From an uncultured candidate division Zixibacteria bacterium (GTDB lineage Bacteria; Zixibacteria; MSB-5A5; GN15; FEB-12), in the NCBI GenBank assembly GCA_963735035.1, contig CAVTJJ010000003.1, positions 608,001 through 672,000 of the forward strand: a stretch of DNA of 64,000 nucleotides. The letters run 5' to 3'. The notes beneath the pieces were generated by a model that was not told where the DNA came from, ran no database searches, and saw only the letters and a list, made by a program, of their open reading frames with translations. Position 1 is the first letter of the stretch; every line of letters starts with the position of its first letter. Both the position numbers and the translations under genes were made by a program. Of the stretch, positions 1 through 64,000 are shown piece after piece.

Positions 1-566
1 ATCTCGTAATCAAACAAGACAAAATCGTCAATCGTAGATCCGCTCCATGCCATTGATTTCTGAGTTCCAATAATCTCTAAAGGGACGGGATTCTGAATCT
101 TCCAATTTGCCCATCTGATATTTATCTGGCTTGTATCGGTGAATTCTGTTTCGAGATCAAGACTAGATCGTGCCTCAGTCGAGTAGTATGACGAAGTGGG
201 ATCGGAGCTCTTTACGTGCCACAGCGAAGCCAAGTCCGGTATGCGAGCGCTCCAAAACCAGGTGGCAATGGTATCTTGACCGGATACAGCCCCAACAAGC
301 AAGTCTGCGTCCATATACATCCTATGGCTACCGGCAGGATACTCGCATCCGTAAACCGAGTCACCCGTGATCGGATCGTATTGAGGAATTTGCCCTTCGG
401 AATTAGCTGTCAATTGACCCCAGCCACCAGGTTCAACTGTCAGGGAAAGATTCCCTTGATTATGGGCTCGTCGATAAAGCGACTCTTGCTGGCTGTGTGC
501 TGAAGCCGAAAACAGCAATAGCGCCAATATGATAATTGCTGGCATCCTTCGATGGAGGATAAACAT
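1..566 (-). CDS. Secreted hypothetical protein, 5' part only (runs off the window edge)
   Basis: Not in the ORF track; read manually. AGGAG RBS, ATG at 566, signal peptide (MFILHRRMPAIIILALLLFSASAHS), then an open frame to base 1 (..GCEYPAGS..QKSMAWSGSTIDDFVLFDYE) resembling FCB-group secreted proteins. Confidence 0.75.
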   Translation of the reverse strand, partial: MFILHRRMPAIIILALLLFSASAHSQQESLYRRAHNQGNLSLTVEPGGWGQLTANSEGQIPQYDPITGDSVYGCEYPAGSHRMYMDADLLVGAVSGQDTIATWFWSARIPDLASLWHVKSSDPTSSYYSTEARSSLDLETEFTDTSQINIRWANWKIQNPVPLEIIGTQKSMAWSGSTIDDFVLFDYE

Positions 567-752
567 CAATCTCCTGGGATGTCTGAATTTGAAGATGGCA
601 ATAGTTGTCAAATGACTGTTGACTTGATTCTCTCGATTCGGTCTAGTCATTACCCATAGAACTAAGTATTGAAGGTTTCAGACTATGACGATCAATTATG
701 TAACCGCCTGACTACCGACCCCATACTGCGACGTTACGATTCTATTTGACTA

Positions 753-986
753 CTACTTTCCTGGACACAAGTAAGCGAAGTCACAAGTTGGTGCGCCGTT
801 ATATACGCAGCCCACGTTCTTAACAAAATGACCAATCTTGGACACGTATTCAGGATAACCTGGGCAATCGTAGATTTCGCAACAATCGTAAGCCTGTGCC
901 TGGCTCGCCATCGTGAAGCTGAAGCCGAGCGTAAACGCGAACAGGAACAGATACGTATAGATTATCAGAACTTTCTTATTTTTCAT
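753..986 (-). CDS. Small secreted cysteine-rich peptide (77 aa)
   Basis: AGGAAGGAG RBS before ATG 986; signal peptide ending AQA; 45-aa mature part with 6 Cys (CC..C..C..C..C). Confidence 0.75.
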   Translation of the reverse strand: MKNKKVLIIYTYLFLFAFTLGFSFTMASQAQAYDCCEIYDCPGYPEYVSKIGHFVKNVGCVYNGAPTCDFAYLCPGK

Positions 987-1074
987 AATAGAGTTCTCCT
1001 TCCTATGGTTAGATAGGTTTGGTGTTAAAGGAAGGGAACGGACAGTCAGGCGGCTTTGCATTAGTTCTTCCAAT

Positions 1075-1705
1075 TCACCCTTCGACAGGCTCAGGGTAAC
1101 GAGCGTTTGCTGTGTTGACCGTCTCAAACAATCGCTCATAGTCCTCCGCCATTAACTTATTGGCGTGAATTTCAGTGATCAAGCGATCCCGGTTTACAAC
1201 AAGATTGAACGGGAACAACTGGATATTCAACGCCGCCCCAAACTGACGCTCGTTATCGTACAGTATCTCACACCCCAGACCGTAGTCTTCCCTGAGCCGT
1301 TGCATATGCAATGGATTGGCCGAGGTGATCAATATCACATGTTCATAATCATCCGGACCTTTGGCGACGTTACGCAAACGCTCAAGTTCTTCCAGACACG
1401 CGTCACAGTCCGGCTTAAGATAGGTAATCAGCGTTCTATCTGTCACCAGTTCCGATAACAGATGCAACTTCCCGTCGATGTCTTCCAACGGGAAGTTCCC
1501 CAACGTGTCCCCCACTTTGATTGTCCCCATTTTCCTCAGAACTGCAGCCGTCTGCTCAGCGGCCTGGGTGCGGTAGGTATCAGCATGGCGGCTGAGATTC
1601 CACTCCTTCATCCACTCAGCCGATTGTGTACCAATGAGATAGGCGAGCGCGACCAGCGTCACCCCCCCCCATAACCCATACTACTTTACTCTTGATTTGA
1701 GCCAT
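1075..1705 (-). CDS. Membrane-anchored thioredoxin-fold redoxin (TlpA/AhpC-TSA-like); 5' end frameshifted in a G9 tract
   Basis: CxxC (PDCDAC), 'KVGDTLGNFPLEDIDGK' and 'FPFNLVVNRD' redoxin motifs. The RBS and ATG at 1705 are out of frame by one G at 1662-1670. Confidence 0.75.
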
Positions 1706-1738
1706 TTGCTACTCCCTCATCTATCCAACTTCCACCAA

Positions 1739-2056
1739 CCCACAACAAACTGTGGGCTACCCCTTTCGACCGTCCGGCAGGGATGGAACCCTGCCGATCA
1801 TGTATTAACGCGGTGTCGTGCCGGAACCCTCAAGATACGGGGGATGCTGTCTCCTGATAGGCAGGATAACTTACGCCGCTGTGTGATGCAAGAGCAAACC
1901 ACGGTTCTGCCGGAGAGCGCTCGGCAGGGGTGGAACCCTGCCGATTAAATTGACTGCTCACACCCTTGGGTGCCCCCTGAAGCGGGGCAAGACAGAGTGT
2001 AAGGTTGTGCGTGGTGGAGCCTGCCACTGACTTGATCGGGGGTCCTCGTCCACCAC
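1739..2056. repeat. Cluster of REP-like palindromes
   Basis: CGGCAGGG-N6-CCCTGCCG at 1775-1796 and 1922-1943 (third copy at 40946-40967); GTGGTGGA..GTCCTCGTCCACCAC at 2011-2056 with a nested insert. Confidence 0.8.
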
Positions 2057-2106
2057 GAAGGCCCTGGCGCACGTGGACGTACGCCAGGCACAACGGCCCA
2101 AATCCC

Positions 2107-3465
2107 CTAGGCCACCCAGATCGTCTTGATATTGACGAATTCCTTGATACCGTAGTGTGAAAGCTCGCGGCCGTAGCCGGATCTCTTGATGCCGCCAAAC
2201 GGCAGTCTCGGGTCAGACTTGGTCATGCCGTTGATAAAGACCGCGCCGGTTTCGATCCGCCGCGCCACCATCTCAGCCCGCTTGACATCTTTCGACCAAA
2301 CCGCCCCGCCGAGTCCGAACGGCGAATCGTTGGCCACCGCGATAGCTTCTTCAGCGTTCTTCACCGGAATAATCGCCGACACCGGCCCAAACGTTTCTTC
2401 GTCGTAGACCGCCATACCTTTGCGAACATCGGTCAATACGGTCGGCAGATAGTACGCCCCGGGGCCATCCACTTTGCGACCGCCGCACAGCAGTCGCGCT
2501 CCGGCATGAATCGAGCGCTGTACCTGGCTGTCGAGTTCTTTCAGCAAGTCGAGCCGCGCCAACGGGCCGACTTTGGTGTCGGGTTGCATCGGGTCGCCCA
2601 TCTTGAGCGCCTGCATAATTGCGGCCTGCTGCTTCTCGAACTCCCTGACTACCGATTCGACTACAATGAATCGCTTGGCGGCGATGCAGCTCTGACCCTG
2701 ATTGATCATGCGCGAGTTGACCGAGACCTGCACACACTTTGCCAGGTCGGCGTCTTCGAGTACGATATATGCATCAGACCCGCCCAGTTCGAGTACGGTC
2801 TTCTTGAGTTCATGGCCCGCCGTTGAGGCCACCTGCATCCCGGCCGGCTCTGACCCGGTTAGCGTGACCGCCTTGACCAGCGGATTGCGGATAACTTTTT
2901 CGACCTGTCGCGACGAGATCATAAGCGTCCGGAACAGATTCTCCGGGAATCCCGCCTCGCGAAAGACTTCTTCAAGCGCCAGGGCGCATCCGGGCACATT
3001 CGACGCATGCTTTAGCACACCGGCATTGCCCGCCATGAGGGCGGGCGCCGCGAAACGCATCACCTGCCAGAACGGGAAATTCCAGGGCATGACGGCCAGC
3101 ACGATTCCGAGCGGTTCGAAAGCGGCGAAACTTCGGCTCGCATCCGACGCGATAATTTCATCGGCCAGAAATTTCTCGGCATTATCAGCGTAGTAATCGC
3201 AGGCTGCCGCGCATTTCTCGACCTCGGACAGCGACTCGGTGATCGTCTTTCCCATTTCGAGTGTGATGATCTCGGCATATTTCCGTTTGTTGCTGCGCTG
3301 AATTTCGGCCGCCCGATGCATGAGCGGTTTGCGCTGCGCGAAAGTCGTCTGCCGCCAACTGCAGTACTCATCGTACGTCTGTTCCAGTATCTCCGCAACT
3401 TCAGCGTCGCTGTGCTCGGGATAATCCCGTATCAGTTCTCCGTTGGCCGGATTGATTGCTTTCAT
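2107..3465 (-). CDS. gabD: NAD(P)-dependent succinate-semialdehyde dehydrogenase (GabD1/Sad-like ALDH)
   Basis: ALDH motifs MPWNFPFWQ, LELGGSD, GQSCIAAKR, EETFGPV, PFGGIKRSGYGRELS. Confidence 0.85.
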   Translation of the reverse strand: MKAINPANGELIRDYPEHSDAEVAEILEQTYDEYCSWRQTTFAQRKPLMHRAAEIQRSNKRKYAEIITLEMGKTITESLSEVEKCAAACDYYADNAEKFLADEIIASDASRSFAAFEPLGIVLAVMPWNFPFWQVMRFAAPALMAGNAGVLKHASNVPGCALALEEVFREAGFPENLFRTLMISSRQVEKVIRNPLVKAVTLTGSEPAGMQVASTAGHELKKTVLELGGSDAYIVLEDADLAKCVQVSVNSRMINQGQSCIAAKRFIVVESVVREFEKQQAAIMQALKMGDPMQPDTKVGPLARLDLLKELDSQVQRSIHAGARLLCGGRKVDGPGAYYLPTVLTDVRKGMAVYDEETFGPVSAIIPVKNAEEAIAVANDSPFGLGGAVWSKDVKRAEMVARRIETGAVFINGMTKSDPRLPFGGIKRSGYGRELSHYGIKEFVNIKTIWVA

Positions 3466-3472
3466 AACGTCC

Positions 3473-5134
3473 TCACTTTTGCGTGAAATCGAAACGCTCG
3501 CACAAGTTCTTCTCCAGTTTATCGCTTAGCTCGTAATTGACCGAAGTCTCAATCGGTATCTCCACCAGGCAGAGTTGCTGGCGACTGATCGCCTCCTTTA
3601 GCCCTTCTTTCAACTCGCGGAGGCTTGTCGGTCGATACGCTTTGATGCCGAAACTTTCGGCGTACTTCTTGAAATCGGGATTAGTCAGATGCGTCCCGAA
3701 CGATCGGCGCGTGTGACTGTGTTGCTTCCATGAGATCAGGCCATAGTCATTATCGTTGAACACGACAATCGTGAACCCGACACCAAGGCGGCTTGCCGTT
3801 TCGATTTCCTGCGAATTCATCATGAACCCGCCGTCGCCCATCAACGCCACCACCTGCTTGTGCGGCAGCGCCAGCTTGGCCGCGATTCCCCCCGGCAGGG
3901 CGATGCCCATGCTCGCCAGACCGTTGGATATGATTACGGAGTTCGGCTCGTATGCGGGATAGTTGCGACCGATCCACATCTTGTGACTCCCGACATCCGA
4001 CAGCACGATATCACCGGGATTCATCATCTCACGAATGACATGCAGCACCCCGGGCACGGTAAATGCGTCGCCGTCTTTCAGTTGGTACGAATCGATATCT
4101 CTCAGGATCTGATCCCGCAGCGGCTGGTACCACTTGCGGTCGAAACTTATCCGCTCTTTCTCAACCTGGGCATTCAGCTCCCAGAGCGCACCCGAAACGT
4201 CACAGATGATTTCCACTTCGGGTTGATAATGTTCGTGCACCTCGGCCGGGGCGAAATCAATGTGCACGATCCGCTTGTCCTTGGCGGCGTTCCAGAATTT
4301 CGGATCATACTCGGCGATATCATACCCGACCGTTAAGATTAGATCAGCGACATCGATCCCACACATGACGAAATCGCGCCCCTGCAAGCCAACTGCCAGA
4401 AGCGAATGCTCATCTTTGTCCGAGATCGCTCCTTTCCCCATGAACGTGGACACTACCGGAATACCCGTCTGTGCGACCAACTGACGAAGATGTTTCGACG
4501 CCATCTTGCGGATGGCGCCGTTGCCGGCGATGATCATCGGCTTTTTTGCCTGCTTGAGCAGGTCCACCGCCTGGCCGACAGCTTTGAAATCGGGTGAACC
4601 TCTACGAACGCGCCGCGGTTCGATCGGTTGACTTGAGCAATCTAGCTTGGCAATATCCTCAGGCACCTCAAAATGGGTGGCTCCGGGCTTTTCCATCTCG
4701 GCCAGTTTGAACGCCTTGCGGACAACTTCCGGCACAATCTGCGGATTCTGAATGCTGGTGGTCCATTTAGTCACCGGCCGGAACATATTGACCACGTCGA
4801 TATTCTGGTGGCTCTCTTTGTGAATCCGGTCGGACGATCCCTGCCCGGTAATGGCCACAATCGGCGCTTTGTCTAAATGAGCATCGGCGACACCAGTCAA
4901 CAAGTTGGTAGCCCCCGGACCGAGCGTGGCCAGACAGACGCCCGCCTTGCCGGTCAGACGGCCATAGACGTCGGCCATGAACGCCGCTCCCGATTCATGA
5001 CGGGTAGGGACAAACCGAACCGAGGAACTCTCCAGCGAGAAGAGGATGTCCTCGTTTTCTTCACCTGGAACACCGAAGACATATTTGACGCCTTCGCGTT
5101 CGAGACATTTGACAATTAGATCGGATACTTTCAC
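3473..5134 (-). CDS. ThDP-dependent acetolactate-synthase-large-subunit family enzyme, probably 2-oxoglutarate decarboxylase-like
   Basis: FGVPGEEN, RHESGAAFMAD, TLGPGATN, GDGGFMMN..NDNDYGLI ThDP motif; lies 7 bp upstream of the SSADH gene. Confidence 0.85.
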   Translation of the reverse strand: MKVSDLIVKCLEREGVKYVFGVPGEENEDILFSLESSSVRFVPTRHESGAAFMADVYGRLTGKAGVCLATLGPGATNLLTGVADAHLDKAPIVAITGQGSSDRIHKESHQNIDVVNMFRPVTKWTTSIQNPQIVPEVVRKAFKLAEMEKPGATHFEVPEDIAKLDCSSQPIEPRRVRRGSPDFKAVGQAVDLLKQAKKPMIIAGNGAIRKMASKHLRQLVAQTGIPVVSTFMGKGAISDKDEHSLLAVGLQGRDFVMCGIDVADLILTVGYDIAEYDPKFWNAAKDKRIVHIDFAPAEVHEHYQPEVEIICDVSGALWELNAQVEKERISFDRKWYQPLRDQILRDIDSYQLKDGDAFTVPGVLHVIREMMNPGDIVLSDVGSHKMWIGRNYPAYEPNSVIISNGLASMGIALPGGIAAKLALPHKQVVALMGDGGFMMNSQEIETASRLGVGFTIVVFNDNDYGLISWKQHSHTRRSFGTHLTNPDFKKYAESFGIKAYRPTSLRELKEGLKEAISRQQLCLVEIPIETSVNYELSDKLEKNLCERFDFTQK

Positions 5135-5392
5135 ATCGCGTTTCCCATCTTGGAACAGTATGGCACCCCACAGCTTGCCGTGGGTTGGCGGCTCCAGCGC
5201 CTTACATCAAGCAACATAGTCGAAACCCCACCCGCAACTATTTGTTCCGCACGGTCGCAAGTAGCTCGATGAGGGGTATAAGCTGGTGTAATGGAGTCAT
5301 TTCAGAAAAGTAGTCAGTTGACATCGATACAAAATCCAACTAACCAGCTACCGGGGCTTTTGTTATATTCCCGACCATGTTAGGAGTATATT

Positions 5393-6467
5393 ATGAAGTT
5401 TGGTACTGACATCCCTTTGCTTTCAGCCGTTGTAACCATCACTTTGGCAGGCCTTCTTATTTCCGGCTGCAGCAAGAGTGAGTCAAACGTACCGGCCGGC
5501 GGTCGCAAGAGCGGCCCTGCCGGCGCCCCGGTCGAGGCGGTAGTCGTACGCCCGCAACTGCTCGAGAACCGTGTTTATGCCACGGGTTCTCTCCGCGCCA
5601 ACGAGGAAGTCGAGCTTCGGTCCGAGATCTCCGGACGAGTCACCGGCATTTTCTTTTCCGAGGGGAGCCGCGTCAAGAAAGGGACCGTCCTCCTGACCAT
5701 CAACGACCAGGAGCTTCAGGCCCAGCTCAAGCGCAAACAATTCGAAGAGACTATTGCGGCCGATGAAGAACGTCGCCAGAAGTCCCTGCTCGATATCAAC
5801 GGCGTCAGCCGGGAAACCTACGACAAATCATACAACAACTTGAAGATGATCGAAGCCGACCGCGAATTGCTCGAAACCCAAATCGCCAAATCCAAGATCA
5901 CGGCGCCATTCGACGGCATCATCGGCCTGCGCTATGTCAGCGAAGGGGGTTTTGTTACTCCCGACGTACTGATTTCCACGATGCAAGACGTTGACCCTAT
6001 GAAGGTCGAATTCTCCGTCCCGGAAAAGAACGCCCGACAGATAAAGAACGGAACTCAGATTCTGGTTCGAATCGGCGATTCTCCCGAAGGAAGCAAGGGG
6101 GTCGTATATGCGGTTGAATCGATGATCGATCCAGACACCCGCACTATCAAGGCACGCGCGACGATCCCCAATCCGGACGGAAACCTGATTCCCGGCTCGT
6201 TTGGCAAAGTCGAAATTACGCTGGACCGGCTACCCAATGCGATCGTGATCCCGTCCGGGGCGGTCATCCCCCGAATCAATGACGAGATCGTCTATGTCTG
6301 CCGGAACGGCAAGGCTCAGATCTGTCTCGATCAAGAGCGGCATCAGAACCGAGAGCGGCATTCAGATTACCGAGGGGATTGCCCCCGGCGATACTCTGAT
6401 TGTCAGCGGCTTGCTCCAGTTGACCGACGGCAAGAATGTCCAGATAACCGCTCTTCAGGGAAATTAG
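5393..6467 (+). CDS. RND efflux membrane-fusion (periplasmic adaptor) lipoprotein; frameshift near 6317
   Basis: Lipobox LISGC, 'ITAPFDGIIG', 'IDPDTRTIKARA'. The C-terminus (SIKSGIRT..EGIAPGDTLIVSGL) lies in ORF 6279..6467. Confidence 0.85.
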
Positions 6468-6482
6468 CGCCGGTCAGCTCTT

Positions 6483-9400
6483 ATGAATATATCCTCAGTC
6501 AGCATCAATCGGCCCGTTCTTTCGACCGTGCTCTCGATCCTGATCGTTCTCTTCGGCGGGATCGGCTACTATTTCCTGGGCGTCCGCGAATATCCCAGCG
6601 TCGACCCGCCCGTCGTCACGGTCAGCACCAGCTACACCGGCGCCAACGCCGATGTTATCGAATCGCAGATTACGGAACCGCTGGAAGAATCGATCAACGG
6701 CATCGCCGGCATTCGCTCGCTGACGTCGTCCAGCAGCGACGGCCGCAGCCGGATCACGGTCGAATTCGAGCTCGGGGTTGACATGGAGACGGCCGCCAAC
6801 GATGTCCGCGACCGCGTTTCCCGCGCCGTCCACGATCTTCCGCCCGATATCGACCCGCCCAGTATCTCCAAGGCGGACGCCGACGCCAACCCGATTCTGG
6901 CCATCATGCTGGCAAGCGACAAGCGGTCGCTGCTGGAACTGTCGGAGATCGCCAACGACATTTTCAAGGAGCGGCTGCAAACAATTCCGGGCGTCAGCGA
7001 AGTCGGCATCTGGGGCGAGAAACGATACGCCATGAAGCTGGTGCTCGATCCGGCGCGTCTGGCAGCCCATGGTTTGACGCCGCTGGATATCAAGACCGCG
7101 CTCGACCGCGAAAACGTCGAACTTGCCGTCCGGACGCATCGAGGGATATAACACCGAACTGTCCATCCGCACTTTCGGTCGGCTGACGATCCGCTGAGGA
7201 ATTCAACAACCTCATCATCAAGCAGACCGACGGATCGGTCGTCAAGTTCCGCGACATCGGCCGGGCTGTCCTGGCGCCGGAAGACGAACGGTCGAGCTTG
7301 ACGCGGGAGCGGCGGAATCCCCATGGTAAGCGTCAACCTGATTCCCCAGCCCGGCTCGAATCATATCGCCATCGCCGACGAATTCTACCGTCGACTCGAC
7401 CAGATCAAGAAGGATCTGCCCGAGGATGTCAGCTACAGTATCGGCCATGGACACCACGGCCAATATCCGCAAGGCCATCACCGAAGTCGTCGAGACGATC
7501 CTGATTGCCTTCCTGCTGGTCATGTTGGTGATATTCGCCTTCCTGCGGCACTGGCGCACAACTATCATCCCGATGCTGGCCATTCCGATTTCGCTCATCG
7601 GCGCCTTCTTCATCATGTATGTGGCCGGTTTCTCGATCAATATTCTCACTCTGCTGGCCATCGTGCTGTCCACCGGTATTGTCGTCGATGATGCTATCGT
7701 AGTCCTCGAAAACATCTACAAGCGCATCGAGAGAGGCGTCGATCCGATCGAGGCCGGACACCAGGGCTCGAAAGAAATCCTGTTCGCGATTATCTCGACC
7801 ACTATCACCCTGGCATCGGTGTTCTTGCCCATCATGTTTCTGCAGGGACTGACCGGACGTCTGTTCCGCGAATTCGGCGTGGTGGTGGCCGGTTCGGTGC
7901 TGATTTCGGCCTTCGTCTCTCTGACTCTGACCCCGATGATGAGCGCGCGGATTTTGCACAAGCCCACCCATGAGAACAAGCTGTTTGCTTTGAGCGAGAG
8001 ATGGTTTAACCGTCTCATATCGGGGTATCACCGCTCATTGAATGCCTTTGTTCATCGGAGATGGTTGGCGCCGGTCATAATGGTGGCCTCGCTGGCCATC
8101 ATTCTCGGCGTGGGAGCGCATCCTTCGCTCGGAGCTTGCCCCGATGGAGGACAAGAGCCGCCTGATGGTCAACGCCTCGGCGCCCGAGGGTACGTCGTAC
8201 GAAGCACTTGCCAGCTACATGAGTAAGATTCTTGCGGTCGTCGACACGCTGCCCGAAAAGAGCGTGATTATGACCATGACCGGCGGCGGCGGCATGGGCA
8301 GCTCCAACAGCGGTTTTGTCAGAATCAGCCTGGTGCCACCGGATGACCGGCAAAGGAGCCAGCAGGAGATTGCCGACGCCCTGACCAGGAGCTTGCGAGA
8401 TTACACCTTTGCCCGGGCCTATGTAACTCAGGAGCAAACCATCGGCGGCGGACGAGGACGATCCCTTCCGGTGCAATTTGTCATCCAGGCGCAGACATTC
8501 GATAAGCTCCGGGCCGTTATCCCTCAGTTCATGGAAAAGGCACAGGCGGATTCGGCCTTTCCGGTCGTAGATCTGGACTTGAAATTCAACAAGCCCGAGA
8601 TGACTATAGAGATCGACCGCGAGCGGGCCAGATCACTCGGGATCACGGTTCGGGATATTGCGTCGACCCTGCAGTTGTATTTCAGCGGCCAGCGGTACGG
8701 ATACTTTATCCTCAACGGCAAACAGTATTCGGTTATCGCTCAGGCCGACCGGCAAGATCGCGATGCCCCGATGGATATCAGTTCGATTTATGTGCGAAAT
8801 AGCCAGCGGCGAGTTGATACAGCTCGACAATCTCGTCAAGATGTCGTATCGCAGCAGTCCGCCGCAACTGTATCATTTCAATCGCTATATGTCGGCCACC
8901 GTATCGCGTCGATGGCCAAGGGCTTCACGCTGGGCGACGGCATCGCCGAGATGGATAAGATCGCTTCCGAAGTTCTCGATGAATCTTTCTCGACCAGCCT
9001 CGCAGGTACCGCAAAAGACTATTCGGAAAGTTCCAACACGCTGGTATTCGCTTTTCTCCTGGCACTGACCCTGGTCTATCTGATCCTGGCGGCGCAATTC
9101 GAGAGCTTCCGCGATCCGCTGATTATCATGTTCACGGTTCCGCTGGCGTTGGCCGGAGCGGTGTTGTCGCTATGGTTGTTCGGTCAGACGCTCAATATTT
9201 TCAGCCAGATTGGTATTATCGCCCTGATCGGTATCGTGACCAAGAACGGCATCCTGATCGTCGAGTTTGCCAATCAGCGCAAGGCTCAGGGTTTGTCGGT
9301 CAGGGAGGCGGTTATCGATGCCGCCGCTCAGCGGTTCCGACCGATCCTGATGACCAGCTGGCGACGGTTTTCGGCGTCCTGCCGATCGCGCTGGCCCTCG

Positions 9401-9564
9401 GTGCAGCGGCCAAAAGCCGTGTGTCGATGGGTATCGTGATTATCGGCGGTCTATTGTTCTCGCTCGGCCTGACGCTCTATGTGATTCCGGCGCTGTACAC
9501 TTATCTTTCGAGCGCGAAGAAGACGACGCCATCTCCGATCACAGAGCCAGTCGCGGTGGAGTGA
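6483..9564 (+). pseudogene. AcrB/AcrD/AcrF-family RND permease broken by about 7 indels (pseudogene or assembly error)
   Basis: Successive ORF fragments carry RND motifs (REYPSVDPPVV, GIVVDDAIVVLEN, AAQFESFRDP, GIVTKNGILIVEFAN, RFRPILMT). Frame changes near 7125, 7190, 7305, 7447, 8119, 8804/8907 and 9358. Confidence 0.85.
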
Positions 9565-9580
9565 TCTTTCTTAATATGTC

Positions 9581-9708
9581 GGGTACCCCACCGCTCTGCT
9601 GTGGGTTGCGACTTCTCTGAAACGACGCGGGGTGGCCCACCCGCTTTGTGGGCGGCAGACGTCCTCGTCTGCCGCAATCTTGTAGGGCGGGTCTGCTTCA
9701 AACCCGCC
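9581..9708. repeat. Cluster of REP-like palindromes between convergent genes
   Basis: GGTACCCCAC..GTGGG, GGTGGCCCACCCGCT, GGCAGACGTCCTCGTCTGCC and GTAGGGCGGG..CCCGCC, each with related copies elsewhere in the window. Confidence 0.75.
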
Positions 9709-9721
9709 ATTATCGACTGGT

Positions 9722-10111
9722 TTACCGCGCAAAGATAAGAGCAACCGCGACAACCACGGCGATAGCCACAAAGATTATCGCCACCAAGCCGCCTTCACCC
9801 ATACCGACACTAGTCCGGTACGGATCGCAATTGAGCGATTGGTCCTGACTGCGCCGCTCGATCTTCCGCTTGAACCGAATGCGGTTATTGTCGAACTTCT
9901 CGATCATTTCCCACCCGGCCCGAGCTTCGTCGGTACAAAGTCTTTGCACCGCCTCGCGATTCGAGAACTTGCCGGTCAACGAACGAACGATTTTGAATTC
10001 CCATCCATCAAGATCCGGGGGACTGTATTGGGTCATTTCCTCTTCCTCCTGCTGTTCGCGACGTTTCTTGGCTGCCGCCGCCGTTACTGCCGCCATGCTT
10101 CCAGCGCTCAT
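9722..10111 (-). CDS. Small protein with C-terminal TM helix (DUF4177-like)
   Basis: WEFKIVR..GWEMIEKFD pattern, hydrophobic C-terminus, AGGAG RBS. Confidence 0.65.
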   Translation of the reverse strand: MSAGSMAAVTAAAAKKRREQQEEEEMTQYSPPDLDGWEFKIVRSLTGKFSNREAVQRLCTDEARAGWEMIEKFDNNRIRFKRKIERRSQDQSLNCDPYRTSVGMGEGGLVAIIFVAIAVVVAVALIFAR

Positions 10112-10241
10112 CTGCCCGTCTCCTTTGTGTGGACGCCAAGCTAACCGTCAGAACCCGGCCTGTCAACCAGAGTGACGTGAGCCGGTCCTATAGGACAATA
10201 CTGCAGCGCCTTCTGACTATTCATATCAATCGCCCTTGTGC

Positions 10242-10345
10242 CCCAGGGCTTGCCCTGGGATTCAGTCTGGTGGCTCACCCGCTTGCGGGTGGGTTTGGAT
10301 GCTATGCCCTGGTAACACGTGCCCGGCAGATGCCCACATCTGCCG
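10242..10345. repeat. REP-like palindromes, including an empty IS110 target site
   Basis: CCCAGGGCTTGCCCTGGG (10242-10259), GGTGGCTCACCCGCTTGCGGGTGGG (10269-10293), GGCAGATG.CCACATCTGCC (also near 14170 and 32247). Confidence 0.8.
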
Positions 10346-10403
10346 GATTAACGTCGGGAACAAAACCCCTCTCACCATTGTCTTTCAACTTGAAGGACCT
10401 AAT

Positions 10404-11363
10404 ATGCATACGCGAATTATCCAAAACGCCGTTCTCACGATCGGGCTGATCGGCCTCGCACTGTTCGCGGTTGGCCGGGCGCCCGGAAACGACGATACCA
10501 AAGGCAGTACCATGACCCTGAAAAAACTGACGCCTGATGAAGAGCGCGTGATTGTCAACAAGGGCACCGAAACCCCCTTCACCGGCAAATACTACAATTT
10601 CCACGAAAACGGTACCTATACCTGCAAACGCTGCGGTGCGCCGTTGTTCAAATCGACCGACAAATTCGAATCAGGTTGCGGCTGGCCGAGTTTCGATGAT
10701 GCCATCCCCGGCGCAGTGAAAGAACAACTCGACGCCGACGGTTCCCGCACCGAGATCGTCTGCGCCCGCTGCGGTGCCCATCTTGGGCACGTTTTCATGG
10801 GCGAGGGGTTCACGCCACGCGATACTCGTCATTGTGTCAATTCTATCTCGCTTGATTTCGTTGCGGCTGATATGACCGTGAAGACCGATACCGCCTATTT
10901 CGCGGGCGGCTGTTTTTGGGGGGTGGAGTATTACTTGCAAAAAACCGAGGGCGTGCTTTCGGTGCTGTCCGGTTACATGGGCGGCAAGTCCGAGCATCCT
11001 ACTTACGAGCAGGTATGCAACGGGGCCACCGGCTATGCTGAGACAGTCGAAGTTGTGTTCGATCCATCGAAGATCAGCTACGAATCATTGACCAAACTCT
11101 TTCTCGAAATCCATGACCCGACCCAGGTTAATCGCCAGGGACCGGACATTGGCGGCCAGTATCGCTCGGCGATCTTCTACAGAGACGATTCGCAGAAGAT
11201 GACGGCGGAGAAGCTCATCAAGATATTGGAATCGAAAGGGTACAAGATCGCGACTAAGCTATCGAAGTCCGACAAGTTCTGGGTCGCCGAGGATTATCAT
11301 CAGGATTACTACGCCCGCACCGGCAAACAGCCCTACTGCCACGGCTACGAAAAGCGGTTTTGA
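10404..11363 (+). CDS. msrAB: Bifunctional methionine sulfoxide reductase MsrB-MsrA with N-terminal signal peptide
   Basis: MsrB GCGWPSF, HLGHVF, RHCVNS; MsrA FAGGCFWG, QYRSAIF, AEDYHQDYY. ATG 10404 follows AAGGA. Confidence 0.93.
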   Translation: MHTRIIQNAVLTIGLIGLALFAVGRAPGNDDTKGSTMTLKKLTPDEERVIVNKGTETPFTGKYYNFHENGTYTCKRCGAPLFKSTDKFESGCGWPSFDDAIPGAVKEQLDADGSRTEIVCARCGAHLGHVFMGEGFTPRDTRHCVNSISLDFVAADMTVKTDTAYFAGGCFWGVEYYLQKTEGVLSVLSGYMGGKSEHPTYEQVCNGATGYAETVEVVFDPSKISYESLTKLFLEIHDPTQVNRQGPDIGGQYRSAIFYRDDSQKMTAEKLIKILESKGYKIATKLSKSDKFWVAEDYHQDYYARTGKQPYCHGYEKRF

Positions 11364-11424
11364 TGATATGGCCGGGGTGGCCCACCCGCTGCTATGTACT
11401 GTGTCAAGGGCTTTCTGTTCAGGC

Positions 11425-11570
11425 ATAGGACTCGAACCAGTCTGCTATTCGTGGTCGCTGACTGGCAGCGCCACAGGCAATGTATCCGCTCGTGACCTGG
11501 CGAGGCAGCAGACTTGCGGACGTGGTCTCGGTTGGCCCGAGCCACAGCGGGTGGGTCGCTGTTCTCGCGT
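11425..11570 (-). ncRNA. Putative bridge/seek RNA of the IS110 element (target- and donor-binding loops; ends approximate)
   Basis: Two similar hairpins (GTGGTC..GCCACAG at 11451 and 11522) flanked by segments matching the target (11546-11555, 11513-11519) and the donor (11442-11448). Confidence 0.8.
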
Positions 11571-11602
11571 TAGCTTGGTACGGTTCCGACTCCTTGGTTA
11601 TC

Positions 11603-12661
11603 TTAGGCGGCCGCACACGGCTCATAGGCAACGTTATCAAGCAGAACCCGCCTGACTGCCAAGACCAGTCGTCGAGCTACCGCCACTATGGCTCGTTTGC
11701 CGCCGGCACGTTGCTTGATCCGGTTATAGACCAGTTGTAAGTGTGGGTCCTTCCGAACGGCAATCCAGGACGATTCCACTAACAAGCCCCGAAGATAGCT
11801 GTTGCCCGTGCCGGTAATCCGACCCATCCGGACATGATCACCGCTGGAATACTGCGAAGGTGTCAGTCCCACATAAGCCGCCAATTGCTCAGCCCGTCCA
11901 AAACGACCGACCTCATGCAATTCCAACAGCAGAGCCATCGCCGTAATAACCCCTATGCCGGGAACGCTACTTAACAGCCGAACTCGATCACGATACTGTG
12001 GCAGTCGTGACAACTCCCGCAACAGTCGTGTCTGCAACGCCAGCTGGTTACTTACCAGATCGTACATCTCCAACAACCGCTCGTAGCTCGCCTGAGCCCA
12101 GACATCTGCCAAACACACCTGTCTCAGACGCTCTAATAACGGACCGGTCCACCGACCCGTCCCACTGCACACTGAAATACCATATAAGGCCAACTCCGAT
12201 TTGATCCGACTCTGAAGACGTACCCGATCTTGAACCAATTGACGACGACGACGTAAGACCTCTCGGTGACCCCGCTGACTCTCATCCGGAACCCAGACCT
12301 TCTTCAACAACCCTAACGACAGCAACCAGGCCAGCTTCCGGCTATCCCGCTTGTCCGTCTTCACCCGATTACCGTAGGCCATCGGCACCAAGCTCGGCGG
12401 CGTTACTACGCACTGACCACCCCACGCTACCACACAGTCGTGCAGCCAAAAACCAGAAAAACCCGCCTCGTAAACCACGGACACACACCCAGGATCATAC
12501 CGATCCAGCAAACACCGCAAAGACGCCCAATCCCCGTTAATGCTGCCACAGAACAGTTCCACTTCTAACGTCCTCACCGTGACAAACCACTGACGCTTGT
12601 GAACATCCACGCCAACAAAAACAGCACTTCCCACTTCCGCTCCAACTTCGTACCTTCTCAT
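11603..12661 (-). CDS. IS110-family recombinase/transposase
   Basis: DEDD RuvC-like motifs VGVDVHK, YEAG, KTDKRDS; Transposase_20 motifs SVPGIG, LAAYVGLTPSQYSSG, AIVAVARRL; AGGAGG RBS. Confidence 0.95.
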   Translation of the reverse strand: MRRYEVGAEVGSAVFVGVDVHKRQWFVTVRTLEVELFCGSINGDWASLRCLLDRYDPGCVSVVYEAGFSGFWLHDCVVAWGGQCVVTPPSLVPMAYGNRVKTDKRDSRKLAWLLSLGLLKKVWVPDESQRGHREVLRRRRQLVQDRVRLQSRIKSELALYGISVCSGTGRWTGPLLERLRQVCLADVWAQASYERLLEMYDLVSNQLALQTRLLRELSRLPQYRDRVRLLSSVPGIGVITAMALLLELHEVGRFGRAEQLAAYVGLTPSQYSSGDHVRMGRITGTGNSYLRGLLVESSWIAVRKDPHLQLVYNRIKQRAGGKRAIVAVARRLVLAVRRVLLDNVAYEPCAAA

Positions 12662-12821
12662 CTGAGCCTCCTGTTCTAAGGATCTATCGTTGTCTTCAGA
12701 CCACGATACGATACCTTGTCCGAACAGAGGCTCAAATCACGAACAGTATCATAGTTACTTGCGGGTGGGGGTGGATGAGTTGACTATTTTTATAGCTGGC
12801 TGATCTTGTGGGGGGTGGTTG

Positions 12822-12920
12822 CGTCAGGTCCTGCCCGCCGCAGGCGGGTGTGACCTGACGCCCCATCCGTCACCCTGAGCTACGCCTGCCCTGAGCTTGC
12901 CGAAGGGTCGAAGGGTGACG
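12822..12920. repeat. REP-like palindromes, one with a nested copy
   Basis: CGTCAGGTCCTG..GTGACCTGACG and GTCACCCTGAGC[..]GTCGAAGGGTGAC; the related unit CCCTTCGACAGGCTCAGGG lies at about 1078-1096. Confidence 0.75.
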
Positions 12921-12972
12921 ACGAGAGACAATGTCGAAGCCGCCCGAAGGGGTTTGGTTTTGATCTACAAAC

Positions 12973-14049
12973 CTAATTCGGCGGGTGCCCGAATCGCAGG
13001 ACTCTTGTCGCAACCCCGCTGGAGTCGGGCAAACGCCGCTGACCAGCCTGCGTCCAGAGACGTTCCAGACCGGCTCTGTCCTTCCAATCTTCATATGGCC
13101 CCTCAAGCGACCAGAGGGAGTCGTGTTCGGCAAGCCGTTTGTAACCCTTCATCTCTATACCGCTAAGCATTCTGGCGGAATCATCCAGGTAGCGATAAAG
13201 AATGCTGTCCGCCATGTGTTGGCCGACAATCGCGCGATAGACAGCACTCGAGTCATTGCGTCGGCTCACTATCGCACCGAACCAGTTGTCGTAGAACACC
13301 AGAAAGTCAGCGCCTGAAGTGGGGTAGACTTTTTCGGATACGGTGTCCTGAATAACTACTCCCTCTTGAGCTGCCAGAAATCCAATCTGCAAAAGCCAGG
13401 CATTACGTTCAGTAGGAACAGTCTTCTTGCCTCTTGCACGATATGGAAGAACATCATCAGCGCTTGTCCAGCAGATTGACCGATAGGTGTCACCGTCATC
13501 AATCATCAAACCAGTGCTGTTGTACAGCTCAGCCCATTTCGATTCGTCCTCCCAAAACCTTCCGGCATCAAACAGCTTCCACAGTTCCCCTGAACGATCG
13601 AGTTCCAAATACGTTCCTTGAGCCTGCCCTGATAGGACAAAAAGGGCGTTCTGCCCAGCATAGTAATATTCCAATTCGTTGCCACTCGCGAAGTACCTGC
13701 CAACAACCAAACTGTACACGAGGACCGAATCAGACCGCGCACTAAATACGGCAGCGAACCGTTTACCAAATGTTCTCCAGAAGTCCAACGATACAATTCT
13801 GTCAACACCTACAGTATCGTATGCACCAAGCTTGCTTTCATGTCTCAACAAATGGCCAGATAGTGCTTCCCACTCTTGATCCGTAGGAGGAGACAAAGTG
13901 GCTTCATATGCCTCTTCTGCAGGACTGTTCCATTGAGGTGCCTTCGTTCGTTCTCCTGTCTTCTGGCAGGCCAGGCAAAGTACAAGCATCATTGACAAGG
14001 CTCCGAGGCTCGCAAATTGCATAGACAAGTGATATCGTGTCGAAATCAT
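12973..14049 (-). CDS. Hypothetical lipoprotein with an internally duplicated domain
   Basis: GAGGTG RBS before ATG 14049, lipobox CLAC, two similar halves. Confidence 0.65.
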   Translation of the reverse strand: MISTRYHLSMQFASLGALSMMLVLCLACQKTGERTKAPQWNSPAEEAYEATLSPPTDQEWEALSGHLLRHESKLGAYDTVGVDRIVSLDFWRTFGKRFAAVFSARSDSVLVYSLVVGRYFASGNELEYYYAGQNALFVLSGQAQGTYLELDRSGELWKLFDAGRFWEDESKWAELYNSTGLMIDDGDTYRSICWTSADDVLPYRARGKKTVPTERNAWLLQIGFLAAQEGVVIQDTVSEKVYPTSGADFLVFYDNWFGAIVSRRNDSSAVYRAIVGQHMADSILYRYLDDSARMLSGIEMKGYKRLAEHDSLWSLEGPYEDWKDRAGLERLWTQAGQRRLPDSSGVATRVLRFGHPPN

Positions 14050-14103
14050 AGGCACCTCTGGAATCTGCTCACAAAATCCCGCATCTTCAACTCGCATGAT
14101 GAA

Positions 14104-14132
14104 ATAATAACGCTGCGAACATAATGTGTCAA
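14104..14132 (-). promoter_or_regulatory. sigma70-like promoter for the lipoprotein gene
   Basis: TTGACA-N17-TATTAT on the minus strand. Confidence 0.6.
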
Positions 14133-14213
14133 TCGCAAAACCGAAACTGCGGGATACATAAGAAACCCGCGCAGATGTGGACATCTGCCGGGCAAGCTGT
14201 GAGAGTATGAATG

Positions 14214-17200
14214 TTATCTATGTCTGCTGATCGACAGCGGCCGCGCACCATCACTGGTGGCGTTGATCTTGTCAGCCCCGGCCGATTGATGCGCAATGTC
14301 ATCATCCGTGACATAATGCACGTCGAGCAGTCCCTCGGAGCGAAGTCCCGTGCGAATGTAATTCGCTTCGGCGAGACACTGGCTCCACCCCGCAAACCAC
14401 GAGCGCAACTGCTCCTGCTGATCATGATCGCCTCGGAAATGAACGAGCAGATCGATATCGCTGCTCGGGCCGGCCGTGGCGTTCTTGGTGCTTCCGAGTA
14501 GATACATATTCACGACACCGTACTTCTCGGCGTCCATCTGACGCGCCAGCCGCTCCACCATCTGCATCCGCCAGCGCCAGTGCTGATCACTGCCAAGCGG
14601 TTCGTCTTGTTCACCGGGTTGCGACGTTCTTATCCAGCCGGTCTTTCCTTCGAACAGCCCCATGGCCACACCCATGTCGGCGTTCATCAGGATGTGCAGC
14701 ACCTTGCCCCCCGAAGTCGCCGCGACATCGATCACCCTGATCGTGTCGCTCAGTTTCGCAAACTCCGGAGCGAATTCCGCGAGTGAATTCTTGGAGTACT
14801 GCAGGAAATGTTCGTTGAAAATCGTCCCTTCGTCGTCGGGATACAACGGCAGATATCTGATACCGGTCTCGACCAGATCCTGGAAGAAATGCGTTCCGAA
14901 CGACAGATCCGGCACGTAGCTCCCCTGGCGACGCGCTACCTCGATCAAACACCCAGCGTTGCTGATATCGGAATAGGTGACACTCACGCCCATCCGGATA
15001 TCACCGCGGCTGCCCCACCGTCCGGGGCCGATCAGCACAAACTGACGCCTTGGAAGGGTTCGATTCAGCACCCCTATGGCGCGACCGACTTCAAGCATCT
15101 GGCTGCGCGTCTCCATTGCGGCGTACTTCTGCGGATCGACATAGACAATATGTGTCACATTGGGCACCTGACCGTTGCCGATATGCTTGTAGGCCGTAAA
15201 CAGAATATCATGCTGCGGGGCATTGCCCGGAATCGGCGCGGGGGCGTCGGTCCCCGAAAGATTCTGCGGCCGACATTGCAGTAGATAGAAATGACGGCCG
15301 TCGCTTGCGAATTCGATATCGACCGGCACCCCCAGCGTTTCGCGCAACGTGTCGAGAATCGCCTGAACCTGGCGGCAGAAATCGGTCTTCTTCGTCAGGC
15401 CGTCAAACGTCACCACCACTTTCTCGGAATCGAAATCGGCCTGCATCGGTGACGGCGTCCGCAGGTGGCGAAATTCGTAAAACGAAACGATATCATGTAT
15501 GCCCGGAAGGTTCGAACCGCCGTCACGGAGAAATTGCGCCAGGTCGATCGTTTCAAACGAATTCGTCTCGAGATTGATGACGTCCAAATTGCGCGGTGAA
15601 TACTTGGCGATTTCTTCCGGATCAGAACTTACTCGTATTGCCGGGTTGCGCGGCGCGAGCATCACAGGATAATCATCGCTGACCCTATCCACCGCCCGCG
15701 TACCGAGGCCGGGCACCAGTCGAAGCAACCCGTCGTCGCGCTCGATCCGGGGCGACCAGCGGAATTCATTGTTGCTGAACGCCACCCCGGCGAAAGTCGG
15801 CAGGAAATATTTCCCCACCCGGTTGCCCACGACTTCCTGAATCAGAATCCCCATCTCTTCGTTGTAATCGATCAATCCGCGCTCGGCTCGATATTCCATC
15901 GGGTCGGGACCAAACATCGACGCATACACTTCCGCGATGGCGTCAAGCATGGCCTCAAGCCGCTTCTGCTTGGATCCCTGATTGGCCAGAAAGAGGCTCT
16001 TGTACTTGCCCGAGAAAGCGGCGCCGATCCGATCTTCCAGCAGGCTGGAACTGCGAACGATCAGCGGGTTGTCACCCAGTTCGTCGAGCGCCACGGAGAG
16101 ACCGTTGACTATGTCCGACGGAAAATGCGCGCTCTTGAAAGTCTGGACCACGTGCGGATACTCGAACTGCACCTGGTTGATCGGCTTGTATTTCTGCTCC
16201 ACCACTTCGTCGAAATCATTGTAGTGCATGAAATGTATGAGCAGATCGGACGCCATGTACCAGGTGCGTGGCACTCGAACGTCCGCCAGCAACTCGTTAC
16301 GGACCGCCTTCTTCTTCAGAATCTGTGTGGCGAGATAAAGCCCGGCGCTCTTGCCTCCGAGTCGCCCCAGGCTGGCCGACGTGTACACCATGCGGCCCAC
16401 CAGATGGTAGAAATCCCGAACCTCAATGAAATTCTTGGCGACGTTTATATAAGACGGTTGATCCGAGAGAAATCGGCGAATGAGCGATACTTCAATACCG
16501 CGCGTGTTGGGCGAGGCGGTGCCACCACCTTCGTCGGCCAGATGGTGATACCTTCTGATAGCGTCGGCCACTTCGGTCAACGACAGGTTTCGATTGACCA
16601 CCTGAACCAGATAGGCCAGCTTGTCTTCCTGCACCCACTTTTGGACCAACCGAAGCGACTCTTCGTCGGGCAGGTTCTCACCCGCTATGCGTAGCACTTC
16701 TCCGACCAGAGCCGAGCTGAAACTGGTCGTCTGAAGCCTCTGTGGCTGGTTCCAGTTGCTCCGCATGATTTCATCGCCTTTGGCTACTTCGCGAGCAAAC
16801 TGTTCCAGAATGGATTCCGCCGCTTTGACGCCGGTCCAGCAGAGGTAGTTGAGCATGCGCCGCACGACCCGCAGGTACAGGGCGCGGTCCGTCTGCTCGA
16901 TCATCTGCAGCACGATCCGCCATTCCTGGCGCTGCGGCTCCACGACATCACGTCCCATGCGGGTAACCGAATCGCGGGCCTGCTGATGCGCCACCCGCTG
17001 ACCAAGTCGGTTGGCGACCGCTTTGAGAAGGCGGATCTCCTGACTCAGAAACGGACCATCGTCGGCCCGTGGCATATCCTTGACATAGTAGACACTGACA
17101 CGACCGACCACCGACCCGCCCAGCACAATATCCGCCTGCTGGCCCCAGAACGATTCGATAAAGTCTCGCGAGGTCCAGACCTGATTGTTGATTTCGATTC

Positions 17201-17399
17201 GCGCCGCACAGAATTCCGGATATTGCCAACCCGAGGGGAGTGCGTCTATAACCTTCTGACAGACTACGTCAATCGGGTCGCTCGTTCGACTCAGCGCCTC
17301 CTCCACCCGGTAGAGGCAGTTGAGCTCCTTCGCCTGATTCTGGAGTTGCTCCAGGAGGCGATGGTCGGACTCGTTTTTCGGCGGTTTCGGATCAGCCAT
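14214..17399 (-). CDS. PEP/pyruvate-binding (PPDK_N-like) protein with N-terminal GAF-like region and C-terminal nucleotidyltransferase domain
   Basis: LGGKSAGL, PLIVRSSSLLED..FSGKYKS, DIEFA, LLQCRP, GPGRWGS, SFGTHFFQDLVE; C-terminal LLGST..SDIDLLV. Confidence 0.85.
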   Translation of the reverse strand: MADPKPPKNESDHRLLEQLQNQAKELNCLYRVEEALSRTSDPIDVVCQKVIDALPSGWQYPEFCAARIEINNQVWTSRDFIESFWGQQADIVLGGSVVGRVSVYYVKDMPRADDGPFLSQEIRLLKAVANRLGQRVAHQQARDSVTRMGRDVVEPQRQEWRIVLQMIEQTDRALYLRVVRRMLNYLCWTGVKAAESILEQFAREVAKGDEIMRSNWNQPQRLQTTSFSSALVGEVLRIAGENLPDEESLRLVQKWVQEDKLAYLVQVVNRNLSLTEVADAIRRYHHLADEGGGTASPNTRGIEVSLIRRFLSDQPSYINVAKNFIEVRDFYHLVGRMVYTSASLGRLGGKSAGLYLATQILKKKAVRNELLADVRVPRTWYMASDLLIHFMHYNDFDEVVEQKYKPINQVQFEYPHVVQTFKSAHFPSDIVNGLSVALDELGDNPLIVRSSSLLEDRIGAAFSGKYKSLFLANQGSKQKRLEAMLDAIAEVYASMFGPDPMEYRAERGLIDYNEEMGILIQEVVGNRVGKYFLPTFAGVAFSNNEFRWSPRIERDDGLLRLVPGLGTRAVDRVSDDYPVMLAPRNPAIRVSSDPEEIAKYSPRNLDVINLETNSFETIDLAQFLRDGGSNLPGIHDIVSFYEFRHLRTPSPMQADFDSEKVVVTFDGLTKKTDFCRQVQAILDTLRETLGVPVDIEFASDGRHFYLLQCRPQNLSGTDAPAPIPGNAPQHDILFTAYKHIGNGQVPNVTHIVYVDPQKYAAMETRSQMLEVGRAIGVLNRTLPRRQFVLIGPGRWGSRGDIRMGVSVTYSDISNAGCLIEVARRQGSYVPDLSFGTHFFQDLVETGIRYLPLYPDDEGTIFNEHFLQYSKNSLAEFAPEFAKLSDTIRVIDVAATSGGKVLHILMNADMGVAMGLFEGKTGWIRTSQPGEQDEPLGSDQHWRWRMQMVERLARQMDAEKYGVVNMYLLGSTKNATAGPSSDIDLLVHFRGDHDQQEQLRSWFAGWSQCLAEANYIRTGLRSEGLLDVHYVTDDDIAHQSAGADKINATSDGARPLSISRHR

Positions 17400-17532
17400 A
17401 ACTTATAAACAATAATTCCCGGACCGGTGCGGCAAAAGCTTTCAATTGTCAGCGGATGACCCGCCTGACAGCCGCAACCCGGTCCGGGAAGTCAATTTCC
17501 AGGGCGTTCAGTCGTCGAACGACGGCAGGGTT

Positions 17533-18837
17533 TTACACCCAGCCACGCTCATGACAGGCCCGGGCAACGCGGTCAATCGCGATCACGTAGGCAGCGTCGC
17601 GCATATACAGGCTGCGGCGCTTGGCCAATTCGCTTACGGCCAGGAACGCGTTGGTCATCTTGGTGTCCAGTTCTTTCAGAACATGGTCCTTTTCCCAGAA
17701 GTAATTCATGTTGCACTGCACCTGTTCAAAATATGAACAGGTCACACCACCGGCATTAGCCAGGAAATCCGGGATAATGAAAATGCCCCGCTCCTGAATA
17801 ATCTTATCGGCTTCCGGCGTCGTCGGTCCATTGGCGCCTTCGGCAATAACACGAACCTTCTTGCTGATACCTTTGGCGGTCTCGCCGGTCACCTGATTCT
17901 CGATAGCCGCCGGGAAGAGGATATCGACTTCCTGGGTGATCCAGTCGCCACCGTCGGCGATGGAATAACCGAGGCTCTTGGCCTTGGCTTTGTCGATGCC
18001 ACCGAACTTGTCGGTGATCTTCTGCAGCGTGGCGAGATCGACCCCATCCTTCTTGATGAAGGAATATGACTTCTGGTCGTTCTGGTCCCAGCAGGAGACA
18101 CAGATTACCCGGCCACCTAGTTGCTGGTACTTTTCAATCGCGTACTGAGCGACGTTCCCGAAACCCTGTACCGACGCCGTGGTCTTGTCCAACGCGATAC
18201 CGAGCTGCTTCAGCGCCTCGCGAACAGTATAGACTACGCCGTATCCGGTAGCCTCGGTCCGACCCAGTGAACCGCCCAGGCCTACCGGCTTACCGGTAAT
18301 GAAACCGGGGAACTTACCGCCCATAATGCGCTCGTATTCGTCGAGCATCCAGACCATGTGCTGCCCGGACGTCATGACATCGGGCGCCGGAACGTCCTGC
18401 ACCGGCCCAACATTGCGCGCCAACTGGCGAACCCAGCCGCGACAGATACCTTCCTGCTCCCGTTCGCTCAGATTGTGCGGGTCGCAAATAACGCCGCCCT
18501 TGCCGCCGCCCAGCGGTATGTCCACCACCGAGCATTTCCAGGTCATCCACATAGCAAGAGCCCGAACTGTATCGATCGTTTCCGCCGGATGGAACCGAAT
18601 TCCGCCCTTGCAGGGACCTCTCGAATCGTTGTGCTGAACGCGGAAGCCCTGGAATACTTTGACCGAACCGTCGTCCACCCGAACCGGGATGAGGAACTTG
18701 TACTCGCGGATCGGCTCACGCAGAAGCGCCCGCGTAGCGGCATCCAGATTCAGCATATCGGCGACTTTGTCGAACTGGGTCTGCGCCATATGAAAGGCAT
18801 TGAAAGCCGGACCCTTGGCGGCATCGTGGCTACTCAT
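17533..18837 (-). CDS. gdhA: Glu/Leu/Phe/Val dehydrogenase (glutamate dehydrogenase)
   Basis: GPCKGGIRFHP, GGGKGG, DVPAPD, GRTEATGYG, QGFGNV, AEGANGP, PDFLANAGGV. Confidence 0.93.
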   Translation of the reverse strand: MSSHDAAKGPAFNAFHMAQTQFDKVADMLNLDAATRALLREPIREYKFLIPVRVDDGSVKVFQGFRVQHNDSRGPCKGGIRFHPAETIDTVRALAMWMTWKCSVVDIPLGGGKGGVICDPHNLSEREQEGICRGWVRQLARNVGPVQDVPAPDVMTSGQHMVWMLDEYERIMGGKFPGFITGKPVGLGGSLGRTEATGYGVVYTVREALKQLGIALDKTTASVQGFGNVAQYAIEKYQQLGGRVICVSCWDQNDQKSYSFIKKDGVDLATLQKITDKFGGIDKAKAKSLGYSIADGGDWITQEVDILFPAAIENQVTGETAKGISKKVRVIAEGANGPTTPEADKIIQERGIFIIPDFLANAGGVTCSYFEQVQCNMNYFWEKDHVLKELDTKMTNAFLAVSELAKRRSLYMRDAAYVIAIDRVARACHERGWV

Positions 18838-19181
18838 ACTTCGTATCTCCCATTAACGTTGTTGGTAGTTCTACCAGCCTGTGTGACCATCGCGGCTTCA
18901 ACTCCTATGAAACTCCTGACCGCAAGCGATTCAGATAATCTTCCGTTTCGTATCGATCAGAAAACTTGAGCTTCAGCGTCACTCCAGACGAGGTGTTCCG
19001 TGCCCGCGAGCCGACCACATGCTTTCGGCTTTTGTCAGCACAGCTTCGGAATGCCAAGGAACACCAAATCGTCCGCATTGTCAAGGCGAGCCGGCACTAG
19101 ATTATCCACTTTGTCAGCGCTATCCGTTTCCAAAACGGACAGAGCAAACCACCAGAAGAAACCCCACTAACCTACTCTTAA

Positions 19182-19646
19182 TTATCGAGTTCGAATGGGA
19201 GGCAACGCCTCAGGCAGGGACTCTACAAACTGCCGTATCTTATCGCGAACGCGACGGTAGACAGCTAGCGCTTCTTCGTCTGATTCAGCCCCTTTGGCCA
19301 GTCGGGGCGGGTCATCGAACCCATTATGAATCTTGACCGCCCGCCCAGGGAAAACCGGACAGTTCCGATCGGCATCGGAACAAACCGTTATGACATAATC
19401 GAATTCGATCCCCCGAACGGCGTCGACTGTTTTTGATTGTTGTCGTGAGATATCAACCCCGGCCTCCATCATGACTTTGACAGCCAGCGGGTTCAGACCG
19501 TGGCTGTCGATCCCCGCGGAATGGGCCTCGATCTTTCCGGCTTTCAGATGCCTCGCCCACCCCTCGGCCATCTGACTCCGGCAGGAATTACCAGTGCACA
19601 GGAAAAGTATCTTCAGTGGTTTGTTCGATTTCATCATCGAAGCCAT
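19182..19646 (-). CDS. arsC: Arsenate reductase / LMW protein-tyrosine-phosphatase family
   Basis: CTGNSCRSQMAEG P-loop, ITVC..CPVFPG, FDDP. Confidence 0.85.
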   Translation of the reverse strand: MASMMKSNKPLKILFLCTGNSCRSQMAEGWARHLKAGKIEAHSAGIDSHGLNPLAVKVMMEAGVDISRQQSKTVDAVRGIEFDYVITVCSDADRNCPVFPGRAVKIHNGFDDPPRLAKGAESDEEALAVYRRVRDKIRQFVESLPEALPPIRTR

Positions 19647-19857
19647 TCGCCTCAGCCTTGACTAGGCCGCGACACAAGTCGCATTCGCGCTGAACTAGAT
19701 GTAGCTCTTTGCTGGGTTCGCGTAGACTTCCGGCCTGCAAGTATCAGGATTCGGATCACTTCATATGAATGATCCGCACCCCGACCCGGAAAGCTACGCC
19801 TATTCGGAAACCGGCGAGAGACCCGTGGCCCGGCGCCGGTACTGTTCTATGATTATT

Positions 19858-20103
19858 CTATCGCTCGGGTTCGTCGTCGAAGTCTAAGTCGTCCTCCGGC
19901 TCGTCCTCCGCAAAATCGTCCCATTGTTCTTCTTCGACATCGTCAACATCACGGTCTCGTCCTGTTCCGCCGGACTTGCGACCGCCCTTGGGGGTCATCT
20001 CAAACACCGCATCGCAATCCAGACAGTAGACAATTTGCAGATCATGTCCGGAAGCGTCTTCGGCCTCAAGATTCTTACTCCCACAATGCGGGCACTTTTT
20101 CAT
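19858..20103 (-). CDS. Small zinc-ribbon protein with acidic tail
   Basis: CPHC..CLDC, D/E-rich C-terminus, GAGGAG RBS. Confidence 0.7.
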   Translation of the reverse strand: MKKCPHCGSKNLEAEDASGHDLQIVYCLDCDAVFEMTPKGGRKSGGTGRDRDVDDVEEEQWDDFAEDEPEDDLDFDDEPER

Positions 20104-20129
20104 CGTAAATCTCCTCTAATGGGATGCGA

Positions 20130-21581
20130 TCAGGGCGATGACACCTGATCGTCCGGTTTTGTATTATTGTGTTTCTGTTTCTCAGTTACATCGGCCTCTG
20201 AAGGCGTTGACTGACGCCCCAGGGGCAACAATTTTAGTACTTCATAGCCCATTAACTGAACCATCAACGGAATTCGTCGCTCCGAAGGTTCCGTGAGAAT
20301 CAGCATTAGCCCGGCCGAAGCTATCCTTAAGACGGCCGAAATTACAAATATAATGTGATAGTTTACAAATGTTTGTTTTCCTACTTTCCAGGCAAAGCTA
20401 GATACACTTTCCGCCAGCATTCCGCCCAAAATTGAGGCCGTAAAGAACGCCAGCCCGGTAACCGCGGCAAACCATGCCAGATAATAGGTTCGGTCGTCCT
20501 GGGGGCTCTTGTCAATCGGCAAAGTGAAGGCGGCCAGGTTGAATCCGGCCCACAACCAACCGGAATAAACGCATTCGATTGCCAGCGCCCAGAGCGAATC
20601 AGCTCGCGGCAGGAGCCAAATCAAGGGTATCATACCGATACCGGCGGCGCAAAAAGTGAGTACCGACCTCGACCCGAACCGGTCAATCCAGACCCCCCAG
20701 AGCCGGTTTGACGCCACCGCCACAATGGCCGACGCCGCCGAATATATGCCAATCAGAAAGAAACTCATTTTGAGGTTCAGCAGCATGTGGGGCGAGAAGA
20801 ACGGGGCCGAAAGGCCGATCGCGAAATACCAGGCGACAAACACCCGGAGGATGCGACGGAACTCCGGAGCTCGAAGCGGCCGCGCCCATCCCCCTGCCCG
20901 ATGAGCCTGCTCGGGCATGCTTACCACTTGCGAGACATTCGATACCCGGTTCAGGACTAACGAACCGATTAACGCCGCCACCGCTGCCGCACCAATGATC
21001 ATGGCGAACCCGAGCGGTTCGCGCCCCCCGGCACGAGTCCAGTCCAGCACCAGACTGCCCAAAATCGAGAACGCCAGCGTTGTCCCTGCAATCCAGGCGT
21101 TACGTACGCCAAAGAACCGCCCACGGATTTCTCTTGGCACAATATCCGAAACCCACGACAGCCAGACCGGGGTCACTATCTGGACACAGGTTGCCGAAAC
21201 CGTCACGAGCAAAAGGAATCCCGCCAGAGCCCAATTCGACTCGATGAACAAGAGAGGTATAGCCAGCCACCAGATTTGCCGGCCGACCGTAATCCCCCAG
21301 AGCGCCAATCTCTTACGGTGCCCGGCCAGACCGGGCAGGAGAATCGAAAGGGGCTGTGCCGCCTGAGCCAGAAACGGTAGCGCTACCAGGAGGCCGATCT
21401 CGAAATCATTCGCCCCCAACATAAGCGCCAGACCGGTAGCAAATGTACCGCTCGTGAGGACCACAAAAACGTTGGAAAGAGCGCCTTCCCGGACAATTCG
21501 GCTCAGGTCGCACCGAACCGATCTCGACTCCGGATCGGCACAATCGGAACTTGATCGCATCCCGCTGGTCAGAAGGCCCAT
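20130..21581 (-). CDS. MFS transporter
   Basis: About 12 hydrophobic segments; WLSWVSDIVPREIRGRFFG and WGVWIDRFGSR motifs. Confidence 0.85.
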   Translation of the reverse strand: MGLLTSGMRSSSDCADPESRSVRCDLSRIVREGALSNVFVVLTSGTFATGLALMLGANDFEIGLLVALPFLAQAAQPLSILLPGLAGHRKRLALWGITVGRQIWWLAIPLLFIESNWALAGFLLLVTVSATCVQIVTPVWLSWVSDIVPREIRGRFFGVRNAWIAGTTLAFSILGSLVLDWTRAGGREPLGFAMIIGAAAVAALIGSLVLNRVSNVSQVVSMPEQAHRAGGWARPLRAPEFRRILRVFVAWYFAIGLSAPFFSPHMLLNLKMSFFLIGIYSAASAIVAVASNRLWGVWIDRFGSRSVLTFCAAGIGMIPLIWLLPRADSLWALAIECVYSGWLWAGFNLAAFTLPIDKSPQDDRTYYLAWFAAVTGLAFFTASILGGMLAESVSSFAWKVGKQTFVNYHIIFVISAVLRIASAGLMLILTEPSERRIPLMVQLMGYEVLKLLPLGRQSTPSEADVTEKQKHNNTKPDDQVSSP

Positions 21582-21606
21582 AGTGGATCTTCCTTCTCAA
21601 TCCCGC

Positions 21607-22956
21607 CTAGACGGTCGCGCCTCCCGAAGTGTGCGAATGGTCAACCGTCTCGTCTATCAATGCTACTTTCGGTAGCGGCTTTATGAAATTCTGGCGAAGA
21701 CTATAAGTGTATGCGCCCTGGTCGGGGATCAAAAGAACATCACCCGGAAGGATATCGTCGCCAAAATACGAGTATCCCCAGATATCATGGGGTGTACAGA
21801 GCGACCCGGCCACGAGACACTCCCGCTCTTCTATCGATGGCCGTGTCAGATTGATGACCGGGAAATAGTCGGATTCGTACCGCTCCCAGCCTACCGCGTT
21901 TATGCCCCCATCGGTGATCACCAGATCGGCCGCCTTGCGGTCGATTACTTTCACGAGAATATGCATCGACTCATGACACAACCATCGTCCCGGTTCGCAG
22001 TACAGTTTGAAACGGACATCCGATGGTATCTGCTCGGCCAGCGCCCGATCTATCTGCTCGACAAAAGTTGTCAACGGGACAGCCGTTTGACAGAAATGAT
22101 CCAGTGGTCCCCCGGAAGGCTCTGATAGCGCGGCATGCAATTGCCCCTCGGGCGTTGCCGCAGGCTGCATCCATTCTCCGGCGGGTGGCCAAAAGCCGCC
22201 GCCAATGTCAAGGAATTCAAGCGCCGTGCGATGCGACGACGCCAGGGTGCGAAGCGCTGCTCCCAGTCGAGTGATGAACTTCACCTGATTATCAGGATTG
22301 AGATTCCAGCTTATGTGAAAATGAAACCCTACCAATTTGACATGATTGCACTGCTCGGCCTGCTGAAAGAAATCGGGCAGCGATTCGAGCGGCGTGCCGA
22401 ACTTTCTCCAGATGCCCGACTCCGCCGTAGTCAGCCGCACCCCGCATTTCATTGGCTGATTCTTCCGCGTAGCAATCTGCTCTACCCGGTTCAACTCTGA
22501 CAGGCTGTCAAGCATCAGGATCACCCGTCCGGCGTTCTTCACCGCCAGATCGAGTTCATCGTCGGTCTTGCCGGGTCCGCTGAAGATTATTTCCTTCGCA
22601 CCAGCCTCAAGGGCCTGGTTCAGTTCGAGTCCGCTCGAGGCGTCCAATCCATACCCCTCGCCTACCAACGTGCGGGCGATCTCGGGATAGTTATTGCTCT
22701 TGATAGCATAGCAGGGCTGGACGTTCGGAAGACGACACTTGAATGCGGCCATGAATTCCCGCGCTCGTGAAATCAGCGCGGCCTGATCGAAAGCATAGAG
22801 CGGCGCACCGTGCACCCCTACCAGATTTAGAAAGGTGTGGCGACGTTCGAGGAACCGCTGGACGTAGGCCTGGAGCTGCTCACGCTCCAGCCGTGGAGTC
22901 GGCCGGTTCAGCAGTTCGGCCATGCGACGGGCGGAGCTCTCTGAGCTTCTGGTCAT
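21607..22956 (-). CDS. PLP-dependent fold-III decarboxylase (diaminopimelate/ornithine/arginine decarboxylase family)
   Basis: YAIKSN (PLP lysine), DIGGGF, EPGR, GSLCTPHD, GAYT. Start may be 22923. Confidence 0.85.
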   Translation of the reverse strand: MTRSSESSARRMAELLNRPTPRLEREQLQAYVQRFLERRHTFLNLVGVHGAPLYAFDQAALISRAREFMAAFKCRLPNVQPCYAIKSNNYPEIARTLVGEGYGLDASSGLELNQALEAGAKEIIFSGPGKTDDELDLAVKNAGRVILMLDSLSELNRVEQIATRKNQPMKCGVRLTTAESGIWRKFGTPLESLPDFFQQAEQCNHVKLVGFHFHISWNLNPDNQVKFITRLGAALRTLASSHRTALEFLDIGGGFWPPAGEWMQPAATPEGQLHAALSEPSGGPLDHFCQTAVPLTTFVEQIDRALAEQIPSDVRFKLYCEPGRWLCHESMHILVKVIDRKAADLVITDGGINAVGWERYESDYFPVINLTRPSIEERECLVAGSLCTPHDIWGYSYFGDDILPGDVLLIPDQGAYTYSLRQNFIKPLPKVALIDETVDHSHTSGGATV

Positions 22957-24220
22957 GACAGTTCTCGATTTCGACGACTAGGCGCGAAGCCAGTATGACA
23001 GCTTCTTGCTCTATCGATTGATAAGTATACGATGTGGGTCGGAAAATGATATGCCCCAGCAACCAGGAATCGTAGTCCTCCGGCGGCAATTTGACAATAT
23101 GTCCGGGGACCCGCTTCAAATAGCACTCAAGCACTTCCGGACAAGCCAGAACGGCGGCTGTATCCTGCCGTACAATTTTGCCCTCTATCTGAGCGAAGAC
23201 TCTCGCCCCGACCAGGGGCGTCCATTGTGAAGTCGGCAGAATCATGATAGGCTTGTCTTCGGAGAAATCCAGCGCCAGCCCCAGCATATCGAGCCCACAG
23301 CTTCTCTTGATTAGCGGCGGCAGGCAGTCACCGCCCGGCCGTGGAGTTATTTCAAGAAAGCAGGGACGACTATCGCGAACGATAAAATCAACCATACAAA
23401 CAGCCCGCTCGATTCCGAGCGCGGTGGCCGCCGCCCGCAATTTGTCGGTGAGCGATATTTCGTCCAGACCATAAGGCAATTGTGCGGGCAACAAATATGC
23501 AAAAGTAGTCCCGAAAGTCAGGCGACTCGACAGCACCTTGCCGGCGATACGAATGATCCTCACCTGGCCGGCGTCGATTATGAAATCACAACTGAACTCC
23601 GGCCCCTCCACCCACTCCTCGGCTACAACCGCTGATACCGATGCCGCGAACATGCGCGAGCCGGTCCGTTTACTCAAACCGTCTACCACTTTGCGAAAGG
23701 CCCGCCGACACTCATCGCGATCGTTACACCGAAATGTCAGTTCGCTGCCGCTCCCGGTGAGGGGCTTGAGTACCAGAGGACCGCCTATTTTATCGGCGAA
23801 AGCGAGCAGCTCTTTCTCATCGGCAACCAGAGCCGACCGGGGGCATTCAATCCCCTGTTTCTGCCACGCCTCTTTGGTTCTGGCCTTATCCCGCACCAGC
23901 CGTATTGTCTCAGGCCTGGAATACGCGAGCCCGAATCTTTGCGCCAGAATCGCTGCGAGTTCCATCGATTCGCAATCGAACGAGGTAATTCCCGATAGGC
24001 GGAGATTCCATTTCTTCAGATGCGCTTCAACTGCCGCAAAAGCGGTCTCGGGCTCTATCAAACTGCAGAGGATTTCGGATTCTTGGGCGGGCGTAGTTTC
24101 GCGGGCGCGTTCACGCTCGGCCGGGTCGGTCAAGAAAATGGCCCGCCGGGGATACCGACGGTCAATGAGATCAATGTAGTCGGCGGTGGTGCCGACTACG
24201 AGCACTCGCTCCTCAGGCAT
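22880..24220 (-). CDS. ATP-grasp domain ligase
   Basis: RDKARTK, PLVLKPLTGSGS, EEWVEGPEFS, FLEITPRPGG. ATG 24220 overlaps the GNAT stop. Confidence 0.85.
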   Translation of the reverse strand: MPEERVLVVGTTADYIDLIDRRYPRRAIFLTDPAERERARETTPAQESEILCSLIEPETAFAAVEAHLKKWNLRLSGITSFDCESMELAAILAQRFGLAYSRPETIRLVRDKARTKEAWQKQGIECPRSALVADEKELLAFADKIGGPLVLKPLTGSGSELTFRCNDRDECRRAFRKVVDGLSKRTGSRMFAASVSAVVAEEWVEGPEFSCDFIIDAGQVRIIRIAGKVLSSRLTFGTTFAYLLPAQLPYGLDEISLTDKLRAAATALGIERAVCMVDFIVRDSRPCFLEITPRPGGDCLPPLIKRSCGLDMLGLALDFSEDKPIMILPTSQWTPLVGARVFAQIEGKIVRQDTAAVLACPEVLECYLKRVPGHIVKLPPEDYDSWLLGHIIFRPTSYTYQSIEQEAVILASRLVVEIENCHDQKLRELRPSHGRTAEPADSTAGA

Positions 24221-25211
24221 TAGCCGCTCCACCGGCGTCCAGTCCACGCGGCGACCAGACGGCCCGGGGATGAATCAACCCGGTCTCCGGTCGGACTGCC
24301 GGACGGCTTTCATGCAAGAGGTATAAAGGAACCGGAGTGAGATGGAACATCTCTTTCCAGTTGAAATTACCGCACAGGAAATCAACCCGGTCCAGTTTCT
24401 GTTCGCAGGCCCAGGTCATGTGATGAACATTGATCAGTTTGGCAATGCCTACATGGCGACCGTCGGTTCCGCCCGCCAACATGGTAAGCGTGCCGTTGTA
24501 GATACTCCCCAGATCGACCGCGGCTGGTTCGCCGTCGACCAGAATCGTCACCACCCGCAACCAGCCGCGTTCCTTCAGGAAATCGCGCAGGCTGCGGAAA
24601 CTGTTCAAGAAACGGGAGTCGTGGAAATACGATGACTGCCCATACCGACCGAGATTCAGATCGATCATGGTCTCGAAATCATCCGGATCGTCGAACCGCC
24701 AGGTCACCCCGCGTTCCTCCCAGGCTGCCAATTCCCGTTTCAGCTTCTTGGCGGTCTTGTGGGAGAATTCCTCGTAGTAACGTTCCATGTCATAGCCGTA
24801 CCTGGGCGGACAGAACAGATAGCCGATTTCGTCGACCTGACTGTACACCTCACCGGCCCGACTGTACGGACGAAGATACCGCAGATGATACGGCCCCGGC
24901 ACCGCCGCCAGCATCTCCGAAAGCAGGCGCGGATTGTCGATCACGATTCGATTCTGTTCCAACCAGGTCTTGCCGGACCAGGTCTCGCCGGGAAAGAAAT
25001 TGAACTGACCGGAATCGCCGTTGAGGCTGAGAGGCAAAAGCCCGCGCACCTGACCCTGCTCTTCGACCACGACGAAGCAGGGAGCATGACGGTAGTACCC
25101 GTCGAAACAGGCCCGCACCTCCCAGAGATCCGAAATGAACTCGCGCGGGATGAAGGCATCCCAGAGGCGATGACATTCTTCCGGATCTATGACTACACGA
25201 ATACGGTACAC
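24213..25211 (-). CDS. GNAT-family (CelD/BcsL/FemAB-like) acyltransferase
   Basis: LRVVTILVDGEPAA..LAGG..GIAKLI..RVDFLCG..WKE, typical of the double-GNAT fold. Confidence 0.75.
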   Translation of the reverse strand: MYRIRVVIDPEECHRLWDAFIPREFISDLWEVRACFDGYYRHAPCFVVVEEQGQVRGLLPLSLNGDSGQFNFFPGETWSGKTWLEQNRIVIDNPRLLSEMLAAVPGPYHLRYLRPYSRAGEVYSQVDEIGYLFCPPRYGYDMERYYEEFSHKTAKKLKRELAAWEERGVTWRFDDPDDFETMIDLNLGRYGQSSYFHDSRFLNSFRSLRDFLKERGWLRVVTILVDGEPAAVDLGSIYNGTLTMLAGGTDGRHVGIAKLINVHHMTWACEQKLDRVDFLCGNFNWKEMFHLTPVPLYLLHESRPAVRPETGLIHPRAVWSPRGLDAGGAANA

Positions 25212-25213
25212 GG

Positions 25214-25663
25214 CTACTTCCTCAGATTCACCTGCACGATACAGCGCGACCCGCCGAAATACTCCATGGCAAACTTCTCGACCACAGCCGGGTCGTACGG
25301 TTTGCAGCTGAAGACGTCGAGATACGTCGCGTTGCTGGCATTGGCGAAATGGGCCGAGATCAACGAAGTTTCGATCAACTGAACCATCGAAAATCCGGCG
25401 ACCCTTTCATCCTCGCCGAAATTAACCACCTTGCACTCACCGAAGCGCTTCATGGCGATCAGATCGCAGAGCTCGACTACGAACTGACGGATCTTGTCAG
25501 CGTCCCTGATCGTATCCGGATCGCAGTCGTAGATATCAAAACTGCAAGCCAAACCCCAGGCGCCGCTGATGTCGCCGGCTTCGTACTGACTGAGTTCGTC
25601 AAAGGCCACGAGACGAGAGACCGCATCGCTCGCGGCCTGTCCGGGGTGGAATTTCGTCTTCAC
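25214..25663 (-). CDS. Pyruvoyl-dependent S-adenosylmethionine decarboxylase-family proenzyme
   Basis: GFSMVQLIETSLISAHF self-cleavage region and YLDVFSCKPYD. GTG start at 25663. Confidence 0.85.
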   Translation of the reverse strand: MKTKFHPGQAASDAVSRLVAFDELSQYEAGDISGAWGLACSFDIYDCDPDTIRDADKIRQFVVELCDLIAMKRFGECKVVNFGEDERVAGFSMVQLIETSLISAHFANASNATYLDVFSCKPYDPAVVEKFAMEYFGGSRCIVQVNLRK

Positions 25664-26281
25664 TTGTTTCCGTCCTTTTAGCAAGTGTTGTTTCCGTCGT
25701 CGCCGAATGCGCGGCCACCAGCCGGCCTTCGCCATTCAGCGGTTGTTATTATCTCCCAGGCTGACTCCCAACCCGGGTCATTTCACTATCCACTCTCATG
25801 CCCTTATCGGCTATCGCCGTGTCCAGGACATCACTATCAAGAGCAGATACTCCATATCTGCTTAATTGTTCGAAAGTTATTTCCCGACCGGACAGGTTAC
25901 CTCGCCGCTGTAGACGTTTCCACAACTGCGAAACTCCCCTGACTGTTCGGAAATTACCACCGTTGGAAAACTCGACGGAGACTGAGAGACCGATAGACCT
26001 TCCGTCCGAGAGACAGAAACCCGTAGACGCCGCTGTCGTAGACGACGGGGCGATGGTCGGGAACCAGAGTCCATTCATGCCCGACCTCATATGGCCGGCT
26101 CTGTGAAAGTCGTCAGCCGTCACTGTCCTCGCGCCGGAAGGAGCGAAACCGTCCGGGTCGACAGAGAATACCCGCCGCCCGACCGAGTCCGCGTCCGCCT
26201 TTCTTCTTGTTCCACAAGTTTGGCAACAAACGCGACCAGGTTCTTTGAGATTGTTGATCCATTCTCGATATCACCTTGCCG

Positions 26282-26950
26282 CTAATTCACTTTATCCGCC
26301 GGTATAGCTTCCCGAATGAAACGGGTCAGCCCGGCCACAAATGCCTGTTTCAACGACGCAAACGAACGATCCACATCGTCACCGTCGGTGGTCACCACCG
26401 CAAACGAGTAGTAACCGGAAATGAACCCGACAATGGCGCAGGCCAGTCGACGAATTGTCGCCGGAGGTATCGGCGCTTCAATGGTCGAGTCGACCAGTTC
26501 TTCCACCGTTCTGATATATGCCAGGAAGGGTGTCTCGATCCCTTCGTATCCCTGCTCCAGGGTCAGATCAGCACGTCCCTGGAAATACAGCACAAAATCC
26601 TTCCAACGCTGGCCGAAAAACTCGACATGAGCACCGATCATCGCATCCAGCATTTCCGGAAGCTCGGTGTGTCCCTGGCATTTCGCCACCAACTCGGAAG
26701 TCAACTCGTCGATGATCGATTTCATCAACTCGTTCACCAACTGGGACTTCGTCCCAAAATGGTAATAGAACGTCCCCCGCCCGAGATCCGCCCGGCGGGT
26801 GATGTCATCGATTGTTGTCAGATCCAGCCCTTTTTCCGAAAACACCGAGCGTGCGGCGTCAAGTAGACGCGCCCGAGTCTTGCTGAAGCGACGGTCTTGT
26901 CGCGACTCGCGCCGTTCGGCGCCGGAGGGTTTATCCGACGTATTCGTCAC
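26282..26950 (-). CDS. TetR/AcrR-family transcriptional regulator (start uncertain, 26950-26971)
   Basis: RLLDAARSVFSEKGLDLTTIDDITRRADLGRGTFYYHFGTK helix-turn-helix. Confidence 0.9.
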   Translation of the reverse strand: MTNTSDKPSGAERRESRQDRRFSKTRARLLDAARSVFSEKGLDLTTIDDITRRADLGRGTFYYHFGTKSQLVNELMKSIIDELTSELVAKCQGHTELPEMLDAMIGAHVEFFGQRWKDFVLYFQGRADLTLEQGYEGIETPFLAYIRTVEELVDSTIEAPIPPATIRRLACAIVGFISGYYSFAVVTTDGDDVDRSFASLKQAFVAGLTRFIREAIPADKVN

Positions 26951-26963
26951 AGTTATATTCGAC

Positions 26964-27010
26964 ACTATCATCGTTTTGGACACTATCGTCAAAATTGACG
27001 AACCTGTCAA
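26964..27010 (-). promoter_or_regulatory. Tandem sigma70-like promoters with a palindromic operator candidate
   Basis: TTGACA-N17-GATAGT and TTGACG-N17-GATAGT; inverted repeat CGTCAA-AA-TTGACG at 26987-27000. Confidence 0.5.
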
Positions 27011-27608
27011 GAGGTCCGAACAAAAAAAATTCCCGCGCGGTTCCGCCCATATCAATACTGGCTATTGTGAGTCTATGTTACTTGATTGCAGTAATTCGAG
27101 CGCTTACTCTCCAACTGGTGGTACCGCAATTAGTTGCCAATAGTTCAATGTCACCGCTGGCTCCTGCCAATTTCGCAACACTTCAAGAATTCTTCATGGG
27201 TATCAAGCTCATTTCTCGACCAGTTTTTCGATAGTGGACTCGAAAGTCACCACATTTTTCATGAGTCGCCCCCGACCATAACTCGTAACAGACGCAGGGT
27301 CAGCCACTTACCACGCGCCAATTCTATAACTATCAGACTGTGAGGCCGCAGTGTGGTCCTGCTCACAGAACAACCCCTGTTAGTATATGCCCTTACAGTG
27401 GAGGTGTCGGCGTAACTAAGACACACTTTCACGCGAGTCAGTAACTTCTCCCCCCGCACACATTCCTGGTTACCACGGTTCACACGGACAAAACCGCTTC
27501 TTTCGTCACACACTAAACTGTATTGTGTGATGAGCAAACGCGAGGAAGCCTGACCGGGAAATGGCAATTGAGGGCAGGCTGGGCATCTTAATGACGGAGG
27601 AAATTGGT

Positions 27609-28070
27609 ATGGGAATGGTCAAAGAATTCCGTGAGTTTGCCGTCAAAGGTAACGTCGTTGACATGGCGGTCGGTATCATTATCGGCGCGGCCTTCGGTAC
27701 CATCGTCAAGTCACTGGTGGACGATGTCATCATGCCGCCCATCGGTCTCCTTCTCGGCAACGTCGATTTCTCCAATCTGTTCATAGTCATGCGGGAAGGT
27801 TTGAGAGCTGCTCCGTACGCATCCATCGCCGACGCCCGCGCCGCCGGTGCGGTCACGCTCAACTACGGCATGTTCATCAACACCCTTATCAGCTTCGTGA
27901 TCGTAGCGTTTTCCGTGTTCCTTCTCGTCAAGAACATCAATCGACTCAAACGCGAAGAGAAAGTCGCTCCGGCGGCTGTGACCACACGCGAGTGTCCGCA
28001 CTGTTGCTCGACCATAAGCATCAAGGCAGTGCGCTGCCCGCATTGCACTTCGACGCTACAGGGCGTCTGA
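27609..28070 (+). CDS. mscL: Large-conductance mechanosensitive channel with C-terminal Cys-rich tail
   Basis: [54 protein letters not shown] tail. Confidence 0.95.
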
Positions 28071-28118
28071 CAGCAGATCAGCAGCACCATTTGAACGGTA
28101 GCCGTAGGACTGTATGTT

Positions 28119-28303
28119 GTGTCAGGTCCTGCGCCCCCGATTGGATGTTATGTCAGAGCCTGCCCTCGACCCGATCGGGGGTCTTGTCCCCGGCCCGTCG
28201 AAGACGGGCGGTGATGTGACCTGACACTGAGCAACACATGTAAATTGTCGTGTCAGGTCACATCACCACCCCACCTCCGGTGGACTGGCGACAGGACCTG
28301 ACA
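28119..28303. repeat. Cluster of TGTCAGGTC..GACCTGACA REP-like elements
   Basis: Two to three inverted or partial copies; the same family occurs at 12822 and 35541-35702. Confidence 0.75.
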
Positions 28304-28628
28304 CAACCTTTCGCCACCCAACCAACTACGCCGCAATATCTTACGCAGTCATACCCATGGGTTCTGCGGACCTGCTCTCAAAAATTGATCAGAGCCTTTC
28401 CGGCTTCCGATTATTGCACTGGACTTTCTCGATTGGACCGGATATTTTTGTCCGTTGAAATTGGTTTCCGTGAGACCTTTGGTTGAGAGTTTGTCATTCC
28501 CAGCAAATATCTGAAAGAAAGCGTTGAGGCGGAAGCTGTGCGCAATTATGCGCTGTAATGCGTTTGTCGTTGTCGAGTGATTTTCTCGCAGAGACCTGGG
28601 CAACTGACAAACAAGACCGGAGTGTGTG

Positions 28629-28970
28629 ATGAATATTTACGTGGGAAACCTGTCGTTCACTACGACAGAACAGCAGTTGCGTCAGGCGTTCGAGGCTTTC
28701 GGTGAAATCAAAAGCGTGAGCATTATCACGGACAAGTTCACCGGTGAAGCTCGTGGCTTTGCCTTTGTCGAGATGCCTGACAAGGACGCTGCGATGGCAG
28801 CGATCAGCGGCCTCAACGGCCAGGATCTGAACGGTCGCAAACTGAACATCAACGAGGCCCGTCCGAAGACCGACCGCCCTGATCGTGGTGGCGGCGGTGG
28901 TGGTCGCGGCGGCGGCGGCGGCCGTGGTGGCGATCGTGGCGGCTACGGCGGCGGCCGAGGAAGGGACTAA
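28629..28970 (+). CDS. RRM-domain RNA-binding protein with Gly/Arg-rich tail
   Basis: RNP2 IYVGNL, RNP1 RGFAFVEM, RGG tail. Confidence 0.95.
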   Translation: MNIYVGNLSFTTTEQQLRQAFEAFGEIKSVSIITDKFTGEARGFAFVEMPDKDAAMAAISGLNGQDLNGRKLNINEARPKTDRPDRGGGGGGRGGGGGRGGDRGGYGGGRGRD

Positions 28971-29010
28971 CACACGCCCGGACAAGAAAAGAAAAAGAAT
29001 ATGACATGTC

Positions 29011-29041
29011 AGAGACCGGCTTCGGCCGGTCTCTTTGTTTT
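29011..29041 (+). terminator. Intrinsic terminator
   Basis: AGAGACCGGC-TTCG-GCCGGTCTCT followed by TTGTTT. Confidence 0.8.
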
Positions 29042-29061
29042 GGTGAATACTGAATGGCGGG

Positions 29062-30162
29062 CTACTCTATATTTTCCCACCAGTGGACAAGTTCAACCGG
29101 TTTCTCAGGATCAACCACTTCCCCCAACCGGGGCGCCATCATATCGACCCCTTCAGCCTCGGCCGCTTTCACCAGACGCTCAATCGGTTCGCTCCACGGG
29201 TGCGCTGCAAGATCGAAAGTCCCCCAATGTATCGGGAAGAGCATCTTCCCTTTCAACGTCAGTTGCACGATGGCGGCTTCTTCGGGACAGAGATGGATGT
29301 CTTTCCAGGCGTCGTCATAGGCGCCGATTGGAAGCAACGTTAGGTCGAATGGTCCGTATCGTTTGCCGATGTCTTTGAAACGATCCGAGTACCCCGTATC
29401 GCCGCCGAAGAACAGGCGACGGGTCGGGCCGATTATCGCCCAGGTTGACCAGAGCGTTCTGTTGACGTTCGAAAAGTTGCGACCGGAGAAATGTCGCGCC
29501 GGCGTACAGATTATTTCAAGGGAGTGGAATCTCGCCGACTCCCCCCAGTCGAGCTCAACGATCTGACTGTTCGGGGCACCCCACTCCTCGAGAATTGCGC
29601 CCACTCCCAGCGGGACGAAGAATGTCACCCCCTTCGATGCGAGGTACTCCACGGTGGTCCGTTCGAGATGGTCAAAATGGTCATGTGAAATCACAACGGC
29701 ATCGATAGTCGGCAGGCTGTCACGAGAAAGAGACGTAGGCTGAAAGCGTCGCGATTCGCCCATCGCATGCTTCGTGTACTCGTCAAATACCGGATCGAAC
29801 AGCAGCGTCACACTGTCGATTCTCACCAGAATCGTGGAATGTCCCAACCAGACCGCCTTCAGCCCAGACGATGTATCAAGAGTGGCAGCATCGACAGCGA
29901 CCGAAGGCAGAGCTTTCGAAGGGCGTGATCTCTTCACCGGAACGACCTGATCCTTCAGCGGCGACCAGATTTCATTGAAATCAACCGTGCTGGTGGGATC
30001 TTCATTGACAAAATGCCCGCTCTCGAAATTGCGCGACCGCTTCATTCTTTCCAAACGCTTTTCCGCAGCGATCGAGCGCGAAGAATCCGGGTCCGCCGAA
30101 ATATTCGACATGGCAACGATCATGGCAATTAAGGCTGTGATGACAAGACGGTGTGGTTTCAT
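29062..30162 (-). CDS. Secreted MBL-fold metallo-hydrolase (NAPE-PLD/RomA-like)
   Basis: WLGHST, ISHDHFDHL, PARHFSGR, GGDTGY, PIHWGTF. Confidence 0.9.
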   Translation of the reverse strand: MKPHRLVITALIAMIVAMSNISADPDSSRSIAAEKRLERMKRSRNFESGHFVNEDPTSTVDFNEIWSPLKDQVVPVKRSRPSKALPSVAVDAATLDTSSGLKAVWLGHSTILVRIDSVTLLFDPVFDEYTKHAMGESRRFQPTSLSRDSLPTIDAVVISHDHFDHLERTTVEYLASKGVTFFVPLGVGAILEEWGAPNSQIVELDWGESARFHSLEIICTPARHFSGRNFSNVNRTLWSTWAIIGPTRRLFFGGDTGYSDRFKDIGKRYGPFDLTLLPIGAYDDAWKDIHLCPEEAAIVQLTLKGKMLFPIHWGTFDLAAHPWSEPIERLVKAAEAEGVDMMAPRLGEVVDPEKPVELVHWWENIE

Positions 30163-30209
30163 GTCGCTGACTCTTCTACCCCTTCGCGCTACGTCGGCGC
30201 CAATTACGT

Positions 30210-30998
30210 TCAGAACCGCCAGGTGAGCCGAACCATCCTTGAACCATCTACTCGCGAAGATCCCACCGCCAGCCCCTTCGACTCTCCGGCCCGGTGAAGT
30301 CCCGGCACGACATATCCGATAGTCGCTCCGACCAGATACCCGGCGATCACATCGCTGGGGAAATGCCGCCCCGATTCCACCCGAAGTATCCCCACCACCG
30401 CCGGATACACCGCCGCCGCGCTCCAGATCACAATGCGAGTCCGCTTATCCGAGACGCGGTCAGAAAGAATTCGAGCCGTCAAGAAAGACATCGCCGCCGA
30501 GGTCCCGGTGTGACCGGAATAGAACGACAACCGCGCATCTCGATCTGTTTTTCGGTCGAGCGGTGTATTCGGGTCATAGACGTACGGACGGGTTCGCTTG
30601 GTCAGGCTCTTGACGATTCCGTTCACCCCGGACTGGAGGAGTAGCGTCTCCCCCCACATCACGCCGATTGCTTTCCACTCCTCGCGTAGTTTCCGGTCGG
30701 CCAAAAGTATGAACGGCATCGCGACCGACACCCCCATCGCGATATCGCTCGCCGTGGCGCCACGGAAAGAGCGGACAGCGCCCCGGTCGAAACTGTTGAT
30801 ATTCGCCCGGTCGAGGGCGTTGATCTGGTCGAGTGTCAACGGCTGAACATTGTTATGGGCGATTAGCCCGCCAACCGCCAGAGCGCACCCGCTTCCGACT
30901 AAAAGCCAGTCCCGTTTCTGCTCAACATTATAGAGCGGCTGAGCCTGACATGCAGCCGAACTGAAAAGAGCCAAGAAAACAACAAGTCTGAACTTCAT
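30210..30998 (-). CDS. PAP2-family phosphatase
   Basis: KxxxKRTRP, SFYSGH, RVESGRHFPSDV. Confidence 0.88.
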   Translation of the reverse strand: MKFRLVVFLALFSSAACQAQPLYNVEQKRDWLLVGSGCALAVGGLIAHNNVQPLTLDQINALDRANINSFDRGAVRSFRGATASDIAMGVSVAMPFILLADRKLREEWKAIGVMWGETLLLQSGVNGIVKSLTKRTRPYVYDPNTPLDRKTDRDARLSFYSGHTGTSAAMSFLTARILSDRVSDKRTRIVIWSAAAVYPAVVGILRVESGRHFPSDVIAGYLVGATIGYVVPGLHRAGESKGLAVGSSRVDGSRMVRLTWRF

Positions 30999-31101
30999 AT
31001 TCGCCCACAGGACCATACCCCAGACCCCGTCGAGAGTCAATCAGTGTTATCTGTGTCGAAACGCCCTGAGGCCCTGCCGAATTGTCGCCCTTCCCCTCTG
31101 G

Positions 31102-31130
31102 TTGACTTAGGCCTTCCCACACGGTAACTT
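31102..31130 (+). promoter_or_regulatory. sigma70-like promoter (near-leaderless pgsA)
   Basis: TTGACT-N17-TAACTT ending 8 nt before the ATG; no obvious SD sequence. Confidence 0.4.
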
Positions 31131-31138
31131 GTCGGTCC

Positions 31139-31726
31139 ATGAACGCGCCCAATTTCCTGACCCTCATGCGTATCGCCCTCGCGCCTGTCTTTATGGTCAT
31201 TTTCCTGATCGACAACTACTACACCCGCATGATCGCCCTGGGGATTTTCGTGGTCGCCGCCCTGACCGATATCGCCGACGGCTACTACGCCCGCAAACTG
31301 GGCATGATCACCGGCTTCGGCAAATTCATGGACCCGCTGGCAGACAAGATTCTGGTCTCGTCGGCCCTGATATCGTTTATCGCCCTTGGCTACGCCTCGC
31401 CTTTGCCCGTGATGCTCATAGTTGGTCGGGAGTTTTCGGTAACCGGACTCAGACTCTTGGCCGCCTACAAAGGGGTGGTAATCCCGCCGACCTGGATGGC
31501 CAAAACCAAGACCTTCCTCCAAATGACCGCTATCGTAGCCGTCATGGGGTATATCTGTCTCCTCAGCTCGCTCGAGCATTTTCAGCACCCCGCCCGCGAG
31601 ATGCTCCGGTTCGACTACCTCTTCTATTTCAATATGCTGCTCTGGGTCACTGCCGGCGTGACGGTTTGGACCGGTGTAGACTATGTCATCAAATACTTCC
31701 ACATGATCAAATCAGTGCTCAAATAG
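31139..31726 (+). CDS. pgsA: CDP-diacylglycerol--glycerol-3-phosphate 3-phosphatidyltransferase
   Basis: PNFLTLMRI, TDIADGYYAR..GKFMDPLADK. Confidence 0.93.
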   Translation: MNAPNFLTLMRIALAPVFMVIFLIDNYYTRMIALGIFVVAALTDIADGYYARKLGMITGFGKFMDPLADKILVSSALISFIALGYASPLPVMLIVGREFSVTGLRLLAAYKGVVIPPTWMAKTKTFLQMTAIVAVMGYICLLSSLEHFQHPAREMLRFDYLFYFNMLLWVTAGVTVWTGVDYVIKYFHMIKSVLK

Positions 31727-31735
31727 GATAATTGC

Positions 31736-32194
31736 ATGAAGAATTTCCTGATCAAGTTTTTCGCCTCCGGTCTCTTTTCCGGGTATCTCAAGCCGTTCCC
31801 CGGCACCTGGGGCACTATCCCTGCCTGGCTGATCGCCTGGTTCTTATTGAAAGGTGACCCCACGCTCATGTGGGGGGCGGCCATACTCTCGACAATTTTC
31901 TCGATCGCCATAGCCTCGCTGGCCGAACCGCTCATGGGACACGACTCCCGCAAGATTGTCATCGACGAGTGGGCCGGGATGTTTATATCGCTGCTCTTCG
32001 TGCCTTACTCGTGGCAGATGTATGTCGGGGCGTTTGTGGCATTCCGGGCTTTCGATGTTGTCAAGATCTGGCCTGCCCGGCAATTGGAGAGCCTCCCGAG
32101 TGGTTTCGGGGTGACCATGGACGATGTCGCCGCCGGAATCCAGACGGTTCTGTTCGTTCAGATTGTAATTTACGTGACCGGCCTGTTCATATAG
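31736..32194 (+). CDS. pgpA: Phosphatidylglycerophosphatase A
   Basis: PGTWGT, IVIDEWAG, FRAFDVVKIWP, DDVAAG. Confidence 0.92.
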   Translation: MKNFLIKFFASGLFSGYLKPFPGTWGTIPAWLIAWFLLKGDPTLMWGAAILSTIFSIAIASLAEPLMGHDSRKIVIDEWAGMFISLLFVPYSWQMYVGAFVAFRAFDVVKIWPARQLESLPSGFGVTMDDVAAGIQTVLFVQIVIYVTGLFI

Positions 32195-32305
32195 CTTGGC
32201 GCCGGAAGGGCAAAGGAAGCGTCAGGTCACACCATGCCACGTGCCTGGCAGATGTCCACATCTGCCGGCGCGCACAACAAACGGCGGACAAGATGAGAGT
32301 AGTTC

Positions 32306-33547
32306 ATGAAAGCTGAAATCATCGCCATCGGCGACGAAGTCCTCCTCGGACACATCGTCGACACCAATTCCCCGTTTATCGCCCGGGCCTTGTCCGGTCT
32401 CGGCCTGACAATACAGGGCAAGACGGTGGTCGGCGACAGTGTCGAGGCTATGGAAGAAGCTTTCCGCCTGGCCCTCAAACGCTCGCAAATAGTAATCGTC
32501 ACCGGCGGCCTGGGACCGACCGACGATGATCTGACCAAGCGGGCAATAGTCAAGGTCTTCAAGCGAAATCTGATTCTCAACGATGAAGTCCTCGATACCA
32601 TAACCCAACGGTTCACGGCACGCGGCCTGAACATGCCCGCCCTCAGCCAGAACCAGGCGCTTCTGCCGCAGGGGGCGGTCTTCTTTCCCAACCGCATCGG
32701 ATCGGCGGTAGGAATTTGTATAGCCGAACAGGGACGGGTCTTTATCGCCCTGCCGGGTGTGCCGGTCGAAATGTGTCAGATTATGACCGACGAAGTCGTA
32801 CCGTACTTGGCCAAGCTCAATATCGCACAGGCCATCAGTGTGGTCACACTTCGCACCACCGGAGCGGGTGAATCGCATTTGTCAGAGCTTATTGCGCCCG
32901 ATCTGAAAGTCGAAAACGGCGTCAAGCTCGCCTACCTGCCACATTTTGGATCAGTCGATCTTCGCATCGTGGCGACCGCACCGCAGAGAGCTGAGGCCGA
33001 TGAAAAAGCAGCCCGCCTCGCGCGACATGTCGAGAAGGCGGTCGGCAATTACGTGTTCGGTCGTGGCGATGAAACCCTCGCTGGCGTGGTCGGGCAGTTG
33101 CTCAAAGACAACGACAAGTCGCTTTCAGTGGCCGAATCCTGCACCGCCGGACAACTGGGCATGGCGATTACAGACGTCCCGGGCGCGTCGGCCTATTTCC
33201 GGGGCGGCCTGGTTGCCTACGACAACGACATCAAGATCGCCCAGCTCGGAGTACCCGAGGAAGTTCTAGCACGGCAGGGAGCGGTTTCCGAAGAATGTGC
33301 GACCGTGATGGCGTCCGGCTGCCGCAAGCTGTTCAAGAGTGATTATGCTCTCTCGGTGACCGGGATTGCTGGCCCCGACGGCGGTACGGATGACAAACCG
33401 GTCGGGACGACCTATATCGGCTTTGCATCGGCCCATGCGGCGTATGCGAAGCATTTCCGATTCGGGACCGAGCGCCAGATCAACCGGACGCGTGCAGTCA
33501 ACGCCGCTCTGGAGCTGCTGCGACGAGAGATATTGGATCTCAAATAA
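32306..33547 (+). CDS. cinA: Competence/damage-inducible protein A (MoCF-like + PncC NMN deamidase)
   Basis: GDEVLLG..DTNS, GGLGPTDDDLT, AESCTAG, TGIAGPDGG. Confidence 0.93.
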   Translation: MKAEIIAIGDEVLLGHIVDTNSPFIARALSGLGLTIQGKTVVGDSVEAMEEAFRLALKRSQIVIVTGGLGPTDDDLTKRAIVKVFKRNLILNDEVLDTITQRFTARGLNMPALSQNQALLPQGAVFFPNRIGSAVGICIAEQGRVFIALPGVPVEMCQIMTDEVVPYLAKLNIAQAISVVTLRTTGAGESHLSELIAPDLKVENGVKLAYLPHFGSVDLRIVATAPQRAEADEKAARLARHVEKAVGNYVFGRGDETLAGVVGQLLKDNDKSLSVAESCTAGQLGMAITDVPGASAYFRGGLVAYDNDIKIAQLGVPEEVLARQGAVSEECATVMASGCRKLFKSDYALSVTGIAGPDGGTDDKPVGTTYIGFASAHAAYAKHFRFGTERQINRTRAVNAALELLRREILDLK

Positions 33548-33550
33548 TTC

Positions 33551-33805
33551 ATGAACTCCACCACTCTCCTCGGCTTGCTTGCCGGCGCGTGTACGACTTT
33601 CGGATTCTTGCCTCAACTTGTCAAGATACTGCAGACAAGATCCACGCATGACATTTCGCTCTGGATGTATTTGGTCATCTCGACCGGCATCCTTCTCTGG
33701 CTGATCTACGGCCTGATCATCGGATCAATTCCAGTGATCGCCGCCAATTCCGTCACGCTGATCATTTCCATCATGATATTGATTTTGAAGCTCAAGTATA
33801 AATAG
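33551..33805 (+). CDS. SemiSWEET / PQ-loop transporter
   Basis: 84 aa, 3 TM, FLPQLVK..T.DIS, WLIYG, AANSVT. Confidence 0.88.
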   Translation: MNSTTLLGLLAGACTTFGFLPQLVKILQTRSTHDISLWMYLVISTGILLWLIYGLIIGSIPVIAANSVTLIISIMILILKLKYK

Positions 33806-33825
33806 GGTGTGACCGTCTTCGCCTT

Positions 33826-34113
33826 GGTGCCCCAGCGCTTGCGCTGGGATTCGGCTTTTGTAGGTCGGGTTCACGAACGTCGAGCGGAGCGCGACGCGAG
33901 CAACCCGACATTCCGCTTGCTACATCTTCTCAACGGGGTACCCCACAGCTTGCTGTGGGTTGGTCTGCTATGACAAAATGGGCGGTTGGCGTACGTCCTC
34001 GTGCGCCAACGAGGACGTGGTGGACGAGGACGGCCACCACGCACACAACAATGCCGTCAGGCAGAGACGCCTGACGGCACGTTCACTTGTCCCAGCGCAA
34101 GCGCTGGGGCACC
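33826..34113. repeat. Dense REP cluster between convergent genes
   Basis: CCCAGCGCTTGCGCTGGG (33831) and its inverse (34091), GTAGGTCGGGTT..AACCCGACA, CCCACAGCTTGCTGTGGG (33942), GACGAGGACG-type hairpins. Confidence 0.85.
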
Positions 34114-34143
34114 GGGGCACATTTGTATTCGAAAGCGAATCTT

Positions 34144-35455
<1,312 letters not shown>

Positions 35456-35540
35456 CTAATGCGCTTGCTCTTCCTGTTGAAACTTATCGGCACAAAATCA
35501 GCGAGACAAGAAAATAGTTGGCAGTTGTCCACAGGATGGC

Positions 35541-35702
35541 GGCAGGTCACAACCTCCCCGCCAAGGCGGGTCGGTCAGGACCTACCGCAACCACGCGAAG
35601 GTCATTTCGGAATGCGTAGCCGGTCTGCCTCAATGGATTCTCGTCTCCCCTTTGCAGGTTTCGCCAGGTCCTGACGACGCCCTGCGGCGTTGTGACCTGG
35701 CG
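35541..35702. repeat. Inverted pair of CAGGTC..GACCTG REP-like elements
   Basis: GGCAGGTCACA..CAGGACCTACC and CGCCAGGTCCTG..GTGACCTGGCG. Confidence 0.65.
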
Positions 35703-35786
35703 ACATACGCAGCCGTCTTGCCGCCCACGAAAAGGGGATTCATTCTTGCGGCTACACGTCCTCTGATACTATCTTTCCCCCAGCTT

Positions 35787-37202
35787 ATGTCACTTCGTCT
35801 CAAACTCGGGGGCTTCTTTCTAGCGGCGGTGGCCGTGCGGATCGGGTTTCACTACCTCACCGGGTTCACAGCGGACGACGCTTTCATCACTTTCCGCTAC
35901 GCCGAAAATCTCGCCGCCGGACACGGATTCGTCTACAATGTCGGAGAGCGTGTGCTGGGGACGACAACTCCCCTCTTCACCTGGCTTCTGGCGGTTCTGG
36001 CGCTACTTCGAATCCCCCCTATTTCGGCCGCGCTCTTTGTATCATTGGTCTGCTCCGGCCTGACCGCCGCACTACTTTATCGTTTTGCCACCAATCTCCG
36101 CTTTGGGCGACTGGCCTGGATTCCGGCAGTCGTTTACATTCTCTGGCCTCGCTCGGTACCGGCTGACACCTGCGGCATGGAGACGGCTCTCTTCACTCTT
36201 CTGGTCACGGCCGCATTCTACTATCAGCACCGACGGCTCTATTACTACGCCATCGGACTAGTCACTCTGGCCACGTTGACCCGCCCCGAAGGCGCTCTCG
36301 CGCTGCTTCTGCTACTCGCCGCGTCCTGCCGGCGGGACATCAGGGCTTGGAGGACCTTTCTCGCAACACCCGCCCTGCTGCTCCTTCCGTGGCTGGCTTT
36401 TTCGTATTACTACTTTGGCTCGCTGATACCGAACTCGATCACGGCCAAAATCGCCCTGTACAGCCGATTTGGGGCCGACTCCTGGCTGCAGAATCTTGCC
36501 TACTTGCTCGCGCTGCACAACCCTGTCGGCTGGGTGATTCTTATTGCCGCCTGTCTCGGAGGCTGGTGGCTCTACCGAAAGCAGTATTTCGGGTTGATAG
36601 AGGCCGTCTGGTTTACCGCGACCATTCTCTTCTATACTTTCAGTAGCACGCGGCTGTTTTTCTGGTATATCGCCCCGTTATATCCTGTCCTGATTCTATT
36701 CGCATCCGCGGCAGTTGTCTGGCTCTGTGACCGTTGGAAGAGAATGCGAGATCAAATCGCCTGGGTCGAAGCCGCCGCTGCCGTCATAATCGTCGCATCG
36801 ACCGCGCCGGGACTCTATCGCCAGGTAGAACATTTCCGAACTCAGGCGACCTACGCTGAAACCGTTCTCAAACCAGTCGCTTTCTATTTGAAATCACAGG
36901 CTGATCCAAAATTTCAATTCGTGGCTGCCGAAGATATCGGCCATATCGGCTATTATTCCGATTGTCGCATTCTCGACCGCGATGGCCTCATATCGCCTCA
37001 GGCTGTTACCTACAACCGTGACGGTCGCTATCTCGACCTGATTCTCGACACCAAACCGGAATGGGTAGGGGCTGGAGTGGGCAGCCCGATCTCCGGATTT
37101 ATCGATGATCCCCGGTTCACCGAATCGTACTCTCTGGCACAATCATTCCCGCAGAATTCGGCCCCGCAGTATAACCTCTACCGACGAATCAATCGCCCAT
37201 GA
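35787..37202 (+). CDS. Polytopic membrane GT-C-type glycosyltransferase
   Basis: DDAFITFRYAENL..G.G.VYN.GE, GMETAL, TRPEG, ILDRDGL. Confidence 0.75.
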   Translation: MSLRLKLGGFFLAAVAVRIGFHYLTGFTADDAFITFRYAENLAAGHGFVYNVGERVLGTTTPLFTWLLAVLALLRIPPISAALFVSLVCSGLTAALLYRFATNLRFGRLAWIPAVVYILWPRSVPADTCGMETALFTLLVTAAFYYQHRRLYYYAIGLVTLATLTRPEGALALLLLLAASCRRDIRAWRTFLATPALLLLPWLAFSYYYFGSLIPNSITAKIALYSRFGADSWLQNLAYLLALHNPVGWVILIAACLGGWWLYRKQYFGLIEAVWFTATILFYTFSSTRLFFWYIAPLYPVLILFASAAVVWLCDRWKRMRDQIAWVEAAAAVIIVASTAPGLYRQVEHFRTQATYAETVLKPVAFYLKSQADPKFQFVAAEDIGHIGYYSDCRILDRDGLISPQAVTYNRDGRYLDLILDTKPEWVGAGVGSPISGFIDDPRFTESYSLAQSFPQNSAPQYNLYRRINRP

Positions 37203-38686
37203 CGAGAATACGATACATATCTGCTTCAATCTTGATATTGATCGGGCTGGCCGCCCTGTTTGGGTTCGAGAGTTTCAAGCAACTCTTTCTGTTTCTCAGC
37301 CCCGACCGCGACGTGACCTCGTTCATGTGGCTGCTCCTGAGAATCTGCCTCGTATCGCTCGGGGTTTCCGGAGCTTTTCTTTTGTTTCTTCGACCGCTGC
37401 TGAGAATTCTTGGACGACTTGATCGGCGTCTTGTCACGACTGACCGACGCACTCTTCTATTTCAGATTCTCATGCTGGCCGCTGCAGTCCGTGGGCTGGT
37501 GGTCGCCCTGATGCCGTTCAACCTCTGGCAGGATTTTCAGTGTTACGATGACCTCGGTTGGCAATGGACCACCGACGGCGGCTATTTCAACGGTACCCAC
37601 CTGACCGCCTACTGGCCTCCCGGGTATCCGTTCTGGCTATCGCGCCTCTATTGGGTGTTCGGACACCATCCGCAGATGGCCGCAGTCGCCAACATCTTCC
37701 TCGGGACTGCAACCGTGCTGCTGGCGTACCTGCTGGTGCGACGTCTCTGGGGTGAGCGGATTGGGCGATGGACCCTGCTTCTCATGGCCGTCTTCCCCAG
37801 TCAGGCGTTCTTCACGAATGTGCTGGCATCGGAACTGCTCTTTACGCCCCTGTTTCTGGCGGCGTTGCTGTTTCTCACGATGGGAATTCGCAAACAAAGT
37901 TGGGTATTCATCGTCTTATCGGGCGGAATCGTGCTGGGATTGGCCACCCTGACGCGTACCATAACCGCCCTCTTTCTTGTACCGGTGGCCATCTATTGGT
38001 TTCTGGAGCTGCGAAAGTTCAGAGCCGTAGCGACGCGACTTGTGGTCGGTCTTGTCGGGTTCCTGCTGGTAGTTACGCCCTGGGTCGTGCGCAACCATTA
38101 CGCGATCGGCCGCGCCTGCTTGAGCAGCAACAGCGGGATCAACCTGTTCATAGGCAACCAGCCATCTTCAGGGATGGGGTACAATCATCGTGCCGCCCTC
38201 GAATTCGAACTCTGGGATCCGTCGAAAGAAGCATACATCGACAGCGCCGCCTCGGTCCGAGGCTGGGACTATATCAAAGAAAAGCCCCTGGCGTTTGTCC
38301 GTCGGGGAATCTTCAAATCCATGTTTCTGTACGCCACCGATGTCGATGCCCTGGACTTCCAAATGTTCCAGACTGCTGAGAACGGGGACGGCGGCAAGTG
38401 GCTGCTCATTGCCTCGGTCGTTCAGTCGTTCTATCTGGTCGTGCTGTTGCTGGCGTTTTCGGGAATTTGGATCGTCCTGAAATCGCGAGTTCACCGGGAC
38501 AGCGGCACCTGGCTGGTACTAATGACGCTAGCCTATTGGACCAGCGTGCATTTTGTCTTTTTCTCAATCGGCCGGTTCCATTACCCGGTGATTCCATTAA
38601 TAGCGGCTCTATCGGCGGTTTCTCTTGCCCGGCAGATCGATCTTAATGGGACGCCCCGGACTGGGACTTCCTCCGGAACAAAGTAA
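37199..38686 (+). CDS. GT39/ArnT-like membrane glycosyltransferase
   Basis: TAYWPPGYP, SELLFT, LATLTR, PWVVRN, GINLFIGN, RFHYP. Confidence 0.8.
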   Translation: MTRIRYISASILILIGLAALFGFESFKQLFLFLSPDRDVTSFMWLLLRICLVSLGVSGAFLLFLRPLLRILGRLDRRLVTTDRRTLLFQILMLAAAVRGLVVALMPFNLWQDFQCYDDLGWQWTTDGGYFNGTHLTAYWPPGYPFWLSRLYWVFGHHPQMAAVANIFLGTATVLLAYLLVRRLWGERIGRWTLLLMAVFPSQAFFTNVLASELLFTPLFLAALLFLTMGIRKQSWVFIVLSGGIVLGLATLTRTITALFLVPVAIYWFLELRKFRAVATRLVVGLVGFLLVVTPWVVRNHYAIGRACLSSNSGINLFIGNQPSSGMGYNHRAALEFELWDPSKEAYIDSAASVRGWDYIKEKPLAFVRRGIFKSMFLYATDVDALDFQMFQTAENGDGGKWLLIASVVQSFYLVVLLLAFSGIWIVLKSRVHRDSGTWLVLMTLAYWTSVHFVFFSIGRFHYPVIPLIAALSAVSLARQIDLNGTPRTGTSSGTK

Positions 38687-38807
38687 CTGGACAGACCGTT
38701 GCGACTACTATAGATAGTGCCGGGCGTTGTCTTCCTGATCGTAATAATTCTTGCCGTCTGTCCGATATGGTAAGAATAGAACGTGTTTGAACCGAAAGTA
38801 TGAACCT

Positions 38808-39752
38808 ATGAAGTATCTTGTTACCGGTGGCGCCGGATTTATCGGCTCCAATATTGTCGAAAAACTGCTACAACTGGGCCACGAAGTCCGTGTCCTAGAT
38901 GATTTCTCTTCAGGTCGTAGGGAAAATATTGCCGCTTTCGGCAAGAACATTGATCTGATCGAAGGCGATATCCGCGATTTCGAAACCGCCTGCAAATCCG
39001 TCAAAGGGATGGACTTTGTGCTCCACCAGGCGGCGTTGCCGTCGGTCCCCCGGTCGGTGGCCGATCCTATGACTTCCAACGCCGTTAACATCACCGGCAC
39101 GCTGAATATGTTGGAAGCTGCTCGTCGCGAGGGCGTAAAGAGATTCGTAATAGCTTCGTCATCGTCTGTTTACGGCGAATCCGAGGAACTTCCAAAACAT
39201 GAGAAGATGATCCCGTCGCCGCTGTCACCGTACGCGGTCAACAAGATCACCGATGAATACTACTGCCGGGTGTACTGGGGACTTTATCAGTTGCCGACCG
39301 TCTGCCTGAGATATTTCAACGTCTTCGGACCGCGTCAGGATCCGAAGAGTGAATACGCCGCCGTGATACCACGATTCATTACCGCCCTACAAACAGGGAC
39401 ACAGCCGACTGTTTACGGCGACGGTGGTCAGTCGCGTGACTTTACTTATGTCGAGAACGCGGTCAATGCCAACATCCTGGCGTCCGAGACCGATTCGATG
39501 TCCGGAGGTGTCTTCAACTGCGCATGCGGCGCTCAATACACGCTCAATCAATTGCTCGACAAACTTCGCAAGATCATCGGCTCCGAACTACAGGCGCATT
39601 ACGATCCTCCGCGTGCCGGAGATATCCGTCATTCGTTCGCCGCCGTCGACAAGATCAAGAAGCAGGGCTTCAAGGTGACGGTTGATTTTGAGGAAGGTTT
39701 GAAGCGAACCGTGGCGTTCTTCGCCGGCCAACCGGTAAGCAAAGCGCGCTGA
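38808..39752 (+). CDS. NAD-dependent nucleotide-sugar 4-epimerase (WbpP/TviC-like SDR)
   Basis: TGGAGFIGS, HQAALPSVPRS, YAVNK, RYFNVFGPRQDP. Confidence 0.9.
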   Translation: MKYLVTGGAGFIGSNIVEKLLQLGHEVRVLDDFSSGRRENIAAFGKNIDLIEGDIRDFETACKSVKGMDFVLHQAALPSVPRSVADPMTSNAVNITGTLNMLEAARREGVKRFVIASSSSVYGESEELPKHEKMIPSPLSPYAVNKITDEYYCRVYWGLYQLPTVCLRYFNVFGPRQDPKSEYAAVIPRFITALQTGTQPTVYGDGGQSRDFTYVENAVNANILASETDSMSGGVFNCACGAQYTLNQLLDKLRKIIGSELQAHYDPPRAGDIRHSFAAVDKIKKQGFKVTVDFEEGLKRTVAFFAGQPVSKAR

Positions 39753-39775
39753 CATTTGCAAAAAGATGTTTCATG

Positions 39776-39812
39776 AAGCCTGGTTGACACCGTTGTCAGC
39801 CGGGCTTTTTTT
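39776..39812 (+). terminator. Intrinsic terminator
   Basis: AAGCCTGGTTGACA..TGTCAGCCGGGCTT followed by a T-tract. Confidence 0.75.
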
Positions 39813-39841
39813 GATTCACGGGCGGGCCTACGGATGCGTGC

Positions 39842-40020
39842 GTGGTGGACGTCCTCGTCCACCACGTTTTCTTTTGTCTCAAGGACGGTACCCCACGGCT
39901 TGCCGTGGGTTCGGTGGTAGATGGTGGGCGGCAAAGCCTGCCCCGGACTTGATCCGGGGTCCTCGTCTGCCCCTCATCGACTCTTAAAAAGTTACTGATG
40001 CCCCACGGCAGAGCTGTGGG
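39842..40020. repeat. REP cluster with a nested insert
   Basis: GTGGTGGACGTCCTCGTCCACCAC, CCCACGGCTTGCCGTGGG, GGCGGCAAA[23 nt]GTCCTCGTCTGCCC, CCCACGGCAGAGCTGTGGG. Confidence 0.85.
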
Positions 40021-40053
40021 CTTCGCGGTGCATCAGTACTGCGGGCAACCAGC

Positions 40054-40833
40054 TTACTTCCTTAGTTCTTTTTCAGTCGCTTCTTCCGGGCCGAGCAGGT
40101 GCGCCTCGTAGAGTTCGTATTGCCTCCAATCCTCCCTGTCAGGTCGGTATTTGAATACGCACGTCCAGCCGTCGGGTGACCAACGAATATCCCTTACCCA
40201 GCGCCCGCGGCATTCACCGTCTTGAGCGTATCCGCCACCGCCATTGAAGACCAGTTCACCCGCATCGCCACGATGGGCTATGTACAAGTCGGCGAAATCG
40301 CTGTAGGCGATCAACGGGATAGTCGGCCCGTATTGTGGTGGCTGGGTCTGCACGTACGAGCGCAATACTATCTTGCTTAGACCGACAAGATCATATTGCA
40401 CCACCGAAGCACTTCCATAATCCTCGCCTATGAATTCTGTCTCCGCTGCGACGCACGAACGCTTGTCTCCGTCGAAAGAAAGGCTGGAAAATCCGTACGC
40501 ACTTGTGTCGAGCAAGACTGTGTCCCTGCCGCACAGATATATGGCTCCGGGGGCGAACCGGTCCAGGCCTCCTTCGGAATCGTAGTCCTCAAACTGCTCA
40601 CGCTGGTACTGCACCAACACCACTGAATCATTCAGGACGTAATCTGTACGCACCAGCGAATCGCCCAAATTCGTGACTTTGCCCGGTGGTGCGTTCAAGG
40701 CCGCCAGGTACCAGTCGGGCGCCTTGTCGATCTTTCTAACCTGCCAATCGGAACAGACTTGTGGTTGCCCTTGTGCGGGTAGCACACAGCACAGGAACAA
40801 GCCGACAATGACTTCCAGCTTTGCCTTACCCAT
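40054..40833 (-). CDS. Hypothetical secreted protein
   Basis: GAGGGAG RBS, signal peptide, WSPDG (PD40-like) motif; upstream TTGACA-N17-TATGTT at 40898-40926. Confidence 0.65.
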   Translation of the reverse strand: MGKAKLEVIVGLFLCCVLPAQGQPQVCSDWQVRKIDKAPDWYLAALNAPPGKVTNLGDSLVRTDYVLNDSVVLVQYQREQFEDYDSEGGLDRFAPGAIYLCGRDTVLLDTSAYGFSSLSFDGDKRSCVAAETEFIGEDYGSASVVQYDLVGLSKIVLRSYVQTQPPQYGPTIPLIAYSDFADLYIAHRGDAGELVFNGGGGYAQDGECRGRWVRDIRWSPDGWTCVFKYRPDREDWRQYELYEAHLLGPEEATEKELRK

Positions 40834-41042
40834 GTTGATTCTCCCTCTCATTACCGTAAAGAATACATTGCCCCGCGATTTGACGTCGCATGATGCGAAC
40901 ATACTCCTCGCCCGCGTTCCTGTCAATAGTGTCCGGAAGAGAGTCCGGCAGGGCTGGGACCCTGCCGATCATTGGAAGATACCATCGCGCGAGTCAAGAA
41001 TGGCCGGTTCGAAGACCGACCTTCCCTGCAAGAGAACTCCAG

Positions 41043-41555
41043 CTATATCGAAAACCGCCAGCCGCAGTAATGCCCCTTGCCGGCTTCCGGGTCGGGCGGG
41101 CAACATATCACGGTCGTCTTGATGCGCGGATCGATCGTCCGCGCAAACTCGGTATATTCAACAACCCCGACCAACTTGCACGGGAACAACGGCAGTTGCT
41201 TCCGTTCACGCGCCGACTGCACCCGACAATCGATCATATAGAAATCAAACGATGTTTCGGTCTCGTTGCGGATTTCCTGCGTATTGATGAAGGCATAGAG
41301 ACGATACTGAAGCGCCTTCTTCAAGCCGGCCAGACCGCTTCCCGGACGGATCTTGTGCAGCGCCATGATCCGTTGGGCTTCTATTACGGTGAACTTCTCC
41401 CAGGCCTGCTTATCCAGATCGATGGCCGTATCCATGTCGGTGTGTTTCTCGACCGCCTGAAACCAGAGGCCGTCGTGTGCCAGCCAGTTCTTGGCGAAAT
41501 CGGCTATCATGGCTTCAAGCGTCTCTCTGTCCAGGTGCTTAAGTTGGTCAAACAT
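41043..41555 (-). CDS. DUF6125-like protein
   Basis: KNWLAHDGLWFQAVE, CRVQSARERK..FPCK, CCPPD..YCGWRF. Confidence 0.75.
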   Translation of the reverse strand: MFDQLKHLDRETLEAMIADFAKNWLAHDGLWFQAVEKHTDMDTAIDLDKQAWEKFTVIEAQRIMALHKIRPGSGLAGLKKALQYRLYAFINTQEIRNETETSFDFYMIDCRVQSARERKQLPLFPCKLVGVVEYTEFARTIDPRIKTTVICCPPDPEAGKGHYCGWRFSI

Positions 41556-41837
41556 CAATTTCGTCTCCTGAAGCTTCTTGTTCGGCTCCCACTATAAACC
41601 GGACGGGGTCTTTACAAAAGAAACTTCTGGGTCTATCTTGTCTGTTACGAGTAGTAGTATGTACAACCCTCTGCGGATAGCATGCAGCCGCCCGGCACCG
41701 ACTCCTTTCGACTGTCATCACTGCCTGATAATATGTTGTGTCATAAACAGTTAGTCAGCCTTCTCGGTCATCGACTGCGGCATGGTTTTCGCTTTGCATA
41801 CCGCTACGGTAGCCTCGTCTATACTTTGGAGATCTTG

Positions 41838-44800
41838 ATGAAATCAGCCTCTTTTCAGTTCGCCCTGGTCGGCGTCATGTTCTTCTCAGCTTTTTCGGTT
41901 CAGGGCGGACAACTCGATCCTGATCTGGTGACAACTATCCAGCAGGCGTCCCCCGACAGTCTGATAAGCGTCTGGATCGAAGTTAGGCAAGCCCCAGGCA
42001 CGGCCAGCATGAAATCGGCCGCGTCCTCAGCCGCCACTCGCGCCGAAGCCCATGCTCTCGTTTGCACTGAGTTGAGACAGCAGGCGACCGCTCAGAACAA
42101 TCTGGTAGACCATCTGAACACGCTGAAAAGTGCGGGACGGGCCGACCGCGTTAAGGGACACTGGATCGTCAATATTGTTGAGGCCGATGTCACCGCCGAA
42201 CAACTGGCTGAACTCTCCAGGCGAGACGATATCGTCAACATCTACCTCAAGCCCGTCGTGTCATCACTGGATGATTCCTCGGTCGACAACGGCGGAGCTT
42301 CGGTATCGCCCGACAGCACCACAGGCAATCTTCGCAATATCAAAGCCCCCGATGTGTGGGCGCTCGGTTATACCGGAACGGGACGAATCGTATGCAGTTT
42401 TGATACCGGCGTCAACGGCCTGCATCCGGCCCTGCACAGTCGCTGGAAAGGGAACGACGGCGATTCGGCGGCCGCCTGGTTCGACCCGGTTTTTCAACAA
42501 CCGTTCCCGCACTATGTCGCCTCGAGTCTTCAGCCGGCGCACGGCACCCATACTATGGGCATCATGGCAGGGGCTGATCCAAACACTCCCGATACGGTCG
42601 GTGTAGCCCCCGGCTCCAGGTGGATATCGGCCGCCGTGATCGATATTGCCGGTGCATCAATTCTCGATGCCTTCGAATGGGCGGCGGATCCCGACGGCAA
42701 CGCGAACACTATCGCCGACGTCCCCGATGTGATCAACCACAGTTGGGGATTCCAGAGCATTTCCTGCTTGAACATATTCTACACTGCGATCGACAACACT
42801 GAAGCCCTCGGGATTGTCAATATCTTCGCGGCTGGAAACTTCGGGACGCAGGGAGCAAGCAGCATAACTTGCCCGGCCGATCGCGCGCTTGATTCGCTGG
42901 ATTGTTTTGCGGTCGGCAATCTCAACTATTCGACTGACGTTATCGTCGCTTCGTCCTCACGTGGTCCGTCGCCGTGTAATCTCACCAAGATCAAGCCGAA
43001 CGTAGTCGCCCCCGGCAATAGCATACGCTCCTGTGCCTACAACTATCCGACCGTGAGCTATATTCCGATGAGCGGCACATCTATGGCCTCCCCGCACGTC
43101 GCCGGCCTGGTGGCGTTGCTTCGCCAGAAGAATCCTAACGCCACAGTTGATCAGATCAAAACGGCCATCTTGACCAGCACTCGCAGGGCCGTTGCCTGGG
43201 GCACTATGCCTAACAACACTTACGGTTGGGGCGAAATTGACTGTCTGGCGGCGCTAGATGCTCTCTCGGCATCCAATACCACTCCGCACATTCGCCTGTA
43301 CGATTTCGAGCACGCGGCCATCGCCCCCGGCGACACGATCTACGGCTGGGTCAGACTCCAAAACCTCGGGGCCTCTACTACCGGCGTCACCGCGATAGTA
43401 ACGAGCTCCAATCCCGCTCTCACGATCTTGGACGGTACCCTTTCGTTTGGCGATCTCAACGCAGGAACCATTGTCAGATCGATCGACTCCATCCGTGTCA
43501 TCGTGTCCGACACGGTCACCGACGGATCAGCGTTGGCGACCGACCTGGTCGTTCAGCGCGGAGTGGTGAACGATACTCTGCGGCTTTTCTTCCTGGTGGG
43601 CCAGCAACCGGTCAAGTCTATCGTGACACATACCGGCAGCCGGATAAGTTTCAGCCTCAGCGACTACGGCGTTCTCGGTTTGGGGGATGGCTCGATCTAT
43701 CCTCTCAATGGAGTTGGATTCACTTTCGATGGCGGTTCGAATGATCTTTACGAAGGCGGCTTGATGATCGGAGCCTCGTATTCCCAGGTCTCCAGCGGCG
43801 TACACACCTATCTGTTTGAACCGAACATGGACTTCAAGGTGGCGCCGAGCGGCGATATCCGGATGACCGCCCCGGGTCACGATGCCCCACAGCAGACCTT
43901 TGCCATGTTCAACGACAACGGCGCCAAATACCCGATCGGCGTTCTGGTTACTCAGGAATCGTTCTCTTACGACGCCCCCAACAACGATTTCGTGGGCCTG
44001 CGCTTTGCGATCAAGAACATTTCGGGCGCGACGTTGACCGATCTCTACGTCGGCCTCTACATGGACTGGGATATCTACAGCTTCAACTACAATGCCGGTG
44101 GATACGAAACCGACGGCGCTTTTGTCTGGCAGGCGTATAACAGCGGCACAGGACTATACAATTTCAGGGGCCTGAAACTTCTCAACGGCACTCTATCCGC
44201 GGGGGGCGCGATAGATTTTGATGTCTACCGTCAGTGGCCGCGAGTCACTTCCCCTCCATCCGGCGACGGTTACACCACCGACGAAAAATACGGATCTCTT
44301 ACCAGCGGATCCCTTTACGCCGACACCAACAAAACGGCCCGCAAGGAGATGTTTTCGATCATCGGGGCCGGACCAATCACGCTGGCCCCGGACCAGATGG
44401 ATACGGTTACTTTCGCTATTCTCGCGGCCAATACTCTCGATTCACTGCGAGACGCCGGGATGCGGGCCGAATCGGTTATGAACAACTTCGAAGATCAGGA
44501 TGGGGACGGCGTGCCTGACGTAACCGACAACTGTCTAACCATTCCGAATCCAAGCCAGGAGGACGCCGACGGCGATGGCATCGGTGATAGTTGCGACACC
44601 TGTACTGACACCGATCACGATGGGTTTGGTGATCCCGGTTTTGCCATGAATACGTGTGCGATCGACAATTGTCCGACTGTTCCGAATCCAAATCAAGAGG
44701 ACTCTAACAGTGATGGACTGGGCGATGCCTGCGACACTTTACCCAAAAACTTCTATCTCTACCAAAACTACCCGAACCCATTTAGCTTGATGACCATAAT

Positions 44801-45005
44801 CAAGTTCGATCTGCCGGAGCGAAACCGCTACAAACTGGAAATTCTCAACGTGTCCGGGCAGACCTTGTACTGTGTCGAGAGTGTGGGGCAGCCTGGTCGA
44901 ATAGCGATTCCGTGGAACGGCGACGGGTACGCCTCGGGCGCCTATTTCTATCGTGTGACCGTAGGCGGCCGCTCTTTCACCCGCAAGATGATGCTGCTGA
45001 AGTGA
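41838..45005 (+). CDS. Secreted S8 subtilisin-like peptidase with thrombospondin type-3 repeats and C-terminal sorting domain
   Basis: Catalytic triad [38 protein letters not shown] repeats; [16 protein letters not shown]. Confidence 0.92.
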
Positions 45006-45052
45006 GCGCGATAACTCGAAGGACAGGTCCCCCAAACGGACCGTCTATGTAG

Positions 45053-46051
45053 CTAAGTAAGTTTAAGATTGGGAATCGCGTTGGCGATCAGCTCACCGGG
45101 GCCGTACTTCTCGAAACTGTAGAATCCGGCGGCGGCGATCATCGCGGCGTTGTCTGTACATAGTGACAGCGAGGGGTAGAACAAACGGCCTCTTCGCGCT
45201 TCAATTTCTTCACGCAGTCGCTGGCGCAGACGGCTGTTGGCGGCGACACCCCCGGAGATAGTCACATGACGCACGCCGGTGGCCTCAGTGGCGCGAACGG
45301 TCTTGGTTACCAGCACGTCAACGACCGCTTCCTGAAACGAGGCGGCGATATCCGCTTTCTTCTCGGCAAATTCATTCGGATCAAGTTTGTTCAGATAGAG
45401 TGAGACCGCGGTCTTCAAACCGGAGTACGAGAACTGGAAATCGTCTTTCATGACCGCGCGTGGAAACCGAAAGTAGCGGGGATTGCCGGTCGAAGCCAGC
45501 TTGTCGAGAGCTGCCCCGCCCGGATAACCAAGCCCCATGAGTTTGGCGACTTTGTCGAAAGCCTCGCCGGCGGCATCGTCGCGCGTACGACCCATCACAA
45601 TGTATTCCCCAAAGGCTTTGACTTCAACGAGCATGGTGTGTCCGCCGGACACGATCAGGGTCAGATGATGTTTGTCCAGTTCCCGGTGTTCGAGCATGTT
45701 CGCCGCCAGATGGCCTTCCAGATGGTTGACCGGTACAAACGGGATCGAGCGGGCGTAGGCCAGTCCTTTGGCGAAACTCAATCCAATCAGGAGCGGGCCG
45801 ACGAGTCCGGGTCCCATGGTCGCAGCGACCAGGTTGATCTGTTCAAGCGTGACTCCGGCTTCTTGCAGAGCCTGCTGATAAATGGGGACGATTGCTTTGA
45901 TGTGTTCGCGGCTGGCAACTTCGGGGATGACGCCGCCGAAGCGGGTGTGTACCGCCTGTGACAGGATAACGTTGGACAGGATGTCGCGTCCATCGCGAAC
46001 CACCGCCGCCGACGTTTCATCGCATGAGGTTTCAATTCCCAGAGTTAGCAT
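45053..46051 (-). CDS. tsaD: tRNA t6A37 threonylcarbamoyltransferase TsaD
   Basis: GIETSCDET, HLEGH, VSGGHT, DDAAGEAFDK, CTDNAAMI. Confidence 0.97.
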   Translation of the reverse strand: MLTLGIETSCDETSAAVVRDGRDILSNVILSQAVHTRFGGVIPEVASREHIKAIVPIYQQALQEAGVTLEQINLVAATMGPGLVGPLLIGLSFAKGLAYARSIPFVPVNHLEGHLAANMLEHRELDKHHLTLIVSGGHTMLVEVKAFGEYIVMGRTRDDAAGEAFDKVAKLMGLGYPGGAALDKLASTGNPRYFRFPRAVMKDDFQFSYSGLKTAVSLYLNKLDPNEFAEKKADIAASFQEAVVDVLVTKTVRATEATGVRHVTISGGVAANSRLRQRLREEIEARRGRLFYPSLSLCTDNAAMIAAAGFYSFEKYGPGELIANAIPNLKLT

Positions 46052-46970
46052 CGGGATTAGTTATGACGAGTACGGAATCGCTGGAGAGCGACTTGAACTT
46101 GAAACCGGGGGGACAATCGAAACGGACTTTGGCTCGTCCGCCGGCGCTGATCGTGCGATGATCCACCGAGAGGGTCAGGGCGTTGGGAGTGAGTCGGTCA
46201 ATTTCATCGGGCGGCCCGGTCAATTCAACTTTCAATTCGGTCGGGTCGGTGCGGACAGCAATTCCCCCCGGTGTATTGAACACCTGCACGGGGATATGCT
46301 CGAATACCCGCGTTTTTACCGGGAAGACCGGAATCGTCACCGACACCGATTCCGGTTCCACTCGGAATCCGTAACCTTCCGGGCAAATAGTCGGTACGGT
46401 AATAGTCACCGGATTGCGCATTGAACCGAGTTTCTTGGATGCAGTGCGGATGGTGTCAACTTCCTGTAGCCGCGAGCGCGGGCCGATAAGCGTGGCCGTC
46501 GACGGCGCAATCTGCAATTGCTGACCCACGGCAAAACCATCATCAGCTTCGGTCTCAAGCGCCGCCGTTATGGGCACTTGTTTCTTGCCCTCGACGTCTA
46601 TTTCCAGGCGAAGAACCTTGGGCGACACTATTTCCTGAAGCGTAACCTCGGTGGTGGGGTGCACCAGAGATGTATTCTGCGTGCTTAGATTGACGTTGAA
46701 TCGTCCGGCCCGGAACTGTCCGGCGTTGATTTCGACACCTTCATCCCGCCACTTTCGCCGGAGGAGTTGTTTGCCCGACGCCAGGACCGACACGCGAAGC
46801 GAGTCCGGAGGCGCCTCCGCCAACACCAGTCCATCACTCAGGATGACTTGAGTAATGGGCAATATGATTTCATGGTTGTAGATCTTCTCGGTTTCGACGT
46901 GCAGCCAGACGAGCAGGCCGAGACCGAAAGCCGTTATCTTGAGCCAGAAATTGTTGAACAGCCACTTCAT
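46032..46970 (-). CDS. CdaR/YbbR-like protein
   Basis: NNFWLKITAFGLGLLVWLHV N-terminus followed by three YbbR-like beta domains (P..V.L.GP). Confidence 0.8.
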   Translation of the reverse strand: MKWLFNNFWLKITAFGLGLLVWLHVETEKIYNHEIILPITQVILSDGLVLAEAPPDSLRVSVLASGKQLLRRKWRDEGVEINAGQFRAGRFNVNLSTQNTSLVHPTTEVTLQEIVSPKVLRLEIDVEGKKQVPITAALETEADDGFAVGQQLQIAPSTATLIGPRSRLQEVDTIRTASKKLGSMRNPVTITVPTICPEGYGFRVEPESVSVTIPVFPVKTRVFEHIPVQVFNTPGGIAVRTDPTELKVELTGPPDEIDRLTPNALTLSVDHRTISAGGRAKVRFDCPPGFKFKSLSSDSVLVITNPDANSGN

Positions 46971-47028
46971 TAGAATCCATCTTACACAAATACAAGGGGC
47001 CGATCAACCCTATTGTTGACCGATCAGA

Positions 47029-48504
47029 TCAATCGACCCAGCGCGAATCGTTCCACATAAACCGGGTAACCCCGTTATCCGTGCCTACCCAGAGGTAATC
47101 GCCGTCGAACCGGAGCGACAGGACATTGTCCGACGCCAGGCCATCGGCCTCAGTCACGACAACTGTACGGTCTTTCTTAGCACCGGGCGTAATCAGTACC
47201 AGACCGCGATCGTTGGCCAAAGCGACCACCCGGTCGTTGACCGCCAGGGCGCGTCGGTTATGCCGGTTGCTGGGCTCTCGAAATGATTCCGACTTGCCGG
47301 TGGCTATATCCAGCCTGACCACGCCGGCGTCCGAAGCTAACCAAACGTCGGTTCCAGAGTGCTCGATATTCAGCACCGCGCTGAACAACACCAACTCGGA
47401 ATCCTGGAATTGCTGAAGGCGGTCAGTTTCGAAAGTATAGCGAAAGGCCCCGATACTGGACGCGACCCAGACCGTCTTGTCAACCAGGTCAAGATCGTAA
47501 ATGATCTGCCGGTGAAAAGTTTCGGGACGAACCTGATAGATCGAATCAGTCCCCATCTTGAGAAGACTTAATCCGCCCCCTGTTCCTATCAAAAGCGAGT
47601 CGCCGGAACGTGCGAGCGAGACGACAAAATCGTCCTGAAGCCCACGGTTGGCGTTAAGTGGGCCGCGAGCAATATGGGTTGCTTTGTCCAACTCGTACAA
47701 GCCTCGCGGTGTGCCTATGTAGAGGGTGCCGGAATCGGCCTGGAGAGAGTAGATGTCGTCGGCCGGGAAATTGCCATCGAGACCTGATTCGATATCATCG
47801 AAAGTATTGTTCGTAACGTCGTAACCTGACAGACCGGTGCGGAAAGATTGTTGAATCCTTCCTGCGAACCAAATAATGGAATCGTCGGGGAAGATCACAT
47901 CCACCTGGTCCTGCAGGAGCCCGTAAGGCAGAAGGTCCATCAGGCCCGACCGGGAATCGGCGCGGGCGGGACCGAATCCCCAGGTTCCCATCCAGAGATC
48001 ACCCGCGGCGTCCTGCACTACATCGGTAGACTTGAAATGGCGGGCATGAGCATCGACGAATTCTCCCAGCCCGCTGTAAATAGCGTCGAATTGAGGCAGG
48101 AGTATATCCGGAGTGTGAATGTGGGTGATGTCGTTGTCGATCGACGGCAGCTCCGCGACGACGCTCCAGCTATCCATGAAACTGTCGTACTGATATATGC
48201 TCAGTTCGGTGCCGAGAAAGAGGGTCTGGTCAAAGCGGTCGACCCAGAGCTTCTGAATCGGCTCGCGCGGCGCGGCGTCGCCGCCGGTCATGGGCATGTC
48301 CCACTGCAGGTGCTGTTTGTCGTAGCGGATCAATCCACCGGTAGTGCCGTAGTAGGCATAGGCGTTCGACACGGTCACCGCCTGCACATAGTCAAAATTG
48401 CGGAATGTCACCGCCTGGCCGGGAACGTGTTGGGCAAAACTGTCCGGTGCGATGACCAGGAATGCGATGAAGAACGCACTTGTGCTTGAGATGATCCGGT
48501 TCAT
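47029..48504 (-). CDS. Secreted beta-propeller protein
   Basis: Signal peptide; repeated LW.GT..G / GL..D.V blades; ATGA overlap with the upstream gene. Confidence 0.75.
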   Translation of the reverse strand: MNRIISSTSAFFIAFLVIAPDSFAQHVPGQAVTFRNFDYVQAVTVSNAYAYYGTTGGLIRYDKQHLQWDMPMTGGDAAPREPIQKLWVDRFDQTLFLGTELSIYQYDSFMDSWSVVAELPSIDNDITHIHTPDILLPQFDAIYSGLGEFVDAHARHFKSTDVVQDAAGDLWMGTWGFGPARADSRSGLMDLLPYGLLQDQVDVIFPDDSIIWFAGRIQQSFRTGLSGYDVTNNTFDDIESGLDGNFPADDIYSLQADSGTLYIGTPRGLYELDKATHIARGPLNANRGLQDDFVVSLARSGDSLLIGTGGGLSLLKMGTDSIYQVRPETFHRQIIYDLDLVDKTVWVASSIGAFRYTFETDRLQQFQDSELVLFSAVLNIEHSGTDVWLASDAGVVRLDIATGKSESFREPSNRHNRRALAVNDRVVALANDRGLVLITPGAKKDRTVVVTEADGLASDNVLSLRFDGDYLWVGTDNGVTRFMWNDSRWVD

Positions 48505-49721
48505 CTGGTCTTCTCTTCTGCGTATTTGAGAACAGCACCGGTCAGTAGCGCTGAGCCGTACCAGAGCGCGTTCTCGTCGGCGACAAACTTCGACGAATGC
48601 CAGGGTTGGACGGCGCCTATCGCCGGATTGCGGATTCCGAGACGCAGCATAGCTCCCTGCACATGCTCCAAGTAGTATGCGAAGTCCTCCGAGCCGAGGC
48701 TTTGATCGGCTTTGACCACTTTGGTGCGGCCAAACAGAGTGGCAAACACATCCGAGTACAGTTTGTTGGTCGCCGTGTCGTTGACGAGTGGCGGGTACGA
48801 CGCCACAATCGTTGTCTTGCCGACCGCGCCGTGAACTCGGCATGCGGCGGCAACAGTCTGTTTGATAAGGCCGGGCAATTTTCGGGCGAGTTCCAGGTCG
48901 AGTGTCCGGGCTGTGCAGATCAATTGAGCCGAAGAAGCTATCACGTTTCGGGCGGTGCCGCCGCTGAATTGCCCAATCGACAAAACCATGGGTGAAAGCT
49001 GATCGGTTCGGCGTGAGACTATCGTCTGCAAAGCGTTTACTACCGCCGCTGCGGCGACAACGGCATCAACACCAAGATGCGGCCGCGCTGCATGACTGCC
49101 GCGACCGGTGATACTGATGTCGAAATCCAGCACTCCGGCCATCATGGGGCCATCGCATAGACCAATCTTGCCGACCGGAATCGACGGATCCACGTGCAGG
49201 CCGAAAATGGCATCGACACCTCGCAGAACCCCTTCTTTGACTAGAAGTGTCGCTCCACCCGGCGGGGCCTCCTCGGCGGGCTGAAATAGAAACCGTACCG
49301 TTCCTTTCAGTTCCTTGCGACGTTCAGCAAGCAACGCTGCCGTGCCAAGCACGATAGCCATGTGCATGTCGTGACCGCAGGCGTGCATCTTGCCGACCGT
49401 GTTGGAAGCATACGGCAGCCCGGTTTGTTCGGTGACCGGAAGAGCGTCAATATCAGAACGGATGGCGACAGTTGGGCCGGGCCGCCCCCCTTTGAGTTCC
49501 GCCACAACCCCGGTGGGGATTTTCAAAGTCCAGAGGGCAAGGCCGAGCCGGCGGAGTTCCTTTTTGAGAAAGGCCGTGGTCTTGATCTCCTGAAGGGCGG
49601 TTTCGGGATTTTGATGCAGGTGACGGCGCCATTTCACCTGGGCTGGAAAAAGCCGTCGGGCGGAGGCAATGACAGCCTTGTTTTCAGTTTCCGTGTGACG
49701 AGAGGTCTTCTGATGTGGCAA
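48501..49721 (-). CDS. M20 family amidohydrolase
   Basis: RRHLHQNPE, RSDIDALP, MHACGHD, FQPAEE, SEDF. Confidence 0.92.
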   Translation of the reverse strand: MPHQKTSRHTETENKAVIASARRLFPAQVKWRRHLHQNPETALQEIKTTAFLKKELRRLGLALWTLKIPTGVVAELKGGRPGPTVAIRSDIDALPVTEQTGLPYASNTVGKMHACGHDMHMAIVLGTAALLAERRKELKGTVRFLFQPAEEAPPGGATLLVKEGVLRGVDAIFGLHVDPSIPVGKIGLCDGPMMAGVLDFDISITGRGSHAARPHLGVDAVVAAAAVVNALQTIVSRRTDQLSPMVLSIGQFSGGTARNVIASSAQLICTARTLDLELARKLPGLIKQTVAAACRVHGAVGKTTIVASYPPLVNDTATNKLYSDVFATLFGRTKVVKADQSLGSEDFAYYLEHVQGAMLRLGIRNPAIGAVQPWHSSKFVADENALWYGSALLTGAVLKYAEEKTR

Positions 49722-49763
49722 GGTGTTGCACCTGTCCTAAATGGTTTGTTCGTGATCCAGGTT

Positions 49764-49793
49764 ACTATATGACTTATACGATATATCTGTCAA
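49764..49793 (-). promoter_or_regulatory. sigma70-like promoter for the amidohydrolase-tsaD operon
   Basis: TTGACA-N18-TATAGT. Confidence 0.5.
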
Positions 49794-49877
49794 CAAGCGT
49801 CGTCATTAGCTTGACAGGGACAATCAAGGGGCGTTTCTTAGGACAGCTTTCATAACCGCTTTGAGCGGAGGGTTACT

Positions 49878-50975
49878 ATGCGTTACGCCGCGATTATGCT
49901 GTCGCGCCAGCCGTTACGCCCGACCGGAGAGACTCCGTGGGTGAAGAAATCGGTTGAGGCGGTCCGCTGGCTCAAAGACAACGGTCTGGGATTGACTAGC
50001 TCGGTCGGCTTACAGACCTGGGAACTCCTGACAACTATCGCGCTGGAACAGGCAGTGCCTCTGCGCCTGGTGTTGCCGTGCGCGTCTTCGGAAGAGTTCT
50101 TCGAACTCAGTGATGCCGTGATGCTGGATTTCGGGCTCTCTGAAGAGCTGATCGAATTCATCCCGGTGCGGGACGAAAGTGGCGCTGACCGGATCGGTTT
50201 GTCGACCGCGCGTGATCGCCAGATAGTCGAAACCGCCGATCTTCTGATTCCGATATCCTGTCGCCCCGGAGGGAATATGACTGCGTTACTTGAAGAGGCA
50301 GGGAAACGCGGCCAGGATGTGGAGAATCGATTCGCAGTAGAAGATGGGCGACCGAATGAACCGTTGAAATATGACATAGGTGAACAACCGCTGAACCCGA
50401 CTTTGCAAACGTTGGCCGTGAGGTATCTCATACACTGGACGCGGACTACCAGTTCCGCGTGGCCGGGAGAGACACGAGCCGGGTTCTATCGAGATATTCT
50501 GGCGTCTGTTGCCTGGCCGAGATCGGCCTTTGCTACCCTGCAGCGGATTGTCCGCATGAAGAAGATCATGTCCAGCCCCCGCCACATGCCCGGCAACACA
50601 CCGACCGTGTCGTTTTCGGCCTTAGGTCCAACCGAGGCTGTGCCATTGATGCGTTGGAGAGCGCGATATCGCGAAATGTCGTTCGAGCCATACGGGATCG
50701 GTATCGAACGACCTCTGGCCACAAAGCTCGGCATTGATGAGGTGATGTATTTCGAGCGGGCCGACGAAGCCTCGGTTCCGGCTGAGGATCGATGGAAATG
50801 GCAGTCCAGCGGAAAGGTCACTCCGTGGCGGGCGGAACGGGAATTTCGCTATCGGGGTGATCTGGATCTGGGGAGAATTCCGTCCGGATCAATAGCGCTC
50901 TTCTGCAGGACGGCCGATGAAGCCCGGGTACTCAGGGAACTACATAGCGGGCCAGTCTGGTCGTTGTTTGCTTGA
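49878..50975 (+). CDS. Hypothetical two-domain protein: SLOG-like N-terminus and AbiGi/ART-like C-terminus
   Basis: GGAGG RBS; ARDRQIVETADLLIPI..PGGN; YLIHWTR..VSFS..EPYGIGI..W..EREFR. Confidence 0.65.
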   Translation: MRYAAIMLSRQPLRPTGETPWVKKSVEAVRWLKDNGLGLTSSVGLQTWELLTTIALEQAVPLRLVLPCASSEEFFELSDAVMLDFGLSEELIEFIPVRDESGADRIGLSTARDRQIVETADLLIPISCRPGGNMTALLEEAGKRGQDVENRFAVEDGRPNEPLKYDIGEQPLNPTLQTLAVRYLIHWTRTTSSAWPGETRAGFYRDILASVAWPRSAFATLQRIVRMKKIMSSPRHMPGNTPTVSFSALGPTEAVPLMRWRARYREMSFEPYGIGIERPLATKLGIDEVMYFERADEASVPAEDRWKWQSSGKVTPWRAEREFRYRGDLDLGRIPSGSIALFCRTADEARVLRELHSGPVWSLFA

Positions 50976-51191
50976 TGGGGATGGCCCCCCGGGGGCTGAC
51001 GACCTCTCGGTCGTGGCAATCTACATCGTGTCCTATCAGGCGTCCCTGCCTGACTGCCTTATTAGGTTTGACGCTGTTTCATCGCCGCACTATTATTTCG
51101 CCATGCGAATCGTTTGCGCGGGATACATTCACTGCCTATATGAACCAACCCAGCAGATTATTGTCACTGCGAACCGCACGAGGGACTGCAA

Positions 51192-51515
51192 ATGACGTTT
51201 CCCAAGCTGAATAAGAAATACTGGATAAGTCTTTCGGGGATAGCTGCAATTTGGTCTCTGCCGATTTGGACTTACGTCATCATTGATGCCGTAAGATTGT
51301 CGAAGGGTCTGCCAGTTGTATCTTGGGAGCGCGTTCAGATGCCGGGAATATTGCTTTCGGTGTATCTTAGTCCCCACGGTGTTTGGGCTGGAATGCACGA
51401 CTATACTTGGACGGAGGTTGGCATCTACGGTTGTCTGTTCTACTATGTAGTAGTCGCGCTTCTAGTGATGCTCTGGCGCAGAGTCAGAAGGTCAAAGTAC
51501 TCTAGAACTTTGTAG
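51192..51515 (+). CDS. Small hypothetical membrane protein
   Basis: GAGGG RBS; two to three hydrophobic segments. Confidence 0.5.
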   Translation: MTFPKLNKKYWISLSGIAAIWSLPIWTYVIIDAVRLSKGLPVVSWERVQMPGILLSVYLSPHGVWAGMHDYTWTEVGIYGCLFYYVVVALLVMLWRRVRRSKYSRTL

Positions 51516-51710
51516 GTCGGGTTTACGGAGTCACGAGCGACGCGAGTGACGACAAACCCGACACCGAGATCGACAGACAAGGGGCAGACGAGGACGTCTG
51601 CCGCCCACATAGCCCTATCCACCCCACCCGCCCCCAATTTTCCGCATTGTAGACCAGCCCTGATCATCGTATATTTGTGCAATCCCACCCGCAAGCGGAT
51701 GGGCCACCCG
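51511..51710. repeat. REP cluster including a near-perfect empty IS110 target (inverted)
   Basis: GTAGGTCGGGTT..AACCCGACA, GGCAGACGAGGACGTCTGCC, CCCACCCGCAAGCGGATGGGCCACC (51684-51708). Confidence 0.8.
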
Positions 51711-51754
51711 GAGATTCGAAAGCGTCACGGACCCGGATTGGACAGGGACTACTT

Positions 51755-54304
51755 GTGATCTCAAAGGCCATCAAACTTCTCATTGTCGCCATCACGATCT
51801 GCATGGCGCTCTACTACGGACTCTTCTACACTCAGGAAGCGTCCAAGCTGATCGCCTATGGTCGCTCGGGGATTATTCAAAGCAGTATTACGGGACCTGA
51901 CAGCAATATAGTCATGTCTCAGTTGGACACGGCTGATTTTGCCGCACCCCCCTACCCAGCTGTTGGTGATCGCATCTTGACCATCAACGACTCGACAGCT
52001 ACAAACGCCATCTTGAATGCGCACTTCAACTCTCCTCATCCGGCGGGATACGAGACTGTCATTACTTACAAATCAGGTAAGGATACCCTGCGGACGATCG
52101 TGCGTTACCAGCCGATGACACGCCGCACGTTCGCGTTTCAAGCGGTCCTGATGTTTCTGCGGTTCCTGATCTCGGTCTGCTATCTGGCGGTCGGCCTCTG
52201 GGCCTTCGCCAAACGTCCTGATTCCGGCGCCGTCAGGGCGCTGACGCTCTTCTGCTATGCGATGGGCGGTTTCCTGATGACCGCCGTAACCATGATTAGC
52301 GACAGCTACTCCACCATCTCTTTCCCCTACATGAGCACGTTAACGGCTGGGGTAGGCTCGCTGGCAAGTTTCTTTGGAGCTTTCTGGCTCAACCTTCAGC
52401 TCCTTTTTCCGGTGCCTCGCCGCATAGTCCAGAAACACTCCCTGGCCGTTCACGTTCTATGTTACGCCGCACCGGCGGTGGTGGGCATTCTCGCATTGAT
52501 ATTCAAGTCGCAGTGGGCGGGCTTCGCTTTGCTGGGGATGGTTACAATTCAGATCGGACTGGGATTCTATCTTCTCGCCCGATTCCACAATCGAACCACT
52601 GAGCCGATTGAATCGCGACAAACCCGCTTGGTACTGTGGGGCACCGGGGCCGGCCTGGGTGGTTTCGCCTTCTTCATCTTGATGGCCATTCTGCTACCCC
52701 GGTTCTTCAGATCAATTCCCGAAATCTACCTGACAGGCTTCCTGATCGTTGTCTTCTTAGGATTGCTGCTGTCACCGCTCTCTTTTGCTTACGCGTTCGG
52801 CAAATATCGCCTGCTGGAAATCGAGGGTCGCATCCGTCGCGGCACCCGCCATTTCCTGATCGCCCTGGCGTTACTCGCCCTGTTCTATCTACTCATCTAT
52901 TTCGTAAGCGAGTTCGCCCTCGAGGTGCTGGGCATCGAGAGCCGCACCCCCGTTCTGATAATCGCGCTTTTGCTTGCTGTCGGTTTTGCACCTGCACAGC
53001 GACGCCTTCTCGCCTCGCTCGACAAATGGGTGTACCCCGAGCGGTTCCGACTCAAAGGTATGCTCAATGACTTTCTCTCCAATTCGATGGCCACCACCGA
53101 CAAAAAAGCCTTTTGGAATGAACTCGAGAACCGGCTGAAGACCGCTCTGAAAGTCGACCAGGTTTATCCCGTCCTGCGAGCCGTCAACAACGGTCATTTT
53201 GAACACTGGACCGGCGCCATGACTCCGTTCGTGAAGGACAGTGCGTTTATCAAGACGATATCGAGAGTCGGCGGACGACCGGTCATGCGCGATGAGCTCG
53301 AAGCCGGCGGAAGAACTTCGTTCCGGGAAGGCGAGCGCGACTGGTTCAGTTTACACCAGGTGGCGTTGGTTCTTCCGATGGTAACGCATTCCGAGCTGAT
53401 CGGTTTCCTGGGCATCGGCCTCAAATCAGAACGGCGCGATTTCGAACCCGCCGATATTGAAATCTTGCAGTCGCTCGGCAATCAGATCGCGGTCGCTACC
53501 GATAACATCATCCTGCTCGAAGAGAACGCCGAGAAACGCCGCATGGAGGCTGAGCTGTCTATCGCGCGCAAAGTACAGGAAGGGATGCTGCCGCACGACA
53601 TCCCCGACACCCCCGGCCTTCAGATTGCTGCACTGAGTCGCTTCTGTACTGAAGTCGCCGGCGACTACTACGATGTCATCGAAGTCGGCGACGGCCGCAC
53701 GGTGCTGGCTATCGGCGACGTTTCCGGCAAGGGGGCCGGGGCCGCGCTGCTCATGTCCAATGTGCAAGCATCGTTGCGCACTTCAGTCGGCATGGAGACT
53801 ACAGAAGAAGCTGCGGAAAACCAACTAGTACACAAGATCGATCTGGCGCGAATTGTCACCAATATCAATCGCCTCATTCACCGCAATTCTCAGCCGGAGC
53901 AATTCATAACTTTCTTTGCCGCCGTGTATGACCCGATGGAGCATACGCTCACCTTTACCAACGCTGGACACAACCCGCCACTTTCGGTGAATCGCGACGG
54001 TCAGGTTCGGGAACTGATCGACGGCGGTGTACTGCTCGGCGCGGTGCCCGACTTCCCTTATCAGCAAGGAACAATACAATTGGCGAGCGGCGATACCGTG
54101 TTTCTATATACCGACGGTTTGAGTGAATCGACTCGACCCGACGGCCAGATGTTCGGGGAAGATCGTATCAGACAGTTCCTGGCGCGAAATGTCGAACTGC
54201 CTCCCCAGCAGTTGTTGGCGAAACTCGAAGAAGAAGTAGCGACTTTCGCGGACGGCATCCACCTCGCGGATGATTTCACGCTGGTAGTGGCAAGAGTGGT
54301 CTAG
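51755..54304 (+). CDS. Membrane-bound PP2C/SpoIIE (RsbU-like) phosphatase with PDZ-like and GAF domains
   Basis: GDRILTIND, multiple TMs, EVAGDYYD, GDVSGKG, NAGHNPP, LYTDGLSE, DDFT. Confidence 0.9.
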   Translation: MISKAIKLLIVAITICMALYYGLFYTQEASKLIAYGRSGIIQSSITGPDSNIVMSQLDTADFAAPPYPAVGDRILTINDSTATNAILNAHFNSPHPAGYETVITYKSGKDTLRTIVRYQPMTRRTFAFQAVLMFLRFLISVCYLAVGLWAFAKRPDSGAVRALTLFCYAMGGFLMTAVTMISDSYSTISFPYMSTLTAGVGSLASFFGAFWLNLQLLFPVPRRIVQKHSLAVHVLCYAAPAVVGILALIFKSQWAGFALLGMVTIQIGLGFYLLARFHNRTTEPIESRQTRLVLWGTGAGLGGFAFFILMAILLPRFFRSIPEIYLTGFLIVVFLGLLLSPLSFAYAFGKYRLLEIEGRIRRGTRHFLIALALLALFYLLIYFVSEFALEVLGIESRTPVLIIALLLAVGFAPAQRRLLASLDKWVYPERFRLKGMLNDFLSNSMATTDKKAFWNELENRLKTALKVDQVYPVLRAVNNGHFEHWTGAMTPFVKDSAFIKTISRVGGRPVMRDELEAGGRTSFREGERDWFSLHQVALVLPMVTHSELIGFLGIGLKSERRDFEPADIEILQSLGNQIAVATDNIILLEENAEKRRMEAELSIARKVQEGMLPHDIPDTPGLQIAALSRFCTEVAGDYYDVIEVGDGRTVLAIGDVSGKGAGAALLMSNVQASLRTSVGMETTEEAAENQLVHKIDLARIVTNINRLIHRNSQPEQFITFFAAVYDPMEHTLTFTNAGHNPPLSVNRDGQVRELIDGGVLLGAVPDFPYQQGTIQLASGDTVFLYTDGLSESTRPDGQMFGEDRIRQFLARNVELPPQQLLAKLEEEVATFADGIHLADDFTLVVARVV

Positions 54305-54323
54305 TCTATGATCGGGGTGTTTC

Positions 54324-54388
54324 GTGGGCGGCACACGTCGTCGTGTGCCCCATGACCTCCGGGTACCCCACAGCTTGCTGTGGGTTGC
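54324..54388. repeat. REP-like palindromes
   Basis: GGCACACGTCGTCGTGTGCC and CCCACAGCTTGCTGTGGG (54367-54384). Confidence 0.75.
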
Positions 54389-54477
54389 TCCGCATATAGA
54401 CAGGCAGGTCACGTTCAGGAGTCATTAGCGCGGCGAATAACGAATAGTCCGATATGCGACATGCTGCATCATTATGA

Positions 54478-54506
54478 TTGACACTGATGGATTGCGGAGT
54501 TAACAT
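54478..54506 (+). promoter_or_regulatory. sigma70-like promoter
   Basis: TTGACA-N17-TAACAT upstream of an AGGAGG RBS. Confidence 0.55.
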
Positions 54507-54551
54507 AACTCCATGCGGATCGTGTGCGTGGGTCAGAAGGAGGAATAGTCT

Positions 54552-55367
54552 GTGATCCACAAACAGGTGACTCATCTGGCTACCTGGGTAGTAGCAGCGG
54601 CGTCGGTCATTGCGCTATCACGCTGTTCATTATCGGCCGAAGAATTTAAACCACCCTTCTTGAATTACGGTGACGCATCATTCATATCTCTTGATCCGAA
54701 CCTCGATTCGCTGCACCTCTCACTCCCAAAGGAACTCTGGTCAGTTGCAGATTCAGTCACGAAGACTGTCTGGAATACTCAAAGCCACATGGGTACCTTT
54801 TCACAGTTCTATTCAAGTAGCGGCGATACTTGGAGGGCTCTGCAATTTCAGTTGATGCATGAGGTTTTTGTAAGCCGATGCTACGGATGGTCCGACACGA
54901 CTAGGACCCGCGTCATACAAATTCTTGACAGTCTATGGGGTATTTCAAGAGACAGTAAGGATCTATTGTCGAGTGCCCCCTTTCAACGCGATTACGCCCA
55001 GTATGTGGGTGCAGCTCGGAGCCTCGTCAACGCATTTGAACCGATTGTCACCAAATGGCATTCCGTGCGTATGATCAGCTTCGAAGCATGTTCAGACGCG
55101 TTACTGACCATTTATTCCAGCGCTGAGCAGAGGAAGACCGATTACACGATCCCTTTCGTTCTACGTGAGGAGGTCGGTCACATCTACGGAACATCCGTCG
55201 TTCCCGCTGAATGCGAGGAACAATTCAGGACCGGAAAGCATGTACTTGTACGCTATTTCAATGACACCGTACACCTGGTGTATGCATACTATCCTACCAA
55301 CGCAAATTCATACAACGTAACAATAGTACTCAGGTCTCCAGTCCCCATCCGTCTTCCTAAACACTAA
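54552..55367 (+). CDS. Hypothetical secreted protein (lower GC)
   Basis: AGGAGG RBS, GTG start, signal-like N-terminus, 271-aa open frame. Confidence 0.6.
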   Translation: MIHKQVTHLATWVVAAASVIALSRCSLSAEEFKPPFLNYGDASFISLDPNLDSLHLSLPKELWSVADSVTKTVWNTQSHMGTFSQFYSSSGDTWRALQFQLMHEVFVSRCYGWSDTTRTRVIQILDSLWGISRDSKDLLSSAPFQRDYAQYVGAARSLVNAFEPIVTKWHSVRMISFEACSDALLTIYSSAEQRKTDYTIPFVLREEVGHIYGTSVVPAECEEQFRTGKHVLVRYFNDTVHLVYAYYPTNANSYNVTIVLRSPVPIRLPKH

Positions 55368-55378
55368 TTCAACGACGC

Positions 55379-58072
55379 CTACGCCAGTTCCTTCACCACG
55401 AACACTTCCGTCCCGTCATAGTCGATCTTGAAACCCCGCTTCTCGAACACCGATATCATCGCGCGGTTGTCCGTGGTCGTCTGCGCCACCACCCGCTTCA
55501 ATTTCCAGTGTTCGGCGATCTCGAGACAGTAATCTGTCAGAATGCTCCCCACTTCTTTCTTCTGCCAGGCGTCGGTGATCAACACCGCATACTCGACCGC
55601 CTCATGGTCCGGGTCGGCGATCAGGCGGCCGATACCGATAATCTTCCGCACCCCCTTCTGCACTATTTCCGCCACGATAGCTATTTCGCGGTCGTAGTCG
55701 ATATAGCAGAAGCGGGTCGCCACCTCGTGTGAATCCCAATGGAAGAAATACCTGAAGCGTGAGTAGACCGCTTCTTTCGAGCAACTTGCGAGCAGACCCA
55801 GCCAGAGAGGTTCGTCCTCGGGTTTGATCGGACGAAGTGTGGCGATCGTTCCGCCCTTCAGCTCCACCTGCTTGACATACTTTTCCGGATACGGCCGAAG
55901 CGCCAGATGCGAGTACGGCTCGATCTCCTGGCCGACCAGAGTCGAATCGATAATTACGCGCGCATCGAGTGCTATTACTTCGCGCGGCGTCACCAAGAGC
56001 GGATTTATGTCAAGTTCGATTATTTCCGGATAGTCCGCCGCCAGGTACGACATCCGTACCAATGTTTCAATAAGGAGTTCGACATTGGCAGCCGGGCGGC
56101 CCCGATATCCCTGCAACAGCGGCCAAATGCGGAGCGATTCGAGCATGCGACGAGCAAGACGTTCGTTGAGCGGTGGGAACCCGAGACTGCGATCTCCGAG
56201 AAGTTCCGCGCCGATCCCTCCCATACCGACCATCATGATCGTCCCAAACGTAGCGTCCTTCTTGATCCCGACAATCAACTCCACGCCGTCATGAAAGTTC
56301 ACCATCGATTGAACCGTAACCCCGTCAACCCTCGCCTTCGGCGCTTTCTCGGCTACCGACAGCATCATCCGATCAAACGCCCCGCGCAACATGGCCTCGT
56401 CTTCGAGATTGAGCGCCACGCCGCCGACATCGGTCTTGTGCGTGATATCAGGGGATAGAATCTTAATTACCACCGGATAGTGAATCTTCTTCGCAATCCT
56501 GGCAGCCTCGTCGCCGGTCTTCGCCGGATGCGGTCGCACCGTCGGAATGCCGTAAGTCTCGATCAATTCTTTCGATACCGCCTCGCTAAGCAGATTGCCG
56601 TGTCCGAAATGCTTGGCGACAAATTTGTTGCGAAGTGTCTCCCGATCGATCGCGAATTCCACCGGCAGGTCTTTCGGCGTTTCGTAGAGCGTGTCGAGAT
56701 TGCGGCCGTAGCCGACCAGAGTCATGAAAGAGCGAATCGCCTGCTCTGGGGTCTGATAAGCCGCCACACCGCTGTCGATCAGCAGCCTGATGCCCTCACG
56801 CATGGCCGCGCCGCCGAGCCAGGCCGCCAACACCGGTTTCATGGTCGACTGCGCAAGCTTGCCCACCGCCTTCGCGATGGCGTTCACATTGGTCATCGCC
56901 TGGGGGGTGAGAATCACGAGAAGCGCATCGACTCCAGGATCGTCGAGCACCAGCTGGGCAGCTTTCTCGATACGCTTGGCGTTGGCGTCTCCGAGTACGT
57001 CGACCGGGTTCCGGTGTGACCACGACGACGGCAACGACAAATTGAGTTGCTCTAGCGTCTTCTCGCTTAGTGTCGCCAGCGTTCCCTTATGTTCAATCAG
57101 CGAGTCGGTAGCGATAACACCCGGTCCGCCGGCATTGGTGACAATTCCAAGGCGCTGGCCACGCGGAATCTTGTCGCGTCCTATCAGCTCGGCGCAGTCA
57201 AAAATGTCACCGGTGTCGTAAACACGTGCCAGTCCGATACGTTGAAACGCCGCGTCGTAGATCGCATCCTCAGCCGCCAGCGCTCCGGTGTGCGACGCCG
57301 CTACCTGGGCTGACTCCGGAAATCGTCCCGACTTGAACGCCAGGATCGGCTTGGTGCGGGCGAACGCTCGGGCGGCGGTCATGAAGCGACGCGCGCGGCT
57401 GACCGATTCAATGTATAGAATGATCGATTTGGTATTGTCGTCAGCACCGAAAAAATCAATCAGATCGCCGAAATCGACATCGATAGTGTTGCCGATCGAC
57501 ACGAAATGCGAGAAACCGATCTTACCTTCAATCGCCACATCAAGCACCGACGTACACAGCGCACCCGACTGCGAGATAAACGCCACGTTGCCCGCTTTCG
57601 GCATGCCTCCGGCGAAACTGAGATTCAGATTCTTGCCGGGGATGATGATTCCCAGACAGTTCGGGCCGATAATCCGCATTCCGTCGAACCGTTTCCGATA
57701 CTCCCGAATCTGGTCTTCCAGCTTCTTCCCTTCCTCGCCTATCTCTTTGAAGCCGGCGGAGAGAATAACAATGCCCCTGATCCCGGCTTCGCCGCATTCA
57801 AGAACGGTCTGCGGAACCTTCTCCGCAGCCGTGCAGATAACGGCCAGATCGGGCACTTTCGGAAGGGATTTCAGATTCGGAAAGCAGGGTACGCCCATGA
57901 CCGCTTCACTCTCGGCGTTAATAGGATAGACCACGCCTCGGAATCCGCCTGAGATCAGGTTAGTCAGCACTTTGCCGCCGACGCTGTTCGGGTTGATCGT
58001 CACGCCGATAAGCGCAATTCGGTGGGGATCGAAAATCTTCTCAAGCTTATGTATATTCATTCTTTTGGTCAC
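55379..58072 (-). CDS. NDP-forming acyl-CoA synthetase-like + GNAT fusion (Pat/PatZ-type)
   Basis: CoA-binding domain (GPNCLG, SQSGA), ASHTGAL, ATP-grasp (HKTDVGGV, ELDINPL), C-terminal GNAT (YIDYDREIA). Confidence 0.9.
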   Translation of the reverse strand: MTKRMNIHKLEKIFDPHRIALIGVTINPNSVGGKVLTNLISGGFRGVVYPINAESEAVMGVPCFPNLKSLPKVPDLAVICTAAEKVPQTVLECGEAGIRGIVILSAGFKEIGEEGKKLEDQIREYRKRFDGMRIIGPNCLGIIIPGKNLNLSFAGGMPKAGNVAFISQSGALCTSVLDVAIEGKIGFSHFVSIGNTIDVDFGDLIDFFGADDNTKSIILYIESVSRARRFMTAARAFARTKPILAFKSGRFPESAQVAASHTGALAAEDAIYDAAFQRIGLARVYDTGDIFDCAELIGRDKIPRGQRLGIVTNAGGPGVIATDSLIEHKGTLATLSEKTLEQLNLSLPSSWSHRNPVDVLGDANAKRIEKAAQLVLDDPGVDALLVILTPQAMTNVNAIAKAVGKLAQSTMKPVLAAWLGGAAMREGIRLLIDSGVAAYQTPEQAIRSFMTLVGYGRNLDTLYETPKDLPVEFAIDRETLRNKFVAKHFGHGNLLSEAVSKELIETYGIPTVRPHPAKTGDEAARIAKKIHYPVVIKILSPDITHKTDVGGVALNLEDEAMLRGAFDRMMLSVAEKAPKARVDGVTVQSMVNFHDGVELIVGIKKDATFGTIMMVGMGGIGAELLGDRSLGFPPLNERLARRMLESLRIWPLLQGYRGRPAANVELLIETLVRMSYLAADYPEIIELDINPLLVTPREVIALDARVIIDSTLVGQEIEPYSHLALRPYPEKYVKQVELKGGTIATLRPIKPEDEPLWLGLLASCSKEAVYSRFRYFFHWDSHEVATRFCYIDYDREIAIVAEIVQKGVRKIIGIGRLIADPDHEAVEYAVLITDAWQKKEVGSILTDYCLEIAEHWKLKRVVAQTTTDNRAMISVFEKRGFKIDYDGTEVFVVKELA

Positions 58073-58249
58073 CTCTACAATGGCCTAATAAGCTCTAGTG
58101 ATCTCCTTTAGAGAAGTGCTTTCTTGAGGATGTTAGTCGACCTCATTCCTTTTGTCGGTCAGACGGTTATGACAGAGGTGGGAGTAAGTGAGATCCGGGC
58201 TTGAATCTTACGAAAGCTTCCGGAAAGGTAGAATGATTGAACAGGCTGC

Positions 58250-59563
58250 TTATCGCAGATCGGATAGCATCGTCGGGGTGGCAATGAGGCTGTGGAAAAT
58301 ACCCCACCGCTTGGCCGGGTTCTCCAGCGTACCTCCGTGGCGGGCTTCGCAGTCGGCCACCAGCGCTTTGCCGACGGAATATGTCACGATGTAGCTGCGA
58401 TAATCATCATAGAATGACAGGGACTTGACCGCCTCGGCTTCGCTCTGCAACACATAGTAACCGAGCCAGGCGATGGACTGGGTTTTGTCGCGAAGACCAT
58501 CGAGGTAGAGTTGGGCGACATCTGCACCTGCGCCGTCAAGACTCCCCATCACATCAAGGACGAGACAGTAGGTCGGGGCCTCGGACGGGTCCAGACCTGC
58601 CAGCGGAAACAGCGTGTTCTGATAGAAGGCGACTCTATCCACCGGCGAGAGCACCATGTCGACACCGTAGTTGGCGGTTCCTTCGTCGAGCACTGACATC
58701 GGGCTGAAGAGTGGAAATACCGAGTACTCCACCCAGCCGCTGTCTCTTACCAGATGCTTCTCGCGAATGATGTTGCTGCAGTGATGTCCGGGATATCCTT
58801 CGTGGGCGGCCAGACCGATCAGATTGCCGATATGGACGGTGGTCGTGGTGTCGATCTGTATGAGGCTCTGAAGATCGCCGAGATACCAGTTGTAGGCACC
58901 CCAGGACTGGCCGCCGACCAATTCGACACGGCAATCTTCACCCTGGGGCAAGGCGAGGTAGTTCGACGTCCGAGCGCGGCATTCGGCCAGACAGACCTTC
59001 ATCAAAGTATCAACACGATTCTTCGGCACCACAAATCTCTCATGGTACTTCATGTATCGCTGTCTGATATCCCCCTTGCCGGGCAGAAGCGAATCAAGCG
59101 CAGCCAGTCTGGTTTCATAGTAGGCAGAATCATGATGCGGCGCCTGCACGCCGTATATGGCCGAAGCCTCCTGATCGAAAGTCAGCGTCTTGCCGTGTTG
59201 CCGATCGAGCACGCCTCTCAATGATGTCAGTTGAGCGAGCATGAAGTGTAAACGACGTCGAGGGGAATCGTCCGAAACGGTGGGACCGATTGCGCTTATT
59301 CGGGCAATAAGCCTGTCAGCGTCCTCGCACAACCGATCATACGGAAAACCTTTTTCGACTTCTTCCCGCGCCGCATCTTCTTTCAGTTCCGATGGGCCGA
59401 AATACGCATCGATGTAGTCCGGTATGTACTTCCCTGCGCGCAGGACCAGCTTGACATACTCCCTCGCGACACTATCGACACGCTCGTCTGCCTTAGCAGT
59501 TGAAACCAGACTTATGACGGGAAATACAACAATTGCTGCAAGAGCCAATACACGCCGGATCAT
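58250..59563 (-). CDS. Secreted DUF885-like putative metallopeptidase
   Basis: Signal peptide; AAHEGYPGHH..EGTANY zinc-binding motif. Confidence 0.7.
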   Translation of the reverse strand: MIRRVLALAAIVVFPVISLVSTAKADERVDSVAREYVKLVLRAGKYIPDYIDAYFGPSELKEDAAREEVEKGFPYDRLCEDADRLIARISAIGPTVSDDSPRRRLHFMLAQLTSLRGVLDRQHGKTLTFDQEASAIYGVQAPHHDSAYYETRLAALDSLLPGKGDIRQRYMKYHERFVVPKNRVDTLMKVCLAECRARTSNYLALPQGEDCRVELVGGQSWGAYNWYLGDLQSLIQIDTTTTVHIGNLIGLAAHEGYPGHHCSNIIREKHLVRDSGWVEYSVFPLFSPMSVLDEGTANYGVDMVLSPVDRVAFYQNTLFPLAGLDPSEAPTYCLVLDVMGSLDGAGADVAQLYLDGLRDKTQSIAWLGYYVLQSEAEAVKSLSFYDDYRSYIVTYSVGKALVADCEARHGGTLENPAKRWGIFHSLIATPTMLSDLR

Positions 59564-59816
59564 AGCTGTCAATCCTTTCCGAACAGGATACAATTGTCCG
59601 ACCTGCCGTACTAGCAGCGCAGGTTAAATCTCTTGGGCCAGTAGATTTGCCAAAGGATAACATTTCATGGGAATCGTTGCAAGCGGAATAGCTGGACGAT
59701 AACTACGCTAACATTACCTGATTTGTCGTGCTCTCAATACATTGTGTACTGTTCACATCAAAGGGGTTATTCGACACTAACTCGGACAGTCACCAAGCTC
59801 TAGATTCACACCAATG

Positions 59817-59848
59817 AAAAAGACCCCTGCAGAGACTGCAGAGGTCTT
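59817..59848 (-). terminator. Intrinsic terminator of hppA
   Basis: AGACCTCTGCAG-TCT-CTGCAGGGGTCT followed by TTTT on the minus strand. Confidence 0.75.
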
Positions 59849-59873
59849 ATCACTTACCGTTGGAAGAGGGCCG

Positions 59874-62363
<2,490 letters not shown>

Positions 62364-62709
62364 AGACAATTCTCCTTATCTAGGTACCACAATAGTATCA
62401 CCAACACAAAATACTTAACCCGGTGGCCGATACCGAATTACCGGTCAACACTCGCTTTTCACCGCGACCGGATTAGCCCTGCCGGTTAAGTTCCGGCAAG
62501 TCTACAAAAACCCTTAGACAAAAGCAAGTTATTAGGCCCGATACGAAGAGTAACTTGGGCTTCTTTTTTGGAGTAGTCACGATGGGGAACAACGACTTAG
62601 GGAATGCACCCCGAAAGACCCTTCCCCGGGAGGAAATGAACCGGGTTGATACGACCGGACTCGAACGCTTACGAACCGAAACAGGCTATCGCCCTGCCCG
62701 CTACAGCCT

Positions 62710-64000
62710 CTATCGAAGGAGAATCATCTTTCTGGTGTCGGAGAAATCGCCAATCTTGAGACGATAGAAGTAGATTCCGGTCGCAGCCGGTTTGCCGTTT
62801 GAATCAGTACCGTCCCAGATCGCTTGATACGTTCCTGTCCGGCGAAACGCATCTACCAGCGTTACCACCTTCCGACCCAGAATGTCAAATACGGCCAGGT
62901 TCACCCGACCACTTTGGGCTAGATCGTACTTTATTTGGGTGTCGGGATTGAAAGGATTGGGGCTGTTCTGGGCCAGCCTGAACTCAACCGGCAGTGGGGA
63001 AGTGGAATCGTCTTCCACGTCGCTGGCGTTTCCCTGATTCATGTAGACCAGGAGGTCATTTGAAGTTCTGTTGGCGACCGCCAGATCATCATATGTGTCG
63101 TGGTCAAAATCGGCGGTGCACAGCGACGCCGGTGAGTCGCCGGCGGCATACTGTATCGGCTCTGCAAAAGTCGCATCCCCGATGTTGAGCAGGATCGACA
63201 GGCTATCGGTCATCCAATTGGCTACGATGATATCGATATCCCCGTCCTTGTCAAGATCACTCGTGAAGGTAGCCAGTGGATATCCGCCGGAATTATAGTA
63301 GACCGTGGGCTGGAAAGTCCCATCGCCATCGTTGAGAATAACCGAAATTACCGACTGATCATAGGCATCCGAGTTCGGCGCTATCAAATCGATATCTCCA
63401 TCCCCGTCGAGATCCGCCGCCGATATGTCCGAAGGCATATAGTGCGACGCATAGTCTACGTGCGAGGAAAACGATCCGCTCCCGTTGTTCAGCAGAACCG
63501 ACACCGTATGAGCCTCAACGTTTACCACCGCCAGGTCAAGGCTGCCGTTGCCGTCGAGATCCACCGCCACGCTCTTTTGCGGACTGTAACCAGTTCCGAA
63601 GGAAACGCGGGGTTGAAAAGTCCCGTCGCCATTGTTGAACATCACCGAAACTGAGTCATCCATGAAAGGAAGAGTTACTTGTTCATTGGTTGCCACCAGA
63701 TCGGGCCAGGTATCGCCGTCCAGGTCGGCCAGACGCACGGACGTCGGCGAAGTCCCGGCGGCAATAGTACTGGGAGCTGCGAAAGTACCGTCGCCATTGT
63801 TGAGAAACAGCGAAATACTATTATCGAGTTTGTTCGAGACTGCCAGATCGATATCGTCATCGCCGTCGACGTCGGCTCCATGCACATAGACAGGAAGGTT
63901 TCCGGTAAGATAAGTGGCGTTTAGTACGAATGTCCCACTGCCGGAGTTAAGAAGTACGGTCAGGCTATCGGTTTGATAGCTGACCGTTGCCATATCTGCA
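62710..64000 (-). CDS. FG-GAP/VCBS repeat protein with FlgD-Ig/T9SS-like C-terminal domain (3' part; starts beyond the window)
   Basis: Repeated DLDGDGDIDL..N.GDGTF; LAQNSPNPFNP..WDGTDSNG..RKMILLR. Confidence 0.9.
   Translation of the reverse strand, partial: ADMATVSYQTDSLTVLLNSGSGTFVLNATYLTGNLPVYVHGADVDGDDDIDLAVSNKLDNSISLFLNNGDGTFAAPSTIAAGTSPTSVRLADLDGDTWPDLVATNEQVTLPFMDDSVSVMFNNGDGTFQPRVSFGTGYSPQKSVAVDLDGNGSLDLAVVNVEAHTVSVLLNNGSGSFSSHVDYASHYMPSDISAADLDGDGDIDLIAPNSDAYDQSVISVILNDGDGTFQPTVYYNSGGYPLATFTSDLDKDGDIDIIVANWMTDSLSILLNIGDATFAEPIQYAAGDSPASLCTADFDHDTYDDLAVANRTSNDLLVYMNQGNASDVEDDSTSPLPVEFRLAQNSPNPFNPDTQIKYDLAQSGRVNLAVFDILGRKVVTLVDAFRRTGTYQAIWDGTDSNGKPAATGIYFYRLKIGDFSDTRKMILLR

Follow-up and report, generated by a model that had tools for sequence, protein, structure and literature searches.

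By its sequence features, the 1369-bp segment at positions 11391 to 12759 on the minus strand of the window (the whole 64,000-nucleotide [nt] stretch of DNA analysed here) can be classed as an intact insertion sequence of the IS110 family, IS1111 type. We consider it very probable (about 0.9) that this element encodes a 352-amino-acid (aa) DEDD/serine recombinase together with a downstream two-module guide RNA that specifies both the REP site used for insertion and the donor junction. An earlier reading of the same DNA (the original prediction) had proposed a compact (352 aa) RNA-guided recombinase with decodable specificity, a view supported at the sequence level by the genomic copies of the element, the protein family match to NF033542, and the covariation of guides and flanks among homologues. 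By analogy with better characterized systems, we infer that the RNA is transcribed and processed, that it forms a complex with the recombinase, and that the complex is catalytically active.

The element, its copies and its recombinase

The element, whose length includes one copy of the core dinucleotide (12758-12759), splits a REP hairpin. In plus-strand orientation, GGTGGCCCACCCG-CT (CT at 11389-11390) precedes GCTATG of the element at the left junction, and CATAGTTA-CT (CT at 12758-12759) precedes TGCGGGTGGG at the right one. The core is duplicated at the split, appearing as CT on the plus strand and as AG on the strand of the transposase gene (the transposase strand). That removal of 11391-12759 restores the split REP, as had been claimed, is borne out by direct reading of the junctions: excision of the segment with one CT leaves GGTGGCCCACCCGCTTGCGGGTGGG, a hairpin of 9 bp whose loop contains CT. 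Of the two REP halves, the left one (11376..11390, plus strand) consists of GGTGG, CCCACCCG, and one CT core, is identical in 5/5 full copies, and on the transposase strand forms the right flank, AG-CGGGTGGG. The right arm, TGCGGGTGGG (12760..12769, plus strand), forms the left flank, CCCACCCGCA. The frame used originally, with a CT core and a "left target," is that of the plus strand; in the transposase-strand view, the core reads AG and what was called the "left target" corresponds to the right flank.

The genome contains five full copies of the element plus a partial one at a contig end. Mapping of the copies, as had been suggested, placed 5/5 full copies in CCCACCCG-CT-TGCGG, in a single orientation relative to the GGTGG flank and with the same 15 nt on the left and the same 10 nt on the right, while their outer flanks are unrelated. 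Four of the full copies are mutually 100% identical, suggesting recent movement, and the element has probably been active recently on this sequence evidence; the fifth is 1371 bp long owing to two single-base insertions. In the partial sixth copy, the guide fits the left flank at only 3/5 positions, and its outer flank and that of another copy are paralogues. No other IS110-family elements were found in the genome, leaving this as its sole IS110-family type. A search of relatives for an orthologous empty site led to a same-genus genome in which the msrAB-like neighbour of the element has only 71% identity and is followed by neither a REP nor shared synteny.

The non-coding ends of the element are unequal, with 212 nt downstream of the transposase gene versus 98 nt upstream. 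As read from the sequence, they carry subterminal inverted repeats, ACAGTACATAG at the right end (11392..11402, minus strand) and CTATGATACTGT at the left end (12743..12754, minus strand; 3 nt, TAA, inside the core), which match at 11/12 positions with one indel and are set 1 and 3 nt inside the ends, respectively. Among homologues, the start of the left end, AGTAACTATG, is nearly invariant, and an AG core is present at the right end in 65/66 and at the left end in 53/54.

The only long open reading frame (11603..12661, minus strand) encodes the 352-aa transposase, which matches PF01548 (1.4e-12), PF02371 (2.4e-25), and NCBIfam NF033542 ("IS110 family RNA-guided transposase"; 226.7 bits, curated cut-off 140). 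Its candidate catalytic residues D19, E65, D103, D106, and S273 are invariant in 23 aligned homologues, and S273 lies within GLTPSQYSSG, which fits the IS1111 motif GL-P----S(t)G. The active site of IS621 is described as DEDD plus Ser-Gly (PMC11208158), and the D-x2-D spacing and P-x4-SG motif of the present protein match its residues D11/E60/D102/D105/S241-G242, a correspondence mapped by motif only. IS1111 transposases are quoted at 330-350 aa (PMC11187229), a range exceeded here by 2 residues.

Among 8000 candidates scored, 2665 proteins were related to the transposase at E <= 1e-3. The best relatives are 91, 88, and 85% identical and the next at most 69%; most are 352 aa long and are encoded on short metagenome contigs. 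Representative genomes and plasmids otherwise gave ~27-52% identity on the best segments, with 36% over 88% of the length in plasmids. In the PDB, similarity is confined to the C-terminal domain and involves ISCro4 and IS621 (E about 1e-11). It is plausible, with the best named relatives at most about 36-45% identical in sequence, that the element has not been described before, and the clade may already fall within the covariance models or tables of PMC11208160.

REP occupancy and a putative junction promoter

The target belongs to a REP family in the usual sense, i.e., many dispersed copies of a short imperfect palindrome, here comprising 37 uninterrupted loci (<=5/25 mismatches) and 5 occupied ones. 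The REPs at 10269-10293 and 51684-51708, which had been put forward as matches to the restored site, do match it, but at 24/25 positions each and not exactly. Between them, the two target guides of the RNA (see below) would cover a site of 15 nt, located at the hairpin tip in a single REP subfamily. This footprint is perfect in 0 of the 37 intact REPs, with one mismatch in 10, two in 20, and three or more in 7. Since the 5 occupied sites are all perfect, every perfect site is filled (5/5, versus 0/37 of the imperfect sites; Fisher p ~1e-6, small sample). The orientation of insertion is fixed because the REP loop holds a single AG/CT.

Related palindromes differ from this target. The repeats beside a putative RAYT locus of the genome form a sibling family with the same layout, GGTGCCCCAGCGCTTGCGCTGGGA; the family targeted by the element was looked for at that locus and not found. 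In a third REP subfamily, CCCACCTGC...GCAGGTGGG, a compensatory pair differs from the target, with one mismatch under each target guide. In the homologue subgroup nearest to the element (loci L063, L092-L096, and L098), the targets are REP-like palindromes of the form CCCAC(C/A)GCAAGC(G/T)GTGGG.

The ends of the element also carry the two halves of a putative promoter. An outward-facing -35 box, TTGACA, is located at the right end (11402..11407, minus strand), and a -10 box, TATGAT, at the left end (12748..12753, minus strand), the latter being without a -35 partner while the element is integrated. The joined ends give σ70-like TTGACA-17-TATGAT, a promoter predicted only across the circle junction, and the -35/-10 pair is kept at 17-18 nt in 40/48 distinct homologue junctions. 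Junction promoters have been described for IS1111/IS110-type elements (PMC11187229; PMC12288879). If the element behaves like ISEc11 and IS621, its ends would be joined upon excision, creating the promoter that would drive both transposase and RNA; strand exchange at the core, carried out by the recombinase-RNA complex, would follow.

One alternative is an RNA-guided insertion sequence that is correctly identified but stranded, its perfect sites exhausted and no promoter at hand when integrated, so that it persists without moving. The lack of a perfect footprint among the intact REPs is in line with this, as is the fact that no σ70-like promoter was found in the integrated copy and that no circle or empty-site joints were seen in short, low-depth contigs from four DNA runs; the complete identity of four copies nevertheless points to recent movement, IS110-family elements are reported in PMC11208160 to tolerate some mismatches, and read-through from flanking genes is possible. 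We regard a stranded element as possible though rather unlikely, and favour an element that is both RNA guided and recently mobile.

Structure and guide sequences of the predicted downstream RNA

The minimum-free-energy fold of the single sequence was no better than that of shuffled sequences (z -1.06; 31/200 folded at least as well), and the structure was for this reason derived comparatively. Homologous DNA was available from 80 metagenome loci, at 51-69% protein identity, and from one same-order genome at 66%. Of 82 loci, 73 extended at least 215 nt past the stop codon, and their 3' ends align. Seven of these 73 (L112, L131, L154, L155, L157, L168, and L169) could not be aligned at the right end and were dropped before counting; a covariance model built later detected the RNA in 4 of the 6 dropped loci that were searched (L131, L154, L155, and L157) and gave no match in L112 and L168.

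Consensus structure and covariance model define a structured bridge/seek RNA core of 141 nt (11428..11568, minus strand; 90.4 bits), made up of a 69-nt target module (11500-11568, minus strand) and a donor module (11428-11496, minus strand). In an alignment of 59 distinct homologue sequences, RNAalifold recovered one stem per module (the outer one in the first, the inner one in the second), with compensatory changes in 14/19 pairs. A four-helix model (P1, the foot of P2, P3, and P4; 31 pairs) had 91.1% of 1822 cells paired, compared with 80.4% when shuffled and 34-49% with the partners slid, and 21/31 of its pairs showed changes on both sides. P1, P2, and P4 stay paired across homologues via compensatory changes. 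The inner hairpin of the target module, P2 (GUGG-CUCGG...CCGAG-A-CCAC; 11522..11545, minus strand), has a foot whose three pairs are paired in 93.8% of cells and a variable distal part, the model covering the foot only. In its donor-module counterpart, P4 (GUGG-CGC...GCG-A-CCAC; 11451..11474, minus strand), 92.3% of cells are paired and 5/7 pairs have changed on both sides. Both hairpins start with GTGG and end with (A)CCAC, in agreement with the earlier claim that the two loops share an inner stem, and the loops have the same geometry and the same inner-stem foot. The weakest helix is P3, the outer donor stem, which is 75-92% paired and mismatched in this copy; an alternative register pairing columns 102-107 with 161-166 reached only 39.8% of cells and was rejected in favour of 100-110 with 161-173.

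The covariance model, one of the tests that had been proposed, has 146 positions and was built from homologous 3' ends. It recovers the RNA both in the copies and in left-out loci: searched against the genome, it scored the five copies at 81.7-90.4 bits and gave no other convincing match and no orphan RNA copies, and it detected the RNA in loci outside its training (e.g., L143, L122, L157, and L101, at 111-134 bits), with weaker matches downstream of transposases only 33-39% identical. In homologues, the RNA matches sit downstream of the transposase gene. A match at 45924-46058 in the window (E 0.72) was taken as chance. Rfam 15 contained no matching family for the RNA; a sub-threshold match to an archaeal snoRNA family was likewise taken as chance. 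The sizes of the target module (69 nt) and of the core (141 nt) come near those of seekRNAs that copurify with transposases of the IS1111 family, of which the short forms measure 70-100 nt and the long forms 145-170 nt (PMC11187229).

Each loop holds words that correspond to one of the two DNAs that would recombine. On its 5' side, the target loop contains ACCCACCCGCU (11546..11556, minus strand), which pairs with AG-CGGGTGGG of the transposase top strand, i.e., core plus right flank. The 3' target guide, CCGCAAG (11513..11519, minus strand), repeats the left-flank sequence CCGCA followed by the AG core and so pairs with the bottom strand. The 3' donor guide, AUAGCAG (11442..11448, minus strand), repeats the final 5 nt of the right end, again followed by AG of the core. 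The words singled out in the original prediction were all found by direct reading where it had placed them on the minus strand (CCCACCCGCT at 11555-11546, CCGCAAG at 11519-11513, and ATAGCAG at 11448-11442).

In the donor loop, the guide base preceding AG is the terminal base of the element, whether G, C, or T, in 65/66 homologues, and the 3' donor guide forms a 7-nt identity diagonal at 0.98-1.0. Conserved across homologues, the loop's 5' side (11475-11485, minus strand) includes a candidate 5' donor guide, UUGC (11477..11480). This word could form four pairs with G-TAA, made up of the core G and the initial 3 nt of the left end, one of the pairs being a G-T wobble in this copy. Among diagonals that reach the junction core, only that of UU(A/G)C against core G plus TAA is retained in 96% or more of 47 homologues; the signal is weak. 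Longer pairing of the 5' side with the left end or the inverted repeat was rejected, as no diagonal exceeded 4 nt across the 47 homologues. The base immediately 3' of the donor guide equals the first right-flank base in 35/57 homologues (permuted mean 21.1, maximum 32 in 5000), resembling the handshake guides of IS621; in this copy, the position is mismatched (A versus C).

Taken together, the donor loop would read the circle junction, with AUAGCAG representing the right end plus core and UUGC pairing with core G plus TAA. Judged from sequence, the donor read by the RNA would be ~ATAGN-AG-TAA, framed by the 11-12-bp subterminal inverted repeats. Alternatively, target choice alone might be RNA guided, the second loop acting as a scaffold or processing element and the protein recognizing the ends via the subterminal inverted repeats. 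A short 82-nt seekRNA with the target-recognition matches sufficed for ISEc11 transposition, and end recognition in IS1111 elements is called unresolved in the same report (PMC11187229); in addition, the second loop's 5' side offers only 4 consistent pairs with the junction, and AUAG could, owing to the inverted repeat, pair instead with CTAT in the left end. A purely structural role is nonetheless at odds with the variable base of AUAGN-AG, which follows the terminal base through three different bases, with the geometry and inner-stem foot common to both loops, and with the position after the donor guide, which tracks the first flank base in the majority of homologues noted above. We hence consider this alternative improbable and retain a second loop that would read the donor.

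For the target loop, covariation between loop and target in homologues, a test that had also been proposed, was found for both guides. Between the 5' target guide and the right flank, 5.80/9 positions pair, against 2.81 +/- 0.18 when permuted (n=61 non-redundant), and the 3' target guide equals the left flank at 4.48/5 against 2.08 +/- 0.18 (n=44), the permutation controls ignoring relatedness among the homologues. About 20 distinct 3' guide words each agree with their own flanks. When every loop column was compared with every flank and end position by mutual information, the top signals were the same guide diagonals, with columns 25-21 tracking right-flank positions +1 to +5. Poor matches were confined to 9/61 homologues for the right flank (<=3/9 positions) and 4/44 for the left flank (<=3/5 positions). 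In the single sequence, a word of at least 10 nt common to the 212-nt end and the restored site also arose in 320/20000 shuffles (1.6%), a frequency that is only moderately low because the target is G+C rich and of low complexity; with the evidence from one sequence this weak, the case rests on the other copies and on homologue covariation. That the guide matches are a captured REP fragment or chance, with the protein alone recognizing the REP hairpin, would suit such a low-complexity target and the unremarkable single-sequence fold, but it is very improbable given that homologues with quite different, non-REP targets hold matching words at the same loop positions and that the helices around the loops covary.

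Relation to known systems and implications

Several features place the element in the IS110 family: the DEDD/RuvC-like N-terminal and Transposase_20 C-terminal domains, the catalytic D, E, D, and D with the Ser-Gly loop, and a site- and orientation-specific insertion in which only the core dinucleotide is repeated. In PMC11187229, the IS1111 group is defined by subterminal inverted repeats (7-17 bp), a long downstream non-coding region, and the motif GL-P----SG, and in the RNA the top-strand match lies 5' of the bottom-strand match. The element shows the subterminal repeats, the downstream RNA, the SG motif, and this order of strand matches, ACCCACCCGCU (complementary to the top strand) preceding CCGCAAG (equal to the top strand), i.e., reversed relative to IS621. 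Its architecture thus agrees with the published definition and with the original placement in the IS1111 group with the RNA downstream. Bridge RNAs have been predicted in 93% of IS1111 elements (PMC11208160).

Among characterized elements, ISPa11 (IS1111, Pseudomonas aeruginosa) is similar in its fixed position and orientation within a REP hairpin and in its downstream RNA, for which short and long forms are reported, in a family defined by subterminal inverted repeats (PMC11187229); it differs in host phylum and target sequence. ISEc11 (IS1111, Escherichia coli), which has been experimentally reprogrammed, shares the 3' non-coding RNA, the order of strand matches, and a promoter present only at the circle junction, as described in PMC11187229, but has a non-REP target and a 339-aa protein, and the donor covariation of the second loop is seen in the present clade. 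IS621 (IS110 group, PDB 8WT6) likewise targets a REP, has two internal loops that each read both strands, carries the core within its guides, and combines DEDD with a serine in its active site. In contrast to the present element, IS621 as described has its RNA upstream of the gene, the reversed strand order, and no long subterminal repeats, and its protein is similar in sequence only in the C-terminal domain (residues 219-346, E 1.5e-11). ISPpu9 and ISPpu10 (Pseudomonas putida) also target REPs and have conserved terminal AG dinucleotides needed for circle formation, whereas they are assigned to the IS110 group and are reported to have their own promoter and an antisense RNA (PMC12288879).

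A broader reading, which we put forward only tentatively and hold to be unlikely as a whole, is that the element represents a large, deep-branching environmental IS1111-like clade in which the second loop reads the donor (ATAGN-AG-TAA plus a handshake-like base), single mismatches are discriminated, and copy number is capped by target supply. The clade so conceived is characterized by 352-aa proteins and a symmetric RNA, modelled at 146 positions (141 nt here) and absent from Rfam. Within this reading, escape from the element could account in part for the three REP subfamilies and their compensatory stem changes.

Overall, the known picture of bridge/seek RNAs, a system first described in 2024, is unchanged by these data. 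What they add is an RNA-guided recombinase of an uncultured lineage whose specificity can be cleanly decoded, along with some 60 relatives reprogrammed in nature and a covariance model that works for their RNA, a family absent from Rfam. The occupied versus spared REPs constitute a small natural specificity data set, and the covariation of the donor loop bears on whether the long IS1111 RNA reads the element ends.

Variant and partial copies of the element

One of the five full copies of the element in the source genome, G000, the one on contig C4 at positions 851861 to 853231, carries two single-base insertions, which correspond to window positions 11509 and about 12684. The first lies in the 3′ strand of helix P1 of the predicted guide RNA and the second in the left-end leader, and the covariance-model score of the RNA from this copy is 81.7 bits, down from 90.4. 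The same RNA model gave a marginal match elsewhere in the window (positions 45924 to 46058; 18 bits, E = 0.72), which was judged to be due to chance.

A sixth, partial copy, comprising the left half at 99% identity, is found at the end of contig C3 (988512 to 989185). Two bases of the flank adjoining it depart from the consensus target, which leaves only 3/5 matches to the 3′ target guide. The outer flanks of this copy and of the full copy at C4:3747-5115 are paralogous. This partial copy may have arisen by an old segmental duplication, or it may represent a strain variant.

Related REPs and neighboring hairpins

The repeats at C3:164900-165800, beside a putative RAYT locus, are GGTGCCCCAGCGCTTGCGCTGGGA. 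They are siblings of the REP targeted by the element, both sharing a GGTG-hairpin-CTTG layout, and the genome therefore has at least three REP subfamilies. Two more hairpin-forming stretches, GCGTCAGGTC...GACCTGACGC and GTCACCCT...AGGGTGAC, lie to the right of the element (window 12815 to 12925). The region of the latter has a very high summed contig depth (125) in one sediment metagenome run, X2, and is therefore a widespread repeat.

Guide variation among homologues

In A2, the alignment of 59 distinct homologous 3′ ends, the base directly 3′ of the donor guide (column 160, window 11441) is identical to the right flank's first base in 35 of 57 homologues, against a permuted mean of 21.1, and in this resembles the handshake guide of IS621. 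In the window copy, the base at 11441 does not match the first right-flank base.

Two pairs of closely related elements from homologous metagenome loci, L095/L097 and L102/L103, have 5′ target guides differing at a few positions within the pair. L095 and L097 sit in near-identical flanks, to which the guide of L097 is the better fit. Between L102 and L103, the right-flank differences go in step with those in the guide, and this pair is a case of natural small-scale reprogramming.
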